This document shows positions 1 through 64,000 of a stretch of DNA of 64,000 nt, piece after piece. Below the pieces are notes generated by a model, which made no database searches, had not been told where the DNA came from, and saw only the letters and a list, made by a program, of their open reading frames with translations. A program made the position numbers and the translations under genes. How positions within the stretch are numbered: position 1 is the first letter of the stretch; every line of letters begins with the position of its first letter. Location: positions 15,334 to 79,333 of the forward strand of contig NZ_JAUCDS010000013.1 in the NCBI RefSeq assembly GCF_034674885.1, written 5' to 3'. Origin of the DNA: Castellaniella sp. (GTDB lineage: Bacteria; Pseudomonadota; Gammaproteobacteria; Burkholderiales; Burkholderiaceae_B).

Positions 1-1
1 G

Positions 2-145
2 CACGACATGTACCTGGTTCAGGTCAAGACCCCGAAGGAATCCAAAGGGCCCTGGGACTACTACAAGATCCTGAGGACTCTGCCGGCGGATCTGGTCTCG
101 GTGCCGCTGTCGGAAAGCGCCTGCCCGTTGGTCAAGCAAGGCTGA
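2..145 (+). CDS. 3' end (partial) of a branched-chain amino acid ABC substrate-binding protein
   Basis: Frame 2 reads HDMYLVQVKTPKESKGPWDYYKILRTLPADLVSVPLSESACPLVKQG*, closely paralogous to the C-terminus of the binding protein at 2254-3465 (HDMYLAQVKRPDQSKAPWDYY...CPLLKG). Confidence 0.85.
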   Translation, partial: HDMYLVQVKTPKESKGPWDYYKILRTLPADLVSVPLSESACPLVKQG

Positions 146-205
146 TCGAATCCGGGCGGCATGCAGGCCGCGAGGTGGGGGCACGCAGCGTTGCCTCGCA
201 TGATC

Positions 206-244
206 AAAAAGCAATCCGGCCCCTTTGATGAGGGGCCGGATTTT
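206..244. terminator. Probable bidirectional intrinsic terminator
   Basis: 12-bp perfect stem AATCCGGCCCCT-ttgatg-AGGGGCCGGATT (213-242), AAAAA at 206-210 and T-run after; lies between convergent genes. Confidence 0.8.
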
Positions 245-303
245 CATTGCGCCTGGTAAGGTAGGGACGGTCCGGTCGTCGCCGGGCCCCTGCTACGGAT
301 CGA

Positions 304-1281
304 TCAGCTGCGCGCCTTGCGCAGCGCGTGCCGGTACAGCCATTCGCCGATGATGCCGCGCCGGAAGGTCAGCACGCAGATGACGAAGATCAGGCCGATG
401 ACGATCGTGACCGACTCGCCCAGCACCCGGAACCAGGTGATGCCGGTTTCCTGCATCAGGAAGCGGCCGATGTCGCCGACCTTGTTTTCGAGGGCCACCA
501 CGATGACGGCCCCCAGCACCGGCCCCGTCAGGGTGCCCATGCCGCCGATCAGCGTCATCAGGATCACCATGCCCGACATCTGCCAGGTGGCATCCGACAG
601 GGTTGCCGAGACGAACACTACCGATTTGGTGGCGCCCGCCAGGCCCGACAGGGCCGCCGAGAGCACGAAGGCCAGCAGCTTGAAGCGGTCCACGTGATAG
701 CCCAGGGACACCATGCGGGCTTCGTTTTCGCGGATGGCCTTCAGGGCCTGGCCGAAGGGCGAATGCACGGTGCGCCAGATCAGCGCATAGCCCAGCACGA
801 AGATCACCATCACCACGTAGTACAGATTGATGTCCTGGGTGAGGTCCAGGCCCAGGATGCTGCCGCGCGGGATGCCTTGCAGGCCATCCTCGCCGCCCGT
901 GAAGGGCGCCTGCAGGAAGTAGAAAAACAGCATCTGCGCCAGTGCCAGGGTGATCATGGCGAAGTAGATGCCGCTGCGTCGGATCGACAGGATGCCGAAC
1001 ACCAGGCCCAGCAGCGCGGCGCTGGCTGTACCGAACAGCAGGCCGCTGAAGGTCGGCCAGCCCCAGACGGTCAGCGCCTGGCCGCAGGCGTAGCCAGCCA
1101 GCCCCAGGAAGGCGGCATGGCCGAAGGACAGCAGGCCGGTGTAGCCCAGCAGCAGGTTGAAGGCGCAGGCGAACAGGGCATAGCACATGACCTTCATGAT
1201 GAAGATCGGATAGGCGCCTATTGCCGGTAGCGCCGCGATCACCACAATGGCGACCAGGTAGGCAAGCAGTTGTCGATTCAT
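304..1281 (-). CDS. livM: Branched-chain amino acid ABC transporter permease (LivM-like)
   Basis: Hydrophobic; motifs LLGYTGLLSFGHAAF, YFAMITLA, TGGEDG, SPFGQALKAIRENE, LIGGMG. Confidence 0.9.
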   Translation of the reverse strand: MNRQLLAYLVAIVVIAALPAIGAYPIFIMKVMCYALFACAFNLLLGYTGLLSFGHAAFLGLAGYACGQALTVWGWPTFSGLLFGTASAALLGLVFGILSIRRSGIYFAMITLALAQMLFFYFLQAPFTGGEDGLQGIPRGSILGLDLTQDINLYYVVMVIFVLGYALIWRTVHSPFGQALKAIRENEARMVSLGYHVDRFKLLAFVLSAALSGLAGATKSVVFVSATLSDATWQMSGMVILMTLIGGMGTLTGPVLGAVIVVALENKVGDIGRFLMQETGITWFRVLGESVTIVIGLIFVICVLTFRRGIIGEWLYRHALRKARS

Positions 1282-2165
1282 GATTCTTTCCCGAACAGCC
1301 CCGCCGGGCGCAGCAACAGCACGATCACCATGATGATGAAGACCACGGTGCTGGAGGCTTCTGGCCAGAAGACCTTGGTGAAGCCTTCGACGACGCCCAG
1401 CCCCAGGCCAGTGATGATGGAGCCCAGGATCGAGCCCATGCCGCCGATCACCACCACGGCGAACACCACGATGATCAGGTTGGACCCCATGAGCGGAGAG
1501 ACCTGCAGGATGGGGGCCGCCAGCACGCCGGCAAAGGCCGCCAGGCCTACCCCCAGCCCAAAGGTGAGCGAGATCATCAGCGGCACGTTCACGCCGAAGG
1601 CCTCGACGAGCTTGGCATTTTCAGTCCCGGCGCGCAGCAGGGCGCCCAGGTGGGTCTTTTCGATCAGGAACCAGGTCAGCAGGCAGGCCAGGATGGAGGC
1701 CACCACGACCCAGCCGCGGTAGATCGGCAGGTACATGAAGCCCAGGTTGACGCCGCCTTGCAGCAGCGCGGGCGTGGAGTAGGGCTGGCCCGAGACCCCG
1801 TAGATGCTGCGGAACAGCCCTTCGATGATCAGCGCCAGGCCGAAGGTCAGCAGCAACCCGTACAGCGGGTCCAGCTTGTACAGGTGGCGCAGCAGCAGGC
1901 GTTCGAGCAGGATGCCGAACAGCCCCACGACGATGGGCGAGAGCACCAGCATCACCCAGTAGTTCAGCCCCAGGTAGTGCAGGCCCAGCCAGGCGACGAA
2001 GGCCCCCAGCATGTAGAGCGCGCCGTGGGTGAAGTTGATGATCTGGAGCAGGCCGAAGATGATGGCCAGCCCGAGCGAGAGCACGGCGTAGAAAGAGCCG
2101 TTGACCAAGCCAAGCAGCAACTGCCCGAGCAGGGCCTGGATGGGGACACCGAAAAGTTCTGTCAT
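1278..2165 (-). CDS. livH: Branched-chain amino acid ABC transporter permease (LivH-like)
   Basis: GLVNGSFYAVLSLGL, INFTHG, VVVIGGMGS; ATG at 2165 (MTELFG); stop overlaps the livM start (ATGA). Confidence 0.9.
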   Translation of the reverse strand: MTELFGVPIQALLGQLLLGLVNGSFYAVLSLGLAIIFGLLQIINFTHGALYMLGAFVAWLGLHYLGLNYWVMLVLSPIVVGLFGILLERLLLRHLYKLDPLYGLLLTFGLALIIEGLFRSIYGVSGQPYSTPALLQGGVNLGFMYLPIYRGWVVVASILACLLTWFLIEKTHLGALLRAGTENAKLVEAFGVNVPLMISLTFGLGVGLAAFAGVLAAPILQVSPLMGSNLIIVVFAVVVIGGMGSILGSIITGLGLGVVEGFTKVFWPEASSTVVFIIMVIVLLLRPAGLFGKES

Positions 2166-2206
2166 AGAGCCGCAGCGAAGGGAGATGACCGGAGCGCCGG
2201 ATGAGC

Positions 2207-2237
2207 GCATGGCCCGGCCGTTGCGGCTGGGCCATGC
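2207..2237 (-). other. Strong stem-loop after the binding-protein gene (likely mRNA stabiliser or partial terminator)
   Basis: 14-bp stem GCATGGCCCGGCCG-ttg-CGGCTGGGCCATGC with one imperfect pair, no U-tract; position is typical of ABC operons. Confidence 0.55.
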
Positions 2238-2253
2238 AGTTCAGGCGTCGAGA

Positions 2254-3465
2254 TTAGCCCTTGAGCAGGGGGCATGTGGAGGTGGATTCCGCGCCGTAGA
2301 CCGATTCGGCCGGCAGATCGCGGATGATGTTGTAGTAGTCCCAGGGTGCCTTGGACTGGTCAGGACGTTTGACCTGGGCCAGATACATGTCGTGCATGAA
2401 CAGGCCATCCTTGCGGATGTAGCCGTCTTTCGCGAACATGTCGTTGATCTTGTGGGACTTCAGGTACTGCATGATGGTGTCGCCGTCATCGGTGCCTGTG
2501 GCCTTGACGGCTTGCAGGTAGTTCAGCGCGGCGGAATAGTCTGCCGCCTGCACGAAGGACGGCGCCCGGTCGAGTTTTTCAAAGAAGCGTTTGGACCAGG
2601 CGCGGGAATCGTCGGACTGGTTCCAGTACCAGGGCGTGGTCAGGTACAGCCCGGCGGTGTTGTCCAGGCCCAGAGAATGAACGTCGTTGATGAACACCAG
2701 CAGACCGGCCAGCTTCATGGTCTTGGTGATGCCGAATTCCTTGGCGGCCTTGACCGAGTTGATGAAGTCGCCGCCCGCGTTGGCCAGGCCTAGCACCTGG
2801 GCGCCGGAACTTTGGGCCTGCAGCAGGAAGGACGAGAAATCAGTCGTGGACAGGGGGGCGCGGACTTCGCCCAGGACCTTGCCGCCGTCTTTTTTCACGA
2901 CTGCGGCGGTGTCCTGTTCCAGGGAATGGCCAAAGGCGTAATCGGCCGTCAGGAAGAACCAGGATTTACCGCCTTCGCGGATCACGGCGGAGCCGGTGCC
3001 GTTAGCCAGCGCCGTGGTGTTGTAGGCGTAATGCACGGTATAGGGCGTGCATTTTGCATTGGTCAGCTGGGATGAACCCGCGCCGATGGCGATGAAGGGC
3101 TTTTGCTTTTCGGCGGCCACCCCGGCCATGGCCAGTGCCGTCGCGGAGTTGGTGCCACCGATCAGCATGTCCATTTTCTGGGTATCGAACCAGTCGCGGG
3201 CGCGGGCCGAGGCGATGTCGGCCTTGTTCTGGTGGTCAGCGGTCAGCAGTTCGATCTTTTTCCCGTTGATTTCGCCCCCCATGTCGGCGATGGCCATGCG
3301 GATGGCATCCGCCCCTCCGTTGCCGTCCACATCGGCGTAGACCCCGGACATGTCGGTGATGAAGCCGATGCGAATGACGTCGTCGGACACCCCGGCGGCA
3401 TGGGCGGAAAGGCCAAATCCCAGGCCGGCTACGGCGAGTGCAGCGGATAGGGTACGCAATTTCAT
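2254..3465 (-). CDS. Branched-chain amino acid ABC substrate-binding protein (LivK/LivJ family)
   Basis: Signal peptide ending AHA-A; IRIGFITDMSGVY, ADHQNKADIA, FFLTADYAFG, DFSSFLLQAQ. Confidence 0.9.
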   Translation of the reverse strand: MKLRTLSAALAVAGLGFGLSAHAAGVSDDVIRIGFITDMSGVYADVDGNGGADAIRMAIADMGGEINGKKIELLTADHQNKADIASARARDWFDTQKMDMLIGGTNSATALAMAGVAAEKQKPFIAIGAGSSQLTNAKCTPYTVHYAYNTTALANGTGSAVIREGGKSWFFLTADYAFGHSLEQDTAAVVKKDGGKVLGEVRAPLSTTDFSSFLLQAQSSGAQVLGLANAGGDFINSVKAAKEFGITKTMKLAGLLVFINDVHSLGLDNTAGLYLTTPWYWNQSDDSRAWSKRFFEKLDRAPSFVQAADYSAALNYLQAVKATGTDDGDTIMQYLKSHKINDMFAKDGYIRKDGLFMHDMYLAQVKRPDQSKAPWDYYNIIRDLPAESVYGAESTSTCPLLKG

Positions 3466-3519
3466 GGGGAATCTCCTAGGAAGCCGGTTGTGCCGGCAGG
3501 TGTCATGATGAATGGGGTG

Positions 3520-4233
3520 TCAGACGCCCAGCAGGCTGTCGAGCGTGGATTGCTTTTCCTGCAGCTGGGCGGCGGGGAATTCCTCGACGATCTGGCCGTG
3601 TTCCATGATGTAGAAGTGATCGGCCAGCGGCGCGGCAAAGCGGAAGTTCTGCTCGACCATGACGATGGTGTAGCCCTTGGACTTCAGCGTCGTGATCATG
3701 CGTGCCAGCGCCTGCACGATCACCGGTGCCAGGCCTTCGGATATTTCGTCGAGCAGCAGCAGGTTGGCGCCGGTGCGCAGGATGCGCGCCACGGCCAGCA
3801 TCTGCTGTTCGCCGCCCGACAGCCGGGTGCCCGGTGAATGGCGGCGTTCCAGCAGGTTGGGGAACATGTCGTAGATTTCGGCCAGCGACATGCCTCCGCC
3901 CAGCGTGCTGCCCACGGTGGGCGGCAGCAGCAGGTTTTCCTCGCAGGACAGCGAGGCGAAGATGCCGCGTTCCTCCGGGCAGTAGCCGATGCCCAGGTGG
4001 GCGATGCGGTAGGTGGGCAGGTGGATCGATTCGGTGCCCTGGATGCGGATCGAGCCGGTGCGCCGGCTGGTCAGGCCCAGCAGCGCGCGCAGCGTGGTGG
4101 TGCGCCCGGCGCCGTTGCGCCCCAGCAGGGTGACGACCTGGCCGGGTTCGACGCGCATGTCGACCCCGTGCAGCACGTGGGATTCGCCGTACCACGCCTG
4201 CAGGTTGGAGATTTCCAGGGCGGGCGTGCTCAT
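3520..4233 (-). CDS. livF: ABC transporter ATP-binding protein (LivF-like)
   Basis: GRNGAGRTT Walker A, LSGGEQQML signature, LLLDE Walker B; ATG at 4233 (MSTPALE). The upstream extension in the ORF track comes from the inserted element. Confidence 0.9.
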   Translation of the reverse strand: MSTPALEISNLQAWYGESHVLHGVDMRVEPGQVVTLLGRNGAGRTTTLRALLGLTSRRTGSIRIQGTESIHLPTYRIAHLGIGYCPEERGIFASLSCEENLLLPPTVGSTLGGGMSLAEIYDMFPNLLERRHSPGTRLSGGEQQMLAVARILRTGANLLLLDEISEGLAPVIVQALARMITTLKSKGYTIVMVEQNFRFAAPLADHFYIMEHGQIVEEFPAAQLQEKQSTLDSLLGV

Positions 4234-4307
4234 GCTGCCCCCTTGGCGCCGCGCGCCGTCCCCCCGAGGGGGAATTTGCACTTAGGGCGGCCTTGCGTGC
4301 TCATGCT
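4224..4307 (-). mobile_element. Small palindromic insertion (58 bp unique) flanked by a 13-bp direct repeat of the livG/livF junction
   Basis: GCGTGCTCATGCT at 4224-4236 and 4295-4307; core 4237-4294 contains CCCCCCGAGGGGG and ends GGGCGGCC; similar to 37977-38047. Mobility is inferred. Confidence 0.6.
4230..4304 (-). CDS. 24-aa bridging mini-ORF created by the insertion (MSTQGRPKCKFPLGGTARGAKGAA)
   Basis: ATG overlaps the livG stop (ATGA 4301-4304) and TGA overlaps the livF ATG (ATGA 4230-4233); 75 nt, open. Translation not demonstrated. Confidence 0.5.
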   Translation of the reverse strand: MSTQGRPKCKFPLGGTARGAKGAA

Positions 4308-5083
4308 TGGGCTCCTTCGAGTTCGCCCTGGGTGGTGCCCATGTAGGCTTCCATGACGGCGGGGTTGTTCGAGACGGTGGCGTAGTCGCCTTCGGCCAGT
4401 ACCGCCCCCCGGGCCAGGACCGTGATGCGGTCGGCAATGGAGGACACGACCTTCATGTTGTGTTCGACCATGAGAATGGTGCGACCGGCGCTGACTTGTT
4501 TGATGAGCTGGGTGACGCGGTCGACGTCTTCGTGGCCCATGCCCTGGGTGGGTTCGTCCAGCAGCATCAGGCTGGGTTCCATGGCCAGGGTGGTGGCGAT
4601 TTCCAGGGCGCGTTTGCGGCCGTAGGGCAGGTTGACGGTGGTCTCGTTGGCAAAGTCGGCCAGGCCGACTTCGTCGAGCAGTTCCAGGGCGCGGGCATTC
4701 AGGTGATGCAGGCTGGTTTCGCTGCGCCAGAACTTGAAGGACAGGCCGGTGTTGCGCTGCAGGGCGATGCGTACGTTGTCCACCACGGACAGCTGCGGGA
4801 ACACGGCGGAGATCTGGAAGGACCGGATGATGCCCTTGCGGGCGATTTCAGCGGGTTTGTCGCGCGTGATTTCCCGGCCGTCGAAGAAGATCTGGCCTTC
4901 GGAGGGAGTCAGGAATTTGGTGAGGAGGTTGAAGCAGGTGGTCTTGCCGGCCCCGTTGGGGCCGATCAAGGCGTGGATGTGGCCGCGCTGGACCTGCAGA
5001 TTGACGGCATCGACTGCGACGAATCCCAGGAAGGTCTTGCTTAGATTGCGGGTTTCGAGAATGGTGGATTGGTCCGTGCCCAT
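4301..5083 (-). CDS. livG: ABC transporter ATP-binding protein (LivG-like)
   Basis: GPNGAGKTT, LPYGRKRALEIA, LLDEPT, VEHNM; ATG 5083 (alternative TTG 5092). Confidence 0.9.
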   Translation of the reverse strand: MGTDQSTILETRNLSKTFLGFVAVDAVNLQVQRGHIHALIGPNGAGKTTCFNLLTKFLTPSEGQIFFDGREITRDKPAEIARKGIIRSFQISAVFPQLSVVDNVRIALQRNTGLSFKFWRSETSLHHLNARALELLDEVGLADFANETTVNLPYGRKRALEIATTLAMEPSLMLLDEPTQGMGHEDVDRVTQLIKQVSAGRTILMVEHNMKVVSSIADRITVLARGAVLAEGDYATVSNNPAVMEAYMGTTQGELEGAQA

Positions 5084-5227
5084 AGTGCCCAAGATGTCCT
5101 GTGTGTCCTGTCGCAGTGCAGCGCCGTTTGGTGGAATGTTTCAAGTATGAGACGGATCGGGGCCGGCCTCCATAGGGGTTTCTCAGGGTTTACCTAACGT
5201 CAAGTAAAAATGCTGCAGTGCGATAGC

Positions 5228-5866
5228 CTAGGCGGACGGGGTCTTGTCCGGATATTCGCACAGATCGCTGATCGGACATTGCGGACATTTGGGCTTGCGG
5301 GCCACGCAGACGTAGCGTCCATGCAGGATCAGCCAGTGGTGAGCGTCCAGCAGGTAGTCCTTCGGAATGCGCTTGAGCAGCGCCTGTTCGACGGCCAGCA
5401 CGGTCTTGCCCGGCGCGATGCCGGTGCGGTTGGCGACGCGGAAGATATGCGTGTCCACGGCCATGGCAGGTTGCCGGAATGCCGTGTTCAACACGACATT
5501 GGCCGTCTTGCGGCCGACCCCTGGCAGGGCTTCCAGGTCTTCGCGGCGGTCCGGCACCTGGCCGTCGTGGCGCTCCAGCAGCAGCTCGCAGGTGCGGATC
5601 ACGTTGCGAGCCTTGGTCTTGTACAGGCCGATGGTGCGGATGGCCTCCATCAGGCCGTCCACGCCCAGGGCCAGCAGGCCTTGGGGGGTGCCGTGTTCCG
5701 GGAAGAAGCGGCGCGTGGCCAGGTTGACCGAGCGGTCGGTTGCCTGCGCCGACAGCATCACGGCGATCAGCAGCTGGAAGGTGCTGCCGTATTCCAGTTC
5801 CGTCTTGGGGTGGGGGTTGGCCTCGCGCCAGCGGCGAAAGCATTCCTCGATGGCGGCACGTTTCAT
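5228..5866 (-). CDS. nth: Endonuclease III
   Basis: MLSAQATD, Hh[16 protein letters not shown], 4Fe-4S motif C-x6-C-x2-C-x5-C; ATG 5866. Confidence 0.95.
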
Positions 5867-6474
5867 GAGCGTCTGGCGCGAGCCCGGGCCAAGGCCTGGG
5901 CGATGCGGTCTTGTTTGTCGTGGTCGGAAGGGGCGGTGGCCAGCGCCGGCTTGTTGGCCAGGGTGCGGGCGGCTGGCCCTGCGGATTCGGTGTGGCGGGC
6001 CAGCAGCCGCGTGGTACGCGACCGATAGCGCTGGCGGGCGGCCTGGGCGTCGTCCGCAGTCCAGTCGCGGCCGGCGGGCACCATGGAGATGCAGTCGACC
6101 GGGCAGGGGGCGACGCACAGCTCGCAGCCAGTGCAGTCGGCCTCGATGACGGTGTGCATGCTCTGGTTGGCGCCCAGAATGGCGTCCACGGGACAGGCCT
6201 GGATGCACAGCGTACAGCCGATGCAGTGTTCCTCGTCGATCAGGGCGACGCGAAAGGGCTGATGGACGCCGCAGTCCGGATCCAGCGGTCTGGCAGGACG
6301 GTTCAGCCGCTGCGACAGGGCGGCAATGGTCGGCGGCCCGCCAGGCGGACAGCGGTTGGTGTCGGCGCGGCCATCGGCCATGGCTTGCGCGTAAGGACGG
6401 CAACCGTCGAAGCCGCATTGCCCGCACTGCGTCTGCGGCAGCAGGGCGTCCAGTTCGTCAACGAGAGTAGACAT
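5863..6474 (-). CDS. rnfB: RnfB/RsxB-family Fe-S electron transport protein
   Basis: [24 protein letters not shown], two ferredoxin motifs [12 protein letters not shown] and [12 protein letters not shown]. Confidence 0.88.
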
Positions 6475-6576
6475 GAGGGAAACGGATTGCGCTGAAAACA
6501 CCGCCGCCCCGCCGCGTTCCGGGCAGGATGCGCCTGCGTTCGCGCGCTACGGGGCGGCTGCAGGCGGTGCGGTGAA

Positions 6577-7794
6577 TCAGGCGTGGGCGCGGATGAATGC
6601 GGAGATTTTAGGACAGATCTGCGAACGCCAGCGGCGCCCGGAGAAAATCCCGTAATGGCCGCAGTCCTTGGCGGTATGGATTTCCCGCATCGATGGGGAC
6701 AGGTTGGCGCACAGATGATGGGCTGCGTGGGTCTGTCCGCAGCCCGAGATGTCGTCGAGTTCGCCTTCGATGGTCAGCAGTGCGGTCTTGCGGATGGCGG
6801 CGGGTTCCACCAGCATGCCGTCGATGGTCCAGGTGCCCATGGGCAGACTGAATTCCTGGAAGACGGTGCGGATGGTGTCCAGGTAGAAACGGGCCGGCAT
6901 GTCCAGCACGGCGTTGTATTCGTCGTAGAAGCGGCGGTGGGCTTCTGCGTCGTTGTCGTCGCCGCGCAGCAGGTGCAGGTAGAAATCGTAGTGGGATTTC
7001 AGGTGGCGGTCGGGGTTCATGGCAACGAATCCCGCATGCTGCAGGAAACCGGGATACACCAGGCGCCCGGCGCCGGGGTAGCGGGCCGGCACGCGGTGGA
7101 TCAGGTTGTCCTCGAACCAGGCGTAGGGTTTGGTCGTGGCCAGACGGTTGACTTGCGTGGGAGATTTGCGGGTGTCGATCGGGCCGCCCATCATGATCAT
7201 GCTGCGCGGCTGGCAGGGTTCGTCGGCGGCGGCCAGCAGCGAGACGGCGGCCAGCACGGGCACCGTGGGCTGGCAGACCGACATCACGTGGGTATCAGGC
7301 CCCAGATGGCGCAGGAATGTCTGGATGTAATGCACGTAGTCGTCCAGCCCGAAGGTGCCTTCGGCGGCCGGCACCATACGGGCGTCGATCCAGTCGGTGA
7401 CGTAGATGTCGTGATCGGGCAGCAAGGCCCGGACAGTGTCGCGCAGCAGCGTGGCATGGTGGCCCGAGAGCGGCGCTACCAGCAGGATGCACGGGTCCTG
7501 GCGCCGGATGTCGCGACGAAAATGCACCAGGCGGCAGAACGGCTGCGCCAGCGCGATGTCTTCGGTCACGGTGATTTCGCGGCCGCCGATGGTCGTGGAA
7601 GGCAGGTTCCAGGCGGGTTTTTCGTAGTCCTTGCCCATGCGGTGCGCCAGCTCGTAGGTGGCGGCGAACTGTCGGGACAGTGGCGTGTAGGCCAGCGGGC
7701 TGTAGGGATTGGAAAACAGCTGGGATCCCGTTTCGGTGAAAGCGGTGAACGGGGCCAGGATGGAGCGTTGCAGCTCGTGAAGATCGTACAGCAT
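6577..7794 (-). CDS. phaZ: Intracellular polyhydroxyalkanoate depolymerase
   Basis: MLYDLHE N-terminus, VAPLSGHHATLLR, SVCQP, GELDDISG, GHYGIFSG. Confidence 0.92.
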   Translation of the reverse strand: MLYDLHELQRSILAPFTAFTETGSQLFSNPYSPLAYTPLSRQFAATYELAHRMGKDYEKPAWNLPSTTIGGREITVTEDIALAQPFCRLVHFRRDIRRQDPCILLVAPLSGHHATLLRDTVRALLPDHDIYVTDWIDARMVPAAEGTFGLDDYVHYIQTFLRHLGPDTHVMSVCQPTVPVLAAVSLLAAADEPCQPRSMIMMGGPIDTRKSPTQVNRLATTKPYAWFEDNLIHRVPARYPGAGRLVYPGFLQHAGFVAMNPDRHLKSHYDFYLHLLRGDDNDAEAHRRFYDEYNAVLDMPARFYLDTIRTVFQEFSLPMGTWTIDGMLVEPAAIRKTALLTIEGELDDISGCGQTHAAHHLCANLSPSMREIHTAKDCGHYGIFSGRRWRSQICPKISAFIRAHA

Positions 7795-7991
7795 GGATGA
7801 ATGCGTTCCGGTGGTCTGTGATGACGCAGATCGTGCGCCTTCATATCGGGAGTCCGGACTTAAAGTACCGGTAATCGTTACGACGCGCTACAGGATTTAC
7901 CCGCGTAAGGTCGATTGCCGGGTCTGGGTGTGGGATTTTACAGACAGGCCGCAGTGCGGCTGCGCCCGTGCAGGGCGCCGCACCGGGAAGG

Positions 7992-8318
7992 TCAGGGGCG
8001 TTCCAGGTATTTGAGTTTGCCGGCGACGCCGTTCCATTCGTCGGCGCCGTCCAGGGCCTGGATGGAACGGTTGATGGGCCCGAAGATCGGGGAAAGTTCC
8101 GCATTCAGGGGGATGTAGTCGACCTGATCCTGGGGTACGTCTTCTTCGGCGAAGATGGCGTTGGCAGGGCATTCGGGGACACAGACCGCACAGTCGATGC
8201 ATTCCTCGGGGTCGATGACCAGGAAGTTGGGCCCTTCGCGGAAACAGTCCACCGGACAGACATCGACGCAGTCGGTAAATTTACATTTGATACAGTTTTC
8301 GGTGACGACGTGGGTCAT
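7992..8318 (-). CDS. fdxA: 7Fe ferredoxin (FdxA family)
   Basis: [26 protein letters not shown]...[12 protein letters not shown]; ATG 8318. Confidence 0.92.
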
Positions 8319-8527
8319 GAGGGGAACTCCGGCAGCAAACAAGGGCCGATGAAGGCCAAGGGGGATTTTACCGAATTTATCCGGGACAACCCGTAGAGCC
8401 CGATACCGGGATAGGGGCGAGGCCGCGCAAGGCGATCCCGGACAGGCGGAGGCGACCATCGGCCGGAGGACTCAAGTAGTATAGAGGGGTGGCCCATCGG
8501 GGCCGACTTCCCTAGTGTTTTCTGGCC

Positions 8528-10726
8528 ATGAGCATCCCTGCGCACACTGTATCGACCGACCCGTTTGATCCGGACTGGTTCCGCGAGGCAAGCCAGGGCC
8601 TGGATGATGACGGGGTTGTCTTGCTGCAGCAGGCGGTGGACTGGGTGCGTGAACCATTGCGCCAGGTCCGCGCCAGCACGGGGGAACTCCTGGATGCGCA
8701 CTGCGCAGCCGTGGCGTTGATCCTGCGTGATCTGGGCTCGGACGCCGAGACGCGGGCGGGCGCCTTGCTGGCCGTGCAACCAGTGCCGGCGGGCGAACTC
8801 TCTCGCGCCGACCCCTTGCGCAAGGCCTTCGGCCCCGAGGTCGCCACTCTGGTGCAGGGCACGCGCGCCTTGCTGCACCTGGGGGCCGTGGCCGGGCGGG
8901 CCGGCGGCGAATCGGGGGCCGACCAAAAGGAAATGCAGCGCAAGATGCTGCTGGCCATGGCGGCCGACCTGCGCATCGTGCTGATGCGGCTGGCCTCGCG
9001 CCTGCAGTCCTTGCGCTGGTTTGCCGCGACCCGTACGCCCTGTCCGCCGGAATTCGCGCGGGAAACCATGGCGCTCTACACGCCGCTGGCCAACCGGCTG
9101 GGCATCTGGCAGCTGAAATGGGAAATGGAGGACCTGTCCTTCCGTTTCCTGCAGCCCGACACCTACAGAACCATCGCCCGCCAGCTCGAGGAAAAGCGCG
9201 CCGAGCGCGAGGCCTTCATCGAAGACGTGATGAACCGCCTGCAGGCCGCCCTGGACGATGCCGGGATCCGGGCGGACATCAGCGGCCGGCCCAAGCACAT
9301 CTACAGCATCTGGAACAAGATGCGCATCAAGCATCTCGAGTTTCAGCAGCTGTTCGATCTGCGGGCGTTGCGCGTGATCGTGGCCGACGAGCGCGCCTGC
9401 TATGCGGCGCTGGCCCTGGTCCATGCCCTGTGGACCCCGGTGCCGGAGGAATTCGACGATTACATTGCGCGGCCCAAGCCCAATGGCTACAGGTCCCTGC
9501 ACACCGTGGTGGCAGACGATCAGGGGCGGGCCTTCGAGGTGCAGATCCGCACCCAGGACATGCACCAGTTTGCCGAGTTCGGCATGGCGGCGCACTGGCG
9601 CTACAAAGAAGCCGGAGCCCGGGGCGGGCAGGTGACAGCGTCGGGGGAATACGATCAGAAAATCGCCTGGATGCGCCAGCTGCTGGCCTGGAAAGAAGAC
9701 GGCGGGCCGGCGCCGGCACCCGAGGCGCCGCGCAGCGAACGCCATATCTATGTAATGACGCCTCAGGCCCGGGTGCTGGAATTGCCCGAAGGCGCCACCG
9801 CCGTCGATTTCGCCTATCTGCTGCATACCGATCTGGGGCACCGTTGCCGGGGTGCCCGGGTCGATGGCCAGATGGTGCCCTTGTCCACGCCCTTGCGCAC
9901 CGGCCAGACGGTCGAGATCACCGCCGCCAAATCCGGGGGGCCTTCTCGGGACTGGCTCAATCCGCAGCTGGGCTATCTGGCCAGCCCGCGCGCCCGGTCG
10001 AAAGTCCGGGCCTGGTTCAATGCAGTGGAATTGCAGCAGCGCATCGCCCAGGGCCAGACACTGGTCGAAAAAGAACTGCAGCGCCTGGGCAAGACCGCCG
10101 TCAACCAGGAAAACCTGGCCCAGCAGCTGGGCTTTGCCAAGGCAGACGATCTGTACGTGGCGGCTGCCAAGGAAGAATTCAGCCTGCGTCAGATCGATCA
10201 GGTCTTTCGCGAGCCGGAATCCGAATCCGCGCTGCCTGATGCCGCCCGTGTCTATGCCAGCGATGCGGGCAGCGTGGCGCGCACCGGCAAGAGCGGGGTT
10301 CTGGTGGTCGGGGTGGATTCGCTGCTCACGCAGCTGGCCCGCTGCTGCCGTCCGGCCCCCCCGGATGCCATCGAGGGTTTCGTGACGCGGGGCCGGGGGG
10401 TCTCCATCCATCGGCAGGACTGCTCGTCCTGGGCGGCGCTGGCCCAGCGGCACCCGGAACGCTGCATCCAGGTGGCCTGGGGGGAAACCGGCCAGGCCCT
10501 GTATCCGGTGGATCTCAGCATCCATGCCCAGGACCGGCCCAATCTCCTGCGGGACCTGTCCGAGGTCTTCGCCCGCCTGCGGCTGCGGGTGGTGCGGGTG
10601 ACCACCCACAGTCGGCGCTCTCTGGCGCACATGGTGTTCACGATCGAAGTGCGCGATGGCACGCAGATCCGCCAGGCGCTGGACGCCGTCAACGAACTGC
10701 CGGGCGTCCAGGCCAGCCGGCAATAG
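8528..10726 (+). CDS. relA: GTP pyrophosphokinase / (p)ppGpp synthetase
   Basis: GRPKHIYSI, FDLRALR, KPNGYRSLH, EVQIRT, AAHWRYK, TGS (TAVDFAY), ARCC and ACT domain; hydrolase HD motif degenerate. Confidence 0.93.
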   Translation: MSIPAHTVSTDPFDPDWFREASQGLDDDGVVLLQQAVDWVREPLRQVRASTGELLDAHCAAVALILRDLGSDAETRAGALLAVQPVPAGELSRADPLRKAFGPEVATLVQGTRALLHLGAVAGRAGGESGADQKEMQRKMLLAMAADLRIVLMRLASRLQSLRWFAATRTPCPPEFARETMALYTPLANRLGIWQLKWEMEDLSFRFLQPDTYRTIARQLEEKRAEREAFIEDVMNRLQAALDDAGIRADISGRPKHIYSIWNKMRIKHLEFQQLFDLRALRVIVADERACYAALALVHALWTPVPEEFDDYIARPKPNGYRSLHTVVADDQGRAFEVQIRTQDMHQFAEFGMAAHWRYKEAGARGGQVTASGEYDQKIAWMRQLLAWKEDGGPAPAPEAPRSERHIYVMTPQARVLELPEGATAVDFAYLLHTDLGHRCRGARVDGQMVPLSTPLRTGQTVEITAAKSGGPSRDWLNPQLGYLASPRARSKVRAWFNAVELQQRIAQGQTLVEKELQRLGKTAVNQENLAQQLGFAKADDLYVAAAKEEFSLRQIDQVFREPESESALPDAARVYASDAGSVARTGKSGVLVVGVDSLLTQLARCCRPAPPDAIEGFVTRGRGVSIHRQDCSSWAALAQRHPERCIQVAWGETGQALYPVDLSIHAQDRPNLLRDLSEVFARLRLRVVRVTTHSRRSLAHMVFTIEVRDGTQIRQALDAVNELPGVQASRQ

Positions 10727-10777
10727 CCGCGCGGAGCGCGCCGGATGCGGCTGCAGCGGCTGCCCATCGGCCCGCGC

Positions 10778-10786
10778 TGTTAAAAT
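10778..10786 (+). promoter_or_regulatory. Putative extended -10 promoter for trpBA-accD
   Basis: TG-t-TAAAAT about 65 bp upstream of trpB. Confidence 0.45.
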
Positions 10787-10852
10787 GCCCGTTTTGGCTG
10801 GCCGTTGTGGTCCGCTGCGCCCGGTTCGGGCACCTTTGAAGCGAGTCTGGAT

Positions 10853-12052
10853 TTGAAGCCCTATCATTTGCCGGATGCCCAGGGGCATTTCGGCCAGTTT
10901 GGCGGTTCGTTCGTGGCCGAAACCCTGGTGCACGCCCTGGATGCCCTGCAGAAGGCCTATCAGCATTACCGGGACGATCCTGAATTCCTGCGCGAATTTG
11001 CCGATGAACTGGAACATTTCGTCGGACGCCCCAGCCCGGTCTATCATGCCCGGCGCTGGTCGCAGCAGCTGGGGGGCGCTCAGATCTGGTTCAAGCGCGA
11101 AGACCTGAACCACACCGGCGCCCACAAGGTCAACAATTGCATCGGCCAGGCGCTGCTGGCCCGCCGCATGGGCAAGCCGCGCGTGATCGCGGAAACCGGC
11201 GCCGGCCAGCACGGCGTGGCGACCGCCACGGTCGCGGCCCGCTACGGCCTGGAATGCGTGGTCTACATGGGCAGCGAAGACGTGCGCCGCCAGGCTTCCA
11301 ACGTCTACCGCATGAAGCTGCTGGGCGCTACGGTGGTGCCGGTGGAATCCGGTTCGCGCACCCTGAAGGACGCCCTGAACGAAGCCATGCGCGACTGGGT
11401 CACCAACGTCGAAAACACTTTCTACATCATCGGCACGGTGGCGGGTCCCCACCCGTATCCGCTGATGGTGCGCGATTTCCAGACCATCATCGGCCGGGAA
11501 TGCCTGGAACAGATGCCGCGCGACGCCGGCCGTCAGCCCGACTACGTGGTAGCTTCCGTGGGCGGTGGGTCCAACGCCATCGGCATCTTCCACCCCTATA
11601 TCGAACATGAATCCGTGCGCCTGATCGGCGTCGAGGCGGCGGGTGAAGGCCTGGACAGCGGTCATCACGCCGCATCCCTGAATCGCGGGGTGATCGGCGT
11701 GCTGCACGGCAACCGCACGTACCTGCTGCAGGACGCCAGCGGCCAGATCACCGAAACCCATTCCATCTCGGCCGGCCTGGACTACCCGGGCGTTGGGCCG
11801 GAACATGCCTGGCTGAAGGATTCGGGGCGGGCCCAGTACGTGGGCATCACCGACCAGGAAGCCCTTGCCGCCTTCCACAACTGCTGCCGCATCGAAGGCA
11901 TCATGCCCGCGCTGGAATCTGCCCATGCCATCGCCTATGCGGCCAAACTCGCGCCCACGCTGCCCAAGGACCAGATCATCCTGGTCAACCTGTCGGGGCG
12001 CGGCGACAAAGACATGCATACCGTGGCCGAAACCAGCGGCATCGCGCTTTAG
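10853..12052 (+). CDS. trpB: Tryptophan synthase beta chain
   Basis: [47 protein letters not shown]; TTG start at 10853 inferred. Confidence 0.96.
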
Positions 12053-12061
12053 GAGCCTTTC

Positions 12062-12895
12062 TTGACTGCATCCAATCACCGCCTGGCCGCCACCTTTGCC
12101 GGCCTGTCGGGGGGCACGGCCCTGATCCCGTACATCACTGCCGGAGATCCTCTGGTCACGTCCACGCCTGCCCTGATGCAGGCGCTGGTGGCAGCGGGCG
12201 CCAACGTCATCGAACTGGGCGTGCCGTTTTCGGACCCGATGGCCGACGGCCCGGTCATCCAGCAGGCCGGGGAGCGCGCCATTGCGGCCGGCACCAGCCT
12301 GGCCCGGGTGCTGGACCTGGTGGCCGAATTCCGCCGTCATGACGACCACACGCCCGTCGTGCTGATGGGATATGCCAATCCCATCGAATGCATGGGTCGG
12401 GACGACTTCGTGCGGCGCGCCGCCCAGGCGGGCGTCGACGGGGTCCTGGTCGTGGACTACACCCCGGAAGAATCCGTCGATTTCGCCACCAGCCTGTCGG
12501 CGGCCGGTGTCGATCCCATCTATCTGCTGGCGCCGACCTCCACCGAGGCCCGGATGGCCGACGTTGCCCGTCTGGCCCGGGGTTATGTGTACTATGTGTC
12601 CCTGAAAGGCGTCACCGGCGCCGGCCATCTGGATACCGACGACGTCGCCCGGCACCTGGCCACCATCCGCCGCCATGTCGGCATCCCGGTCGGCGTCGGT
12701 TTCGGCATCCGGGATGCGGCCAGCGCCGCTCGGCTGGCGCAGCATGCCGATGCTGTCGTCATCGGCAGCAAACTGATTCAAATCATCGAGACGGCCTCGC
12801 GCAGCGATGGCCCCCAGGCTGCGATCGGCGCTGCGGCTGCGTGGCTGGCCGACGTCCGCCAGGCTCTCGATCACGTCCAAAAAGGTCAAGCATGA
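12062..12895 (+). CDS. trpA: Tryptophan synthase alpha chain
   Basis: [39 protein letters not shown]. Confidence 0.96.
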
Positions 12896-13773
12896 GCTGG
12901 TTCGAAAAAATTCTGCCCCCGCGCATCAACCGCCAGAGCGAATCGGCATCCAAGCGGGTGCCCGAGGGCCTGTGGGTCAAATGCCCGTCCTGCGAATCCG
13001 TCCTTTACAAGGAAGATCTGCTGGCAACCCTGAATGTCTGCCCCAAGTGCAGCCACCACATGCGGATCGGGGCGCGGGCGCGCATCAATGCGCTGCTGGA
13101 CCCGGAAGGCCGCACCGAGATCGGCGGCCAGACGCGTCCCATGGATCCCCTGAAATTCAAGGATTCGCGCAGGTACCCGGAACGCGTTTCCGAGGCGACC
13201 AAACAGACCGGCGAGTCCGAAGCCATGGTCGTCATGAGCGGCACGATTCTTTCGGTCCCTGCCGTCCTGGCCTGCTTCGAGTTCGCCTTCATGGGCGGCT
13301 CGATGGGTTCGGTGGTGGGCGAACGCTTCGCTCGGGGCGTCCAGGAAGCCATCGACCGCCGCATGCCATTCATCTGCGTGTCGTCCTCCGGGGGCGCTCG
13401 CATGCAGGAATCCCTGTTTTCCCTGCTGCAGATGGCAAAAACCACCGCCATGTTGCATCAGTTGTCCGAGGCCGGCCTGCCCTTCATCAGCATCCTCACG
13501 GATCCGACCATGGGTGGCGTGTCTGCGTCCTTTGCCTTCATGGGCGACGTCGTCATGGCCGAACCCAATGCCCTGATCGGCTTTGCCGGCCCGCGCGTGA
13601 TCGAACAGACCGTGCGTGAAAAATTGCCGGAAGGCTTCCAGCGGGCGGAATTCCTGCTGGCCAAAGGCGCCATCGACTGCGTCGTGGATCGCCGCGAAAT
13701 GCAGACTGAACTGGCCCACCTGCTGGCGCTGTTCACCCGCCAGCCGATCGAAGTCGTCTGCAAGGCGGCCTGA
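12892..13773 (+). CDS. accD: Acetyl-CoA carboxylase carboxyltransferase beta subunit
   Basis: [12 protein letters not shown] zinc finger, [37 protein letters not shown]; ATGA overlap with trpA. Confidence 0.96.
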
Positions 13774-13812
13774 CACGGCTCGTCCCGGGCGGCTGCCGGC
13801 GCGGCCGCCCCT

Positions 13813-14688
13813 TCAGGGCAGTTCCCGCATCAATTCCGCGAATCGCGCGCCGATCCATTGCGCTGTGGCGCCCAGCGGGCGCCCCAGCGGCCAGAACATG
13901 CGCATGGGCAGGGGAGGCAGGGCCAGCGACGGGCAGGCCACCTGCCGCAGCGGGCGCGGATAGTCGTCGTAGGCGGCAATGTGTACCGGCAGGACGGCCC
14001 AGCCCAGCCTGGCTGCAACCATCCCCGCGATCGTATAGAAACTGTCGGAACGCCAGATTCTCGGGCTGTAGGCTTGGGCCTCGAGGTCTTCCGCGCACAT
14101 CAGCAGCTGCCGGTGGCGCGCCAGGTCCCGCCGCCCGACGGAGTCGGATTGCAGCAGGGCGTGGCCGCTGGCCACGAAGACGCCCTGGGGCAATGTCCCA
14201 AGGTGGCGTTGATCGAAACCATCGTGCAGCGGGCCGCGCTCGAAATGGAAGGCGATATCGGCACGGCCTTGTTCGACGTATTCGGCGACTTCCGTGGCCG
14301 TGCCGTTGAGCAGGGTCAGTTCCAGTTCGGGGAAGCGTTCGGAGATCTCTCCCAGCAAGGCGTTGATCGCGGCATACGGCAGAGCCTCGTCGAATGCCAG
14401 GGCCAGCCTGGGTTCGCTGCCCTCGGCCAGGGATCGCGCCCGCTGATCCAGTTCATGCGCCTGGCGCAATAGTTCCCGGGCTTCCCGCAGCAGCAGCTGC
14501 CCAGCGTCGGACAGGGTCGCGCGGTGTCCGCTGCGGTCGAACAACGTCACCCCCAGATCGGCTTCCAGCAGGCTGACCGCCGTGCTGACGGCGGACTGCG
14601 CCTTGCCCAATTGCCGCGAGGCAGCGCTGATGGAGCCGTATTCCGCCGTGGCGACGAACTGGCGCAGTTGATCGATATTCCATTGCAT
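13813..14688 (-). CDS. LysR-family transcriptional regulator
   Basis: N-terminal HTH (GSISAASRQL..AQSAVS...LEADLGVTLFDR); divergent from the SMR pair. Confidence 0.92.
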   Translation of the reverse strand: MQWNIDQLRQFVATAEYGSISAASRQLGKAQSAVSTAVSLLEADLGVTLFDRSGHRATLSDAGQLLLREARELLRQAHELDQRARSLAEGSEPRLALAFDEALPYAAINALLGEISERFPELELTLLNGTATEVAEYVEQGRADIAFHFERGPLHDGFDQRHLGTLPQGVFVASGHALLQSDSVGRRDLARHRQLLMCAEDLEAQAYSPRIWRSDSFYTIAGMVAARLGWAVLPVHIAAYDDYPRPLRQVACPSLALPPLPMRMFWPLGRPLGATAQWIGARFAELMRELP

Positions 14689-14699
14689 GTGGCAACTTT

Positions 14700-14714
14700 A
14701 TCGACAAATCAGAT
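14700..14714. promoter_or_regulatory. Putative LysR T-N11-A box
   Basis: ATC-gacaaatca-GAT inverted repeat just upstream of the LysR start. Confidence 0.5.
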
Positions 14715-14792
14715 GGACATCAACTTTATGAATCCATGAATCAGAATGAAAATGGCGTTCATATCGTTGTTGTCCGTCTCAAGAGGTGTGCC

Positions 14793-15167
14793 GTGTTTCT
14801 ACGCCCCTGGTTATGCCTGCTGGCGGCGGTGGCCGTCGAAGTCGCCGGCGTCACCGTCATGAAGCATGTTTCGCTGTCCGGTTCCCCGTTTGCCTGGCTG
14901 CTCATGTACGTCATGATCGGCCTGTCATTCGTGTTCCTGGCTCCGGCTGTCAAATACCTGCCCCTGGCCTTGGCCTACGCGGTGTGGGAAAGCCTGGGAC
15001 TGATCTGCGTCACGCTGATCGGCCTGCGGTATTTCGGCGAAACCCTGGATCCGTTCAAACTGCTGGGCCTGGGCGCACTGCTGGCCGGCGTGGTGCTGGT
15101 CAACCTGGGCGCGTCTGATGGGCCCGGTGAATGCCCCAGCGGTGCTTGCGCGATCCCGGAGCCTTGA
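14793..15167 (+). CDS. mdtJ: SMR-family efflux subunit (MdtJ-like)
   Basis: Conserved TM1 Glu (AVEVAG), LALAYAVWESLG, LRYFGE; GTG start after AAGAGG. Confidence 0.75.
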   Translation: MFLRPWLCLLAAVAVEVAGVTVMKHVSLSGSPFAWLLMYVMIGLSFVFLAPAVKYLPLALAYAVWESLGLICVTLIGLRYFGETLDPFKLLGLGALLAGVVLVNLGASDGPGECPSGACAIPEP

Positions 15168-15170
15168 TCC

Positions 15171-15503
15171 ATGCAGAACGCCGGATTCATCCATTACGCC
15201 TTCATGGCGGCGGCCATTGTGCTGGAAGTGGCCGCCAATGTCCTCATCAAGTATTCCGACGGATTTCGTCGGCGCAGGTACGGCTTGCTTGGCATCGCCA
15301 GCATCCTGATGTCGTTCACCGCGCTGTCGCAGGCGATCAAGGGCATCGATCTGTCCATCGCCTATGCCTTGTGGGGGGGCATGGGGATTTTTCTGACCGC
15401 TGTGTCCGGCCTGCTGCTGTTCCGGCAGCGGCTGAGCCGTCTGGGCTGGCTGGGCATCGCCAGCATCGTGTTCGGCGTGCTTCTGCTGAAGCTCTCACAT
15501 TGA
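15171..15503 (+). CDS. mdtI: SMR-family efflux subunit (MdtI-like)
   Basis: LEVAANVLIKYSDGF, GIDLSIAYALWGG; paired SMR. Confidence 0.82.
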   Translation: MQNAGFIHYAFMAAAIVLEVAANVLIKYSDGFRRRRYGLLGIASILMSFTALSQAIKGIDLSIAYALWGGMGIFLTAVSGLLLFRQRLSRLGWLGIASIVFGVLLLKLSH

Positions 15504-15514
15504 AGGATTGAACG

Positions 15515-15548
15515 CAAAAAAGCCCGGCGTCTTTTCAGAGGCCGGGCT
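15515..15548 (-). terminator. Intrinsic terminator for rne
   Basis: AGCCCGGC/GCCGGGCT stem (15521-15548) followed on the minus strand by a U-run (A-run 15516-15521). Confidence 0.7.
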
Positions 15549-15589
15549 GCGCCGGTCGCCCCTGTCGGGAGCGATCGGCCGCACTGTCA

Positions 15590-18460
15590 TCAGTGCGTGG
15601 TTTCCACCTGCTGCAGGGGTTCCGCCTGCGTCGTGGCGACGGCCTTGCGGGCACGGCCCAGGGGCTTGGGCGGTGCGACGGGTTCGGCCGGCGCAGTCCC
15701 TGCCCGGGTTTCGATGAGCTGCATTCCCGCGGAACGCAGGGATTCGTCGATGGGCGGCAGGACGATCGGGTGGCTGCTGTCGGAGGTTTGAACCGGTTCC
15801 GGTGCAAGCACAGATGCCGGCTCGGCGGCTGTTTGCACCTGCGCCATGGGCTCAGGCTCGGGCTCGACGACCGGTGCTGGCGTTACGACTTCGGTGACAG
15901 CCGGGGCGTCGAAGGTGTCGTCGGTCGGTGCGGCCGCTACGTCGACGGGATCGGCCGGTTCGGCTTGCGGCGCGGGAGCCGGGGCCGTATCGCCTGCGTC
16001 CGGTGCGCTGGCCTGCTCGGCAGCGCCCAGGGCCTCGGGGTCGAAGCGCGGCGTTTCGTGCGTTTCGAGATCGCTGGCGCTGGATTCAGCCGCGTCCAGC
16101 GATTCGGTGTCGGTCGTGGATTCCACGCCTTCGCCGGTGCGACGACCGCGACGGCCGCGACGGCGGCGGCGCTTGCGTTCCGGGTCCGGGCTGTCCAGGC
16201 CGGTATCGCCTTCGATGTCCACGGCCGGGCCGGCTACGGGGCTGGCGTCGGTGTCGATGGGCGTCTGGGCGATGATCTGTTCATCGTCCTGGGCCAGGGC
16301 AGGCGCCGGGAATTCCGCAATCGGGGCGGCTGCGACGGCTGCCGCTGTTGCGGTCAGTTCCACGGCCTCGCCTGCGACCTGGTCCTGGGCGTCTTCGGCA
16401 CGGCTGCGGCCCCGGCCTCGACGGCTGCGGCTGCGACGCGGTTCCACCGAGTCTTGCATGGCATCGGCGGCGGGGATGGCGGGCTTTGCCGTCTGGGCTG
16501 CGCGGTCGTCCGAATTGCGTTCGCGGCGCTGTGCAGAGCGGCTGTCGGCGGATTTTTCCGTGCGCTCGACGCGATCCTGGGATTCTGCCTTTTCAGCGCG
16601 GCTGTTGCGTTCGCCGCGGCCGTTGGAACGGGATTCCGAGCGGCGGCCGTTGTGGCGGCTGGCGCCATTGCGGCGACGGCTGTCGTCTTCGCGGCGGGCG
16701 GGGTTGGACGGAGCGGATTCCGCAGGAGCGGCCGTTTGAGTGCCCGAGCCGGTGAACCAGGACAGGATGCGCTTGAACAGGCCGCCCGCGTCGGCAGCGG
16801 GGGCCGGCGTCGGGGCAGCGGCCTTGGCCGGGCGTTCGACATGGTGCGGCGCCGGTTGGGCGGGCTGGATGCCCTTGACCAGGGCTTCGGGGCGCGATTT
16901 GGCTTCCTGGTCCTTATTGGGTTGCCAGACGACCTTGTCTTCCGGTTCCTGGACCAGTTCGAAGCTGGTCTTGGTTTCGTCCAGGCGCGGATCATCGTGG
17001 CGCAGTCGTTCGATGTGATGATGCGGCGTTTCCAGGGACTTGTTGGGGATCAGGACCAGGTTGACCTTCAGGCGCGATTCGATCTGGCTGATGTCGTGGC
17101 GTTTCTCGTTCAGCAGGAAGGTGGCGACGTCCACCGGCACTTGGGCGTGCAGGGCGGCAGTGCCTTCTTTCATGGCTTCTTCCTGCAGCAGGCGCAGCAC
17201 GTGCAGGGCGCTGGATTCCGCGTCGCGGATGACGCCGGTGCCGGTGCAGCGCGGGCAGGTGACGTGCGAGCCTTCGTTCAGGGCGGGGCGCAGGCGCTGA
17301 CGGGACAGTTCCATCAGGCCGAAGCGGGAAATCTTGCCCATCTGGACGCGCGCCCGATCGAAGTGCAAGGCATCGCGCAGGCGCTGTTCGACGGCCCGCT
17401 GGTTCTTGCTTTCTTCCATGTCGATGAAGTCGATCACGATCAGGCCGCCCAGGTCGCGCAGGCGCAACTGGCGGGCGACTTCGTCGGCCGCTTCCGCGTT
17501 GGTGCGCAGGGCGGTTTCCTCGATGTCGGCACCCCGGGTGGAGCGCGCCGAGTTCACGTCCACGGCCACCAGGGCCTCGGTGTGATCGATGACGATGGCG
17601 CCGCCCGAAGGCAGCGTCACCGTGCGCGAGTACGCGGTCTCGATCTGGTGTTCGATCTGGAAGCGGGAGAACAGCGGCACGTCGTCGCGGTAGCGTTTCA
17701 CGCGATTGACGTTGTCGGGCATGACCACGCTCATGAAGGCCAGGGCCTGATCGTGGATGTCGTCCGTGTCGATCAGGATTTCGCCGATTTCGGGCGAGAA
17801 ATAATCGCGGATGGCACGGATGACCAGGCTGGATTCCAGGTAGATCAGGATCGGAGCCTTGTTTTCGCGCGCGGCGCCGTCGATGGCGGTCCAGAGCTGC
17901 AGCAGGTAGTTCAGGTCCCACTGCAGTTCTTCGACGCTGCGGCCGATGCCGGCCGTGCGGGCGATCATGCTCATGCCGGCCGGGATGTCCAGCTGGTCCA
18001 TGGTGTCGCGCAGTTCCTGGCGGTCTTCGCCTTCCACGCGACGCGAGACGCCGCCGCCGCGCGGGTTGTTGGGCATCAGGACCAGATAGCGGCCCGCCAG
18101 CGAGATGAAGGTCGTCAGGGCCGCGCCTTTGTTGCCGCGCTCTTCCTTTTCGACCTGGATGATGAGTTCCTGGCCTTCGGTCAGGGCGTCCTGGATGCGC
18201 GCCGTGCGCACGTCCACGCCTTCCTTGAAGTAAGTGCGGGCAACTTCCTTGAAGGGCAGGAAGCCGTGGCGTTCTTCACCGTAGCTGACGAAGCAGGCTT
18301 CGAGGCCCGGTTCGATGCGAGTGATGACACCTTTGTAGATGTTGCCTTTGCGCTGTTCGCGCCCGGCAGTTTCAATGTCCAGATCGATGAGTTTCTGGCC
18401 ATCGACAATAGCGACGCGTAGTTCTTCTTGGTGCGTCGCATTGAACAGCATGCGTTTCAT
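15590..18460 (-). CDS. rne: Ribonuclease E
   Basis: [10 protein letters not shown]1 domain, [25 protein letters not shown] zinc link; long Arg-rich and acidic/Pro/Ala disordered C-terminus. Confidence 0.96.
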
Positions 18461-18825
18461 GAGTGGGTTTCTCCGTTGTCAGGGTGCGCCGGATTCGGCG
18501 CACGACCACGGGTCACTCGGTGTGCATAGCGGCAGTCTGCGTGGAGGTGGCTGCGGACGAAATCAGGCCGCGCCAGTCTCCGGTAAGAGTGGCACGGCGC
18601 GCTGGTGGGCGCGAGGTTCTGGCAGCAGGGAGGTCAAGGGCACGGTCGTGGTTGACGAAAAGTTGCTGGGAACGGCGGACGCGCGAAACGCGGCGTCCGG
18701 TGCGGAAGAGCGAGCAGAAACCTGCGGCGTCGCACGCGGCTTGTCGATTGCCCTGCCCGATGTGCGGGGCAGGGAAACCGGGACAGGGCCGGCGACCAAG
18801 GACCCAGAAACCGAAACCCAGGCAG

Positions 18826-18831
18826 TACAAT
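18826..18831 (+). promoter_or_regulatory. Putative -10 for rluC
   Basis: TACAAT about 100 bp upstream of rluC; no clear -35. Confidence 0.35.
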
Positions 18832-18908
18832 GATGTCCCTGCAGCCCGGCGGAGCGCATGCCTTGCGTCTCTACGTCTGGCGGTTTTCGGCCTCTATAGG
18901 CTGCTGTG

Positions 18909-18936
18909 ATTATATGCCGCTTTTCCCTATGCGCAA
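18909..18936 (-). promoter_or_regulatory. Putative sigma70 promoter for rne
   Basis: On the minus strand TTGCGC-N16-TATAAT. Confidence 0.5.
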
Positions 18937-19885
18937 AATAGATATGTCTCCCGAACGCCGTCCGGCCGTCCGCCAGGTGGTGGTGGATAGCGAATCGGCG
19001 GGCCAGCGGCTGGACAATTTTTTGCTGCGCCTGAACAAGGGCGTGCCCAAAAGCCATCTGTACAAGGCCATCCGCGATGGACAGGTGCGCATCAACAAGG
19101 GGCGCTGCCGCGCCGACACGCGGGTGCAGGTCGGCGACCTGGTGCGCATCCCGCCGCTGCGGCTGCCCGATCCCGCCGCGCGGCCGGCTGCGCCTCCGGC
19201 TACGTTTCCCGTGCTGTACGAAGACGCCCATCTGCTGGTCATCGACAAACCGGCGGGGGTGGCCGTGCATGGCGGCAGCGGCGTGTCCTTTGGCGTCATC
19301 GAACAGCTGCGGGCCGCCCGCCCGGACGAACGCCTGTTGGAACTGGCCCACCGGCTGGACCGGGAAACGTCCGGTGTGCTGATGATCGCCCGCAGCCGCA
19401 AGGCCCTGGTGGCCCTGCACGACATGATGCGCAACAGCCAAGGGCGCAAGCACTATCTGGCCCTGGTGGTGGGCGACTGGGTCAATGATCGCCAGCGCAT
19501 CCGTCTGCCGCTGCTGAAATACCTGACCCCCGGGGGCGAGCGCCGCGTGCGGGTCGATCCCCTGGGCAAGCCTGCACATACCATCATCACCCTGAAACAC
19601 CGCTATGGTGGCGCCTGGTCGCTGCTGGGCGCCGAATTGCGCACCGGGCGCACGCATCAGATCCGGGTGCATCTGGCTTCTCAGGGCCATCCCATCGCGG
19701 GCGACGAGAAATACGGGCCGGACGCAATTCGCGCGGCCCTCTTTGCCCAGGGCTTCCGGCGCATGTTCCTGCATGCCCATCGGCTGGAGATTCCCCATCC
19801 GGTGACGGGCGAACTTCTGGTGCTGGAAGCACCGTTGCCGCCGGCATGCCAGGCCGTGCTGGATCGGCTGGATTCGATGCAATGA
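18929..19885 (+). CDS. rluC: 23S rRNA pseudouridine synthase RluC
   Basis: S4 domain (GQRLDNFL, VPKS), HRLDRETSG, TGRTHQIRVH, GDEKYG, MFLHA; start uncertain (18914/18929/18944). Confidence 0.92.
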   Translation: MRKIDMSPERRPAVRQVVVDSESAGQRLDNFLLRLNKGVPKSHLYKAIRDGQVRINKGRCRADTRVQVGDLVRIPPLRLPDPAARPAAPPATFPVLYEDAHLLVIDKPAGVAVHGGSGVSFGVIEQLRAARPDERLLELAHRLDRETSGVLMIARSRKALVALHDMMRNSQGRKHYLALVVGDWVNDRQRIRLPLLKYLTPGGERRVRVDPLGKPAHTIITLKHRYGGAWSLLGAELRTGRTHQIRVHLASQGHPIAGDEKYGPDAIRAALFAQGFRRMFLHAHRLEIPHPVTGELLVLEAPLPPACQAVLDRLDSMQ

Positions 19886-20616
19886 CTCTTTTGGACGACA
19901 TGACACAGAACGCTCCCCTGGCGGCGCCGGCACCCGCCGGTTCGATTGCCGGCGCCACCCGTGCGGCCTACCGGGCCGTGATCTTCGACTGGGACGGCAC
20001 GCTGCTGGATTCCACGCACCACATCGTCGGCGCCCTGATCGGCGCCTGTCGCGACCTGGGCCTGCGCGAACCCACCCGGGAACAGGCCGGCTGGGTCATC
20101 GGGCTATCCCTGCAGTCGGCCCTGTATCAGCTGGTCCCAGAGCTGCGGGCTGACCAGGCCGATGCCTTTGCCGAACGCTACAAGGCTCATTTCATGCATC
20201 TGCTGGACGACATGCACCTGTTCGACGGGCAGGCCCAGCTGTTGCGCGACCTGCACGCCCAGGGCGTGGTGCTGGCAGTCGCCACCGGCAAAAGCCGCCG
20301 AGGGCTGGATACGTCCATCGACCGCCTGGGCCTGCAGGGCCTGTTCCAGGCTACCCGTACCGTGGACGAGGCCCGGGGCAAACCCGATCCCGACATGCTG
20401 GAACAGCTGCTGGCCGAACTGGATCTGAGTCCCGGATCCGCACTGATGGTCGGCGACACCACGCACGACGTCCTCATGGCCAAGGCCGCCGGTATCGACA
20501 GTCTGGCCGTGTCCTACGGTGCGCACCGGGCGTCCTTGCTGGAATCCGCCCAGCCGACGGCGCTGGTCGGCACGGTGCCCGGCATGCAGGCCTGGATCCG
20601 GGCGCGGGTGGCCTGA
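19882..20616 (+). CDS. HAD-superfamily hydrolase (phosphoglycolate phosphatase-like)
   Basis: FDWDGTL, VATGKS, KPDP, MVGDTTHD. Confidence 0.88.
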   Translation: MTLLDDMTQNAPLAAPAPAGSIAGATRAAYRAVIFDWDGTLLDSTHHIVGALIGACRDLGLREPTREQAGWVIGLSLQSALYQLVPELRADQADAFAERYKAHFMHLLDDMHLFDGQAQLLRDLHAQGVVLAVATGKSRRGLDTSIDRLGLQGLFQATRTVDEARGKPDPDMLEQLLAELDLSPGSALMVGDTTHDVLMAKAAGIDSLAVSYGAHRASLLESAQPTALVGTVPGMQAWIRARVA

Positions 20617-21324
20617 TCAGCTGGCCAGAAACAGGAACAGCGTCGGTTTCTTGTCGAAATCCGGCGCCCCCGTCTTGCGCCACTGGGCGACTGTCCGGGT
20701 CAGGATGGATTCGTCCGCGCAGGTCAGCGAACTGGCCACGCACACGCGTGTCGTGTCCCGCAGCGTTTGCAGCAGCGCATCGAACATCGCCTTGTTGCGA
20801 TAGGGCGTTTCAATCAGGATTTGCGTCTGCTGTTGTTTGTGCGACACGGATTCCCAGGCCCGCAACTGCGCGTCGCGTTCATGCGCCTTGACCGGCGCGT
20901 AGCCATGAAAGGCGAAACGCTGCCCTTGCAGGCCGCTGGCCATCAGCCCCAGCATGATCGACGACGGCCCTGTCCAGGGCAGTACCCGCAGGCCGCGCGC
21001 ATGCGCCTGGGCCACCACCAGCGCCCCGGGGTCCGCCACCGCCGGGCAGCCCGCTTCGGACACCAGACCCAGATCCTGGTCGGCGGGTACGGCATCCAGC
21101 CAGCTGCGGATGTCCTGCGGCGTGCTGTCGGCCTTCAGGGTGTGGATCGTGATGTCCTGCAGCGGGACCTGGGTGCCGATCAGTTTCAGGAATGCCCGCG
21201 CGGACTTGGCGTTCTCGGCGACGAAGTAGCGCAGCTGCGTAGTGATCTCTCGGGCGGCCTGGGGCAGCCAGCGATCCGGGGCGGATTCGCCCAATCCGAC
21301 GGGAATGAGATGCAGGATGGTCAT
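20617..21324 (-). CDS. SAM-dependent methyltransferase, tetrapyrrole methylase/RsmI-like family
   Basis: LVSEAGCPAVADPG, GPSSI, FHGY, IETPYRN; ATG 21324. Confidence 0.85.
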   Translation of the reverse strand: MTILHLIPVGLGESAPDRWLPQAAREITTQLRYFVAENAKSARAFLKLIGTQVPLQDITIHTLKADSTPQDIRSWLDAVPADQDLGLVSEAGCPAVADPGALVVAQAHARGLRVLPWTGPSSIMLGLMASGLQGQRFAFHGYAPVKAHERDAQLRAWESVSHKQQQTQILIETPYRNKAMFDALLQTLRDTTRVCVASSLTCADESILTRTVAQWRKTGAPDFDKKPTLFLFLAS

Positions 21325-21329
21325 GGGAA

Positions 21330-21917
21330 TCAGGCGGATGGAGTGGGTTGCAAGGGATCCAGGCCGAAGGCCCGCAGCATGCGGCAAACTGCAATCAGGG
21401 GCAGGCCGATCAGGGCGGTGGGGTCGTCGCTGCGCATGCGGGCCATCAGGGCGATGCCCAGTGCCTCGGCCTTGGCGCTGCCCGCCGTATCATAGGGTTG
21501 TTCGGTGCGCAGGTAATGTTCGATCTGGGCGTCGTTCAGGGGCAGGAATTCGCAGTGGGTCGTGATTTCGTCCTGCAGGTGCGATTGGCCGTCGGTGACA
21601 CAGACCGCCGTGTGGAACAGGACCTCGCGGCCGCTGAAATGCCGCAGCTGCGCGCGGGCGGCCTCGTGGGTGCCCGGTTTGCCGATGGCCCGCCCTTCGC
21701 AGGCGGCGACCTGGTCAGAGCCGATCACCAGGGCGCCGGGGTATTCGGCCAGGACCCGGTCGGCCTTTCCCCGTGCCAGCCGCCAGGCCAGGTCGCGGGG
21801 GGATTCGCCCGGCAGCGGGCGTTCGTCGATGTCGGGCGAGTGGCATTGGAAGGACAACTGCAGCCGCTGCAGCAATTCGCGCCGGTAGATGGAACTGGAG
21901 GCCAGAATAAGGGTCAT
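21330..21917 (-). CDS. maf: Maf-family nucleotide pyrophosphatase (YceF-like)
   Basis: LILASSSIYRRELL, IGSDQ, IGKP, AGS, LIGLPL. Confidence 0.9.
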   Translation of the reverse strand: MTLILASSSIYRRELLQRLQLSFQCHSPDIDERPLPGESPRDLAWRLARGKADRVLAEYPGALVIGSDQVAACEGRAIGKPGTHEAARAQLRHFSGREVLFHTAVCVTDGQSHLQDEITTHCEFLPLNDAQIEHYLRTEQPYDTAGSAKAEALGIALMARMRSDDPTALIGLPLIAVCRMLRAFGLDPLQPTPSA

Positions 21918-21983
21918 GAACGAAGCCGTGCAGTGGGAACCGGCAGTGTACTGCGCCCGGCAGGGGTGGGCCGATACGTCAAA

Positions 21984-22012
21984 TTGATTAAATTGCCGTT
22001 GCCAAGTAAAAT
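21984..22012 (+). promoter_or_regulatory. sigma70 promoter for the yceD-rpmF-fab region
   Basis: TTGATT-N17-TAAAAT, 27 bp upstream of the yceD ATG. Confidence 0.65.
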
Positions 22013-22039
22013 CTAGAGTTTTCCTGGAAGTCAGAATTC

Positions 22040-22546
22040 ATGGTCGTTGATGCCTTGGAGTTCTCGCAGGCAGGCCGGGTGCTGGAAGGCAGCCGGAAAG
22101 CCTTTGAGTTCGCGCGTCTTTGCCAGGGTCTTCCGGTGCCTCAGGATGCTGAAATTGCCTGGCGCGTGGCTGGCCGGCAGGATGCCGGCACGGGCCGGAT
22201 GTGGCTGGATATCCATGCCCAAGGGTCGGTGACGCTGATTTGTCAGCGGTGCCTGGGGCCTTTGGTGCTGTCCGTGCAGGTGGACAATACGGTTGGGCTG
22301 GTGAAAAACCAGGCCCAGCTGGATGCCCTGGACGCAATGGAATCCGCCGGAGAAGGCACCGACGTCGAATATCTGATCGCCGATCGGCAGCTGGATGTCC
22401 TGGCGCTGATCGAAGACGAATTGATTCTGGCTTTGCCTTACGCCCCCCGGCACGATGTCTGCCCCGGGGCTGCGGATGAATCGGAACACCAGGATGTGAC
22501 CAAACCTTCGCCCTTTGCCGTTCTCGAACAGCTCAGGAAACACTGA
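22040..22546 (+). CDS. yceD: YceD/DUF177-family protein
   Basis: CQRCL, LIEDELILALP, SPFAVL; conserved position before rpmF. Confidence 0.9.
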   Translation: MVVDALEFSQAGRVLEGSRKAFEFARLCQGLPVPQDAEIAWRVAGRQDAGTGRMWLDIHAQGSVTLICQRCLGPLVLSVQVDNTVGLVKNQAQLDALDAMESAGEGTDVEYLIADRQLDVLALIEDELILALPYAPRHDVCPGAADESEHQDVTKPSPFAVLEQLRKH

Positions 22547-22611
22547 ATCATCATTTAACACGCGGGTTCGCGCTTACCTTAAAATAGGCGGCCCCGAACA
22601 CAGGAGTCATC

Positions 22612-22794
22612 ATGGCTGTCCAGCAGAACAAAAAGAGCCCGTCCAAGCGCGGCATGCATCGCTCGCACGATTTCCTGACGGCTCCGGCCACGGCCATCGA
22701 GCCCACCACCGGCGAACAGCACCTGCGCCATCACATCAGCCCCAACGGCGTGTATCGCGGCCGCAAGGTCCTGAAGACCAAGAACGACGAGTAA
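22612..22794 (+). CDS. rpmF: 50S ribosomal protein L32
   Basis: [20 protein letters not shown]...[17 protein letters not shown] (zinc-free type). Confidence 0.97.
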
Positions 22795-22822
22795 TCCGGC
22801 GCCTCGGTTTTCATCGCGCTCA

Positions 22823-23881
22823 ATGCCCGATCACACTCTTACCGTCGCCATCGATTGCATGGGCGGCGATCACGGCCTGCCCGTCACGGTGCCGGCGGCG
22901 GTGGCGTTTGCCCAGGCGCATCCCGATACCCGCTGCCTGCTGGTGGGGGACGAATCCCAGATTCGTTCCATGCTGGCGCAGCACGTGGTGACCGCCGGCC
23001 AGTTCGACGTCCTGCACGCTTCCGAAGTCGTCACCATGCACGACTCGGTCGAGGTCGCCCTGCGCCGCAAGAAGGACTCGTCCATGCGGGTGGCGGCCCA
23101 GGCCGTCAAGGACGGCCGCGCCGATGCCGCTGTCTCGGCCGGCAACACCGGCGCCTGGATGGCCATTTCCCGCTATGTCCTGAAGACGCTGGACGGGATT
23201 GACCGGCCCGCCATCGCCACTGCCTTGCCCAACCAGAAAGGCGGGGCCACCACGGTGCTGGACCTGGGCGCCAACGTCGATTGCTCTGCCGAGCACCTGT
23301 TGCAGTTCGGCCTGATGGGCGCGGCCCTGGTGTCGGCGGTGGATCGCCAGGCCCAGCCTTCGGTCGGCCTGTTGAACATCGGCGAGGAACTCATCAAGGG
23401 CAACGAGGTCGTCAAACAGGCAGCCGAGCTGCTGCGCGCCAGCGGGCTGAACTTCTACGGCAACGTGGAAGGCGACGATATTTTCAAAGGCACGGTCGAC
23501 GTGGTCGTCTGCGATGGCTTCGTCGGCAATGTCGTCCTGAAATCGGTCGAAGGCCTGGCGCGGATGATCGGCACCATGATGCGCGAGGAATTCCGCCGTT
23601 CGCCCTTCACCATGACGGCCGGCCTGGTGGCCACGCCCGTGTTGCGCCGCTTCCGCGATCGGGTGGACAATCGCCGCTACAATGGCGCAGCGCTGCTGGG
23701 CTTGCGTGGCATCGTCATCAAAAGCCACGGCTCGGCCGATATCTATGCCTACGGGCAGGCGCTGCAGCGTGCCCGCGAGGCTGTCCTGAACGGCCTGCTC
23801 CAGGGCACCATCCAGCGCCTGGATGCCTTGCGCAGCCGCGTGCCTTCGCCCTCGCAGGGCGATGCCGCCCAGGCTGTCTAG
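22823..23881 (+). CDS. plsX: Phosphate acyltransferase PlsX
   Basis: [46 protein letters not shown]. Confidence 0.95.
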
Positions 23882-23900
23882 TTTCTTTTTCGGAATCGAT

Positions 23901-24875
23901 ATGCCTTACGCCAGGATTACCGGAACGGGCGGCTATCTGCCCCCTCGTGTCGTCACCAACGATGATCTGGCTGCCGACCTGGCCACGCGCGGCGTGGAAA
24001 CGTCCGATGACTGGATCGTCGAACGCACCGGCATCCGCCAACGCCATATCGCCGATCCCGGCACCAAGACCAGCACCCTGGCCACGGCTGCGGCGCGCGC
24101 CGCGCTGGAAAACGCCGGCTTGCGGGCCGACGACCTGGATCTGATCATCGTCGCGACGTCCACGCCCGATTTCATCTTCCCCAGCACGGCCTGTGTGGTG
24201 CAGGCCAACCTGGGCGTCGGCGGCGCCGCTGCCTTCGACGTGCAGGCCGTGTGCAGCGGCTTCGTCTATGCCATGGCGACCGCCGATGCGATGATTCGCG
24301 CCGGCCGCGCCCGCCATGCCCTGGTGATCGGCGCCGAGGTCTTTTCCGGCATCCTCGACTGGAACGATCGGCGCACCTGCGTGCTGTTCGGCGACGGGGC
24401 AGGGGCCATGGTGCTCAGCGCCTCGGAAGAACCCGGCATCCTGGCGGCCAAACTCAATGCCGACGGGCGCCAGCAGCACATTTTGTGCGCTGCGGGCAGC
24501 GTGACCGGCGGCCAGGTCACTGGCGATCCGTTCCTGCGCATGGACGGTCAGGCCGTATTCAAGCTGGCCGTCAACTCGCTGACGCGCTCGGCGCACGAGG
24601 TCTGCGAAGAGGCCGGCATCGAACTGTCGGCGCTGGACTGGATGGTGCCGCACCAGGCCAACGTCCGCATCCTGAATTTCATCAGCCGCAAGCTCGGCCT
24701 GCCCGAGGACAAGGTGATCGTGACGCTGGACAAACACGCCAATACGTCGGCGGCCAGCGTCCCCCTGGCATTCGACGTGGCCTGGCGCGACGGACGCATC
24801 CGCCCGGGGCAACTGGCCCTGCTGCAGGGCGTCGGCGGCGGCTTTACCTGGGGTTCCGTCCTCGTCAGACTGTAA
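23901..24875 (+). CDS. fabH: 3-oxoacyl-ACP synthase III
   Basis: [40 protein letters not shown]. Confidence 0.95.
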
Positions 24876-24886
24876 GGCTCACGCAC

Positions 24887-25819
24887 ATGAAGATCGCATT
24901 CGTATTTCCAGGCCAAGGTTCGCAGGCCGTGGGCATGATGGACGCCTGGGCGGATCACGCCGGCGTGCAGGCCGTTCTGCAGCAGGGCAATGATGCCCTG
25001 GGCGAAGACCTGACGGGCCTGATCGCCCAGGGGCCGGCCGAATCCCTGAATCTGACGACCAATACCCAACCCGCCATGCTGCTGTGTTCCGTCGCCATGT
25101 ATCGCGCCTGGCAGCAGGCCGGCGGCGCTGCGCCCGCCATCGTGGCCGGGCACAGCCTGGGGGAATACTCCGCGCTGGTGGCGGCCGAGGCGCTGGACCT
25201 GGGCGACGCCGTGCGTACCGTCCGGGTGCGTGCCCAGGCCATGCAGTCTGCGGTCCCCGTGGGCGAGGGCGGCATGGCCGCCATCCTGGGGCTGGATGAC
25301 GACGCCGTGCGCCAGGCCTGTCTTCAGGCATCCGGCGACCAGATCGTCGAGGCCGTGAACTACAACGCGCCAGCCCAGGTCGTGATCGCGGGCCATGCGG
25401 CTGCAGTCGAGCGGGCCTGCGAACTGGCCAAGGCGGCCGGCGCCAAGCGCGCCGTCACCCTGCCGGTGTCCGCGCCTTTTCACTCCCGCTTGCTCAAGCC
25501 TGCGGCGGATACGCTGGCACAGGCGCTGGCCGACATCGATCTGCGTGCGCCCGCCGTTCCCCTGATCAATAATGTGGATGTGGCCTCGCCGACAGAACCG
25601 GCTGCCATCCGCGACGCGCTGGTGCGTCAGGCCTGGCATCCGGTGCGCTGGGTGGAGACGATCCAGGCGATGAAGCGCGACGGCGTCACCCATCTGGTCG
25701 AGTGCGGTCCGGGCAAGGTCCTGACCGGCCTGGTCAAGCGCATCGACCGCGATCTGACAACCTTCAACATTACCGATCCGGCGTCGCTGCAACAGACGCT
25801 GGACGCCTTGAGAGGCTGA
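24887..25819 (+). CDS. fabD: Malonyl CoA-ACP transacylase
   Basis: FPGQGSQ, TQPA, GHSLGEY, LPVSAPFHS. Confidence 0.96.
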   Translation: MKIAFVFPGQGSQAVGMMDAWADHAGVQAVLQQGNDALGEDLTGLIAQGPAESLNLTTNTQPAMLLCSVAMYRAWQQAGGAAPAIVAGHSLGEYSALVAAEALDLGDAVRTVRVRAQAMQSAVPVGEGGMAAILGLDDDAVRQACLQASGDQIVEAVNYNAPAQVVIAGHAAAVERACELAKAAGAKRAVTLPVSAPFHSRLLKPAADTLAQALADIDLRAPAVPLINNVDVASPTEPAAIRDALVRQAWHPVRWVETIQAMKRDGVTHLVECGPGKVLTGLVKRIDRDLTTFNITDPASLQQTLDALRG

Positions 25820-25820
25820 T

Positions 25821-26561
25821 ATGGCAGAACCCATTCTGACGGGCAAGATCGCCCTGGTCACCGGCGCATCGCGCGGCATTGGCCGCGCTGTGGCCCTGGA
25901 ACTGGCCGCCGCCGGTGCAACAGTCGTGGGCACCGCGACCTCGCAGGCGGGCGCGGACGGCATCACCGAAGCCCTGGCTCCCCAGGGCGGGCGTGGCACG
26001 GTCCTGAATGTCGATGATGCTGCGAGCTGCGATGCGCTGCTGGCAGAACTGGCAGGGCAGGGCGGCCCCCACATCCTGGTCAACAATGCCGGCATCACCC
26101 GCGACGGGCTGATCCTGCGCATGAAGGACGAAGACTGGGCCGCCGTGCTGAACACCAACCTGTCGGCCGTGTTCCGGTTGTCGCGCGGTGTCGCCAAGAC
26201 CATGATGAAGGCCCGCTGGGGCCGCATCGTCAACATCACCTCGGTGGTGGGCTACAGCGGCAACCCGGGGCAGGCGAACTACGCGGCGGCCAAGGCCGGC
26301 GTGGCAGGCATGTCGCGCGCCCTGGCCCAGGAACTCGGCAGCCGCGGCATCACGGTCAATTGCGTGGCGCCCGGCTTTATCGATACGGACATGACACGCG
26401 CGCTCAACGACACGCAAACGGCAGCGATCCTGCAGCAGATTCCCCTGGGGCGTTTGGGCTCTGCGGCAGAAATCGCGCATGCAGTCGCCTACCTGGCCAG
26501 CCCCCAGGCGGGCTATGTAACAGGCACGACCTTGCACGTCAATGGTGGTATGTACATGTAG
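25821..26561 (+). CDS. fabG: 3-oxoacyl-ACP reductase
   Basis: TGASRGIG, NNAGITRD, YAAAK, PGFIDTDMT, VNGG. Confidence 0.96.
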   Translation: MAEPILTGKIALVTGASRGIGRAVALELAAAGATVVGTATSQAGADGITEALAPQGGRGTVLNVDDAASCDALLAELAGQGGPHILVNNAGITRDGLILRMKDEDWAAVLNTNLSAVFRLSRGVAKTMMKARWGRIVNITSVVGYSGNPGQANYAAAKAGVAGMSRALAQELGSRGITVNCVAPGFIDTDMTRALNDTQTAAILQQIPLGRLGSAAEIAHAVAYLASPQAGYVTGTTLHVNGGMYM

Positions 26562-26747
26562 GGTAAAGAGAACGGACGACACCCGTCTAAGGTAAAATCC
26601 GTTCAAACTCAGTAGGCAGATCTCGGTGCTTCAATCGTCCAGCGTATAGTCGTCTGGTCCCGAGCTGCTTTTTTTTGACTAAGACCCGCAGCCCAGCTGT
26701 CCTCGTTTGGCTATAATTCGCGGGATTTTTCCTAACTGGAGATATGC

Positions 26748-26987
26748 ATGGAAAGCATCGAACAGCGCGTCAAGAAGATCGTCGCTGAGCAACTTGGCGT
26801 CAACGAAGCCGAGATCAAAAACGAATCTTCCTTCCTTGACGACCTCGGTGCCGATTCGCTCGATATGGTCGAGCTCGTGATGGCGCTCGAAGACGAATTC
26901 GAAACGGAAATCCCCGACGAGGAAGCCGAGAAAATCACGACGGTGCAGCAGGCGGTCGATTACATCACCTCGCATAGCAAACAGTAA
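26748..26987 (+). CDS. acpP: Acyl carrier protein
   Basis: LGADSLD phosphopantetheine site; TATAAT at 26712-26717 upstream. Confidence 0.97.
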
Positions 26988-27033
26988 TCTCATTTCGACC
27001 CGACGCAGGCGTAGTCCGCCGCGTCCGGGCCAT

Positions 27034-27115
27034 GGCAGTTCGTGACGGGTGATCATCGGGCAGGCAGGTCTGCGTGTCCGACCTGATGATCTGCCATGAA
27101 CTGCCTTTTTCTTTT
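27034..27115 (+). terminator. Long hairpin plus U-tract between acpP and fabF
   Basis: GGCAGTTCGTG pairs with CATGAACTGCC, inner GATCATCGGG/CCTGATGATC, followed by TTTTTCTTTT directly before the fabF RBS. Confidence 0.65.
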
Positions 27116-27127
27116 CAGGAGCCGTAT

Positions 27128-28357
27128 GTGAAACGACGAGTCGTCATAACCGGATTGGGCATCGTGTCGCCTGTGGGAAATGATGTCGATACCGCCTGGG
27201 ACAACCTCATCCATGGCCGCTCCGGGATCGGGCGGGTGACGCGATTCGACGCCTCGGTGCTCAACAGCCAGATTGCGGGCGAAGTCAAAGGCTTTCAGGT
27301 CACCGACTACATGAGCGCCAAGGAAGCCAAACAGATGGATACCTTCATCCATTATGGCGTGGCGGCCGGCATACAGGCCTGGCGCGATTCCGGCCTGGAA
27401 ATCACGGGTGAAAACGCAGACCGCATCGGCACCATCATCGGTTCGGGCATCGGCGGCCTGCCGCGCATCGAGGAAATGCAGACCGAATACCTGCAGCGCG
27501 GCGCTCGACGGATCTCGCCGTTCTTCGTACCGGCTTCCCTGATCAATCTGATTTCGGGCCAGTTGTCCATCATGCTGGGCCTCAAGGGCCCCAGCTATGC
27601 GGTGGTCTCGGCCTGCACCACTGGCCTGCACTCCATCGGCGACGCAGCCCGCCTGATCGAATACGGCGATGCCGACGTGATGGTCGCGGGCGGCGCCGAA
27701 AGCTCCGTCTCCCCGCTGGGCATGGGGGGGTTTGCCGCCATGCGCGCCTTGTCCACGCGCAACGACGATCCCGCCACGGCTTCGCGCCCCTGGGACCGCG
27801 ACCGCGACGGCTTCGTCCTGGGCGAAGGCGCCGGGGTGCTGGTGCTGGAAGAATACGAACACGCCAAACGTCGCGGCGCTCGCATCTATGGCGAGTTCCT
27901 GGGTTTCGGCATGAGTTCCGACGCACATCACATCACCAGCCCCGACCAGGACGGTCCGCGCCGGGGCATTCTGCACGCCTTGCGCAACAGCGGCGTGAAC
28001 GCGGACGAGATCAGCTACGTCAATGCGCACGGCACATCCACCCCGCTGGGTGACAAAAACGAAACCGAGGCCCTGAAGCTGGCGTTCGGGGATCATGCTC
28101 GCAAACTGGTCGTCAATTCCACCAAGTCCATGACGGGCCACTTGCTGGGGGCCGCCGGCGGGATCGAAGCCGTCTTCACGACGTTGGCGGTGTATCGCCA
28201 GATCTCGCCCCCGACCATCAATCTGTTCAACCAGGACCCGGAATGCGACCTGGATTACTGTGCCAACCAGGCTCGCGATCTGAAGATCGACGTCGCCTTG
28301 TCCAATTCCTTCGGGTTTGGCGGCACCAACGGCTCCATGATCGTGAGGCGGTTCTGA
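27128..28357 (+). CDS. fabF: 3-oxoacyl-ACP synthase II
   Basis: VVITGLG, SACTTG, AGGAE, NAHGTST, TKSMTGHLLGAAG, SNSFGFGG; GTG start after AGGAG. Confidence 0.96.
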   Translation: MKRRVVITGLGIVSPVGNDVDTAWDNLIHGRSGIGRVTRFDASVLNSQIAGEVKGFQVTDYMSAKEAKQMDTFIHYGVAAGIQAWRDSGLEITGENADRIGTIIGSGIGGLPRIEEMQTEYLQRGARRISPFFVPASLINLISGQLSIMLGLKGPSYAVVSACTTGLHSIGDAARLIEYGDADVMVAGGAESSVSPLGMGGFAAMRALSTRNDDPATASRPWDRDRDGFVLGEGAGVLVLEEYEHAKRRGARIYGEFLGFGMSSDAHHITSPDQDGPRRGILHALRNSGVNADEISYVNAHGTSTPLGDKNETEALKLAFGDHARKLVVNSTKSMTGHLLGAAGGIEAVFTTLAVYRQISPPTINLFNQDPECDLDYCANQARDLKIDVALSNSFGFGGTNGSMIVRRF

Positions 28358-28376
28358 CCTTCGTCGGAGACTCCGC

Positions 28377-28976
28377 ATGAGCGAGCGCGAGGTCGACCTC
28401 GCGCTGGTCGAACGCGTGCGGCGCGGCGAACGGCACGCCTTCGACCTGCTGGTGATCAAATACCAGCGCAAGATCATGCGCCTGCTGTCGCGCATGATCC
28501 ACGATCCCGCCGACGTCGAGGACGTCGCCCAGGAAGCCTTCATCAAGGCCTATCGCGCCTTGCCGCAGTTCCGGGGCGACAGCGCCTTCTATACCTGGTT
28601 GTATCGCATCGCCATCAATACGGCCCGCAACTGGCAGGCGGCCAATTTTCGACGGCCGACCACGGTTTCCGTACTGGAAAACGATGACGGTGAAACTTTT
28701 GACCAGATCGATGGCCTAAGTGATCAGAGCACGCCCGAATCGATGATGGCCAGTCGCCAGATCGCCCAGACCGTCAACGAAGCGATCGAGGCTCTGCCCG
28801 AAGACTTGCGGACGGCAATCGTGTTGCGAGAGATCGAGGGGATGAGTTATGAAGATATTGCCAGCACCATGCAGTGTCCGATCGGGACGGTCCGATCCCG
28901 GATCTTCCGGGCGCGGGAAGCCATTGCCAGCCGCTTGCGGCCGGTCATGGAACAAGACCCGGCACGCCGCTGGTAA
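28377..28976 (+). CDS. rpoE: ECF sigma factor RpoE (sigma-24)
   Basis: AFDLLVIKYQ, DVAQEAFIKAYRAL, FYTWLYRIA, GTVRSRIFRAR. Confidence 0.95.
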   Translation: MSEREVDLALVERVRRGERHAFDLLVIKYQRKIMRLLSRMIHDPADVEDVAQEAFIKAYRALPQFRGDSAFYTWLYRIAINTARNWQAANFRRPTTVSVLENDDGETFDQIDGLSDQSTPESMMASRQIAQTVNEAIEALPEDLRTAIVLREIEGMSYEDIASTMQCPIGTVRSRIFRAREAIASRLRPVMEQDPARRW

Positions 28977-28985
28977 GGAGCCCTC

Positions 28986-29492
28986 ATGAATATCAAGCAT
29001 GAACCGTCCGTCGTGGACCATGATTGGGAAGCGTCGGTTTCGTCCTGGGTGGATGGCGAAGCCGATCTGCGGGCCGAAGAACTCGACAGCCCCTATGGCC
29101 GACAGGTCTGGGATACTTATCACCTGATCGGCGACGTCATGCGCAGCCAGGATCTGGCCATTCAGCCGTCCGAACGCTTCTATGCGCGGGTGTCGGCCGC
29201 CGTGGCCGCCGAGCCGGCCATCGTCGCGCCGGCGCCGCTGGCACGCCATCGTGCCTGGCGTTTCGGACTGTCCAGCCTGGCGGTGGCGGCAGCGGTGGCG
29301 TCGGTGGTCTGGATGGCCAAACCTTTTCTGTCCGGGCCGGATGCGGCGCCGGCCAGCACGCCGGTCCTGGCCCAGGCCGCCGAACCTGAAACCAACGACC
29401 CCAGCCTGGCCGATTACATGGCGGCGCACCAGGACATGGCCGGCGCAGGCCCGGTGCGCCAGGTTTCCTATGACGGCATGGGGTCCCACTGA
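28986..29492 (+). CDS. rseA: Anti-sigma factor RseA
   Basis: VSSWVDGE, WDTYHLIGDVMR, single TM segment; follows rpoE. Confidence 0.9.
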   Translation: MNIKHEPSVVDHDWEASVSSWVDGEADLRAEELDSPYGRQVWDTYHLIGDVMRSQDLAIQPSERFYARVSAAVAAEPAIVAPAPLARHRAWRFGLSSLAVAAAVASVVWMAKPFLSGPDAAPASTPVLAQAAEPETNDPSLADYMAAHQDMAGAGPVRQVSYDGMGSH

Positions 29493-30499
29493 TGGTGACG
29501 TGGCAGGGTAGTTCCGCCCGATGGGCCTGCGGCCTGCTGGCGGGGCTGGTGCTGTGTGCAGGTGCCCAGGCGGCTCCTTCTGCTCCAAAGCCCGGCAGCG
29601 ATGCCCTGGCGTTTTTACAGCAGGTTCAGCAGGCTGCCCGGGCGCTGGATTACTCCGGTATCTACGTCTATCAGCAGGGGCACATCCTGCAGGCATCCCG
29701 GCTGGTGCATCTGGTCGACGGCACGGGCGAGCGAGAGCGCCTGGAAGTGCTGGACGGCGCCCCGCGCGAATGCCTGCGCCAGAACGGCGTCGAACAGTGC
29801 CTGCGACCGGATCACAAGCTCGTGATCGTCCAGCCCGCGCGCAGCGACCACTTCCCGGGCCTGTTGCTGGGCAATGCCCAGGCCATCGCCACGCATTATG
29901 ACTGGCGCGCCTCGTCCCGCATCTACCGGATCGCGGGGCGGGAATGCGCGATGTCCGAGCTCAAGGCGCGCGACCATCTGCGCTACAGCTACCGCATCTG
30001 CACCGATGCCAAGACGCACCTGTTGCTGAAATCCCAGACGCTGGATCCTGCGGGCCACCTGGTGGATCAGGTGGCGTTCAGCAGCATCCGCATGGGCTCC
30101 GATGTGCAGCCGGCGGCCCTGAGCTCTCATTGGGACACCCGCGACTGGCAGCTGGTGACGGAATCCAGCGCGCCCACGGACCTGCAGGCCCAGGGCTGGC
30201 GTTTCACGCTGCCGCCCGGTTTCCAGCCTGTGGCCGAATTATCGCGTCAGATCGGGCCGGATCACGCCGTGAACCAGCTGGTGGTTTCCGACGGTCTGGC
30301 CGCCATTTCGGTTTTCATTGAAACCTTTGACCCGAAACGTGATCAAAACATCAGACAGGGAGACCTGCGGCAAGGAGCAGTCAATATCTATCGGATGCGT
30401 CTGGCGTCCTTTTGGTTGACTGCCGTTGGCGAAGCACCCGCCCAGACGGTTCGTGATCTGGCCCGTGCCGTGCAATACGTGCCGCAAGCTGCCCGCTAA
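29492..30499 (+). CDS. rseB: RseB/MucB periplasmic regulator
   Basis: Signal peptide, LDYSGIYVYQ, ERLEVLDG, SDGLAAISVFIE. Confidence 0.9.
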   Translation: MVTWQGSSARWACGLLAGLVLCAGAQAAPSAPKPGSDALAFLQQVQQAARALDYSGIYVYQQGHILQASRLVHLVDGTGERERLEVLDGAPRECLRQNGVEQCLRPDHKLVIVQPARSDHFPGLLLGNAQAIATHYDWRASSRIYRIAGRECAMSELKARDHLRYSYRICTDAKTHLLLKSQTLDPAGHLVDQVAFSSIRMGSDVQPAALSSHWDTRDWQLVTESSAPTDLQAQGWRFTLPPGFQPVAELSRQIGPDHAVNQLVVSDGLAAISVFIETFDPKRDQNIRQGDLRQGAVNIYRMRLASFWLTAVGEAPAQTVRDLARAVQYVPQAAR

Positions 30500-30522
30500 C
30501 TCATTCTTCCAAGGAGAACTCC

Positions 30523-32004
30523 ATGGCTTTCAATTTGCCCCGAGCATTGGGTGTAAAGCGAGCGTTTGCGGGCGCTGCCGCCGGCCTGCTGCTGATCTCG
30601 GCAGCACCGATGGGCGCCGCCCAGGCTGAATCCGCTGTATCGGCGACCGCCGCGCTGCCGGATTTCACACAGGTCGTTTCCGAGACCGAAGGTTCCGTCG
30701 TCAATATCCGCACGACCGAGGCCGTGCCGGTGCGCCGCTCGCCCACGGGGCCCGGCGGCGGGGATCCCTCCGATCTGTTCCGCTGGTTCTTCGGACCGGA
30801 TTTCATGCCGCCGGGATACGGGCCGCAGCAGCAACAGCGGCCGCATGCCCAGCCCAATCAGCCCACGCCCAAGGAACGCACCGTGCCGCGTGGCATCGGG
30901 TCGGGCTTCATCCTGTCCAGCGATGGCTATGTCCTGACGAACAACCATGTCGTGGATAATTCCAACGGCATCTTCGTCACCATGACCAACGGCAAGGAAT
31001 ACAAGGCCAAGGTCATCGGCACCGACGCGCGCACGGATATCGCCTTGCTGAAGATCGATGCCACCGGCCTCACGCCCCTGGCGATCGGGGATTCCGACAA
31101 GCTGAAGAAAGGCCAATGGGTGCTGGCCATCGGTTCGCCGTTCGGGCTGGACTCCACCGTGACGGCCGGCATTGTCAGCGCCATCAATCGGGATACCGGC
31201 GATTATCTGCCCTTCATCCAGACCGACGTGGCAGTCAACCCCGGCAACTCGGGCGGCCCGCTGATCAATCTGCAGGGCCAGGTGGTGGGTATCAATTCCC
31301 AGATCATCTCGCGCAGCGGCGGTTTCATGGGGATTTCCCTGGCCATCCCGATCGATGAAGTGATGCGGGTGGTGGACCAGCTCAAGGCGCACGGCAAGGT
31401 CACGCGCGGTCGCATCGGCGTGCAGATCACGGAAGTCCAGGATGACGTCGCCAAGGCCCTGGGGCTGGGCACGTCGCAGGGCGCCCTGGTCAGCAGCGTC
31501 GAAGCCGATGGCCCGGCCGCCAAGGCGGGCGTGCATGCCGGTGACGTGATCACGGCCTTCAATGGCCAGACCATCAAGCACATGACGGATCTGCCGCGCC
31601 TGGTCGGGTCGACCCAGCCTGGCACCGAGGCCACGATCCAGGTCTGGCGCAAGGGCAAGTCGCTGGAACTGAAGACCAAGGTCGCGGAACTGGACCAGAA
31701 GGCAGCCGCCTCGTCCAATCCCGAGGCCCCCGCCAAGGACGGCGCCGATCGCCTGGGCCTGAGCGTCAAGCCCCTGCCGGCGGATTCGGGCCTGGACCAG
31801 GGCGTGGTGGTCAGCCGCTCCGAAGGCGCGGCGGCGGATGTGGGCATCGAGGAAGGCGACATCATCCTGCGGGTGAACAATACCGACATCACCAGCCCGG
31901 CGCAGTACGAAAAGGTCGTCAAAGGCCTGGATAAATCCAATCCGGTGGTGCTGCTGGTCAGCCGGGATCAGCAATCCCAGTGGGTGATCATCAAGCTGCA
32001 ATGA
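30523..32004 (+). CDS. DegP/MucD-family periplasmic serine protease
   Basis: GSGFI, TNNHVV, IQTDVAVNPGNSGGPL, two PDZ domains. Confidence 0.94.
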   Translation: MAFNLPRALGVKRAFAGAAAGLLLISAAPMGAAQAESAVSATAALPDFTQVVSETEGSVVNIRTTEAVPVRRSPTGPGGGDPSDLFRWFFGPDFMPPGYGPQQQQRPHAQPNQPTPKERTVPRGIGSGFILSSDGYVLTNNHVVDNSNGIFVTMTNGKEYKAKVIGTDARTDIALLKIDATGLTPLAIGDSDKLKKGQWVLAIGSPFGLDSTVTAGIVSAINRDTGDYLPFIQTDVAVNPGNSGGPLINLQGQVVGINSQIISRSGGFMGISLAIPIDEVMRVVDQLKAHGKVTRGRIGVQITEVQDDVAKALGLGTSQGALVSSVEADGPAAKAGVHAGDVITAFNGQTIKHMTDLPRLVGSTQPGTEATIQVWRKGKSLELKTKVAELDQKAAASSNPEAPAKDGADRLGLSVKPLPADSGLDQGVVVSRSEGAAADVGIEEGDIILRVNNTDITSPAQYEKVVKGLDKSNPVVLLVSRDQQSQWVIIKLQ

Positions 32005-32053
32005 TCCGCTAGGGATTCCCCGGCGGGAAAAAGCTAAAATACGGCCTGTACCG

Positions 32054-32083
32054 AAGGGGGCGCCTTGCGGCGCCCTCTTTTTT
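32054..32083 (+). terminator. Terminator-like hairpin between degP and lepA
   Basis: AAGGGGGCGCC-ttgc-GGCGCCCTCTT followed by TTTT. Confidence 0.6.
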
Positions 32084-32145
32084 GACGGCATGCCGGTCTG
32101 CCTTCCCCATCCTTTTCCGACTTTCCCGAGTTTCGCACGCAGTCT

Positions 32146-33939
32146 ATGGATCATATTCGCAACTTCTCCATCATCGCGCACATCGATCATGGCAAATCGA
32201 CCTTGGCCGACCGCCTGATCCAGCGCTGCGGCGGTCTCCAGGACCGCGAGATGGCGGCGCAGGTGCTGGATTCCATGGATATCGAGCGCGAGCGCGGCAT
32301 CACCATCAAGGCGCAGACGGCGGCGTTGAGCTACACCGCTGCAGACGGCCGCGTCTATGCCCTGAACCTGATCGACACTCCGGGCCACGTGGACTTTTCC
32401 TACGAGGTCAGCCGATCGCTGTCGGCCTGCGAAGGCGCCCTGCTGGTGGTCGACTCCACCCAGGGGGTCGAGGCCCAGACCGTGGCCAACTGCTATACCG
32501 CCATCGAACTGGGCGTCGAAGTCCTGCCGGTCCTGAACAAGATGGACCTGCCGTCCGCCGATCCGGACGCCGCCGCCGCTGAAATCGAGGACGTCATCGG
32601 CATCGATGCCACCGATGCCATCCAGGCCAGCGCCAAGACCGGCCTGGGCATCGACGAGATCCTGGAAGCCGTCGTGGCGCGGGTGCCGCCGCCCAAGGGC
32701 AATCCCGGCGCCGCCCTGCAGGCCCTGATCATCGACTCCTGGTTCGACAATTACGTGGGTGTGGTGATGCTGGTGCGCATCGTCAACGGCGTGCTGCGTC
32801 CGAAAGACAAGATCCTGCTGATGGCCACCGGCGCCACCCACCTGTGCGAACAGCTGGGGGTGTTCACGCCCAAATCCCAGCCCCGGGACTCCCTGTCGGC
32901 CGGCGAGGTCGGTTTCATCATCGCCGGCATCAAGGAACTCGAGCACGCCAAGGTCGGTGACACCATCACGCTGGCGGGCAAGCCTGCCACCGGTCCGCTG
33001 CCTGGCTTCAAGGAAGTCAAACCCCAGGTGTTCGCCGGCGTCTATCCGGTCGAATCCAGCGAGTACGACCAGTTGCGCGATTCCCTGGAAAAGCTCAAGC
33101 TCAACGACTCGTCCCTGATGTTCGAACCCGAGGTTTCCCAGGCACTGGGCTTTGGTTTTCGCTGCGGCTTCCTGGGCCTGCTGCACATGGATATCGTGCA
33201 GGAACGCCTGGAACGCGAATTCGACATGGACATCATCACCACCGCGCCGTCGGTGGTGTACGAAGTCCTGCATCGCGATGGCACGCTGATGATGGTGGAC
33301 AGCCCGGCCCGCATGCCGGAAGTCGGCAACATCCAGGAAATCCGTGAACCCATCATGACGGTGACGCTGTTCATGCCGCAGGAATACGTGGGTCCGGTGA
33401 TGTCGCTGTGCACGGCCAAACGCGGCGTCCAGCTGAACATGAGCTATCACGGCCGCCAGGTGCACCTCAGCTATGAAATTCCACTGGCGGAAATCGTCCT
33501 GGATTTCTTCGATCGCCTGAAATCCGTGTCGCGTGGCTATGCGTCCATGGATTACGAATTCAAGGAATACCGGATGGCCGATGTGGTGCGCGTCGACCTG
33601 CTGATCAACGGCGACCGGGTCGACGCCCTGTCGATGATCGTGCACCGCGCCAATGCGCGGCACCGGGGCCGGGATGTCGTGACGCGCATGCGTGGCCTGA
33701 TTCCCCGCCAGATGTTCGACATCGCCATCCAGGCGGCCATCGGGGCAGAGGTCGTCGCCCGAGAGAACGTCAAGGCGCTGCGCAAGAACGTACTGGCCAA
33801 ATGCTATGGCGGCGACATCTCGCGTAAGAAAAAACTGCTGGAAAAGCAGAAAGCTGGCAAAAAACGCATGAAGCAGGTCGGGAACGTGGAAATCCCGCAG
33901 GAAGCCTTCCTGGCCGTCCTGCAGGTCGAGGACAAGTAA
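32146..33939 (+). CDS. lepA: Elongation factor 4
   Basis: [47 protein letters not shown]. Confidence 0.98.
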
Positions 33940-33948
33940 GGATCGCCG

Positions 33949-34836
33949 ATGAGCTGGGATTTTGCATTGCTGCTGTTTGTCGCCCTGGTCGTGACCGGTC
34001 TGGTCTGGCTGCTCGATCGAGTCCGTTTGCGTGGCCGGCGCCGCGCTCGCGCCGAGGCCGCCGCCCAGGCCTGCCGCAACAATGCCGCCGGCCTGGATCC
34101 GACCGCCCTGCAGGCCGAATGCCAGCAGATCTACGACCGCGCCATCCAGGCGCCCTGGTGGATCGAATACTGTGTCAGTTTCTTTCCGGTGATCCTGTTC
34201 GTGTTCGTGCTGCGGTCCTTTGTGGTCGAGCCATTTCGCATTCCGTCCGGTTCCATGCTGCCGACGCTGGAAAACGGCGATCTGATCCTGGTGAACAAAT
34301 TCCAGTACGGCATTCGCCTGCCGGTCATCGACCGCAAGATCATCGACATCGGCACGCCCAACCGGGGCGATGTGGTGGTGTTCCGCTACCCGGTGGATCC
34401 GTCCGTGGACTACATCAAGCGTGTGGTCGGGGTGCCGGGCGACGTCATCGAATACCGTGACAAGACCTTGTTCATCAATGGCAAACAGGTGCCCCGTGAA
34501 CGCGACGGGGATTATTTCGAGCCTGATCGCGCGGTATACGTGGGCCAGTACCACGAGCAGCTGGGACAGGTTTCGCACCGTATCCTGCTGAACGTCCAGG
34601 CGCCCCAGGATTTCATGCCGATCACGCGGTTCCCGGACTACAAGGCCTGCGCCTATCAGGATGGCGGGGTGCGCTGCACGGTGCCGGCCGGCCATTACTT
34701 CATGATGGGCGACAACCGCGACAACAGTCTGGACAGCCGCTATTGGGGCTTCGTTCCAGACCGCAACATCGTCGGGCGGGCATTTTTCGTCTGGATGAAT
34801 TTCAGTTCGCCCAGCCGGATCGGCGGGTTTCACTGA
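33949..34836 (+). CDS. lepB: Signal peptidase I
   Basis: [39 protein letters not shown]. Confidence 0.96.
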
Positions 34837-35591
34837 TGGCCGGGCTCGACACGCTGCAGGCGGCGCTGGATTACCGCTATCGGGACCAGGCCCTGCTGGA
34901 GCAGGCCCTGACGCACCGCAGCCATGGCATGCCGCACAACGAACGCCTGGAATTCCTGGGGGATTCGGTGCTGAATTTCGTCGTTTCTGCGCTGCTGTTC
35001 ACCGAGCATGCGGAAATGGACGAGGGCGATCTGTCGCGTGTGCGGGCCAATCTGGTCAAACAATCGGCCCTGGCCGACATTGCGCAGAAACTGTCGCTGT
35101 CCAGCTACCTGCGGCTGGGCGAGGGCGAACTGAAAAGCGGCGGCTTCCGGCGCCCATCCATTCTGGCCGATGCCCTGGAAGCCATTTTCGGCGCCTTGCT
35201 GCTGGACGGTGGCTACGATCAGGTCAGCCGGGTCATCGAACAACTGTACCGCCCCATTCTGGCGCACATCGACGTGCGCACCTTCGGCAAGGACCCCAAA
35301 ACCCTGCTGCAGGAGATCATGCAGGGTCGCGGGCTGGATCTGCCCCACTACGAGGTCGTCTCCACCCGGGGGGCGGCCCATAATCAGACCTTCGACGTGG
35401 TGTGCTCGGTCGCGCAGCTCGACATCCAGGTCCAGGCCTCGGGCAGCAGCCGCCGGGCGGCCGAACAGACTGCCGCTGGGCAGGTCATCGCCGCCGTGCA
35501 GGCATTGGGGCCGGCGCGCCGCCCGGGGCGGCGCCATCGCAAGTCCGCCCAATTATCCTTGCCGGTGGCGGTTTCCCAGGAAAAGACATGA
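34836..35591 (+). CDS. rnc: Ribonuclease III
   Basis: [26 protein letters not shown], dsRBD; ATG 34836. Confidence 0.96.
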
Positions 35592-36523
35592 CTGATGATT
35601 CCCTGAAGGCATCCCCCGATGCGGGGGCGGGCGACGAAAAACCCGCCAGCCGCTGCGGCTTCGTTGCCTTGGTGGGGCGACCCAATGTCGGCAAGTCGAC
35701 GCTGGGCAACGCCCTGATCGGCGCCAAACTATCCATCGTCTCACGCAAGGCGCAGACTACCCGCCACCGGATTCACGGGGTGCTGACCCAGGGGGCCGAC
35801 CAGTTCGTCTTCGTCGATACCCCCGGCTTCCAGACCCGCCACGGCGGGGCCATGAACCGCATGATGAACCGGGTCGTCACTCAGGCACTGGCCGAGGTCG
35901 ACGTGGTGGTGCAGGTTGTCGAGGCCGGCAAGTGGTCGGCGGGCGATGCGGCCGTGGTGCCGCTGCTGCCGCGCCAGCGACCGGTGATCCTGGCCGTCAA
36001 CAAGATCGACGCCCTGAAAGACAAGAACGCCTTGTTCGCCTACGTGACGCGCCTGACCCAGGAATTTCCGTATGCGGCGGTGGTGCCCGTCAGCGCCGCC
36101 CGGTCCGTACAGCTGGATGTGCTGGTGCGTGAAATTGCCCAGTATCTGCCCGAAGGCGAACACCTGTTCGAAGCCGACACCTTCACCGATCGCCCGGTCC
36201 GCTTCCTGGCGGCCGAACTGATACGGGAAAAGATTTTCCGCCTGGTGGGCGACGAGCTGCCTTACGGCTGCACCGTCGTGATCGAGCAATGGGAAGAGGA
36301 CGACAGCGGGGTACGCATCGCCGCCTGCGTCGTCATCGAGCGCGACGGCCATCGGCCGATCCTGCTGGGGGCGGGGGGGCAGCACATGAAGCGCATCGCC
36401 ACCGAGGCCCGCCAGGACATGGTGAAACTGCTCGACAAGCCGGTGTTCCTCGATGTCTACGTCAAGACCCGCAAGGGTTGGTCCGGGCGCGAGGCCACCC
36501 TGCGGGAACTGGGATATGACTAG
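35588..36523 (+). CDS. era: GTPase Era
   Basis: [27 protein letters not shown] domain. Confidence 0.96.
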
Positions 36524-37106
36524 ACGAGGCTTGCGCATCCAGGATGCGCAAGGCTATGTGCTGCATGCCAGCCCATGGCGCGAAACCTCGCTGATCGTCC
36601 AGTGTTTCACGCGCGACCACGGCTGTGTAGCTGTTGTGGCCAAGGGCGCCAAGCGCCCATATTCCGCACTGCGGCCGGTGCTGGTCGCGTTTCAGCCGTT
36701 GTGGCTGTCATGGTCGGGATCGGCCGAAGTCCATACCCTGGTGCGAGCGGAATCTGGCCCGGTGCGTCTGCTGAATGGCCGGGCCATGATGTCGGCCTGG
36801 TATCTGAACGAACTGATCCTGCGCTTGCTGGCCCGCGAAGATCCGCATCCCGGCGTCTATGACGCCTATGAAACTGCGCTGGAAGCCTTGGCCGATACCC
36901 AGGCCCGTTCTCATGCTGCCGCCTTGCGGCGGTTCGAATGGCTGCTGCTGGAACAGGCCGGCTATGGCGTGGACGAACCCATGCCCGATTTTGCTGATGT
37001 GGTTGCCGAACCGGTCTTGCGCCAGGCTTTGCGGGAGCGGCTGGATCTGCTGCTGGATGCGCCTTTGCGCACGCGCCAGGTATTGATGGACCTGCAGCGT
37101 TACTGA
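36516..37106 (+). CDS. recO: DNA repair protein RecO
   Basis: YVLHASPWRETSLI, VAKGAKRP, YLNEL, LRRFEWLLL; follows era. Confidence 0.9.
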   Translation: MTRRGLRIQDAQGYVLHASPWRETSLIVQCFTRDHGCVAVVAKGAKRPYSALRPVLVAFQPLWLSWSGSAEVHTLVRAESGPVRLLNGRAMMSAWYLNELILRLLAREDPHPGVYDAYETALEALADTQARSHAAALRRFEWLLLEQAGYGVDEPMPDFADVVAEPVLRQALRERLDLLLDAPLRTRQVLMDLQRY

Positions 37107-37107
37107 G

Positions 37108-37998
37108 ATGAAGCAAGGCATCGTCCTGTCGGTCGCTTCCTCGGCCCTGTTCGCGACCATGTATTTCTATGCGACGCTGATGCAGCCGTTCGATGGCGAC
37201 ATCGTGTTCGCGTGGCGCGTTCTGATGGGCCTGCCGATGATGGCCCTGGTCGTCCATCGTGCGCGGGGCTGGGGCGCCCTGCGCGCGACGGCGCAGCGGT
37301 TCACGCGCGGCCGTTTCCTGGCGGCGATGGTGCTGTGCTCGGCCCTGCTGGGGGTTCAGCTCTGGCTGTTCGTCTGGGCGCCTCTGCATGGCTACGCCCT
37401 GGACGTGTCCATGGGATATTTTCTGCTGCCGCTGGTGATGGTGCTGGCCGGCCGGCTGGTCTATCGCGAACGGCTCAGTCGCTGGCAGGCCTGGGCGGTG
37501 GCGTTCGCCTTGCTGGGGGTCGGCCACGAATGGTGGCGGCTGGGCTCGGTATCGTGGGCGACCGCCCTGGTGGCGTTGGGCTATCCGCCGTACTTCATGT
37601 TGCGGCGGCGCCTGCAGGTCGATGCGCTCAGCAGCCTGTGGTTCGACATGCTGTTCCTGTTGCCCGTGGCGGTTTTGGTCCTGCAGTCCCAGGCGGTCGA
37701 GGCCGCCCGGATTTTCGCGGACCACCCGCGTCTACTGCTGCAGGTGCCCCTGCTGGGCCTGCTGAGCGTGGTGTCGCTGTCCATGTACCTGGCAGCCAGC
37801 CGGCTGTTGCCCATGGGGCTGTTCGGCCTGCTCAGCTACGTGGAACCGGTGTTGCTGTTCTGGGTGGCGTTTCTATTGATGGGAGAACCAGTGGCTCCAT
37901 CCCAATGGCTGACCTACGGGCCGATCTGGCTGGCGGTGGGGCTGATCGCAGCCGAGGGAGTTCAGAAATTGAAGGTGCCCCCACGCTGCGCACGCTGA
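37108..37998 (+). CDS. rarD: RarD-family EamA/DMT transporter
   Basis: SMGYFLLPL, YRERLS, GLLSYVEP; the last codons come from a repeat element. Confidence 0.88.
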   Translation: MKQGIVLSVASSALFATMYFYATLMQPFDGDIVFAWRVLMGLPMMALVVHRARGWGALRATAQRFTRGRFLAAMVLCSALLGVQLWLFVWAPLHGYALDVSMGYFLLPLVMVLAGRLVYRERLSRWQAWAVAFALLGVGHEWWRLGSVSWATALVALGYPPYFMLRRRLQVDALSSLWFDMLFLLPVAVLVLQSQAVEAARIFADHPRLLLQVPLLGLLSVVSLSMYLAASRLLPMGLFGLLSYVEPVLLFWVAFLLMGEPVAPSQWLTYGPIWLAVGLIAAEGVQKLKVPPRCAR

Positions 37999-38090
37999 CG
38001 CCTGCTTGCTGCCCCCCAAGGGGGCTCTTTTGCCTTGGGGGCGGCCCAGCGGCAAAAGGCGCCCCCACGCTGCGCAGGCTGACGACTGCT
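37972..38090 (-). repeat. Second member of the small palindromic element family, one full copy plus a partial tandem copy
   Basis: 37977-38047 resembles 4237-4294 (GCCCCC start, CCCCC-xx-GGGGG core, TTGC..TT.GGG.CGGCC end); 35-bp direct repeat at 37972-38006 and 38056-38090 with 3 mismatches. Confidence 0.65.
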
Positions 38091-38097
38091 GGCGGGC

Positions 38098-38124
38098 AAA
38101 AAAATGGCGGCCCGAAGGCCGCCA
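38098..38124 (-). terminator. Intrinsic terminator for yccA
   Basis: TGGCGGCC-cgaa-GGCCGCCA stem with a 7-nt U-run on the minus strand. Confidence 0.8.
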
Positions 38125-38149
38125 GGGTGTTGTGTGGTGCGCGGCTGTA

Positions 38150-38851
38150 TCAGTCGCGGTTGCCGCCCAGGACGCCCAGCAGCATCAGCAGGTTGGCGAA
38201 GATGTTGTACAGGTCCAGGTAGACCGCCAGGGTGGCGCTGATGTAGTTCGTTTCGCCGCCCTGGATGATCCGCTGCAGGTCGATCAGCAGGAAGGCGGAG
38301 AAGATGCCGATGGCCAGCACCGACAGCGTCAGCATCAGGGCGGGCATCTGCAGGAAGATGTTGGCCACCATGGCCACGATCAGCAGGATCACGCCCACGA
38401 ACAGGAATTTCTGCAGATGGGTGAAATCGCGTTTCGTGGTGGTGGCCACCGTGGCCATGGCGCCAAAGACGACCGCCGTGCCGCCGAAGGCCAGCATGAT
38501 CAGCTGGGCGCCGTTGCTCATGCCCAGGACGAAGCTGAGCAGGTTGGACAGCATCAGCCCCATGAAGAACGTGAAGCCCAGCAGCAGGGCCACGCCCAGC
38601 GAGGAATTTTTATTGCGTTCGACCAGGAACATCAGGCCGAAGGCGCCGACCAGGAAGACCAGCGTGCTGGTGCCTGGATTGGCGGCCATGACCTGGCCCA
38701 TGCCGAAGTGCAGGCCGACGGCCGCGCCCAGCACGGTGGGAATCAGGGACAAGGCCAGCAGCCAGTAGGTATTGCGCAACACGCGGTTGCGGACAGTGAC
38801 CGACGCGTCGTAGGCGCCGGCGCGAGGTAGGGTATTGCGGAAGTCGGACAT
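38150..38851 (-). CDS. yccA: Bax inhibitor-1/YccA-family membrane protein
   Basis: VLRNTYWLLA, GGETNYISAT, YLDLYNIF; seven hydrophobic segments. Confidence 0.9.
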   Translation of the reverse strand: MSDFRNTLPRAGAYDASVTVRNRVLRNTYWLLALSLIPTVLGAAVGLHFGMGQVMAANPGTSTLVFLVGAFGLMFLVERNKNSSLGVALLLGFTFFMGLMLSNLLSFVLGMSNGAQLIMLAFGGTAVVFGAMATVATTTKRDFTHLQKFLFVGVILLIVAMVANIFLQMPALMLTLSVLAIGIFSAFLLIDLQRIIQGGETNYISATLAVYLDLYNIFANLLMLLGVLGGNRD

Positions 38852-38961
38852 GGTGGTTTCCTGTCGTGCGTCAGATCAGTCTAACGCTTATAACATAGTG
38901 GATGCAGCAATCTTACATTAAGCTGAACAAAATCGTCCAGACTGTCATGAGTTGGGCCCGT

Positions 38962-39405
38962 TCAGGGTTCCCAAGTTCCCGCCGAGAGCTGATGCCCTCG
39001 CACATCGTGTCCTGCATCCCGGTACTGCGCCCAGCGGCTGCGGGCGGCTTCCCGGTCGGCTTCGTGGCCGGACACGATTTCCAGGATGCGGGTGAAACGC
39101 GCGGCATCCGGCGGGCAGGCCAGGTCCAGGTTCAGCAGCCAGTCGGTGGTCGCCGCCGCCGCCAGGGTGTCGGCATCGGACACCAGGATGACATCGGCCT
39201 GGTCTGCCAGCGGATCGTGCGCATAGGCGTGCGGGATGAAGCTGGCGGGGTCGAAGTCCCAGAGCAGGCCATCGAAGCGCCGCAGGCGTCGAGGGTCGGT
39301 GCAGTAGACCAGCAGCCGCCGGCCCGCCTGTACGTGACGGGCCGTGGTGCGGCAGGCCGCCCGCAGGCGGTGGGGCGCCCCGTAGGCAAAATCAACGCGG
39401 CTCAT
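38962..39405 (-). CDS. holC: DNA polymerase III chi subunit
   Basis: [39 protein letters not shown]; ATGA overlap with pepA. Confidence 0.9.
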
Positions 39406-40898
39406 GCCCCGCATTGCCCCAGCAGGTACTGGGTCAGCAGGGGCACCGGCCGGCCGGTGGCGCCTTTTTGTTTGCCTTCCAGCCAGGCGGTGCCCGCGAT
39501 GTCCAGGTGTGCCCAGCGGTATTTCCCGGTGAAGCGCGACAGGAAGCAGGCCGCTGTGACGGAACCCGCAGGGCGGCCGCCGATGTTGGCCATGTCGGCG
39601 AAATTCGATTTCAGCAGGTCCTGGTAGGCGTCTTCCAGGGGCATGCGCCAGGCAGGATCCTGGGCCTGGCGGCCCGCTGCCAGCAGTTCGGCGGCCAGCG
39701 TGTCGTCCTGGGTGAACAGACCGCTGTTGACGTGGCCCAGGGCGATGACGCAGGCACCGGTCAGGGTGGCGACGTCGATCACCGCTGCGGGTTTGAAGCG
39801 TTCCGCGTAGGTCAGGGCGTCGCACAGGATCAGGCGGCCTTCGGCATCGGTGTTCAGGACTTCGATGGTCTGTCCCGACAGGCTGGTGATGATGTCCCCG
39901 GGCTTGACGGCTGAACCGCTGGGCAGGTTCTCGCAGCTGGGCACGATGCCGATGATTTCGCGCGGCAGGTCGAGTTCCGCCACGGCACGCATGGTGCCCA
40001 GGACGCTGGCTGCGCCGCACATGTCGAATTTCATTTCGTCCATGCCGGGGCCGGGCTTCAGGGAAATGCCGCCGGCGTCGAAAGTGATGCCCTTGCCGAC
40101 CAGCACGATCGGGGCGGCCTTGCGGTCGGTCGGTTTGCTGGGTGTGTGGCGCAGCACGATGAAGGCGGGCGGTTCGGTCGACCCCCGCGCTACTGACAGG
40201 AAAGAGCCCATTTTCAGGGCTTCGATCTTCTTCTGATCCAGGACTTCGGCCTTCAGGGTCTTGAATTGCTTTGCCAGGCTGCGCGCCGTCTGCCCCAGGT
40301 AGGTGGGGGTGCAGACGTTGGGGGGCAGGTCGCCCAGCAAGCGGGCCAGATTGACGCCCGCGCCGATGGCGGCGCCTTGTTCGAGGCCGATCTTGGCCTG
40401 GGCGGCCTTGGCGCGGGACAAGTGCAGGGTGAAGCTGCGCAGTTTGATGGCCGGCTTGGCCTGGCTGAAGGTCTGGTCGTAGCGGTAGGCTGCGGCGCTG
40501 ACCAGGCGGGCCGCCGCGCGGGCGCAGTCCGTCAGGGGGGCATCCGCGATGGCCAGGGCGCACAGGGTGGATACTGCCGTGCTGACGCCGGCGCGCACGC
40601 AGTAGCCTGCGAACGCCTGGTGCGCCTTGGCCAGGGTGGCGGCCGTCAGGCTGTCCTGGCGGCCAAGGCCGAGTAAAATGACACGGGCCGCCGCGATGCC
40701 GACCGGCGCGTGCAGAGTCAGGCAGCTGCCCGGCGCCGCGTCGAATTCCGACTGGACGACCGCGCGGATCGCACCGCCGGACGCCTGGTCCAGCGCGTCG
40801 GCTGCGGGACTCAGGATGCCATCCTGGAACACGCCGACCGCCAGGGCCTGGGTTTTCAAGGTATGCAGGGTAGTCGTGGTGCTTGTGCTAAATTCCAT
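39402..40898 (-). CDS. pepA: Leucyl aminopeptidase
   Basis: [39 protein letters not shown]; ATG 40898. Confidence 0.96.
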
Positions 40899-40998
40899 TC
40901 GTATTTCCTTAGATCCAGCGGCGCGCGGGCGGCAATCAGCCGATTCGCAGGCAATTGCGCCCGTTTGGGATTGACGGCCCATTATTCCGCATTTTCCC

Positions 40999-42126
40999 AT
41001 GTCATTGTTCAAGCGCGCCGTCTTTTCCGAAATCACCAGCCATGCTGGCATCGTGTTTTCCACCTTGCTGGTGGTCTGGCTCAGCGTGCTGATCGTGCGG
41101 CTGCTCGGCCAGGCCGCCAATGGCGATATCGGCGCCAACGTCGTGCTGGGGCTGGCGGCCTTTTCCAGCATCACGGCGCTGCCGGTGATCCTGTCGGTGA
41201 CGCTGTTCGTGGCAGTCCTGACGACCGTCACGCGCAGCTACCGCGAATCGGAAATGCCCGTCTGGTTCGCCAGCGGCCTTTCCCTGACCGACTGGCTGCG
41301 CCCCGTCATGATGTTTGCTCTGCCGGTGGCCGCCGTGGTGGCCGTGCTGACCTTGTCGGCCTCGCCCTGGGCTTACGGACAGATTGCCGAATATCGCCAG
41401 CGCTTCGAGCAGCGCTCCGACCTGTCCAAGGTCACGGCCGGGCAGTTCATCGAAACCGACGACGGGAAGCGCGTGTTCTTCGCGGAATCGCCTTCGCGTC
41501 CCGATGACGAGCTGGGCCGTGTCGTGGCCCGCATCATCGAGCCCGATTGGCTGAGCATCGTCACCGCCGACAGCGCTGCCATCCGCACAGAAGCCAACGG
41601 CGACCGTTTCCTGGTGCTGGGTCCGGGGCATCGCTATGACCTGAAACCGGGCACTCCGGAACTGCGGCTGCTGGATTTCCAGCGCTATGGCGTGCGGATC
41701 GAAAGCCGTACCGACCCCGGGGCCCTGGAAACCGCCCGCCAGAAGGCGTTGCAGGAAATCAAGGCGCGGCCGACGCTGGATCTCGTGGTACGTGGAGACA
41801 ATGAATCCCTGTCCCAGCTGATGTGGCGCCTGGCCTTGCCGCTTTCTGTGCTGAACCTGGCGCTGATCGCCTTGCCGCTGGGCGCGGTGAACCCGCGCCT
41901 GGGGCGTTCTGGCGATCTGCTGCTGGCCGGGCTGCTGGCGCTGCTCTACATGAATCTGATCAATCTGTCGCGCGGCTGGATCGGCAGCGGGGTGCTGTCC
42001 TTCGGGCTGGGAGTCTGGCTGGTCCATGCCCTGTTCCTGGCCTTGGGGCTGGGGATGCTGTGGCGGCGCACCCGCATGCCCAGGCCTCGCCGGCAGGCAG
42101 CTTCAGCAGCGGCCAGGCCCGTATAG
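40999..42126 (+). CDS. lptF: LPS export ABC permease LptF
   Basis: [32 protein letters not shown]; divergent from pepA as usual. Confidence 0.9.
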
Positions 42127-42139
42127 GCCGGAATTCGCA

Positions 42140-43102
42140 TCAGGCCGCCGGCACCTGAGCGCCATACGAAGGCAGCCAGTCCTCGGCAGGCGTGCGCAGG
42201 GTCCGGCTGCCGCCTTGCAGCAGGTCGCGATTCAGGTCGATGGCATGCTTCAGGTAATCCCATAGGGCCATGACGCGCCGGGTCTGGCGCAGGTCTTCGT
42301 GGCAGTACATCCAGAAGCTGCGGGTGACGTGGATGTCGCGCGCCAGGACCGGCGCCAGGCGCGAGTCCTGCGCAGCCAGGAAACACGGCAGGATGGCCAG
42401 GGCCTGGCCGCCCAGCACGGCCTGATACTGGGCCAGCACGCTGGTGCTGCGAAACACCACGTTGGCGGCCGGCGCCAGATCATCCAGATAGCGCAGGCGG
42501 TCGCTGAACAGAAGCTCGTCCACATAGCCGATGAAGCGGTGCCGCTCCAGATCGTGACGGTGGCGGATGGGCGGCTGGCGATCCAGGTAGTCCTGCGTGC
42601 CATAGAGCTGCAAGGTGTAGTCGGCCAGCTTGGTGCACAGATAGGGGCCGCGCTGCGGGCGCTCCAGGGCGATGGCGATGTCGGCCTCGCGCTTGGACAG
42701 GCTGATGTAGCGCGGCACCGGCATGATGTCCAGGGTCATGCCTGGGTGGCGGCGCTGGAAGTCGATCATCAGGGGCGTCAGGATGGTGCTGCCGAAGCCC
42801 TCGGTCGATCCGATGCGCAGGTGGCCGGAAGGCCCCTGAGCGGATCCGGACAGGGCCTCGCGGGCGGCCAGCAGCGCGCTTTCGACTTGTTCCGCGTAGG
42901 CAAAGAATCGCTGACCTTCCTCCGTCAGGGTGAAGCCGCTGGCGCGGGATTTCTCAAACAGGGTGATGCCCAGGTCCAGTTCCAGGCCCCGGATGCGCCG
43001 TGTCACGGTGCTGTGCTGCACACCCAGGCGCAGTGCGGCTGCGCTGGCCCGCTGCGTGCGGGCGACTTCCAGAAAATAGCGAATCGCGTCCCAGTCCGTC
43101 AT
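42140..43102 (-). CDS. LysR-family regulator (MmsR/BauR-like)
   Basis: MTDWDAIRYFLEVAR..ASAAALRLGVQHSTVTRRI; divergent from mmsA. Confidence 0.9.
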   Translation of the reverse strand: MTDWDAIRYFLEVARTQRASAAALRLGVQHSTVTRRIRGLELDLGITLFEKSRASGFTLTEEGQRFFAYAEQVESALLAAREALSGSAQGPSGHLRIGSTEGFGSTILTPLMIDFQRRHPGMTLDIMPVPRYISLSKREADIAIALERPQRGPYLCTKLADYTLQLYGTQDYLDRQPPIRHRHDLERHRFIGYVDELLFSDRLRYLDDLAPAANVVFRSTSVLAQYQAVLGGQALAILPCFLAAQDSRLAPVLARDIHVTRSFWMYCHEDLRQTRRVMALWDYLKHAIDLNRDLLQGGSRTLRTPAEDWLPSYGAQVPAA

Positions 43103-43106
43103 GGCT

Positions 43107-43138
43107 TGTGCAAATATCGTCAACCAATGTGCAAATAT
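43107..43138. promoter_or_regulatory. Tandem 11-bp direct repeat, probable LysR binding sites
   Basis: TGTGCAAATAT at 43107-43117 and 43128-43138 (21-bp period). Confidence 0.55.
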
Positions 43139-43281
43139 TTTCATGGTAATAAGTTTTTTACACAACTACACTGGGACATGACATGAGGCGCCGCGCCACG
43201 AGTGTCCTGTACGGGTTGACCGGGCAGGACTCCGGGCAGCCCGCCCTGCGGAATCCAACCGATTTCAACCAGGAGACTTGC

Positions 43282-44775
43282 ATGAGCGATATTCCACGTG
43301 TCCCGCTACTGATCGACGGGAAACTGGTCCAGTCCGAAACTACCGAATGGCGCGACATCATCAATCCGGCGACCCAGGAAGTGGTGGCGCGGGTGCCGTT
43401 CGCCACGCCGGCCGAGGTCGAGCGGGCCATTGCCAATTCCAAGGAAGCCTTCAAGACCTGGCGTTCCGTCAGCCAGGCCAAACGCCGCCAGATCATGAAC
43501 GACCTGGCACACCTGCTGCGTGAAAACACCGGCAAGATCGCCGAAGTCCTGTCCCGCGAACACGGCAAGACCCTGCCCGATGCCGAGGGCGAAGTCGCGC
43601 GCGGCCTGGAAGGCGTGGAACACGCCGTGTCGGCCAATGTGCTGCAACTGGGCGATTACGCCGAAAATGCCGCCACCGGCATCGACGTCTACAACGTGCT
43701 GCAGCCGCTGGGCGTCTGCGCCGGGATCACGGCCTTCAACTTCCCCGTGATGCTGCCCTGCTGGATGTTCCCGATTGCCGTCACCATGGGCAATACCTTC
43801 GTCTACAAGCCGTCAGAACAGGACCCGAGCGCGTCGCTGATGGTGGCGCAACTGGCCCTGGAAGCCGGCCTGCCGCCGGGGGTCCTGAACGTCGTGCACG
43901 GCGGCCCGGACGTGGCCAATACCCTGTGCGATCACCCGGACATCAAGGCCGTGTCGTTCATCGGTTCGACGCGCGTGGGTACGGAAATCTATCGCCGCTC
44001 GTCCAACGCCGGCAAGCGCTGCCAGGCCATGATGGGGGCCAAGAACCACAGCGTCATCATGCCGGACGCCGACCGCGAGGCCGCCCTGAATTCCATGCTG
44101 GGGGCCGCCTTCGGCGCGGCCGGCGAACGCTGCATGGCGATTTCGGTGCTGGTGCTGGTCGGCGAGGCGCAGAAATGGCTGCCGGACTTCGTCGAGCGGG
44201 CCAAGAAACTGAAGGTCAATATCGGCACCGACCGCAAGGCAGACCTGGGCCCCCTGATTTCGCCAGCGGCCAAGAAACGCGTCGAAGGCTTCATCCAGAA
44301 GGGTGTGGACGAAGGCGCCGATCTGGTGCTCGATGGGCGCGGGATCAAGGTCCCTGGCTACGAGCAGGGCAATTTCGTCGGCCCTACCGTGTTCAGCAAG
44401 GTCAAGGCCGACATGAGCATCTACCAGGAAGAAATCTTCGGGCCGGTGCTGTCCGTGGTGCTGGTCGATACTCTGGAAGAAGCCGTCGAATTCATCAACG
44501 CCAATCCCAATGGCAATGGCACGTCGATTTTCACCCAGGATGGCGGGCATGCTCGCTACTTCCAGAATCACGTCGACGTCGGCCAGGTGGGGATCAACAT
44601 CCCCATCCCGGTGCCGGTGGCCTGGTTCAGCTTCACGGGGTCGCGGGCGTCGAAACTGGGCGACCTGGGTCCCAATGGCCGCCAGTCCATCTACTTCTGG
44701 ACGCAGACCAAGACCATCACGGCTCGCTGGCAGGCGCATCCCACGGACGTGAACACGACCATCGCCATGAGGTAA
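43282..44775 (+). CDS. mmsA: CoA-acylating (methyl)malonate-semialdehyde dehydrogenase
   Basis: ITAFNFP, KPSEQ, SFIGS, MGAKNH, AGERCMA, EEIFGPV, GQVGINIPIPVP; AGGAG RBS. Confidence 0.92.
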   Translation: MSDIPRVPLLIDGKLVQSETTEWRDIINPATQEVVARVPFATPAEVERAIANSKEAFKTWRSVSQAKRRQIMNDLAHLLRENTGKIAEVLSREHGKTLPDAEGEVARGLEGVEHAVSANVLQLGDYAENAATGIDVYNVLQPLGVCAGITAFNFPVMLPCWMFPIAVTMGNTFVYKPSEQDPSASLMVAQLALEAGLPPGVLNVVHGGPDVANTLCDHPDIKAVSFIGSTRVGTEIYRRSSNAGKRCQAMMGAKNHSVIMPDADREAALNSMLGAAFGAAGERCMAISVLVLVGEAQKWLPDFVERAKKLKVNIGTDRKADLGPLISPAAKKRVEGFIQKGVDEGADLVLDGRGIKVPGYEQGNFVGPTVFSKVKADMSIYQEEIFGPVLSVVLVDTLEEAVEFINANPNGNGTSIFTQDGGHARYFQNHVDVGQVGINIPIPVPVAWFSFTGSRASKLGDLGPNGRQSIYFWTQTKTITARWQAHPTDVNTTIAMR

Positions 44776-44938
44776 CGCGTCGGCTGTTGCAGGCGTGATG
44801 CACAGGGCGTCGGCAGGGTCTCAGAACCTTTCCGGCGCCCTGTGGCATGTCCATCCGACGAACTAAACAAATAACAAAAAATAATATAAAAGGCGTTCCA
44901 TATTCCATATAATGGCTGTTCCTATAGGGCCATGGCAT

Positions 44939-45901
44939 ATGAATCTCCAGCAATTCCGTTTCGTCCGCGAAACCATCCGCCGCAACTTCAATCTGACCGA
45001 AGCCGCCCGGGCCCTGTATACCTCGCAACCCGGGGTGTCGAAAGCCATCATCGAATTCGAGGACGAGCTGGGCATCAAGATCTTCGAGCGCCACGGCAAA
45101 CGCCTGAAGGGCCTGACCAAGCCGGGGCAGGCCGTGTCCACCGTCATCGACCGCATCATGCGCGAAGTGGACAACCTGAAAAAGGTCAGCGATGAATTCG
45201 CCCAGCGCGACGAAGGCGCCCTGGTCATCGCCTGCACCCACACACAGGCCCGCTACCTGCTGCCGCGCGTGATCCCGGCCTTCCGGGCGCGCTTTCCGAA
45301 AGTGCACGTTTCGCTGGCCGAGGGCAATCCCGAACACCTGGCCCGCCTGGTGCTGCACGAACAGGCCGATCTGGCCATCGCCACCGAAACCCTGGCAGAT
45401 ACACCGGGCCTGGTGGCCTTGCCGGTCTATGCCTGGGAACACACGCTGGTGGTGCCGCCCGATCATCCCCTGACCAGCCTGACGTCCAGCGCCGCCCGTA
45501 ACCTGTCGCTGGAGCATCTGGCCCAATACCCCATCGTCACGTACGATCGGGCTTTCTCGGGGCGTCGGGCCATCGACGCCGCCTTCGAGCAGGCGGGCAT
45601 CACGCCCGACATCGTGCTGGAGGCCATCGACGCGGACGTGGTCAAGACCTATGCCGACATCGGCCTGGGCATCGGCATCATCGCAGGCGTGGCCTTCGAC
45701 CCGCGTCGCGACAAAGGCCTGGTGGGGCTGCCGGCCGGTCATCTGTTCGGCAAGCACACCACCAGCGTCGCCATCAAACGCGGCGTCTTCCTGCGGGATT
45801 ATGTGTACGTGCTGATGGAAATGCTGGCGCCCGAACTGACGCGCGACCGGGTGTCCGAGGCCGTTTCCCAGCCGACGCCGGCGGTGCGCGAAGTCGCCTG
45901 A
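44939..45901 (+). CDS. cysB: CysB/Cbl-family LysR regulator
   Basis: MNLQQFRF, YTSQPGVSK, THTQARY, DADVVKTY; TATAAT at 44908-44913. Confidence 0.9.
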   Translation: MNLQQFRFVRETIRRNFNLTEAARALYTSQPGVSKAIIEFEDELGIKIFERHGKRLKGLTKPGQAVSTVIDRIMREVDNLKKVSDEFAQRDEGALVIACTHTQARYLLPRVIPAFRARFPKVHVSLAEGNPEHLARLVLHEQADLAIATETLADTPGLVALPVYAWEHTLVVPPDHPLTSLTSSAARNLSLEHLAQYPIVTYDRAFSGRRAIDAAFEQAGITPDIVLEAIDADVVKTYADIGLGIGIIAGVAFDPRRDKGLVGLPAGHLFGKHTTSVAIKRGVFLRDYVYVLMEMLAPELTRDRVSEAVSQPTPAVREVA

Positions 45902-45912
45902 TCCCCTGGGCG

Positions 45913-46643
45913 CTACACGCCCAGATAGGCCCGTCTCAGTTCGGGGTCCTCGATCAGTTGGCCGGCCGGGCCTTCCTGCACGATATGGCCGGTTTCCAGC
46001 ACGTAGGCGCGGTCCGCCGCCGCCAGGGCCAAGTGGATATCCTGTTCGACCAGCAGCACCGTGACCCCCTGGTCGCGGATGGTCGCCAGGCTCTCCATCA
46101 GCTGATCGACGATGATGGGCGCCAGGCCCAGGCTCATTTCATCCACCAGCAATAGGCGCGGGCGCGCCATCAGTGCGCGTGCCATGGCGCACATCTGCTG
46201 TTCGCCGCCCGACATGCTGCCGGCCAGCTGGCGGCGGCGTTCGGCCATGCGCGGGAACTGGGCGTACACCTGTTCCAGATCGGTGCGGATGGCGGCTGTG
46301 TCCGCGCGCCGGTAGGCGCCCATCAGAAGATTGTCCTGCACCGACATGCGGGGAAAGAGCTGGCGGCCCTCGGGAACCTGGACGATCCCCTGGCGGAAGA
46401 TCTGGTCGGGCGTGTGGCCCTGGATGTCGGCGCCAGCCCACGTGATGCGGCCTGATTGGCTGGGCAGCAGGCCGGACAGAACCCGCAGCAAGGTGGTCTT
46501 GCCCGCGCCATTGCTGCCGACCAGGGCCAGAAATTCGGCTTCGCGCACTTCCAGGGTGATGTCGTGCAGCACCTGCACCAGGCCGTAGCCGGCCGACAAG
46601 CCCTGGACCTGCAGCAGCGGCGTATGTGTCGAAGGCGTGGAGC

Positions 46644-46647
<4 letters not shown>
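45913..46647 (-). CDS. livF: ABC ATP-binding protein (LivF-like)
   Basis: GSNGAGKTT, MSGGEQQM, LVDEMSLGLAP. Confidence 0.9.
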
Positions 46648-47374
<727 letters not shown>

Positions 47375-47378
<4 letters not shown>

Positions 47379-48322
47379 ATGCGGTTCGTCCGGATGTTGT
47401 CGATGAAATAACGCCAGCCCAGGCGGTGGAAACGCCGTACCACGTCGGCCAGGCCGCGTGGCATCAACACCACGGCGACGACGATGACGATGCCGAAGAA
47501 CAGGCCGGCAATGCTGGTGACCTCGCTGGACAGCAGTTCGGAGATGGCCGACAGGATGAAGGAACCGACGATCGGTCCCAGGATCGTGCCGGGGCCGCCG
47601 AACACCGCCATGATGATCATCTTGACGTTCAGGGTGATGTCGAATGCGCTGCCCGGGTCCAGGAAGGTGATCCAGTAAGCCTGGATGCCGCCGGCCAGTG
47701 CGCTGAACACGCCGGCCAGGGCGAAGGCCAGGACCTTGTAGCGGGTCGTGTCCACCCCCATGACGACGGCGCCTTCCTCGTTTTCGCGGATGGCGATCAG
47801 GCCGAAGCCAAAGCGGCTGCGGGTCAGCCACCAGACGGTCAGGGTCGCAGCCACCAGCAGGATGAGCGCCAGTTCGTAGAACATCCGGTCGTCGTTCAGC
47901 GGTGGCAGCACCAGACCGATGTTCTGCCCCGCCAGCGGCACGTTGGAGACGATGGCCGCCATGATCTGCGCCAGGGCCAGGGTCGCGATGGCGAAATAGT
48001 GGCCCTTCAGGCGCAGTACCGGAATGCCCAGCAGGAAGGCGAAGATCACGGCCAGCACGACGCCAAAGGCCATGCCCACGGCGAAGGGCAGTTGCCACTG
48101 AACCATGGCGATGCCCACGCCATAGGCGCCCAGGCCATAGAACACGGAATTGCCGAAGGACGGGTAGCCGGTATAGCCGCCGATGATGTTCCAGCCCTGC
48201 GCCAGCACGGCCAGCAGCAGGGTGCTGATGCCGAACTGGATGATGGTGTCGGATCCGTACCAGGGCAGCAGGGCCAGCGCGACCAGCGCTGCAGCGATCA
48301 GGATGGGGCGCCAGATGTTCAT
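47375..48322 (-). CDS. livM: ABC permease (LivM-like)
   Basis: WNIIGGYTGY.SFG, GHYFAIATLA, AIRENEE, VFGGPG. Confidence 0.88.
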
Positions 48323-49182
48323 GCGGTTCTCCCCAGCAGGCCGGTGGGCCGCACGATCAGCACCAGGAGCAGCACGCCGAAGCTGGCGACGTCAGCGTAG
48401 GTGGGGCCGATGTACAGCGTGGTCAGGGATTCGATCAGTCCCAGGATCAGGCCGCCTGCGATCACGCCCAGCGGCGTGTCCAGGCCGCCGATGATGGCGA
48501 TGGCGAAGGATTTGGCCGTCAGGGTGGCGCCGATGTAGGGGTTGATCTGCGAGACGGTGCCGTACAGGCCGCCGGCCGCGCCAGCCAGTGCCAGGCCCAG
48601 GCCGAAGGTGACGGCGTACAGGTGGCGCGGTTCGACGCCGTACAGCCGGGCCGCCGACAGGTTCTGAGCCGTGGCCCGGATGGCCCGGCCCAGGCGGGTC
48701 CGCAGCAGAAAATACCACATGATCAGCGTCAGGGCGATGGCCACGCTGCAGGCGGCCAGCCGCACCAGCGGGATCGTCAGCCCCAGCAGGGTGATGTTCT
48801 GCCCGGAATAGGCGGGATTGATGGTGCGGAAATCGGCCGAGAACACCAGCTGGGCGAGGTAGGTCAGCACGACCTCCATCCCGAAGGTGATCAGCAGTGT
48901 GTTGAACATGGGCGCGCGCACGATCAGGTTCAGGATGCCGCGCTGGATGGCGTAGCCCACGACGAACATCAGGACTGCCGTCAGCGGCAGCCCCAGGAAG
49001 GGGTCCAGGTGCAGCCATTGAAAGCTGTACCAGGAGATGTAGGCGCCCAGCATGATGAAGGCGCCATGCGAGAGATTGACGATATTGAGCACCCCCCAGA
49101 CCAGGGCCAGGCCGAGCGCCACGATGGCGTACAGCCCGCCCTGCAGGATGCCGTTGATGAGGACTTGCAGCAGAAGGTCCAA
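48319..49182 (-). CDS. livH: ABC permease (LivH-like)
   Basis: NGILQGGLYA, VNLSHG, AIRATAQN, IIGGL; TTG start. Confidence 0.88.
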   Translation of the reverse strand: MDLLLQVLINGILQGGLYAIVALGLALVWGVLNIVNLSHGAFIMLGAYISWYSFQWLHLDPFLGLPLTAVLMFVVGYAIQRGILNLIVRAPMFNTLLITFGMEVVLTYLAQLVFSADFRTINPAYSGQNITLLGLTIPLVRLAACSVAIALTLIMWYFLLRTRLGRAIRATAQNLSAARLYGVEPRHLYAVTFGLGLALAGAAGGLYGTVSQINPYIGATLTAKSFAIAIIGGLDTPLGVIAGGLILGLIESLTTLYIGPTYADVASFGVLLLVLIVRPTGLLGRTA

Positions 49183-49209
49183 GGCGGTGTCTCCGGGGGG
49201 CGGGGCGGA

Positions 49210-50427
49210 TCAGCGCTTCGACCAGTCGGGCATCGGGTATTTCGGCTGGGTCATGAATTTGTCCCCGTCGAATACGGCCACCGGCTTGCCGTTCTGCACT
49301 TGAATCACGGTCTGGTCCAGATGGATCTGGCCGTTGTCGGCGAACTTGATGTGGCCATACAGGCTATTGAAGTCACTGGCGGCGAGCGCGTTGCGGACAG
49401 CCTTCGGCTCCAGCGTGCCGGCTTTTTCGATGGCCTTGACGATGGCTTCCACGTCGGAGACGCCCGATGCCGCGTGATAGTCCGGTTCGTAGCGGTACTG
49501 CGCGCCCCAGGCCTTGGCGAACTGGGCGGCGTCGCCGAACCAGTCATCCTTCAGGGCCTCGCTGGGCAGCCAGGCCGTCATGCCGAAGGCGTAGTCAGCG
49601 TCATTGCCCAGAGCCTTGCGGAAGTCCTCGCTGGGCACGCCCACGGTGAAGGAATAGAACTTCGGCGAGACGTCCAGGCTTTTCGCCTGGCGGATGAAGT
49701 TCAGGATTTCCGTTTCGTGGCCAGCAACCAGCACGGCATCCGCCTGCTTGGACTTGATCTGCGACAGCAGGGTGTTGAAGTCGCTGGCGTTGGAACTGTA
49801 GCGCTCGTCCAGCACGGTATCGGCGCCGGCGTCCTTCAGCAGCGGCCGGGTGCCCTTGGCCACGGACACGTCGAAGGAATCGTCCGCGTACAGCAGGGCG
49901 ACCTTGGAGGGTTCAGGCTTCAGTTGCTTGAACATCTTGATCGTGCTGCCGAAATAGTCGCTGGCCGGCGCCAGGGTGCCGAAGACGTACTTGAAGCCGC
50001 GCGAGAAGATCTGGTCCGAGGCGCCGCCGCCCTGGACCATGGGAATCTGGTATTTTTCCGAGACCGCCGAATCGGCCAGGGCGAAATTGCTGGCGAACGG
50101 TCCCAACAGGAAGTTGACCTTGTCCTGAGACACCAGTTGCGTGTATTGGCGCACGCTCAGGTTGACGTCGGACTGGTTGTCGTAGATCTTCAGGGCCAGG
50201 GTGTATTTTTTCCCACCGATCGTGACACCACCTTTGCGGTTGATCTGGTCGACCGCCAGCTTGTAGGCGTCGTTGTAATAGCGGCCGGTGTTGGCCACCG
50301 GCCCCGTCAGCTGGACGGATGCGCCCAGCAGAATCTGGTTGTCCGCCGCCTGACTGGCTCCGCTGGCCAGCGCCAGGGCCAGCGCGACGGCCGCGCAGGG
50401 CAGGCTATGCCGAAATAAGGTATGCAT
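49210..50427 (-). CDS. Periplasmic binding protein of the second Liv-type ABC system
   Basis: Signal peptide, [27 protein letters not shown]; substrate unknown. Confidence 0.88.
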
Positions 50428-50606
50428 GGAACGTGTCTCCTAAGGGTTGCTTTGCGTTCCATTCTGCGCTTTGTAACGTAACAAACCTCTGAATATTCTC
50501 TGACGGTCTACTGAAAATCACCGCAACGTGTCCGCAAATAGGAGGTAATCCTCCGGGGTGTCCACGGCAGCGGTGGGGAGTAGGTCACGTGAGAATTGCG
50601 TTCTTG

Positions 50607-50625
50607 AATAAGAATGATTATTATT
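50607..50625 (+). promoter_or_regulatory. Putative Fur box
   Basis: AATAAGAATGATTATTATT matches GATAATGATAATCATTATC at 13/19 positions. Confidence 0.55.
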
Positions 50626-50679
50626 TATGTTCAATTAAGGAAGCCGATTTCTTCCCGTTCCATTCCAGGAGCCACTTTC

Positions 50680-51027
50680 ATGGCGCAGTCTCAAGTCAGT
50701 GCATTGATCGTCGGCGCAGACCGGCTGGGCAACATTCCGGACCTGCTGCGCGATCACAATATCGCCGTTCGGCATCACATCAGCGGCCGGGACCCGTCCC
50801 ATCAGAAGAAAGCGCCGGCCTTGCCGTCCGGCACGGACCTGGTGATCCTGCTGACGGATTTCCTGGGACACAACGTCATGAAGACATTCCGGGCGGCTGC
50901 GCAGCGGGCTGGGGTACGCGTGTTGACCTGCAGGCGGTCGGTATGCAGCATGCAGCGGGCGCTCGATCAGTGTGGCTATTGCAAGGCCTGCCCTTTGCGG
51001 GCGGATGCCGGTGCGCGCCTGCACTGA
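50680..51027 (+). CDS. DUF2325-family protein
   Basis: LIVGADRLGNI, LP..DL...LTDFLGHN, C.RS; AGGAG RBS; C-terminal CGYCKAC. Confidence 0.8.
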   Translation: MAQSQVSALIVGADRLGNIPDLLRDHNIAVRHHISGRDPSHQKKAPALPSGTDLVILLTDFLGHNVMKTFRAAAQRAGVRVLTCRRSVCSMQRALDQCGYCKACPLRADAGARLH

Positions 51028-51076
51028 GCCTGCGAAACTGCAGTCCCGGGCCTGGCATGCGGCTGCGGTGCGAGGG

Positions 51077-51736
51077 TCAGCGTTGTGCGGTTTCGGCCTG
51101 GGGTTTCAGGCGGCGGGCGCCGTTGTAGCGCTTTCGCCAGTAGGCGATGTCCATGCTTTCGACGCGGATGGCGGCGCCGGTGCGCGGCGCATGCACGAAC
51201 TGGTGGTTGCCCAGGTAGATGCCGACGTGTGAGAAACGTCGGCCCCGCGTATTGAAGAACACCAGGTCGCCACGGCGCAGTTCGTCACGGTCGATCGAGA
51301 TGCCTTCCTGGGCCTGGCTGCTGGCGGTGCGCGGCAGTTTCAATCCCAGGGATTTTTCTGCCGCATAGGCCACCAGACCGCTGCAATCGAAGCCTTCGCC
51401 GGGCGCATCCCCGCCGTAGCGGTATTTGACCCCCAGGAATTTCAGGGCAGTGGCCGCCATGGTCTTGGGGAGCTGGCTGGAGGGGACATCGGACTGGGGA
51501 TAATCGACAGCGAGCTGGTCTTTTTTGTCCAGCCAGGCGCCCAGGGGGTCGGACTGGGTGCTGAGCAGGTAGCTGTCGCGCAGCAGGTGATTGGAGTTTG
51601 CATCTGCCGTCTGGCGGGGCTGGGTGGCGCACCCGGCCAGGGCCACTGCGCCGGCGCACAGCATCAGCTTGAAGAGGCGCGCCACAAATGGCGTGGGCTG
51701 AATGACATGGACTTGAGCGGAATGTGGCGGCGGCAT
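51077..51736 (-). CDS. NlpC/P60 peptidoglycan endopeptidase lipoprotein
   Basis: Lipobox LAGC, YRYGG, GFDCSG, LPRT, GDLVFF, SHVGIY, HAP. Confidence 0.9.
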   Translation of the reverse strand: MPPPHSAQVHVIQPTPFVARLFKLMLCAGAVALAGCATQPRQTADANSNHLLRDSYLLSTQSDPLGAWLDKKDQLAVDYPQSDVPSSQLPKTMAATALKFLGVKYRYGGDAPGEGFDCSGLVAYAAEKSLGLKLPRTASSQAQEGISIDRDELRRGDLVFFNTRGRRFSHVGIYLGNHQFVHAPRTGAAIRVESMDIAYWRKRYNGARRLKPQAETAQR

Positions 51737-51902
51737 GGGTTCTTGAGTTCTGTCTTCGGCGTGCGGCCTGGGAAGGCCAGTGAACGCCTGGAGGTTGAAA
51801 AAAATTGCCCACCCTGCAGGGCAACCGTCCGATTCTAAATGATCATGTGGATGAGGTAAAGCTGTGCATGTGACCAGTCTGTGTTTCTGCCCAGTGCCCG
51901 GT

Positions 51903-52634
51903 TCAGTCTGCCGGATCCAGCTGCGCATCCAGCCAGCCTCGCAGGGCGTTGGAGATTCTCAGGGCGGGCGCGGCGCGCAGATCGGCCAGGCTCAGGGCCG
52001 CTTCGTGAGCCAGGCCCTGATCCAGCAGCCATTGGCGCTGGACACCGGGCAGCAGGCTGCCGGTTGCAGTCGGGGTCAGCCAGCGGCCTTGCGGATCGCG
52101 GAGGTAGAGGTTGCAGCGGCTGCCTTCGCGCAATCCGTCCGTGGCATCGTCGAACACCAGATCGAAATGATCCGGGTGGGCCCGCAGCCAATCCTGGGCG
52201 GCGGCGAACCAGGGGCGGCGGGTGGTCTTGTGTCGTCGCCAGAAGTCGTCTGGGAAGCGGGCATCGGTTGGCGGCAGGTCACGGTGTCCGGCAGCGGTGT
52301 CTGCAGTCACGTCGTCCAGGACGTCCGACGCAATTGCCAGCCGGACCGGGGCGGGGGTATCCGGCAACAGCGCCGCTTCCAGTGAGAGCAGTCCGTCTGA
52401 CGTCAGCAGCAGGCGCAGGCGCCATACGGCTCCAGGGAGGCCGGCCGATCCGGGTGTCGAAGCTGCGGCGTGCAGGCTGGCCGACACCCGGGCGTCAAGC
52501 GCGGCAGGGTCCAGGGGGTAGCCCAGCGCGGCGGCCGAGGCCAGCAGCCGCGCCCGGTGGCCGGGCCACAGGGCAATCCGGCCCTGCTCCAGGCGCATGG
52601 TTTCAATCAGGGCGGGGGCGGGTGTCGTCGTCAT
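51903..52634 (-). CDS. pabC: Class IV aminotransferase / 4-amino-4-deoxychorismate lyase-like
   Basis: LIETMR, HRARL, HKTT, EGSRCN, LLPGVQR, NALRG. Confidence 0.75.
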   Translation of the reverse strand: MTTTPAPALIETMRLEQGRIALWPGHRARLLASAAALGYPLDPAALDARVSASLHAAASTPGSAGLPGAVWRLRLLLTSDGLLSLEAALLPDTPAPVRLAIASDVLDDVTADTAAGHRDLPPTDARFPDDFWRRHKTTRRPWFAAAQDWLRAHPDHFDLVFDDATDGLREGSRCNLYLRDPQGRWLTPTATGSLLPGVQRQWLLDQGLAHEAALSLADLRAAPALRISNALRGWLDAQLDPAD

Positions 52635-53823
52635 AGGGATTCCAGCGGTCCAGGATCCTGGCTTTCCATCGGCATTCCCGCCATTCCTCATCGGCCCGGG
52701 AATCGGCAACGATACCACCGCCGACGCCGAACAGCGCCTGGCCGTCGCGCACCTCGATGGTCCGGATGGCGACGTTCAGGGAAAAATCGCCGTTGGGCGC
52801 CAGCCATCCCACGCTGCCGCAGTAGATGCCCCTGCGCCGGTTTTCCAGCGTCCGGATGGCCCGCATGGCGGCGATCTTGGGCGCGCCCGTCACTGATCCA
52901 CAGGGAAACAGGGCCTGCAGCACCCGGGATATGGGCACGTCCGGCGCTTCTGCCTGTACGGTGGACGTCAGGGTCCAGACGGACGGGTAGCCTTCCAGGC
53001 TGAAGAGCGCCGGCACGCGGACGGTGCCTGGCGTGGCGATGCGCCCGAGGTCGTTGCGCAGCAGGTCGACGATCATCAGGTTCTCGGCACGGTTCTTTTC
53101 ACTGCGCAGCAGGGTGTCGGCCGCGTGTCGATCTCGTATCGGATCAGCGTGACGGGGGGCCGTGCCCTTCATCGGGCGGGTCGTCAGAAGGCTGCCCTGG
53201 CGGGCGACGAACAGTTCGGGCGAGAGCGACAGCACCCAGCGTTCCCCGTCCTGCAGGCAGGCCGCGTGTGACACGGGGTGCCGGGCCGTGAGGTCCTGGT
53301 AGACCTGCACGGGCGACAGCCCGGTCGGCCAGTCCGGCGTCAGCGGCATGGTGTAGTTCACCTGGTAGTAGTCGCCGCGCGCGATCCCCTGGCGAATGGC
53401 GCTGATGGCCCGCGCATGTTCCGTCCGGGTCCGGCCGCAGCGCAGCCTCAGATCCAGTGCGCCGGACAGCAGGGCCGATGCGTCTCGCGCGGGCGGGGAC
53501 GCAGGGCTGTCGGGCCCCACGTTAGGGGCCCACTGGCCTTGTTCCCGTGCCTGCGCGTACACCAGGGCGGTCAGCCGGGGCAGGGCATCCGCATCCTGGC
53601 TGTACGGATCGGACAGGCCGAGGCCGTCATCCAGCCATGTCCCCAGCTCGTAATCCAGCAGCAGGGCAACCCAGCAGCCCGCCCGCCGGGCGGACTCGAT
53701 GGCGGCCCAGGCGGCGGGCAGGTCGGATCGCCGGTGGACTGCGATCCTGCCCGCTGGGTCATCCAGCTGCAGCGACCAGCCGCTCAGGCGGTTTTCGAAC
53801 AGACAGCCGGATGGTGGATTCAT
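52603..53823 (-). CDS. pabB: Aminodeoxychorismate synthase component I
   Basis: YYQVNYT, SLSPELF, PMKGT, KNRAENLMIVDLLRND, PCGSVTGAPK, NVAIRT, GGGIV. Confidence 0.88.
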   Translation of the reverse strand: MNPPSGCLFENRLSGWSLQLDDPAGRIAVHRRSDLPAAWAAIESARRAGCWVALLLDYELGTWLDDGLGLSDPYSQDADALPRLTALVYAQAREQGQWAPNVGPDSPASPPARDASALLSGALDLRLRCGRTRTEHARAISAIRQGIARGDYYQVNYTMPLTPDWPTGLSPVQVYQDLTARHPVSHAACLQDGERWVLSLSPELFVARQGSLLTTRPMKGTAPRHADPIRDRHAADTLLRSEKNRAENLMIVDLLRNDLGRIATPGTVRVPALFSLEGYPSVWTLTSTVQAEAPDVPISRVLQALFPCGSVTGAPKIAAMRAIRTLENRRRGIYCGSVGWLAPNGDFSLNVAIRTIEVRDGQALFGVGGGIVADSRADEEWRECRWKARILDRWNPYDDDTRPRPD

Positions 53824-56800
53824 GCCGTGGCCGGAGCGCGCTGCAGAAATTCCGCCAGGATGCGACCCGTATGGGTCGGAGTCGCGCACAGCTGTTCCGG
53901 GCTGCCCTGGGCCACGACTTGGCCGCCCTGGTCGCCGCCTTCCGGCCCCAGGTCGATGATCCAGTCGGCTTCGGCCATGACATCCAGGTTGTGTTCGATG
54001 ACCACGACCGTGTGGCCTGCATTGACCAGCCGATGCAGCACGCCGATCAGCTTTTCCACATCGGCGGTCGACAGCCCGACCGTGGGCTCGTCCAGCACGT
54101 ACAGGGTGTGGGGCGCGCGGGATGCCCGCCCGGTACGCAGCACGCCTTCGTCCAGATGAGCCTTGGTCAGTTCCGTGACCAGCTTGATGCGCTGGGCCTC
54201 GCCGCCCGACAGGGTGGGGGAGGGCTGGCCCAGGGTCAGATAGCCCAGGCCGACGTCCTGCATCAGCTGCAGGGCGCGGGCGATCTTGCGGTGCGCGGCG
54301 AAATGGCCGATGGCGTCATCGACTTCCATGCGCAGCACGTCGCCGGCGCTGCGCCCGTTCCAGGCCACGCCCAGGGTTTCCTGGTTGAAGCGCGCTCCGT
54401 GGCAGGCTTCGCAAGGCACCTTGACGTCCGGCAGGAAGCTCATTTCGATGGTGCGCATGCCCTGGCCTTCGCATTCCGGGCAGCGGCCATCGCCGGTATT
54501 GAAGGAAAAGCGCGATCCCGTCCAGCCGCGCAGGCGCGATTCGCGCGTGCTGGCGTAGAGCTTGCGGATGTCGTCCCAGAAACCGACGTAGGTGGCCGGG
54601 CAGGACCGGGGGGTCTTGCCGATGGGCGTCTGGTCGACTTCCAGCACCCGGTCCACGGCCTCCCAGCCGCGAATGTCGCGGCAGCCCTGCCAGGGAACGG
54701 ACAGGCGGCTGTTGATCCGGCGGCTGAGGTTGTCCAGCAGCACTTCGCGGGCCAGGGTGGACTTTCCCGACCCCGAAACCCCGGTCACGACGGTCAGGCG
54801 TCCCAAGGGGATGCGGGCCCGGGCCTGGCGCAGATTGTGCAGGTTGGCGTCGACGACCTCGATGGCCGGTGTCTGCGCGTCCACGGCTCGACGGCCGTTC
54901 ATGGGATGGCGCAGTGGTTCGCGCAGGTAGCGACCGGTCAGCGACGCCGGATGGCGTGCGATGTCGGCCACTGTGCCCTGGGCGACCACCATGCCGCCGC
55001 GCGTCCCGGCCCCCGGGCCGATGTCGATCACGTGTTCGGCGCGGCGGATGGTGTCTTCATCGTGTTCGACGACCACCAGGGTATTGCCGTTGCCTTCCAG
55101 GCGGCTCAGGGCGTCCAGCAGGATGCGGTTGTCACGCGGGTGCAGACCGATGGTGGGCTCGTCCAGCACGTAGCACACACCCTGCAGGTTCGAACCCAGC
55201 TGCGCGGCCAGGCGTATGCGCTGGGCTTCGCCGCCCGACAACGTGGGGGCGGCACGGTCCAGGGCCAGGTAGCCCAGCCCCACGTCCATCATGAAGTCCA
55301 GGCGGCCACGAATTTCCGTCAGGACGTCGCGGGCGATCTCGGCCTCGCGTCCCTGTGTGCCCAGGCCCAGGAAGAAACGCTGGGCGTCGCTGACGGGCAG
55401 GGCAGCCAGCTCGGCGATGGAACGCTCATGCCAGCGGAAGGCCAGGGCTACGCGGTTGAGCCGCTGGCCGTGGCATTGGGGGCAGACCGACAGGGCGTCC
55501 TCCGGGTTGCCTTCCAGCCAGTTGGATTCCTCGCCGGTCTGTTCTTCCGTGAAGCCTGCCAGGGACAACCCCGTGCCGAAGCATCCTGGGCACCAGCCGT
55601 GGCGCGAGTTGTAGGAGAACAGGCGTGGATCGGGTTCGGGGAAGCTGGTGCCACAGCTTGGGCAGGCCCGCTTGATGGAAAAGGTCAGCAACAGCGGGTC
55701 GGGGGCCAGGCCTGCCCCTCGGCGGCCCTCGATCGTGGCGGGACCTGCCGTCGTCAGTCCGGTCAGGACACGGAAGCTGCCATGGCCCAGCGCCAGCGCC
55801 GCGCGCACGGCGTCTCGCAGCCCGGCCTCGTCGCGGACGTCCACGATCAGGTCGCGTACCGGCAGTTCGATCGTGTGTTCCTGGTAGCGATCCAGGCGCG
55901 GCCAGGGGGCGACCGGGATGAAGGCGCCGTCCACGCGCAGATGGGTGTGGCCGTGCGAGGCTGCCCATTTGGCCAGGTCTGTGTAATAGCCTTTGCGGGC
56001 CACGACCAGCGGGGCCAGCAGCCCGATATGGTCGCCCGCATGATCACGCAGCAGCTGGGCGACGATCTGTTCCGGTGTCTGGGGCGCGACCGGCACGTGG
56101 CAATCCGGGCACATCTGCGTGCCCAGGCGGACGTACAACAGACGCAGGAAGTGGTGGATTTCCGTCATGGTCGCCACGGTGGACTTGCGCCCTCCCCGGC
56201 TGGTGCGCTGCTCGATGGCCACGGTCGGCGGTATGCCGTAGATGGCGTCCACGTCGGGCTTGCCGGCCGGCTGCACGATGGCGCGGGCATAGGCGTTCAG
56301 GGATTCCAGATAGCGGCGTTGTCCTTCGTTGAACAGGATGTCGAAGGCCAGCGTGGATTTTCCCGACCCTGACACTCCTGTGATGACGGTGAAGGCATTG
56401 CGCGGAATGTGGACTTCGATGCCCTTCAGGTTGTGCTCGCGGGCGTTGACGATGTGAATGTCGGCGCTGGCGGAGGCAAGCGGTGGCCGGGGCGCGGGTT
56501 CCCGCAGCATCAGCGCCGGGCTGCCACAGTTCTGTACCACCTCGCGGCCTGCATGCCGCTCGGATTCGTCAGGCACAGGGCAGTCCGCAAGGACTGCCCT
56601 GTGTTCGTACTCATCCAGGGCCTGGCCGGTATGGGATCCGGCGTGTTGCATCAGTTGTTCGGGCGAACCCTGCGCCATGATGCGCCCACCCTGGTCGCCG
56701 CCTTCCGGCCCCAGGTCGATGATCCAGTCCGCTGCGCGGATCACGTCCAGATTGTGCTCGATGATCAGCAGCGAATGCCCGGCGGCCAGCAGCTTGCGAA

Positions 56801-59570
56801 AGGCCCGCATCAGCCGGGCGATGTCATCGAAGTGCAGGCCGGTCGTTGGTTCGTCGAACAGCAGCAGGCTACCCTTGAGCATGCCCTGTGGCGCGCGGGA
56901 TTTGGCTGCCTGGGCCAGGTGCCCGGCCAGTTTCAGGCGCTGGGCTTCGCCCCCGGACAGCGTGGGCACCGGCTGGCCCAGGCGCACGTATTCCAGGCCG
57001 ACGTCGGCCAGTGGCGCCAGTCCCCACTGCACGTCGCGCAGGCCCTTGAAGAATTCCAGGGCCTCGCTGATCGTCATGTCCAGGACTTCGTTGATGGATG
57101 CGGTGCGGCCCAGGTGCTCGATGCGCACTTCCAGGATCTGGGGGCGGAAGCGGTGGCCATTGCAGTCGGGGCAGCGCAGGTAGACGTCCGACAGGAACTG
57201 CATTTCCACGTGTTCGAAGCCGGTGCCGCCGCAGCCCGGGCAGCGTCCGTCGCCGGTATTGAAGCTGAAGGTGCCGGCGGTGTAGCCGCGTTCCTGAGAC
57301 AGGGGGGCTGCCGCAAACAGCTTGCGGATGGCGTCGAAGGCGCCGACGTAGCTGGCCGGATTGGAGCGCGCCGTCTTGCCGATCGGGGTCTGGTCCACCA
57401 GGACGACGTCGGCGATCTGCTCGGCGCCCAGCAGGGCGTCGTGTTCGCCGGGGGCCTCGGTCGGTCGGCCCATGCGTTTCAGCAGGGCCGGGTACAGCAC
57501 GTCCTGCACCAGCGTGGACTTGCCGGACCCCGATACCCCGGTCAGACATACCAGCCGCCCCAGGGGCAGGGAAAAATCGATGTTCTTCAGATTGTTGGCC
57601 CGCACCCCCTGCAGCAGCAGGCGCGGGGTTTTTTCCGCTACAGGCATGGGGCGCGGGGCTTCGATGCGCTCGCGGCCGCCGAAATAGCGGCCGGTCAGCG
57701 TGTCGGCCGCCGCCAACTGCGCCGGGGTGCCGTCGAAGACGATGTGGCCGCCACGTTCGCCGGGGCCGGGGCCGATGTCCAGAATGCGGTCTGCCGCCAC
57801 CATGACCTGCGGGTCGTGTTCCACCACGACCAGAGTGTTGCCGTGGTTGCGCAGCCGCTGCATGACCTGCACGATGCGGTGGATGTCACGGGGATGCAGT
57901 CCGATGGACGGTTCGTCCAGCACGAACAGTGTATTGACCAGGGAGGTGCCCAGAGCCGTGGTCAGGTTGATGCGCTGGACTTCGCCGCCCGACAGGGTGC
58001 GGCTCTGCCGGTCCAGCGACAGGTAGCCCAGGCCCACGTCGCACAGAAAGCGCAGCCGGGTGCGGACTTCGTCCAGCAGTTCGGTCAGCGCTCCGTCCAG
58101 CGCCTGTCCCAGTTCGATGCTTTCGAACCAGTCGCGCACGCGTTCGATGGGCAGGCGCATCAGGTCGTGCAGGCCCAGGCCGGGCAGACCGGCCAGCTGC
58201 GCATCCGTCCAGCGGGCGTGCGCGGGCTTGAAGCGCGGGTAGCCGGCGATGGCGCCTGTGTCCCGGCCCAGGCGCCACAGGGTTGCGTCGGCCTTCAGGC
58301 GGGCGCCCAGGCAAACGGGGCAGGGCGTGTAGCTGCGGTATTTGGACAGCAGTACGCGCACGTGCATCCGGTAGGCCTTGGTTTCCAGCCAGTCGAAGAA
58401 GCGCTGGATCCCGTACCACTGGTGTTTCCAGGCCGAGGGCCCGCCCTTCCAGTCGGGAGTGCCGTGGATCACCCAGGATTTTTCCGCCGCCGTCAGGTCG
58501 CGCCAGGGCGTGTCGAGGCGGATGCCGATCTTGCCGGCGTAGTGTTCCATCTCCTGCTGGCATTCCTTGTAGCTGGCGGTCTGCCAGGGCTTGACCGCGC
58601 CGTCGCGCAGGGTGCGTGTCTCGTCGGGGACGACCAGGCCGTAGTCGATGCCCATGACCCGGCCAAAGCCCTTGCAGGCCTCGCAGGCGCCCAGGGGCGA
58701 ATTGAACGAGAAGGTGCTGGGCAGCGGGGTGCTGTATTCGATGTCGCACTGGGCGCAGTGCAGCCCGGCGCTGAAGCGCCAGGCTTCTTCGTGGTCGTCG
58801 AACAGGGCGTGGACGGTCATCCGGCCATTGCCCTGGCGCAGGGCGGTTTCCAGAGCCTCGTCGACCCGGGCGGCCTCGGCATTGCCCAGGCGGAAACGAT
58901 CCTGGATGACGTGCAGGCGACGGGAAGGGGCTGTCGTCTTGCTCTTGGCCTTAGCCGTCTTCGCGGCGGCTGCGGCGGCGACTGGAACCTGCGCCTGGCT
59001 GTCGGCAGCAGCGCCTGCCGCCGGTTCGTGCACGCGCGTGTAGCCCTGCTGCTCCAGGAAGCCGCGCACCTCGTCTTCGGTGAAGTTGCCCGGCACCGTG
59101 ACGGGAAAGGTGACGACCAGGCGCGGGTCGGAGGCGGCGCACAAGGCATCCAGTTGCTGCCGGATGCTGGTGGGGTTGTCGCGCATGACGGGGCGGGCGC
59201 AGCCAGCGCAGTGCAGGTGGCCTGCGCGCGCGTACAGCAGCTTCAGGTGATCGTTCAGTTCCGTCATGGTGCCCACGGTGCTGCGCGAATTGCGCACCGG
59301 GTTCACTTGGTCGATGGCGATGGCCGGGAGGATGCCCTCGATGCGGTCCACCTGGGGCTTGTCCATGCGGTCCAGGAACTGGCGGGCGTAGGGCGAAAAG
59401 GTTTCCACATAGCGGCGCTGGCCTTCCGCGTACAGGGTGTCGAAGGCCAACGAGGATTTGCCCGAGCCGGAGACGCCGGTCACCACCAGCAGTTCGCCGG
59501 TGCGGACGGTGACGTCCAGGTTCTTCAGGTTGTTCTGGCGGGCGCCGAAAATGCGGATGGGTGCGTTCAT
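53820..59570 (-). CDS. uvrA: Double-length UvrA-family excinuclease ABC subunit A (1916 aa)
   Basis: Four GVSGSGKS Walker A motifs, four LSGGE signatures, four DEP Walker B motifs, multiple CxxC zinc fingers. Confidence 0.92.
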   Translation of the reverse strand: MNAPIRIFGARQNNLKNLDVTVRTGELLVVTGVSGSGKSSLAFDTLYAEGQRRYVETFSPYARQFLDRMDKPQVDRIEGILPAIAIDQVNPVRNSRSTVGTMTELNDHLKLLYARAGHLHCAGCARPVMRDNPTSIRQQLDALCAASDPRLVVTFPVTVPGNFTEDEVRGFLEQQGYTRVHEPAAGAAADSQAQVPVAAAAAAKTAKAKSKTTAPSRRLHVIQDRFRLGNAEAARVDEALETALRQGNGRMTVHALFDDHEEAWRFSAGLHCAQCDIEYSTPLPSTFSFNSPLGACEACKGFGRVMGIDYGLVVPDETRTLRDGAVKPWQTASYKECQQEMEHYAGKIGIRLDTPWRDLTAAEKSWVIHGTPDWKGGPSAWKHQWYGIQRFFDWLETKAYRMHVRVLLSKYRSYTPCPVCLGARLKADATLWRLGRDTGAIAGYPRFKPAHARWTDAQLAGLPGLGLHDLMRLPIERVRDWFESIELGQALDGALTELLDEVRTRLRFLCDVGLGYLSLDRQSRTLSGGEVQRINLTTALGTSLVNTLFVLDEPSIGLHPRDIHRIVQVMQRLRNHGNTLVVVEHDPQVMVAADRILDIGPGPGERGGHIVFDGTPAQLAAADTLTGRYFGGRERIEAPRPMPVAEKTPRLLLQGVRANNLKNIDFSLPLGRLVCLTGVSGSGKSTLVQDVLYPALLKRMGRPTEAPGEHDALLGAEQIADVVLVDQTPIGKTARSNPASYVGAFDAIRKLFAAAPLSQERGYTAGTFSFNTGDGRCPGCGGTGFEHVEMQFLSDVYLRCPDCNGHRFRPQILEVRIEHLGRTASINEVLDMTISEALEFFKGLRDVQWGLAPLADVGLEYVRLGQPVPTLSGGEAQRLKLAGHLAQAAKSRAPQGMLKGSLLLFDEPTTGLHFDDIARLMRAFRKLLAAGHSLLIIEHNLDVIRAADWIIDLGPEGGDQGGRIMAQGSPEQLMQHAGSHTGQALDEYEHRAVLADCPVPDESERHAGREVVQNCGSPALMLREPAPRPPLASASADIHIVNAREHNLKGIEVHIPRNAFTVITGVSGSGKSTLAFDILFNEGQRRYLESLNAYARAIVQPAGKPDVDAIYGIPPTVAIEQRTSRGGRKSTVATMTEIHHFLRLLYVRLGTQMCPDCHVPVAPQTPEQIVAQLLRDHAGDHIGLLAPLVVARKGYYTDLAKWAASHGHTHLRVDGAFIPVAPWPRLDRYQEHTIELPVRDLIVDVRDEAGLRDAVRAALALGHGSFRVLTGLTTAGPATIEGRRGAGLAPDPLLLTFSIKRACPSCGTSFPEPDPRLFSYNSRHGWCPGCFGTGLSLAGFTEEQTGEESNWLEGNPEDALSVCPQCHGQRLNRVALAFRWHERSIAELAALPVSDAQRFFLGLGTQGREAEIARDVLTEIRGRLDFMMDVGLGYLALDRAAPTLSGGEAQRIRLAAQLGSNLQGVCYVLDEPTIGLHPRDNRILLDALSRLEGNGNTLVVVEHDEDTIRRAEHVIDIGPGAGTRGGMVVAQGTVADIARHPASLTGRYLREPLRHPMNGRRAVDAQTPAIEVVDANLHNLRQARARIPLGRLTVVTGVSGSGKSTLAREVLLDNLSRRINSRLSVPWQGCRDIRGWEAVDRVLEVDQTPIGKTPRSCPATYVGFWDDIRKLYASTRESRLRGWTGSRFSFNTGDGRCPECEGQGMRTIEMSFLPDVKVPCEACHGARFNQETLGVAWNGRSAGDVLRMEVDDAIGHFAAHRKIARALQLMQDVGLGYLTLGQPSPTLSGGEAQRIKLVTELTKAHLDEGVLRTGRASRAPHTLYVLDEPTVGLSTADVEKLIGVLHRLVNAGHTVVVIEHNLDVMAEADWIIDLGPEGGDQGGQVVAQGSPEQLCATPTHTGRILAEFLQRAPATA

Positions 59571-59740
59571 GGCGCCATCATAATCCGCGCGTGTGCCGGA
59601 TGGTGGCAGCAGCCCGGCACGGCCCGAGGGGTATTGCGGACAGTGCGGCGCGCTGTCGCTTCCGGCAACAGATCGGATGCATGTGTTACCAGACCCGCCC
59701 GGACGCCAGGGCCCGCTGCAGGGCCAGAAGAAGGGAACTT

Positions 59741-59749
59741 TGCTAAAAT
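59741..59749 (+). promoter_or_regulatory. Extended -10 promoter for the small ORF
   Basis: TG-c-TAAAAT, 45 bp before the ATG. Confidence 0.5.
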
Positions 59750-59794
59750 AGCGTGTTTTGCATTCAAGCCCGCCCCCATACCCAGGAGATTCTC

Positions 59795-59923
59795 ATGGCA
59801 GAAATCAAACGCACGCGGCGCAACACGCTCGAGCGCCGTTGCCTTGGCAAAGCGTTCAAGCGTCTATTCGTGCGCGCCCCCAAAGGCGTCTTCAAGATGC
59901 TGGAAAAGGTCAAGCGCGTCTGA
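59795..59923 (+). CDS. 42-aa highly basic small protein (absent from the ORF track)
   Basis: MAEIKRTRRNTLERRCLGKAFKRLFVRAPKGVFKMLEKVKRV*; CAGGAG RBS 6 nt upstream; promoter and terminator flank it. Confidence 0.75.
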   Translation: MAEIKRTRRNTLERRCLGKAFKRLFVRAPKGVFKMLEKVKRV

Positions 59924-59970
59924 TCCGCGCCAGACCTGCCGTATTGTTTGCATACAATTCGGCATCGGGG

Positions 59971-60004
59971 AAACCACGGACACCGTCGTCCGTGGTTTTT
60001 TTTT
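59971..60004 (+). terminator. Intrinsic terminator after the small ORF
   Basis: AAACCACGGAC-accgtc-GTCCGTGGTTT followed by a T-run. Confidence 0.82.
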
Positions 60005-60046
60005 GCCGCTATCATGAAGCCCTGAGGACAGGAGGAGTTCACCGGC

Positions 60047-61012
60047 ATGGCTTGCTGGCGTCATTTGTTTTCTGTCGTCACCCCCACATTCAATCGGGCG
60101 CACACACTGGAACGTGTCTACCGGTCTTTGCAGGAACAGTCATTCCAGGACTTTGAATGGGTGGTGGTGGACGACGGGTCGACCGACCATACCCGCACGC
60201 TGGTGCAGGGGTGGCAAGAAGAAGCCAGCTTTCCGATCCGTTACATCTGGCAATCCAATCAACACAAGAAAACAGCCTTCAACAATGGCGTGCGCCAGGC
60301 TCGGGGTGAATGGCTGGTCGCCATCGACAGCGATGACGAACTCGATCCCAATGCGCTGTATCAGATGGCCCAGGTCTGGGACCAGGTGCCGCCGGCCCTG
60401 CGCGGCCGCTATGTGGCGATCACAGGCCTGTGCGCCCGGCCCGACGGCCAGGTCGTGGGGGACATGTATCCCGATGACGTCATGGACGTCACTTCGCTGG
60501 ACATGACATTCCGCTACCACGTGCGCGGTGAAAAATTCGGCTGTCTGCGCACGGATGTGCTGCGGCAGTTTCCTTTTCCGGAAGACATCCCGGGCTTTGT
60601 GCCCGAAAGCCTGGTGTGGCGGTCCATCGCCCGCGCCGGCTACCTGACGCGTTTCGTCAATCAGGTGTTCCGGGTCTATCACGACAGCAATGACGGCCTG
60701 TCCCGTCGGCAGCCGGCTGCCGACAGCAGCCGGCATGCACTGGGGTTGTGGCTGCTGTCCTATGACACGGTGGAATGCTGTCTGCCGTGGCTGCGCTACC
60801 AGCCGTCGTCGTTTTTGGCGGCGGCCGTGCGGTATACACGGTTTGCCCTGCATTTGCGCGCCCGCCGGGTGGCCCGGCCTCAGGGGCGGCGCCTGACCCA
60901 TCCGCTGTCCCGGCTACTGGTGGTGGCGATGTGGCCGGCGGGCGCGGTCCTGTACGTGCGGGATCGCGTGCGCGAAGCCGCCGCCCGCAGCAAGCATTCC
61001 GTCGCCGCCTGA
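60047..61012 (+). CDS. Family 2 glycosyltransferase
   Basis: VVTPTFNRA, VVDDGSTD, DSDD; AGGAGGAG RBS. Confidence 0.88.
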   Translation: MACWRHLFSVVTPTFNRAHTLERVYRSLQEQSFQDFEWVVVDDGSTDHTRTLVQGWQEEASFPIRYIWQSNQHKKTAFNNGVRQARGEWLVAIDSDDELDPNALYQMAQVWDQVPPALRGRYVAITGLCARPDGQVVGDMYPDDVMDVTSLDMTFRYHVRGEKFGCLRTDVLRQFPFPEDIPGFVPESLVWRSIARAGYLTRFVNQVFRVYHDSNDGLSRRQPAADSSRHALGLWLLSYDTVECCLPWLRYQPSSFLAAAVRYTRFALHLRARRVARPQGRRLTHPLSRLLVVAMWPAGAVLYVRDRVREAAARSKHSVAA

Positions 61013-61042
61013 CCTGCGGGCGTCAGGGCGTCTGTGGGCGCA

Positions 61043-61519
61043 TCAGTGCAGGGTGCGCCCTGCGTCGGGAATATCGTCGTCGTCATCGGGTTCATCGATG
61101 TCGGCGGTATCGTCCTCGTCGTCGGGCAGTTCGGTTTCCGTCAGTTCGAAGGGCAGCAGTTCGGACAGGGTGTCCGACCAGCCGGCTTCCTCGCCTTGGC
61201 CGTCGACCTTGATGTAGCGGCAGCCTTCGAGTTCGGACAGCTGGATGGCCCACAGGAATTCGCAGTCGATGGGCTGGCCGTCGCTGAGATCCAGCCCCCC
61301 GCCGTTGCCCAGGAAGCGGGCGCCGGGGCCGCCGGCCTGGACGTGCTGGCGGCCGTCGGTTTCTTCGCCCGGGCTCAGGGGCAGGGCGAACAGTGCCCAT
61401 TCGAAGCCTTCTTCGGGCTCTGTGACGATTTCGGCAATGACGGGCTTGCCCATGTAGGCGCACAGGGCATCGGCCGTGCGGCCCAGCAGATCGGCCTCGG
61501 CAGCGGTGAAGGTCAGCAT
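61043..61519 (-). CDS. Hypothetical acidic protein (158 aa)
   Basis: Fills the gap between GT2 and ettA with normal codon pattern; TACAAT -10 at 61557-61562 on the minus strand; Asp/Glu-rich tail ending RTLH. Confidence 0.72.
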
Positions 61520-61630
61520 GGTGGTGTCCGGGAATTCAGAAAGTCGCTCTTCGCCCATTGTACGTTCCCCGGCCTACAATCGACCCTTTGTGCGGCCGAA
61601 TTCCTCGGCCCGAGCTTTGACGGTGACGCC

Positions 61631-63304
<1,674 letters not shown>

Positions 63305-63361
63305 TTCGATTGGCTGGCTGCCCGTCCTGGCAGCCGGCAGTCAGGATCACAGGAGCGCGTC

Positions 63362-63919
63362 ATGAGCACCCACGATGTGAATCAGGCCCTGCTGGCAGCC
63401 GGCGCCAGCCTGCTGCTGATCATCGACATGCAGGAGAAACTGCTGCCGGCGATCCGGGAGACCGATGCCCTGAGGGGGCGGGTGGCCCGCCTGGCCCAGG
63501 CAGCCCGCCTGTTGTCCGTTCCCGTCTGGGCTACGGAACACTGGTCCCAGAAGATCGGTCCGACTCATGCCGATCTGCTTCCCCATATCGATCGGACCGT
63601 TGCCAAGACGCATTTCAACGCCTGCCGCGAAGCCGCTTTTCTGTCGCGGTGGCCGGTGGGGCGCACCCGAGTGTTGTTGGCAGGCACGGAAGCCCACATC
63701 TGCGTGTTACAAACTGGCCTGGGCCTGGCGCAGGCCGGCTACGAGCCGGTGCTGGTCGCCGATGGCATCGGCTCCCGGCGCGAATCCGATCGGCTGGCGG
63801 CCTGCGAACGCTGGCGCCGGTATGGTCTGGAAATCGTCACATCCGAGATGGCGCTGTATGAATGGCTTGAAACCCCGGCGCATCCGGCCTTTCGCGACGT
63901 GCTGGCCCTGGTGAAATGA
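63362..63919 (+). CDS. Isochorismatase-family (YcaC-like) hydrolase
   Basis: IDMQEKL, TEH, KTHF, GTEAHICVLQT, EMALYEW. Confidence 0.88.
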   Translation: MSTHDVNQALLAAGASLLLIIDMQEKLLPAIRETDALRGRVARLAQAARLLSVPVWATEHWSQKIGPTHADLLPHIDRTVAKTHFNACREAAFLSRWPVGRTRVLLAGTEAHICVLQTGLGLAQAGYEPVLVADGIGSRRESDRLAACERWRRYGLEIVTSEMALYEWLETPAHPAFRDVLALVK

Positions 63920-64000
63920 CGGCTCCCCGGGCTGCCTTGCGGCCTGGATTGAAACAACTGTAGCCTCGGCTCACAGTTTCCACCCGGGGGCCGGGTTATA

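Follow-up and report, generated by a model that had tools for sequence, protein, structure and literature searches.

BRE (betaproteobacterial repeat elements) are chromosomal repeats restricted to the Betaproteobacteria, with units of 75-91 bp and a tandem copy number that varies (PMC3110155). They are recognized by >70% identity to a ~90-bp Bordetella consensus, either at full length (~90 bp) or over a partial length of ~40-60 bp (Hot et al. 2011, BMC Genomics 12:207; PMC3110155). The paper proposes no function for BRE, mentions neither a mini-ORF nor a stop/start overlap, and does not contain the term 'stop codon' (PMC3110155). MIRUs (mycobacterial interspersed repetitive units) are repeats of 40-100 bp that lie within operons in gene orientation, often in tandem (Supply et al. 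1997, summarised in PMC3184786, PMC12548453). In the same accounts, a small ORF in the MIRU overlaps the stop and start codons of its neighbours with a spacing of -4, and the arrangement is read as an insertion with little effect on expression (PMC3184786, PMC12548453). REPs are single palindromes of 20-40 nt, typically in inverted pairs, which lie near to or far from a rayt gene and are mobilised by RAYT (Y1) (Nunvar et al. 2010, PMC2817692). Betaproteobacterial RAYTs are reported only as a horizontal acquisition in Thauera (PMC2817692).

The insert described here separates a livG-like from a livF-like gene in Castellaniella sp., within a window of 64,000 nucleotides (the whole stretch of DNA analysed). 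With a probability of about 0.72, a joint figure for its identity and for the relay explanation, it belongs, as a single unit, to a family of non-coding repeats that are dispersed and at times tandem in the Burkholderiales, and has a short 'junction' form related to BRE. Judging from sequence, ribosomes probably use its short reading frame to move on from livG to livF. The preliminary description had named the insert its best candidate for an undescribed system; this view gives way to a relationship with the BRE of Hot et al. 2011 and to a layout as in MIRUs.

Like a MIRU, the junction unit sits between co-oriented operon genes in gene orientation. As far as the summarised MIRU layout goes, the internal ORF also overlaps the upstream stop and the downstream start in the same way (-4), both in the window unit and in 55/72 family copies. 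However, the host belongs to another phylum, the likeness is one of layout, and three covarying hairpins occur in the junction BRE together with a putative ribosome-binding site of its own. Homology to the MIRU sequence is unlikely, given the different phylum and composition. REP, BIME and REPIN sequences are likewise GC-rich hairpin repeats in intergenic positions within operons, and the stem covariation of junction units would fit recognition of the strand in its folded form. Unlike REP/REPIN-RAYT systems, junction units are 71-77 nt long, contain three hairpins and form direct tandems. Neisseria REP2 differs in that it carries a promoter and lies upstream of genes, not on stop/start overlaps, and the passages on REP2 in the same summary describe no relay ORF (PMC3184786).

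The repeat unit between livG and livF

The gene pair and the intervening unit all lie on the minus strand of the window. The features of the locus are as follows.

4301..5092, minus strand: LivG-like ABC ATPase for branched-chain amino acids, encoded by the upstream gene (from the ORF list; TGA stop at 4303-4301)
5092 (TTG) or 5083 (ATG), minus strand: the two candidate starts of the LivG-like ORF
4295..4307: copy 1 of the exact 13-bp repeat GCGTGCTCATGCT, made of the last 3 nt of livG and the element 5' end ATGAGCACGC
4230..4304, minus strand: single junction-type repeat unit, a 24-codon mini-ORF, MSTQGRPKCKFPLGGTARGAKGAA, from 5' ATGA to 3' ATGA with a period of 71 nt
4301..4304, minus strand: 5' ATGA, in which the livG TGA (4303-4301) overlaps the mini-ORF ATG (4304-4302)
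4278..4300, minus strand: hairpin 1, two-tier, with outer stem GCAC/GTGC, inner stem AGG/CCT and the conserved loop CCGC (single-sequence folds)
4259..4273, minus strand: hairpin 2, UCCCCC-UCG-GGGGGA (folding and alignment)
4245..4257, minus strand: hairpin 3, GGCGC-GCG-GCGCC, with the family consensus GGCGC-GCA-GCGCC (folding, alignment and covariation)
4238..4244, minus strand: AAGGGGG, an element-supplied Shine-Dalgarno-like site that ends 4 nt before the livF ATG (AAGGGNG in the family)
4224..4236: copy 2 of GCGTGCTCATGCT, made of the spacer end and the livF start
4230..4233, minus strand: 3' ATGA, in which the mini-ORF TGA (4232-4230) overlaps the livF ATG (4233-4231)
3520..4233, minus strand: LivF-like ABC ATPase, 237 aa (MSTPALEIS...), encoded by the downstream gene (ATG at 4233-4231)

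The nearest relatives of the window LivF in a homolog search are Castellaniella proteins with 93-97% identity, and the source annotation of the homologs is 'branched-chain amino acid transport system ATP-binding protein'. Exact-product look-ups of the window LivF and LivG returned no match; orthologs came via the homolog search. At the orthologous locus L001, the Pfam domain order is PF00005 with PF12399 BCA_ABC_TP_C, then PF00005, then Peripla_BP_6 and BPD_transp_2. A putative GGAG ribosome-binding site is read 9 nt upstream of the 5' ATGA, within livG, and the AAGGGNG motif at the other end would serve the same role for the downstream gene.

The exact 13-bp repeat, the 71-nt period, the 58-nt insert and the 24-codon ORF with its ATGA overlaps were all found as first described. 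A repeat scan of the window places the two copies of GCGTGCTCATGCT in direct orientation with a spacing of 71, and a further copy of the insert itself (4237-4294) is absent from the window at <=3 mismatches; 0/100 shuffles matched. A lone 13-mer repeat within 100 nt is weakly surprising by chance in 64 kb, and a chance origin is dismissed because of the family-level evidence. The exact repeat and the single-copy 58-mer would also suit a one-off local event, in which the livG/livF junction was duplicated by slippage or templating, with 58 nt of filler unique to the lineage. This account is already refuted and deserves virtually no credence, as about 150 homologous units were recovered from Burkholderiales genomes and metagenomes, including other genera and other junctions.

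The preliminary description had interpreted the 13 bp as a target duplication, which proved mistaken. The sequence ATGAGCACGC belongs to the element itself: it recurs as a conserved 5' end where other genera carry units at unrelated loci, and within hairpin 1 its GCAC is base-paired to GTGC. This 5' end accounts for 10/13 of the repeated bases; family-wide, the 3' side repeats ATGA alone or ATGA plus 1-4 nt. For the putatively paralogous junction that had been called empty, bases 46644-46647 read ATGA on the minus strand, with an ORF ending there.

A repeat family at gene junctions

A 22-nt core pattern retrieved 14 loci from genomes (Castellaniella, Variovorax, Piscinibacter, Ideonella, Rubrivivax and others). 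A complete ATGAGCACGC...AAGGGGGnnnATGA unit lies between two genes in 12/14 of them, and the remaining two, L007 and L013, hold a longer variant that still has ATGA at both ends. A second pattern matched at least 120 loci in metagenomes. Because both patterns fixed parts of the sequence, the sample leans to well-conserved units. Covariance model matches number 118 in 580 kb; the window unit scores 66 bits against model R1 (E 6e-14) and aligns with 76 other units. A marginal model match at 45894-45975 was rejected as a copy, being ordinary coding sequence.

Each family unit has a 5' NTGA, three GC-rich hairpins, AAGGGNG, a spacer of 3-7 nt and, mostly, a second NTGA. Among 81 unique loci, the 5' 4-mer is ATGA in 66 and GTGA in 15, and the 3' 4-mer is ATGA in 60, GTGA in 7 and TTGA in 6; about 20 anchors lack a 5' NTGA. 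One unit, in L057, is truncated, a candidate excision footprint. The window locus has a single unit. Tandem arrays of 2-3 units occur at 16 of the 132 loci listed under a strict anchor, with the units in direct orientation, spaced 71-78 nt apart and linked by an internal ATGA. The MITE-like identity suggested earlier was rejected, since the unit ends have no inverted repeats, the tandem arrays are direct, and only ATGA is common to both ends. All genome matches classified below phylum are betaproteobacterial, and all named genera belong to the Burkholderiales. No family match was found in 2.9 million viral contigs, and Rfam searches matched no family, whether for the window locus (E up to 10) or for five loci that carry consensus units. 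Literature searches found no report matching the peptide or nucleotide strings of the unit, and a direct search found none on REP/RAYT in Betaproteobacteria.

The 5' TGA closes the upstream coding frame, as judged by GC3 periodicity, in 58/70 unique solitary copies, and the downstream coding frame opens at the first NTG past the putative ribosome-binding site in 55/70. Pfam-confirmed flanking pairs are the [2Fe-2S] subunit/Mo subunit, MurG/MurC, ribosomal L4/L23, TrpB/TrpA and NadA/NadC, to which LivG/LivF adds a further pair; across the family, the flanking genes share no function by Pfam. Several junctions are occupied in different genera, namely L4/L23 (L011, L019 and L092), a CoxS/L-like junction (L008, L014, L016 and L106) and MurG/MurC (L009 and L010). 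The proposal of a non-autonomous repeat on coupled gene junctions agrees with the units found at many junctions, and the stop/start overlaps expected on both sides are preserved in most family copies. Units may target these junctions or may merely survive nowhere else.

Besides the junction unit, the window contains a second member of the superfamily:

37970..38059, minus strand: classic BRE unit, convergent intergenic, without ATGA ends (R1 43.9 bits, E 2e-8)

This copy is identical to the published Bordetella pertussis BRE at 69/80 positions. R1 was built from junction units only, yet it detects the classic BRE of the window, which amounts to profile-level homology. In direct comparison with BRE, the window unit matches at 29/35 positions (83%) and the junction consensus at 32/42 (76%), both above 70% identity but in the core only, with the 3' third unaligned and the matched length at or below the 'partial' range. 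The two forms share their host range (Alcaligenaceae and Comamonadaceae), a common core GGCCGCCC-AAG...CCCCCTYGGGGGG and a tail GCGCAGCG...GGGGG. Both are GC-rich units of ~70-90 bp between mostly co-oriented genes, in tandem arrays of variable number, and some overlap ORF ends. In contrast to BRE, the junction form is shorter (71-77 vs 75-91 bp, the window unit with 71 being outside the BRE range), lacks the GCCCGC-ACA-GCGGGC hairpin, and has a GC stem beginning in ATGAGC in place of the T/A-rich outer stem. It also has the putative AAGGGNG ribosome-binding site and an NTGA on either side. By these sequence comparisons, the junction family is related to the published BRE.

The search for empty sites among livG-livF orthologs, recommended in the preliminary description, revealed them in two Castellaniella relatives (L001 and L002/L003). 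The junction is occupied in the window, L004/L005, L012, L007 and L013, and the tree places the empty L001 as sister of the occupied L013 with support of 96/96. At orthologous junctions, the element interior is 82-97% identical vs 61-86% at third positions of flanking codons. Such high conservation could also reflect gene conversion or a recent expansion and not selection.

Reading phase and hairpins

The distance from NTGA to NTG, tabulated modulo 3 as had been advised, is 2 in 58 of the 72 unique solitary copies, 0 in 9 and 1 in 5. The chi-square p of about 2e-16 for this skew overstates the evidence, because copies in a length class share ancestry and the independent indel events behind the 3-nt ladder are far fewer than the copies. 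Unit lengths climb in 3-nt rungs (71/74/77/80/83) with modes at 71, 74 and 77. An open ORF terminates exactly on the overlap in 55/72 unique solitary copies, and ~20% of solitary copies are off-phase.

One conserved 3' half is read in two frames, frame A (...LPLGGTARSAKGA) and frame B (...LLEGRRAAPRVHQ). The 5' offsets are 45/48/51 in frame A vs 44/47/50 in frame B, and tails of 26 vs 27 nt compensate for the difference. To our knowledge, two frames over one conserved sequence have not been described for MIRUs. The longer variant at the livG/livF junction has ~80 nt extra and a length of 149 nt; it stays in phase, with a 50-codon ORF and both ATGA overlaps. In-frame fusions also exist in the family; they would appear as N-terminal extensions such as GRPK...PLGG, a possibility raised in the preliminary description, and they read the unit in a third frame. 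The 3n+2 lengths and the two frames with compensating 1-nt changes point to selection on reading phase and not on the peptide. Such selection fits a translational relay. A Shine-Dalgarno-like motif upstream of the 5' NTG is enriched (48/71 copies vs 32 expected).

A functional micropeptide of 24 residues is a very improbable alternative. The ORF is retained in most copies, and frame-A peptides are alike (GRPK..PLGGTARSAKG), a likeness that follows from nucleotide and hairpin conservation. However, the same nucleotides are read in two frames, and in a third in fusions, which yields unrelated peptides, and Pfam searches with single- and multi-unit peptides gave nothing credible.

It is also decidedly unlikely that the family is an untranslated selfish repeat of the REP/BIME kind, whose ATGA ends are needed singly, one as the upstream stop and the other as the downstream start, and whose 3n+2 lengths were inherited from few founders. 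Most copies fall into three length classes (71, 74 and 77), possibly from few founders; stops are rare in any frame of such GC-rich sequence; and classic BRE copies, such as that at 37970-38059 of the window, have no ORF layout at all. The five-rung length ladder, the frame-compensated A and B forms, the derivative of 149 nt that remains in phase and the Shine-Dalgarno-like motif enriched ahead of the 5' NTG speak against it. Additionally, the rarest class is 1 mod 3 (5/72), in which a translated bridge would enter the downstream gene out of frame.

The hairpins are supported mainly at the family level. The minimum free energy of the window unit is no better than that of shuffles (z = -0.51), and covariation carries the structural evidence because single-sequence energy is uninformative at such GC content. 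The covariation score is 0.244, a value that 0/500 shuffles reach, vs 0.064; the maximum of slid controls is 0.028. Two-sided changes occur at 18/21 pairs, and in helices 1-4 at each pair; the fifth pair of hairpin 2, for example, is CG in 67, UA in 23 and GC in 20 copies, with 5 unpaired. Paired cells make up 94.3% vs 82.0% in shuffles, a percentage inflated by a structural alignment that was fitted to the model. RNAalifold on a MAFFT alignment missed hairpin 1 because stem lengths vary; this hairpin was modelled from a hand-given structure on a gapless subset, followed by realignment to the model, and single-sequence folds of 66 distinct 5' segments support it. Hairpin 3 was partly fixed by the metagenome pattern, which makes its conservation in that set uninformative. 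RNAalifold also pairs GGGNGC, in the putative ribosome-binding site, with a GCCGCCC conserved in hairpin 1; this long-range helix is almost devoid of two-sided changes. In long-stem variants, the outer stem extends into the start and stop codons, taking in G of ATG and GA of TGA.

REP sequences serve as mRNA stabilisers or processing sites in E. coli operons. A cis-regulatory RNA of benefit to the host, in which the hairpin module tunes the operon, is an alternative that is compatible with the relay and differs only in the beneficiary. By masking the start or the ribosome-binding site of the downstream gene, it could restrict LivF synthesis to coupled ribosomes, or it could act as an mRNA stabiliser or processing site. 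The strong hairpin covariation, an interior more conserved than synonymous sites of the flanks, and the occupation of the same junctions (L4/L23, CoxS/L-like and MurG/MurC) across genera are in keeping with such a role. So are the RNAalifold pairing and the start and stop bases held in the long outer stems. However, the flanking genes have no common function, the tandem arrays are variable, and the element is absent from close relatives. The near lack of two-sided changes in the long-range helix and the poor fold of the window copy against shuffles also argue against a regulatory RNA, which we consider unlikely.

A proposed ribosome relay across coupled genes

In the relay explanation, the unit occupies a site at which the stop and start of two co-translated genes used to overlap as ATGA. 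The gene before it retains a TGA stop, and the gene after it retains an ATG and gains a new putative ribosome-binding site. A ribosome ending livG would restart at the overlapping AUG, translate 24 codons across the hairpins, melting them, stop at the UGA that overlaps the livF AUG, and restart there. It is proposed that LivF translation remains coupled to that of LivG because of termination and restart at both overlaps. The peptide would have no function; selection would act on an open frame and on phase (length 3n+2). The hairpins would be kept for another reason, perhaps propagation of the element, RNA stability, or masking of the start site, which would limit initiation to coupled ribosomes. 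The element would then be a tolerated genomic passenger, probably mobile or recombining, as MIRUs are in mycobacteria.

A bolder and more tentative possibility, which we regard as doubtful, is that the junction BRE is a phase-aware homing element. Its insertion would be specific to NTGA overlaps and would depend on hairpins or microhomology, it would bring its own start, ribosome-binding site and 3n+2 relay frame, and downstream initiation would strictly depend on upstream ribosomes. If this homing reading were true, the junction BRE would be a natural portable cassette for translational coupling in essential operons (ribosomal proteins, mur, trp, nad and liv) across the order.

Where stop and start codons overlap within an operon, the junction is considered fragile, since it sets subunit ratios. 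A repeat family sits at such junctions, even between ribosomal protein genes, across a bacterial order. Termination-reinitiation coupling through structured RNA could be studied naturally in this family, which also accounts for the tiny 'hypothetical' ORFs and spurious N-terminal extensions annotated in Burkholderiales genomes. For BRE, which has had no functional lead since 2011, the family provides a first one, and it suggests more than one origin of the MIRU strategy.

The livG/livF junction in Castellaniella

Both liv genes of the junction lie on the minus strand, which reads, 5' to 3', ...GAAGGAGCCCAAGC-ATGA-GCACGC AAGGCCGCCCTAAGTGCAAATTCCCCCTCGGGGGGACGGCGCGCGGCGCCAAGGGGGC AGC-ATGA-GCACGC CCGCCCTGGAA..., and two features define the element there:

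4224-4236 and 4295-4307: exact 13-bp repeat, spacing 71 nt
4230..4304, minus strand: mini-ORF of 24 codons, from the ORF list

The livG TGA overlaps the mini-ORF ATG, and the mini-ORF TGA overlaps the livF ATG at 4233. Coordinates and ORF list agree throughout with the layout in the preliminary description (repeat, 71-nt spacing, insert, 24-codon ORF, and both overlaps). No second copy of the 58-nt insert was found in the window with up to 3 mismatches allowed. The nearest relatives of LivF (93-97% identity) are named Castellaniella (Alcaligenaceae).

Empty sites do occur among the orthologs: three Castellaniella assemblies (loci L001, L002, and L003) have a plain ATGA livG/livF overlap and no insert. 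The occupied alleles are L004/L005, from one assembly, in which an insert of equal length sits at the identical site, differing at 11 of 67 interior bases and keeping the mini-ORF intact (MSTPGRPKCEFPLGETARSAKGAS), and three more from a genome scan (L012, L007, and L013). The last two, from Castellaniella metagenome-assembled genomes (MAGs), carry a long variant:

L007, 7242-7435, minus strand: long-variant unit at the livG/livF junction
L013, 2056-2249, plus strand: long-variant unit at the livG/livF junction

About 80 additional nt are nested within the third hairpin of these units (GACCGGACGCAGGGCAGTCCC.GCGGACTGACTTGCGCC...). Their mini-ORF, now 50 codons, is open, its terminal ATGA overlaps livF, and the ATG-to-ATG distance is 149, or 3n+2. 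In a tree built from the coding sequence of the flanks, the only resolved grouping places empty L001 as sister to occupied L013 (96/96 support), and empty L002 is the most distant allele. The sister grouping therefore requires at least two events, either a gain and a loss or two gains. LivF begins MSTPALE, MSAALE, MSSPALD, or MTAPALE in occupied alleles and MSTNTPALE or MNSSTPALE in two empty ones (L001 and L002); its N-terminus (window 4210-4233) is thus 2-3 codons shorter in all occupied alleles than in both empty ones, and seems to have been remodelled by the insertion or by later adjustment.

Extent, origin, and fold of the repeat family

An exact-pattern scan with 20 specified core bases against 185,579 species genomes matched 14 loci, in Castellaniella, Variovorax, Piscinibacter, Ideonella, Rubrivivax, and other Burkholderiales. 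Twelve share one layout (ATGAGCACGC, about 24 codons, AAGGGGGnnnATGA, and a gene on either side), and the remaining two are the longer variant of L007 and L013. Scanning metagenome contigs with a pattern drawn from the unit's other half yielded at least 120 loci, and among the matches listed many are tandem, with a unit spacing of 71-78 nt. The element therefore recurs beyond the window, as the preliminary description anticipated. The unit is presumably mobile, by a mechanism that is likewise presumptive.

The 13-bp repeat had been read as a duplication of the junction by the inserted element. This reading fails, because ATGAGCACGC opens units at 12/14 scanned loci from various genera; this sequence thus belongs to the element, as its 5' end, and is not a duplicated target. 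Its GCAC base-pairs with a GTGC located 16 nt 3', and on the 3' side of units the match is limited to ATGA plus 0-4 extra bases. The match is longer in the window because livF in Castellaniella natively begins ATGAGCAC (the empty L001 allele reads GCATGAGCACG) and three spacer bases agree by chance.

Layout of the unit, 5' to 3'

5' end: NTGA, the stop/start overlap
Hairpin 1: two-tier, with an outer stem of 4-9 bp that varies by subfamily
Hairpin 1, outer stems: GCAC/GTGC, GTGC/GCAC, GAGCGCC/GGCGCTC, GAGCCCTCC/GGAGGGCTC, GAGCCATCC/GGATGGCTC, GAACGCC/GGCGTTC, GATCGCC/GGCGATC
Hairpin 1, inner stem: 3 bp (GGG/CCC, CGG/CCG, GAA/TTC, GAG/CTC, or AGG/CCT) around a conserved CCGC(U) loop
Hairpin 2: UCCCNC-loop-GN'GGGA
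Hairpin 3: GGCGC-GNA-GCGCC
3' part: AAGGGNG, a spacer of 3-7 nt, NTGA

A covariance model trained on 22 gapless units with the three-hairpin structure found 118 matches within the 580 kb searched. In the alignment, which was fitted to this model, 94.3% of cells are paired compared with 82.0% after shuffling, and both partners vary in 18 of 21 base pairs. Covariation scores 0.244 (0.064 in shuffled alignments); none of 500 shuffles reached this value, and slid controls stayed at or below 0.028. Hairpin 3 is partly fixed by the search pattern, and the structural evidence is carried by hairpins 1 and 2. No Rfam family matched the window locus (E up to 10) or five loci with consensus units. AAGGGNG is presumably a ribosome-binding site, and hairpin 1 may mask the start site, or GCCGCCC may mask AAGGGNG.

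When orthologous occupied junctions are compared, identity is 82-97% in the element interior and 61-86% at third codon positions of the flanks; for loci L011 and L019, both at a ribosomal protein L4/L23 junction, the values are 97% and 61-79%. This could reflect either purifying selection on the sequence, a reading that would agree with the covarying hairpins, or replacement or homogenisation of copies.

Six loci (L048, L064, L069, L101, L120, and L124) form a distinct class that shares only the 3' module CGTCTCCCTCCCCCTTGAGGGGAGGGACGGCGCGAAGCGCCAAGGGTGGGGGT, lacks the 5' NTGA, and is not located at junctions; it suggests that these repeats are modular (mosaic) in build, as are BIMEs. At locus L057 (~460-490, minus strand), ATGAGCGCCGCCCAATGA comes after a complete unit and joins the opening 13 bases of a unit to the closing 5; it may be the deletion footprint of a second unit.

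Relation to the betaproteobacterial repeat element

Two precedents for the unit, the betaproteobacterial repeat element (BRE) and the interspersed repetitive units of mycobacteria (MIRUs), are cited in a review (PMC3184786). BRE units of 75-91 bp form tandem arrays of variable number in Bordetella and Comamonadaceae, mainly amid co-oriented genes, and some copies overlap ORF ends (Hot et al., 2011; PMC3110155). That paper proposes no function and does not mention stop/start overlap, and the BRE name was not found outside it in the literature searched. The second covariance-model match in the window is a classic BRE:

37970-38059, minus strand: BRE, 86% identical (69/80) to published Bordetella sequences

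It lies in a convergent intergenic region and adjoins a terminator. In 37970-38090 (minus strand), the BRE unit is preceded by another unit's tail (GCGCAGCGTGGGGGCGCC) and sits immediately downstream of the terminator-like GGCGGCCTTCGGGCCGCC+T7 of a gene ending at 38150. It reaches into the opposite-strand ORF 37108..37998 and covers the final ~9 codons, so the C-terminus of that protein is repeat-derived.

The junction unit shares with BRE the core GGCCGCCC-AAG...CCCCCTYGGGGGG (29/35) and the tail GCGCAGCG...GGGGG. Unlike BRE, it lacks one hairpin, has a presumed ribosome-binding site and NTGA borders, and begins its outer stem in ATGAGC, whereas the outer stem of BRE is A/T-rich. We class it as a junction-adapted relative of BRE and not as a BRE strictly as defined in that paper.

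Position between genes and probable translational relay

Frames were assigned by GC3 periodicity in those unique solitary copies that are flanked by 180 nt or more (n=70). The upstream coding frame terminates in the unit's 5' TGA in 58/70, and the downstream frame begins at the first NTG past AAGGGNG in 55/70 (chance, 1/3 for each); 46/70 copies satisfy both.

Gene pairs flanking units (Pfam, in named genomes)

[2Fe-2S] small subunit and molybdopterin large subunit
MurG and MurC
TrpB and TrpA
NadA and NadC
Ribosomal proteins L4 (rplD) and L23 (rplW): L011, L019, and L092, three different Burkholderiales

Such partners usually show stop/start overlaps and translational coupling (reviewed in PMC12548453). 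Few operons are expressed as highly or coupled as tightly as the one that holds the rplD/rplW units. An SD-like 4-mer precedes the 5' NTG in 48 of 71 copies (32 expected), as expected if the downstream gene's old ribosome-binding site now served the mini-ORF.

Among all units with NTGA at the expected 5' place, duplicates and arrays included, 98 of 109 ORFs close on NTGA (72 ATGA, 21 GTGA, and 5 TTGA). With duplicate loci and arrays removed (n=72), the stretch between the 5' NTGA and the first NTG past AAGGGNG measures 2 mod 3 in 58 copies, 0 in 9, and 1 in 5; in the last, rarest class a translated bridge would enter the downstream gene out of frame. Lengths at 81 unique loci form a ladder of 71 (21 copies), 74 (24), 77 (9), 80 (3), and 83 (1). 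The conserved 3' half reads as ...LPLGGTARSAKGA where the 5' part is 45/48/51 nt and the tail 26 nt, and as ...LLEGRRAAPRVHQ where they are 44/47/50 nt and 27 nt; the two lengths offset each other, so the total stays 3n+2 in both frames. In tandem arrays every unit has its own mini-ORF, and internal ATGA links the units.

The phase bias and the reading of two frames argue for selection that keeps a frame open and in phase, not for selection on a peptide, and translation would be the sole explanation that we see for it. We therefore consider it probable (about 0.7) that ribosomes are relayed from the upstream gene through the mini-ORF to the downstream gene; the estimate goes no higher because independent events are far fewer than copies. 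The bridge would be translated, with reinitiation at both overlaps. A 2025 review (PMC12548453) describes MIRUs as mobile and as inserting at start codons, which couples their internal ORF at -4 spacing; their layout is identical to that of the junction unit. Of the undescribed system first proposed, the family and its signatures would be new by this comparison; the mode of working would not, given the MIRU layout.

The third frame of the conserved 3' half occurs in units that continue in frame into the next unit or into the downstream protein. Fusions to proteins among 0 mod 3 units (L033, L123, L062, L029, L038, L046, L099, and L113) involve LivF-like (L033) and LivG-like (L123) proteins, other ABC ATPases, and a lipoprotein precursor, in keeping with the earlier suggestion that the element could seed N-terminal extensions. 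Gene callers would annotate these fusions as such extensions, for example, MSHPPGRPKDGSLPPGGTARSAKGAP-.
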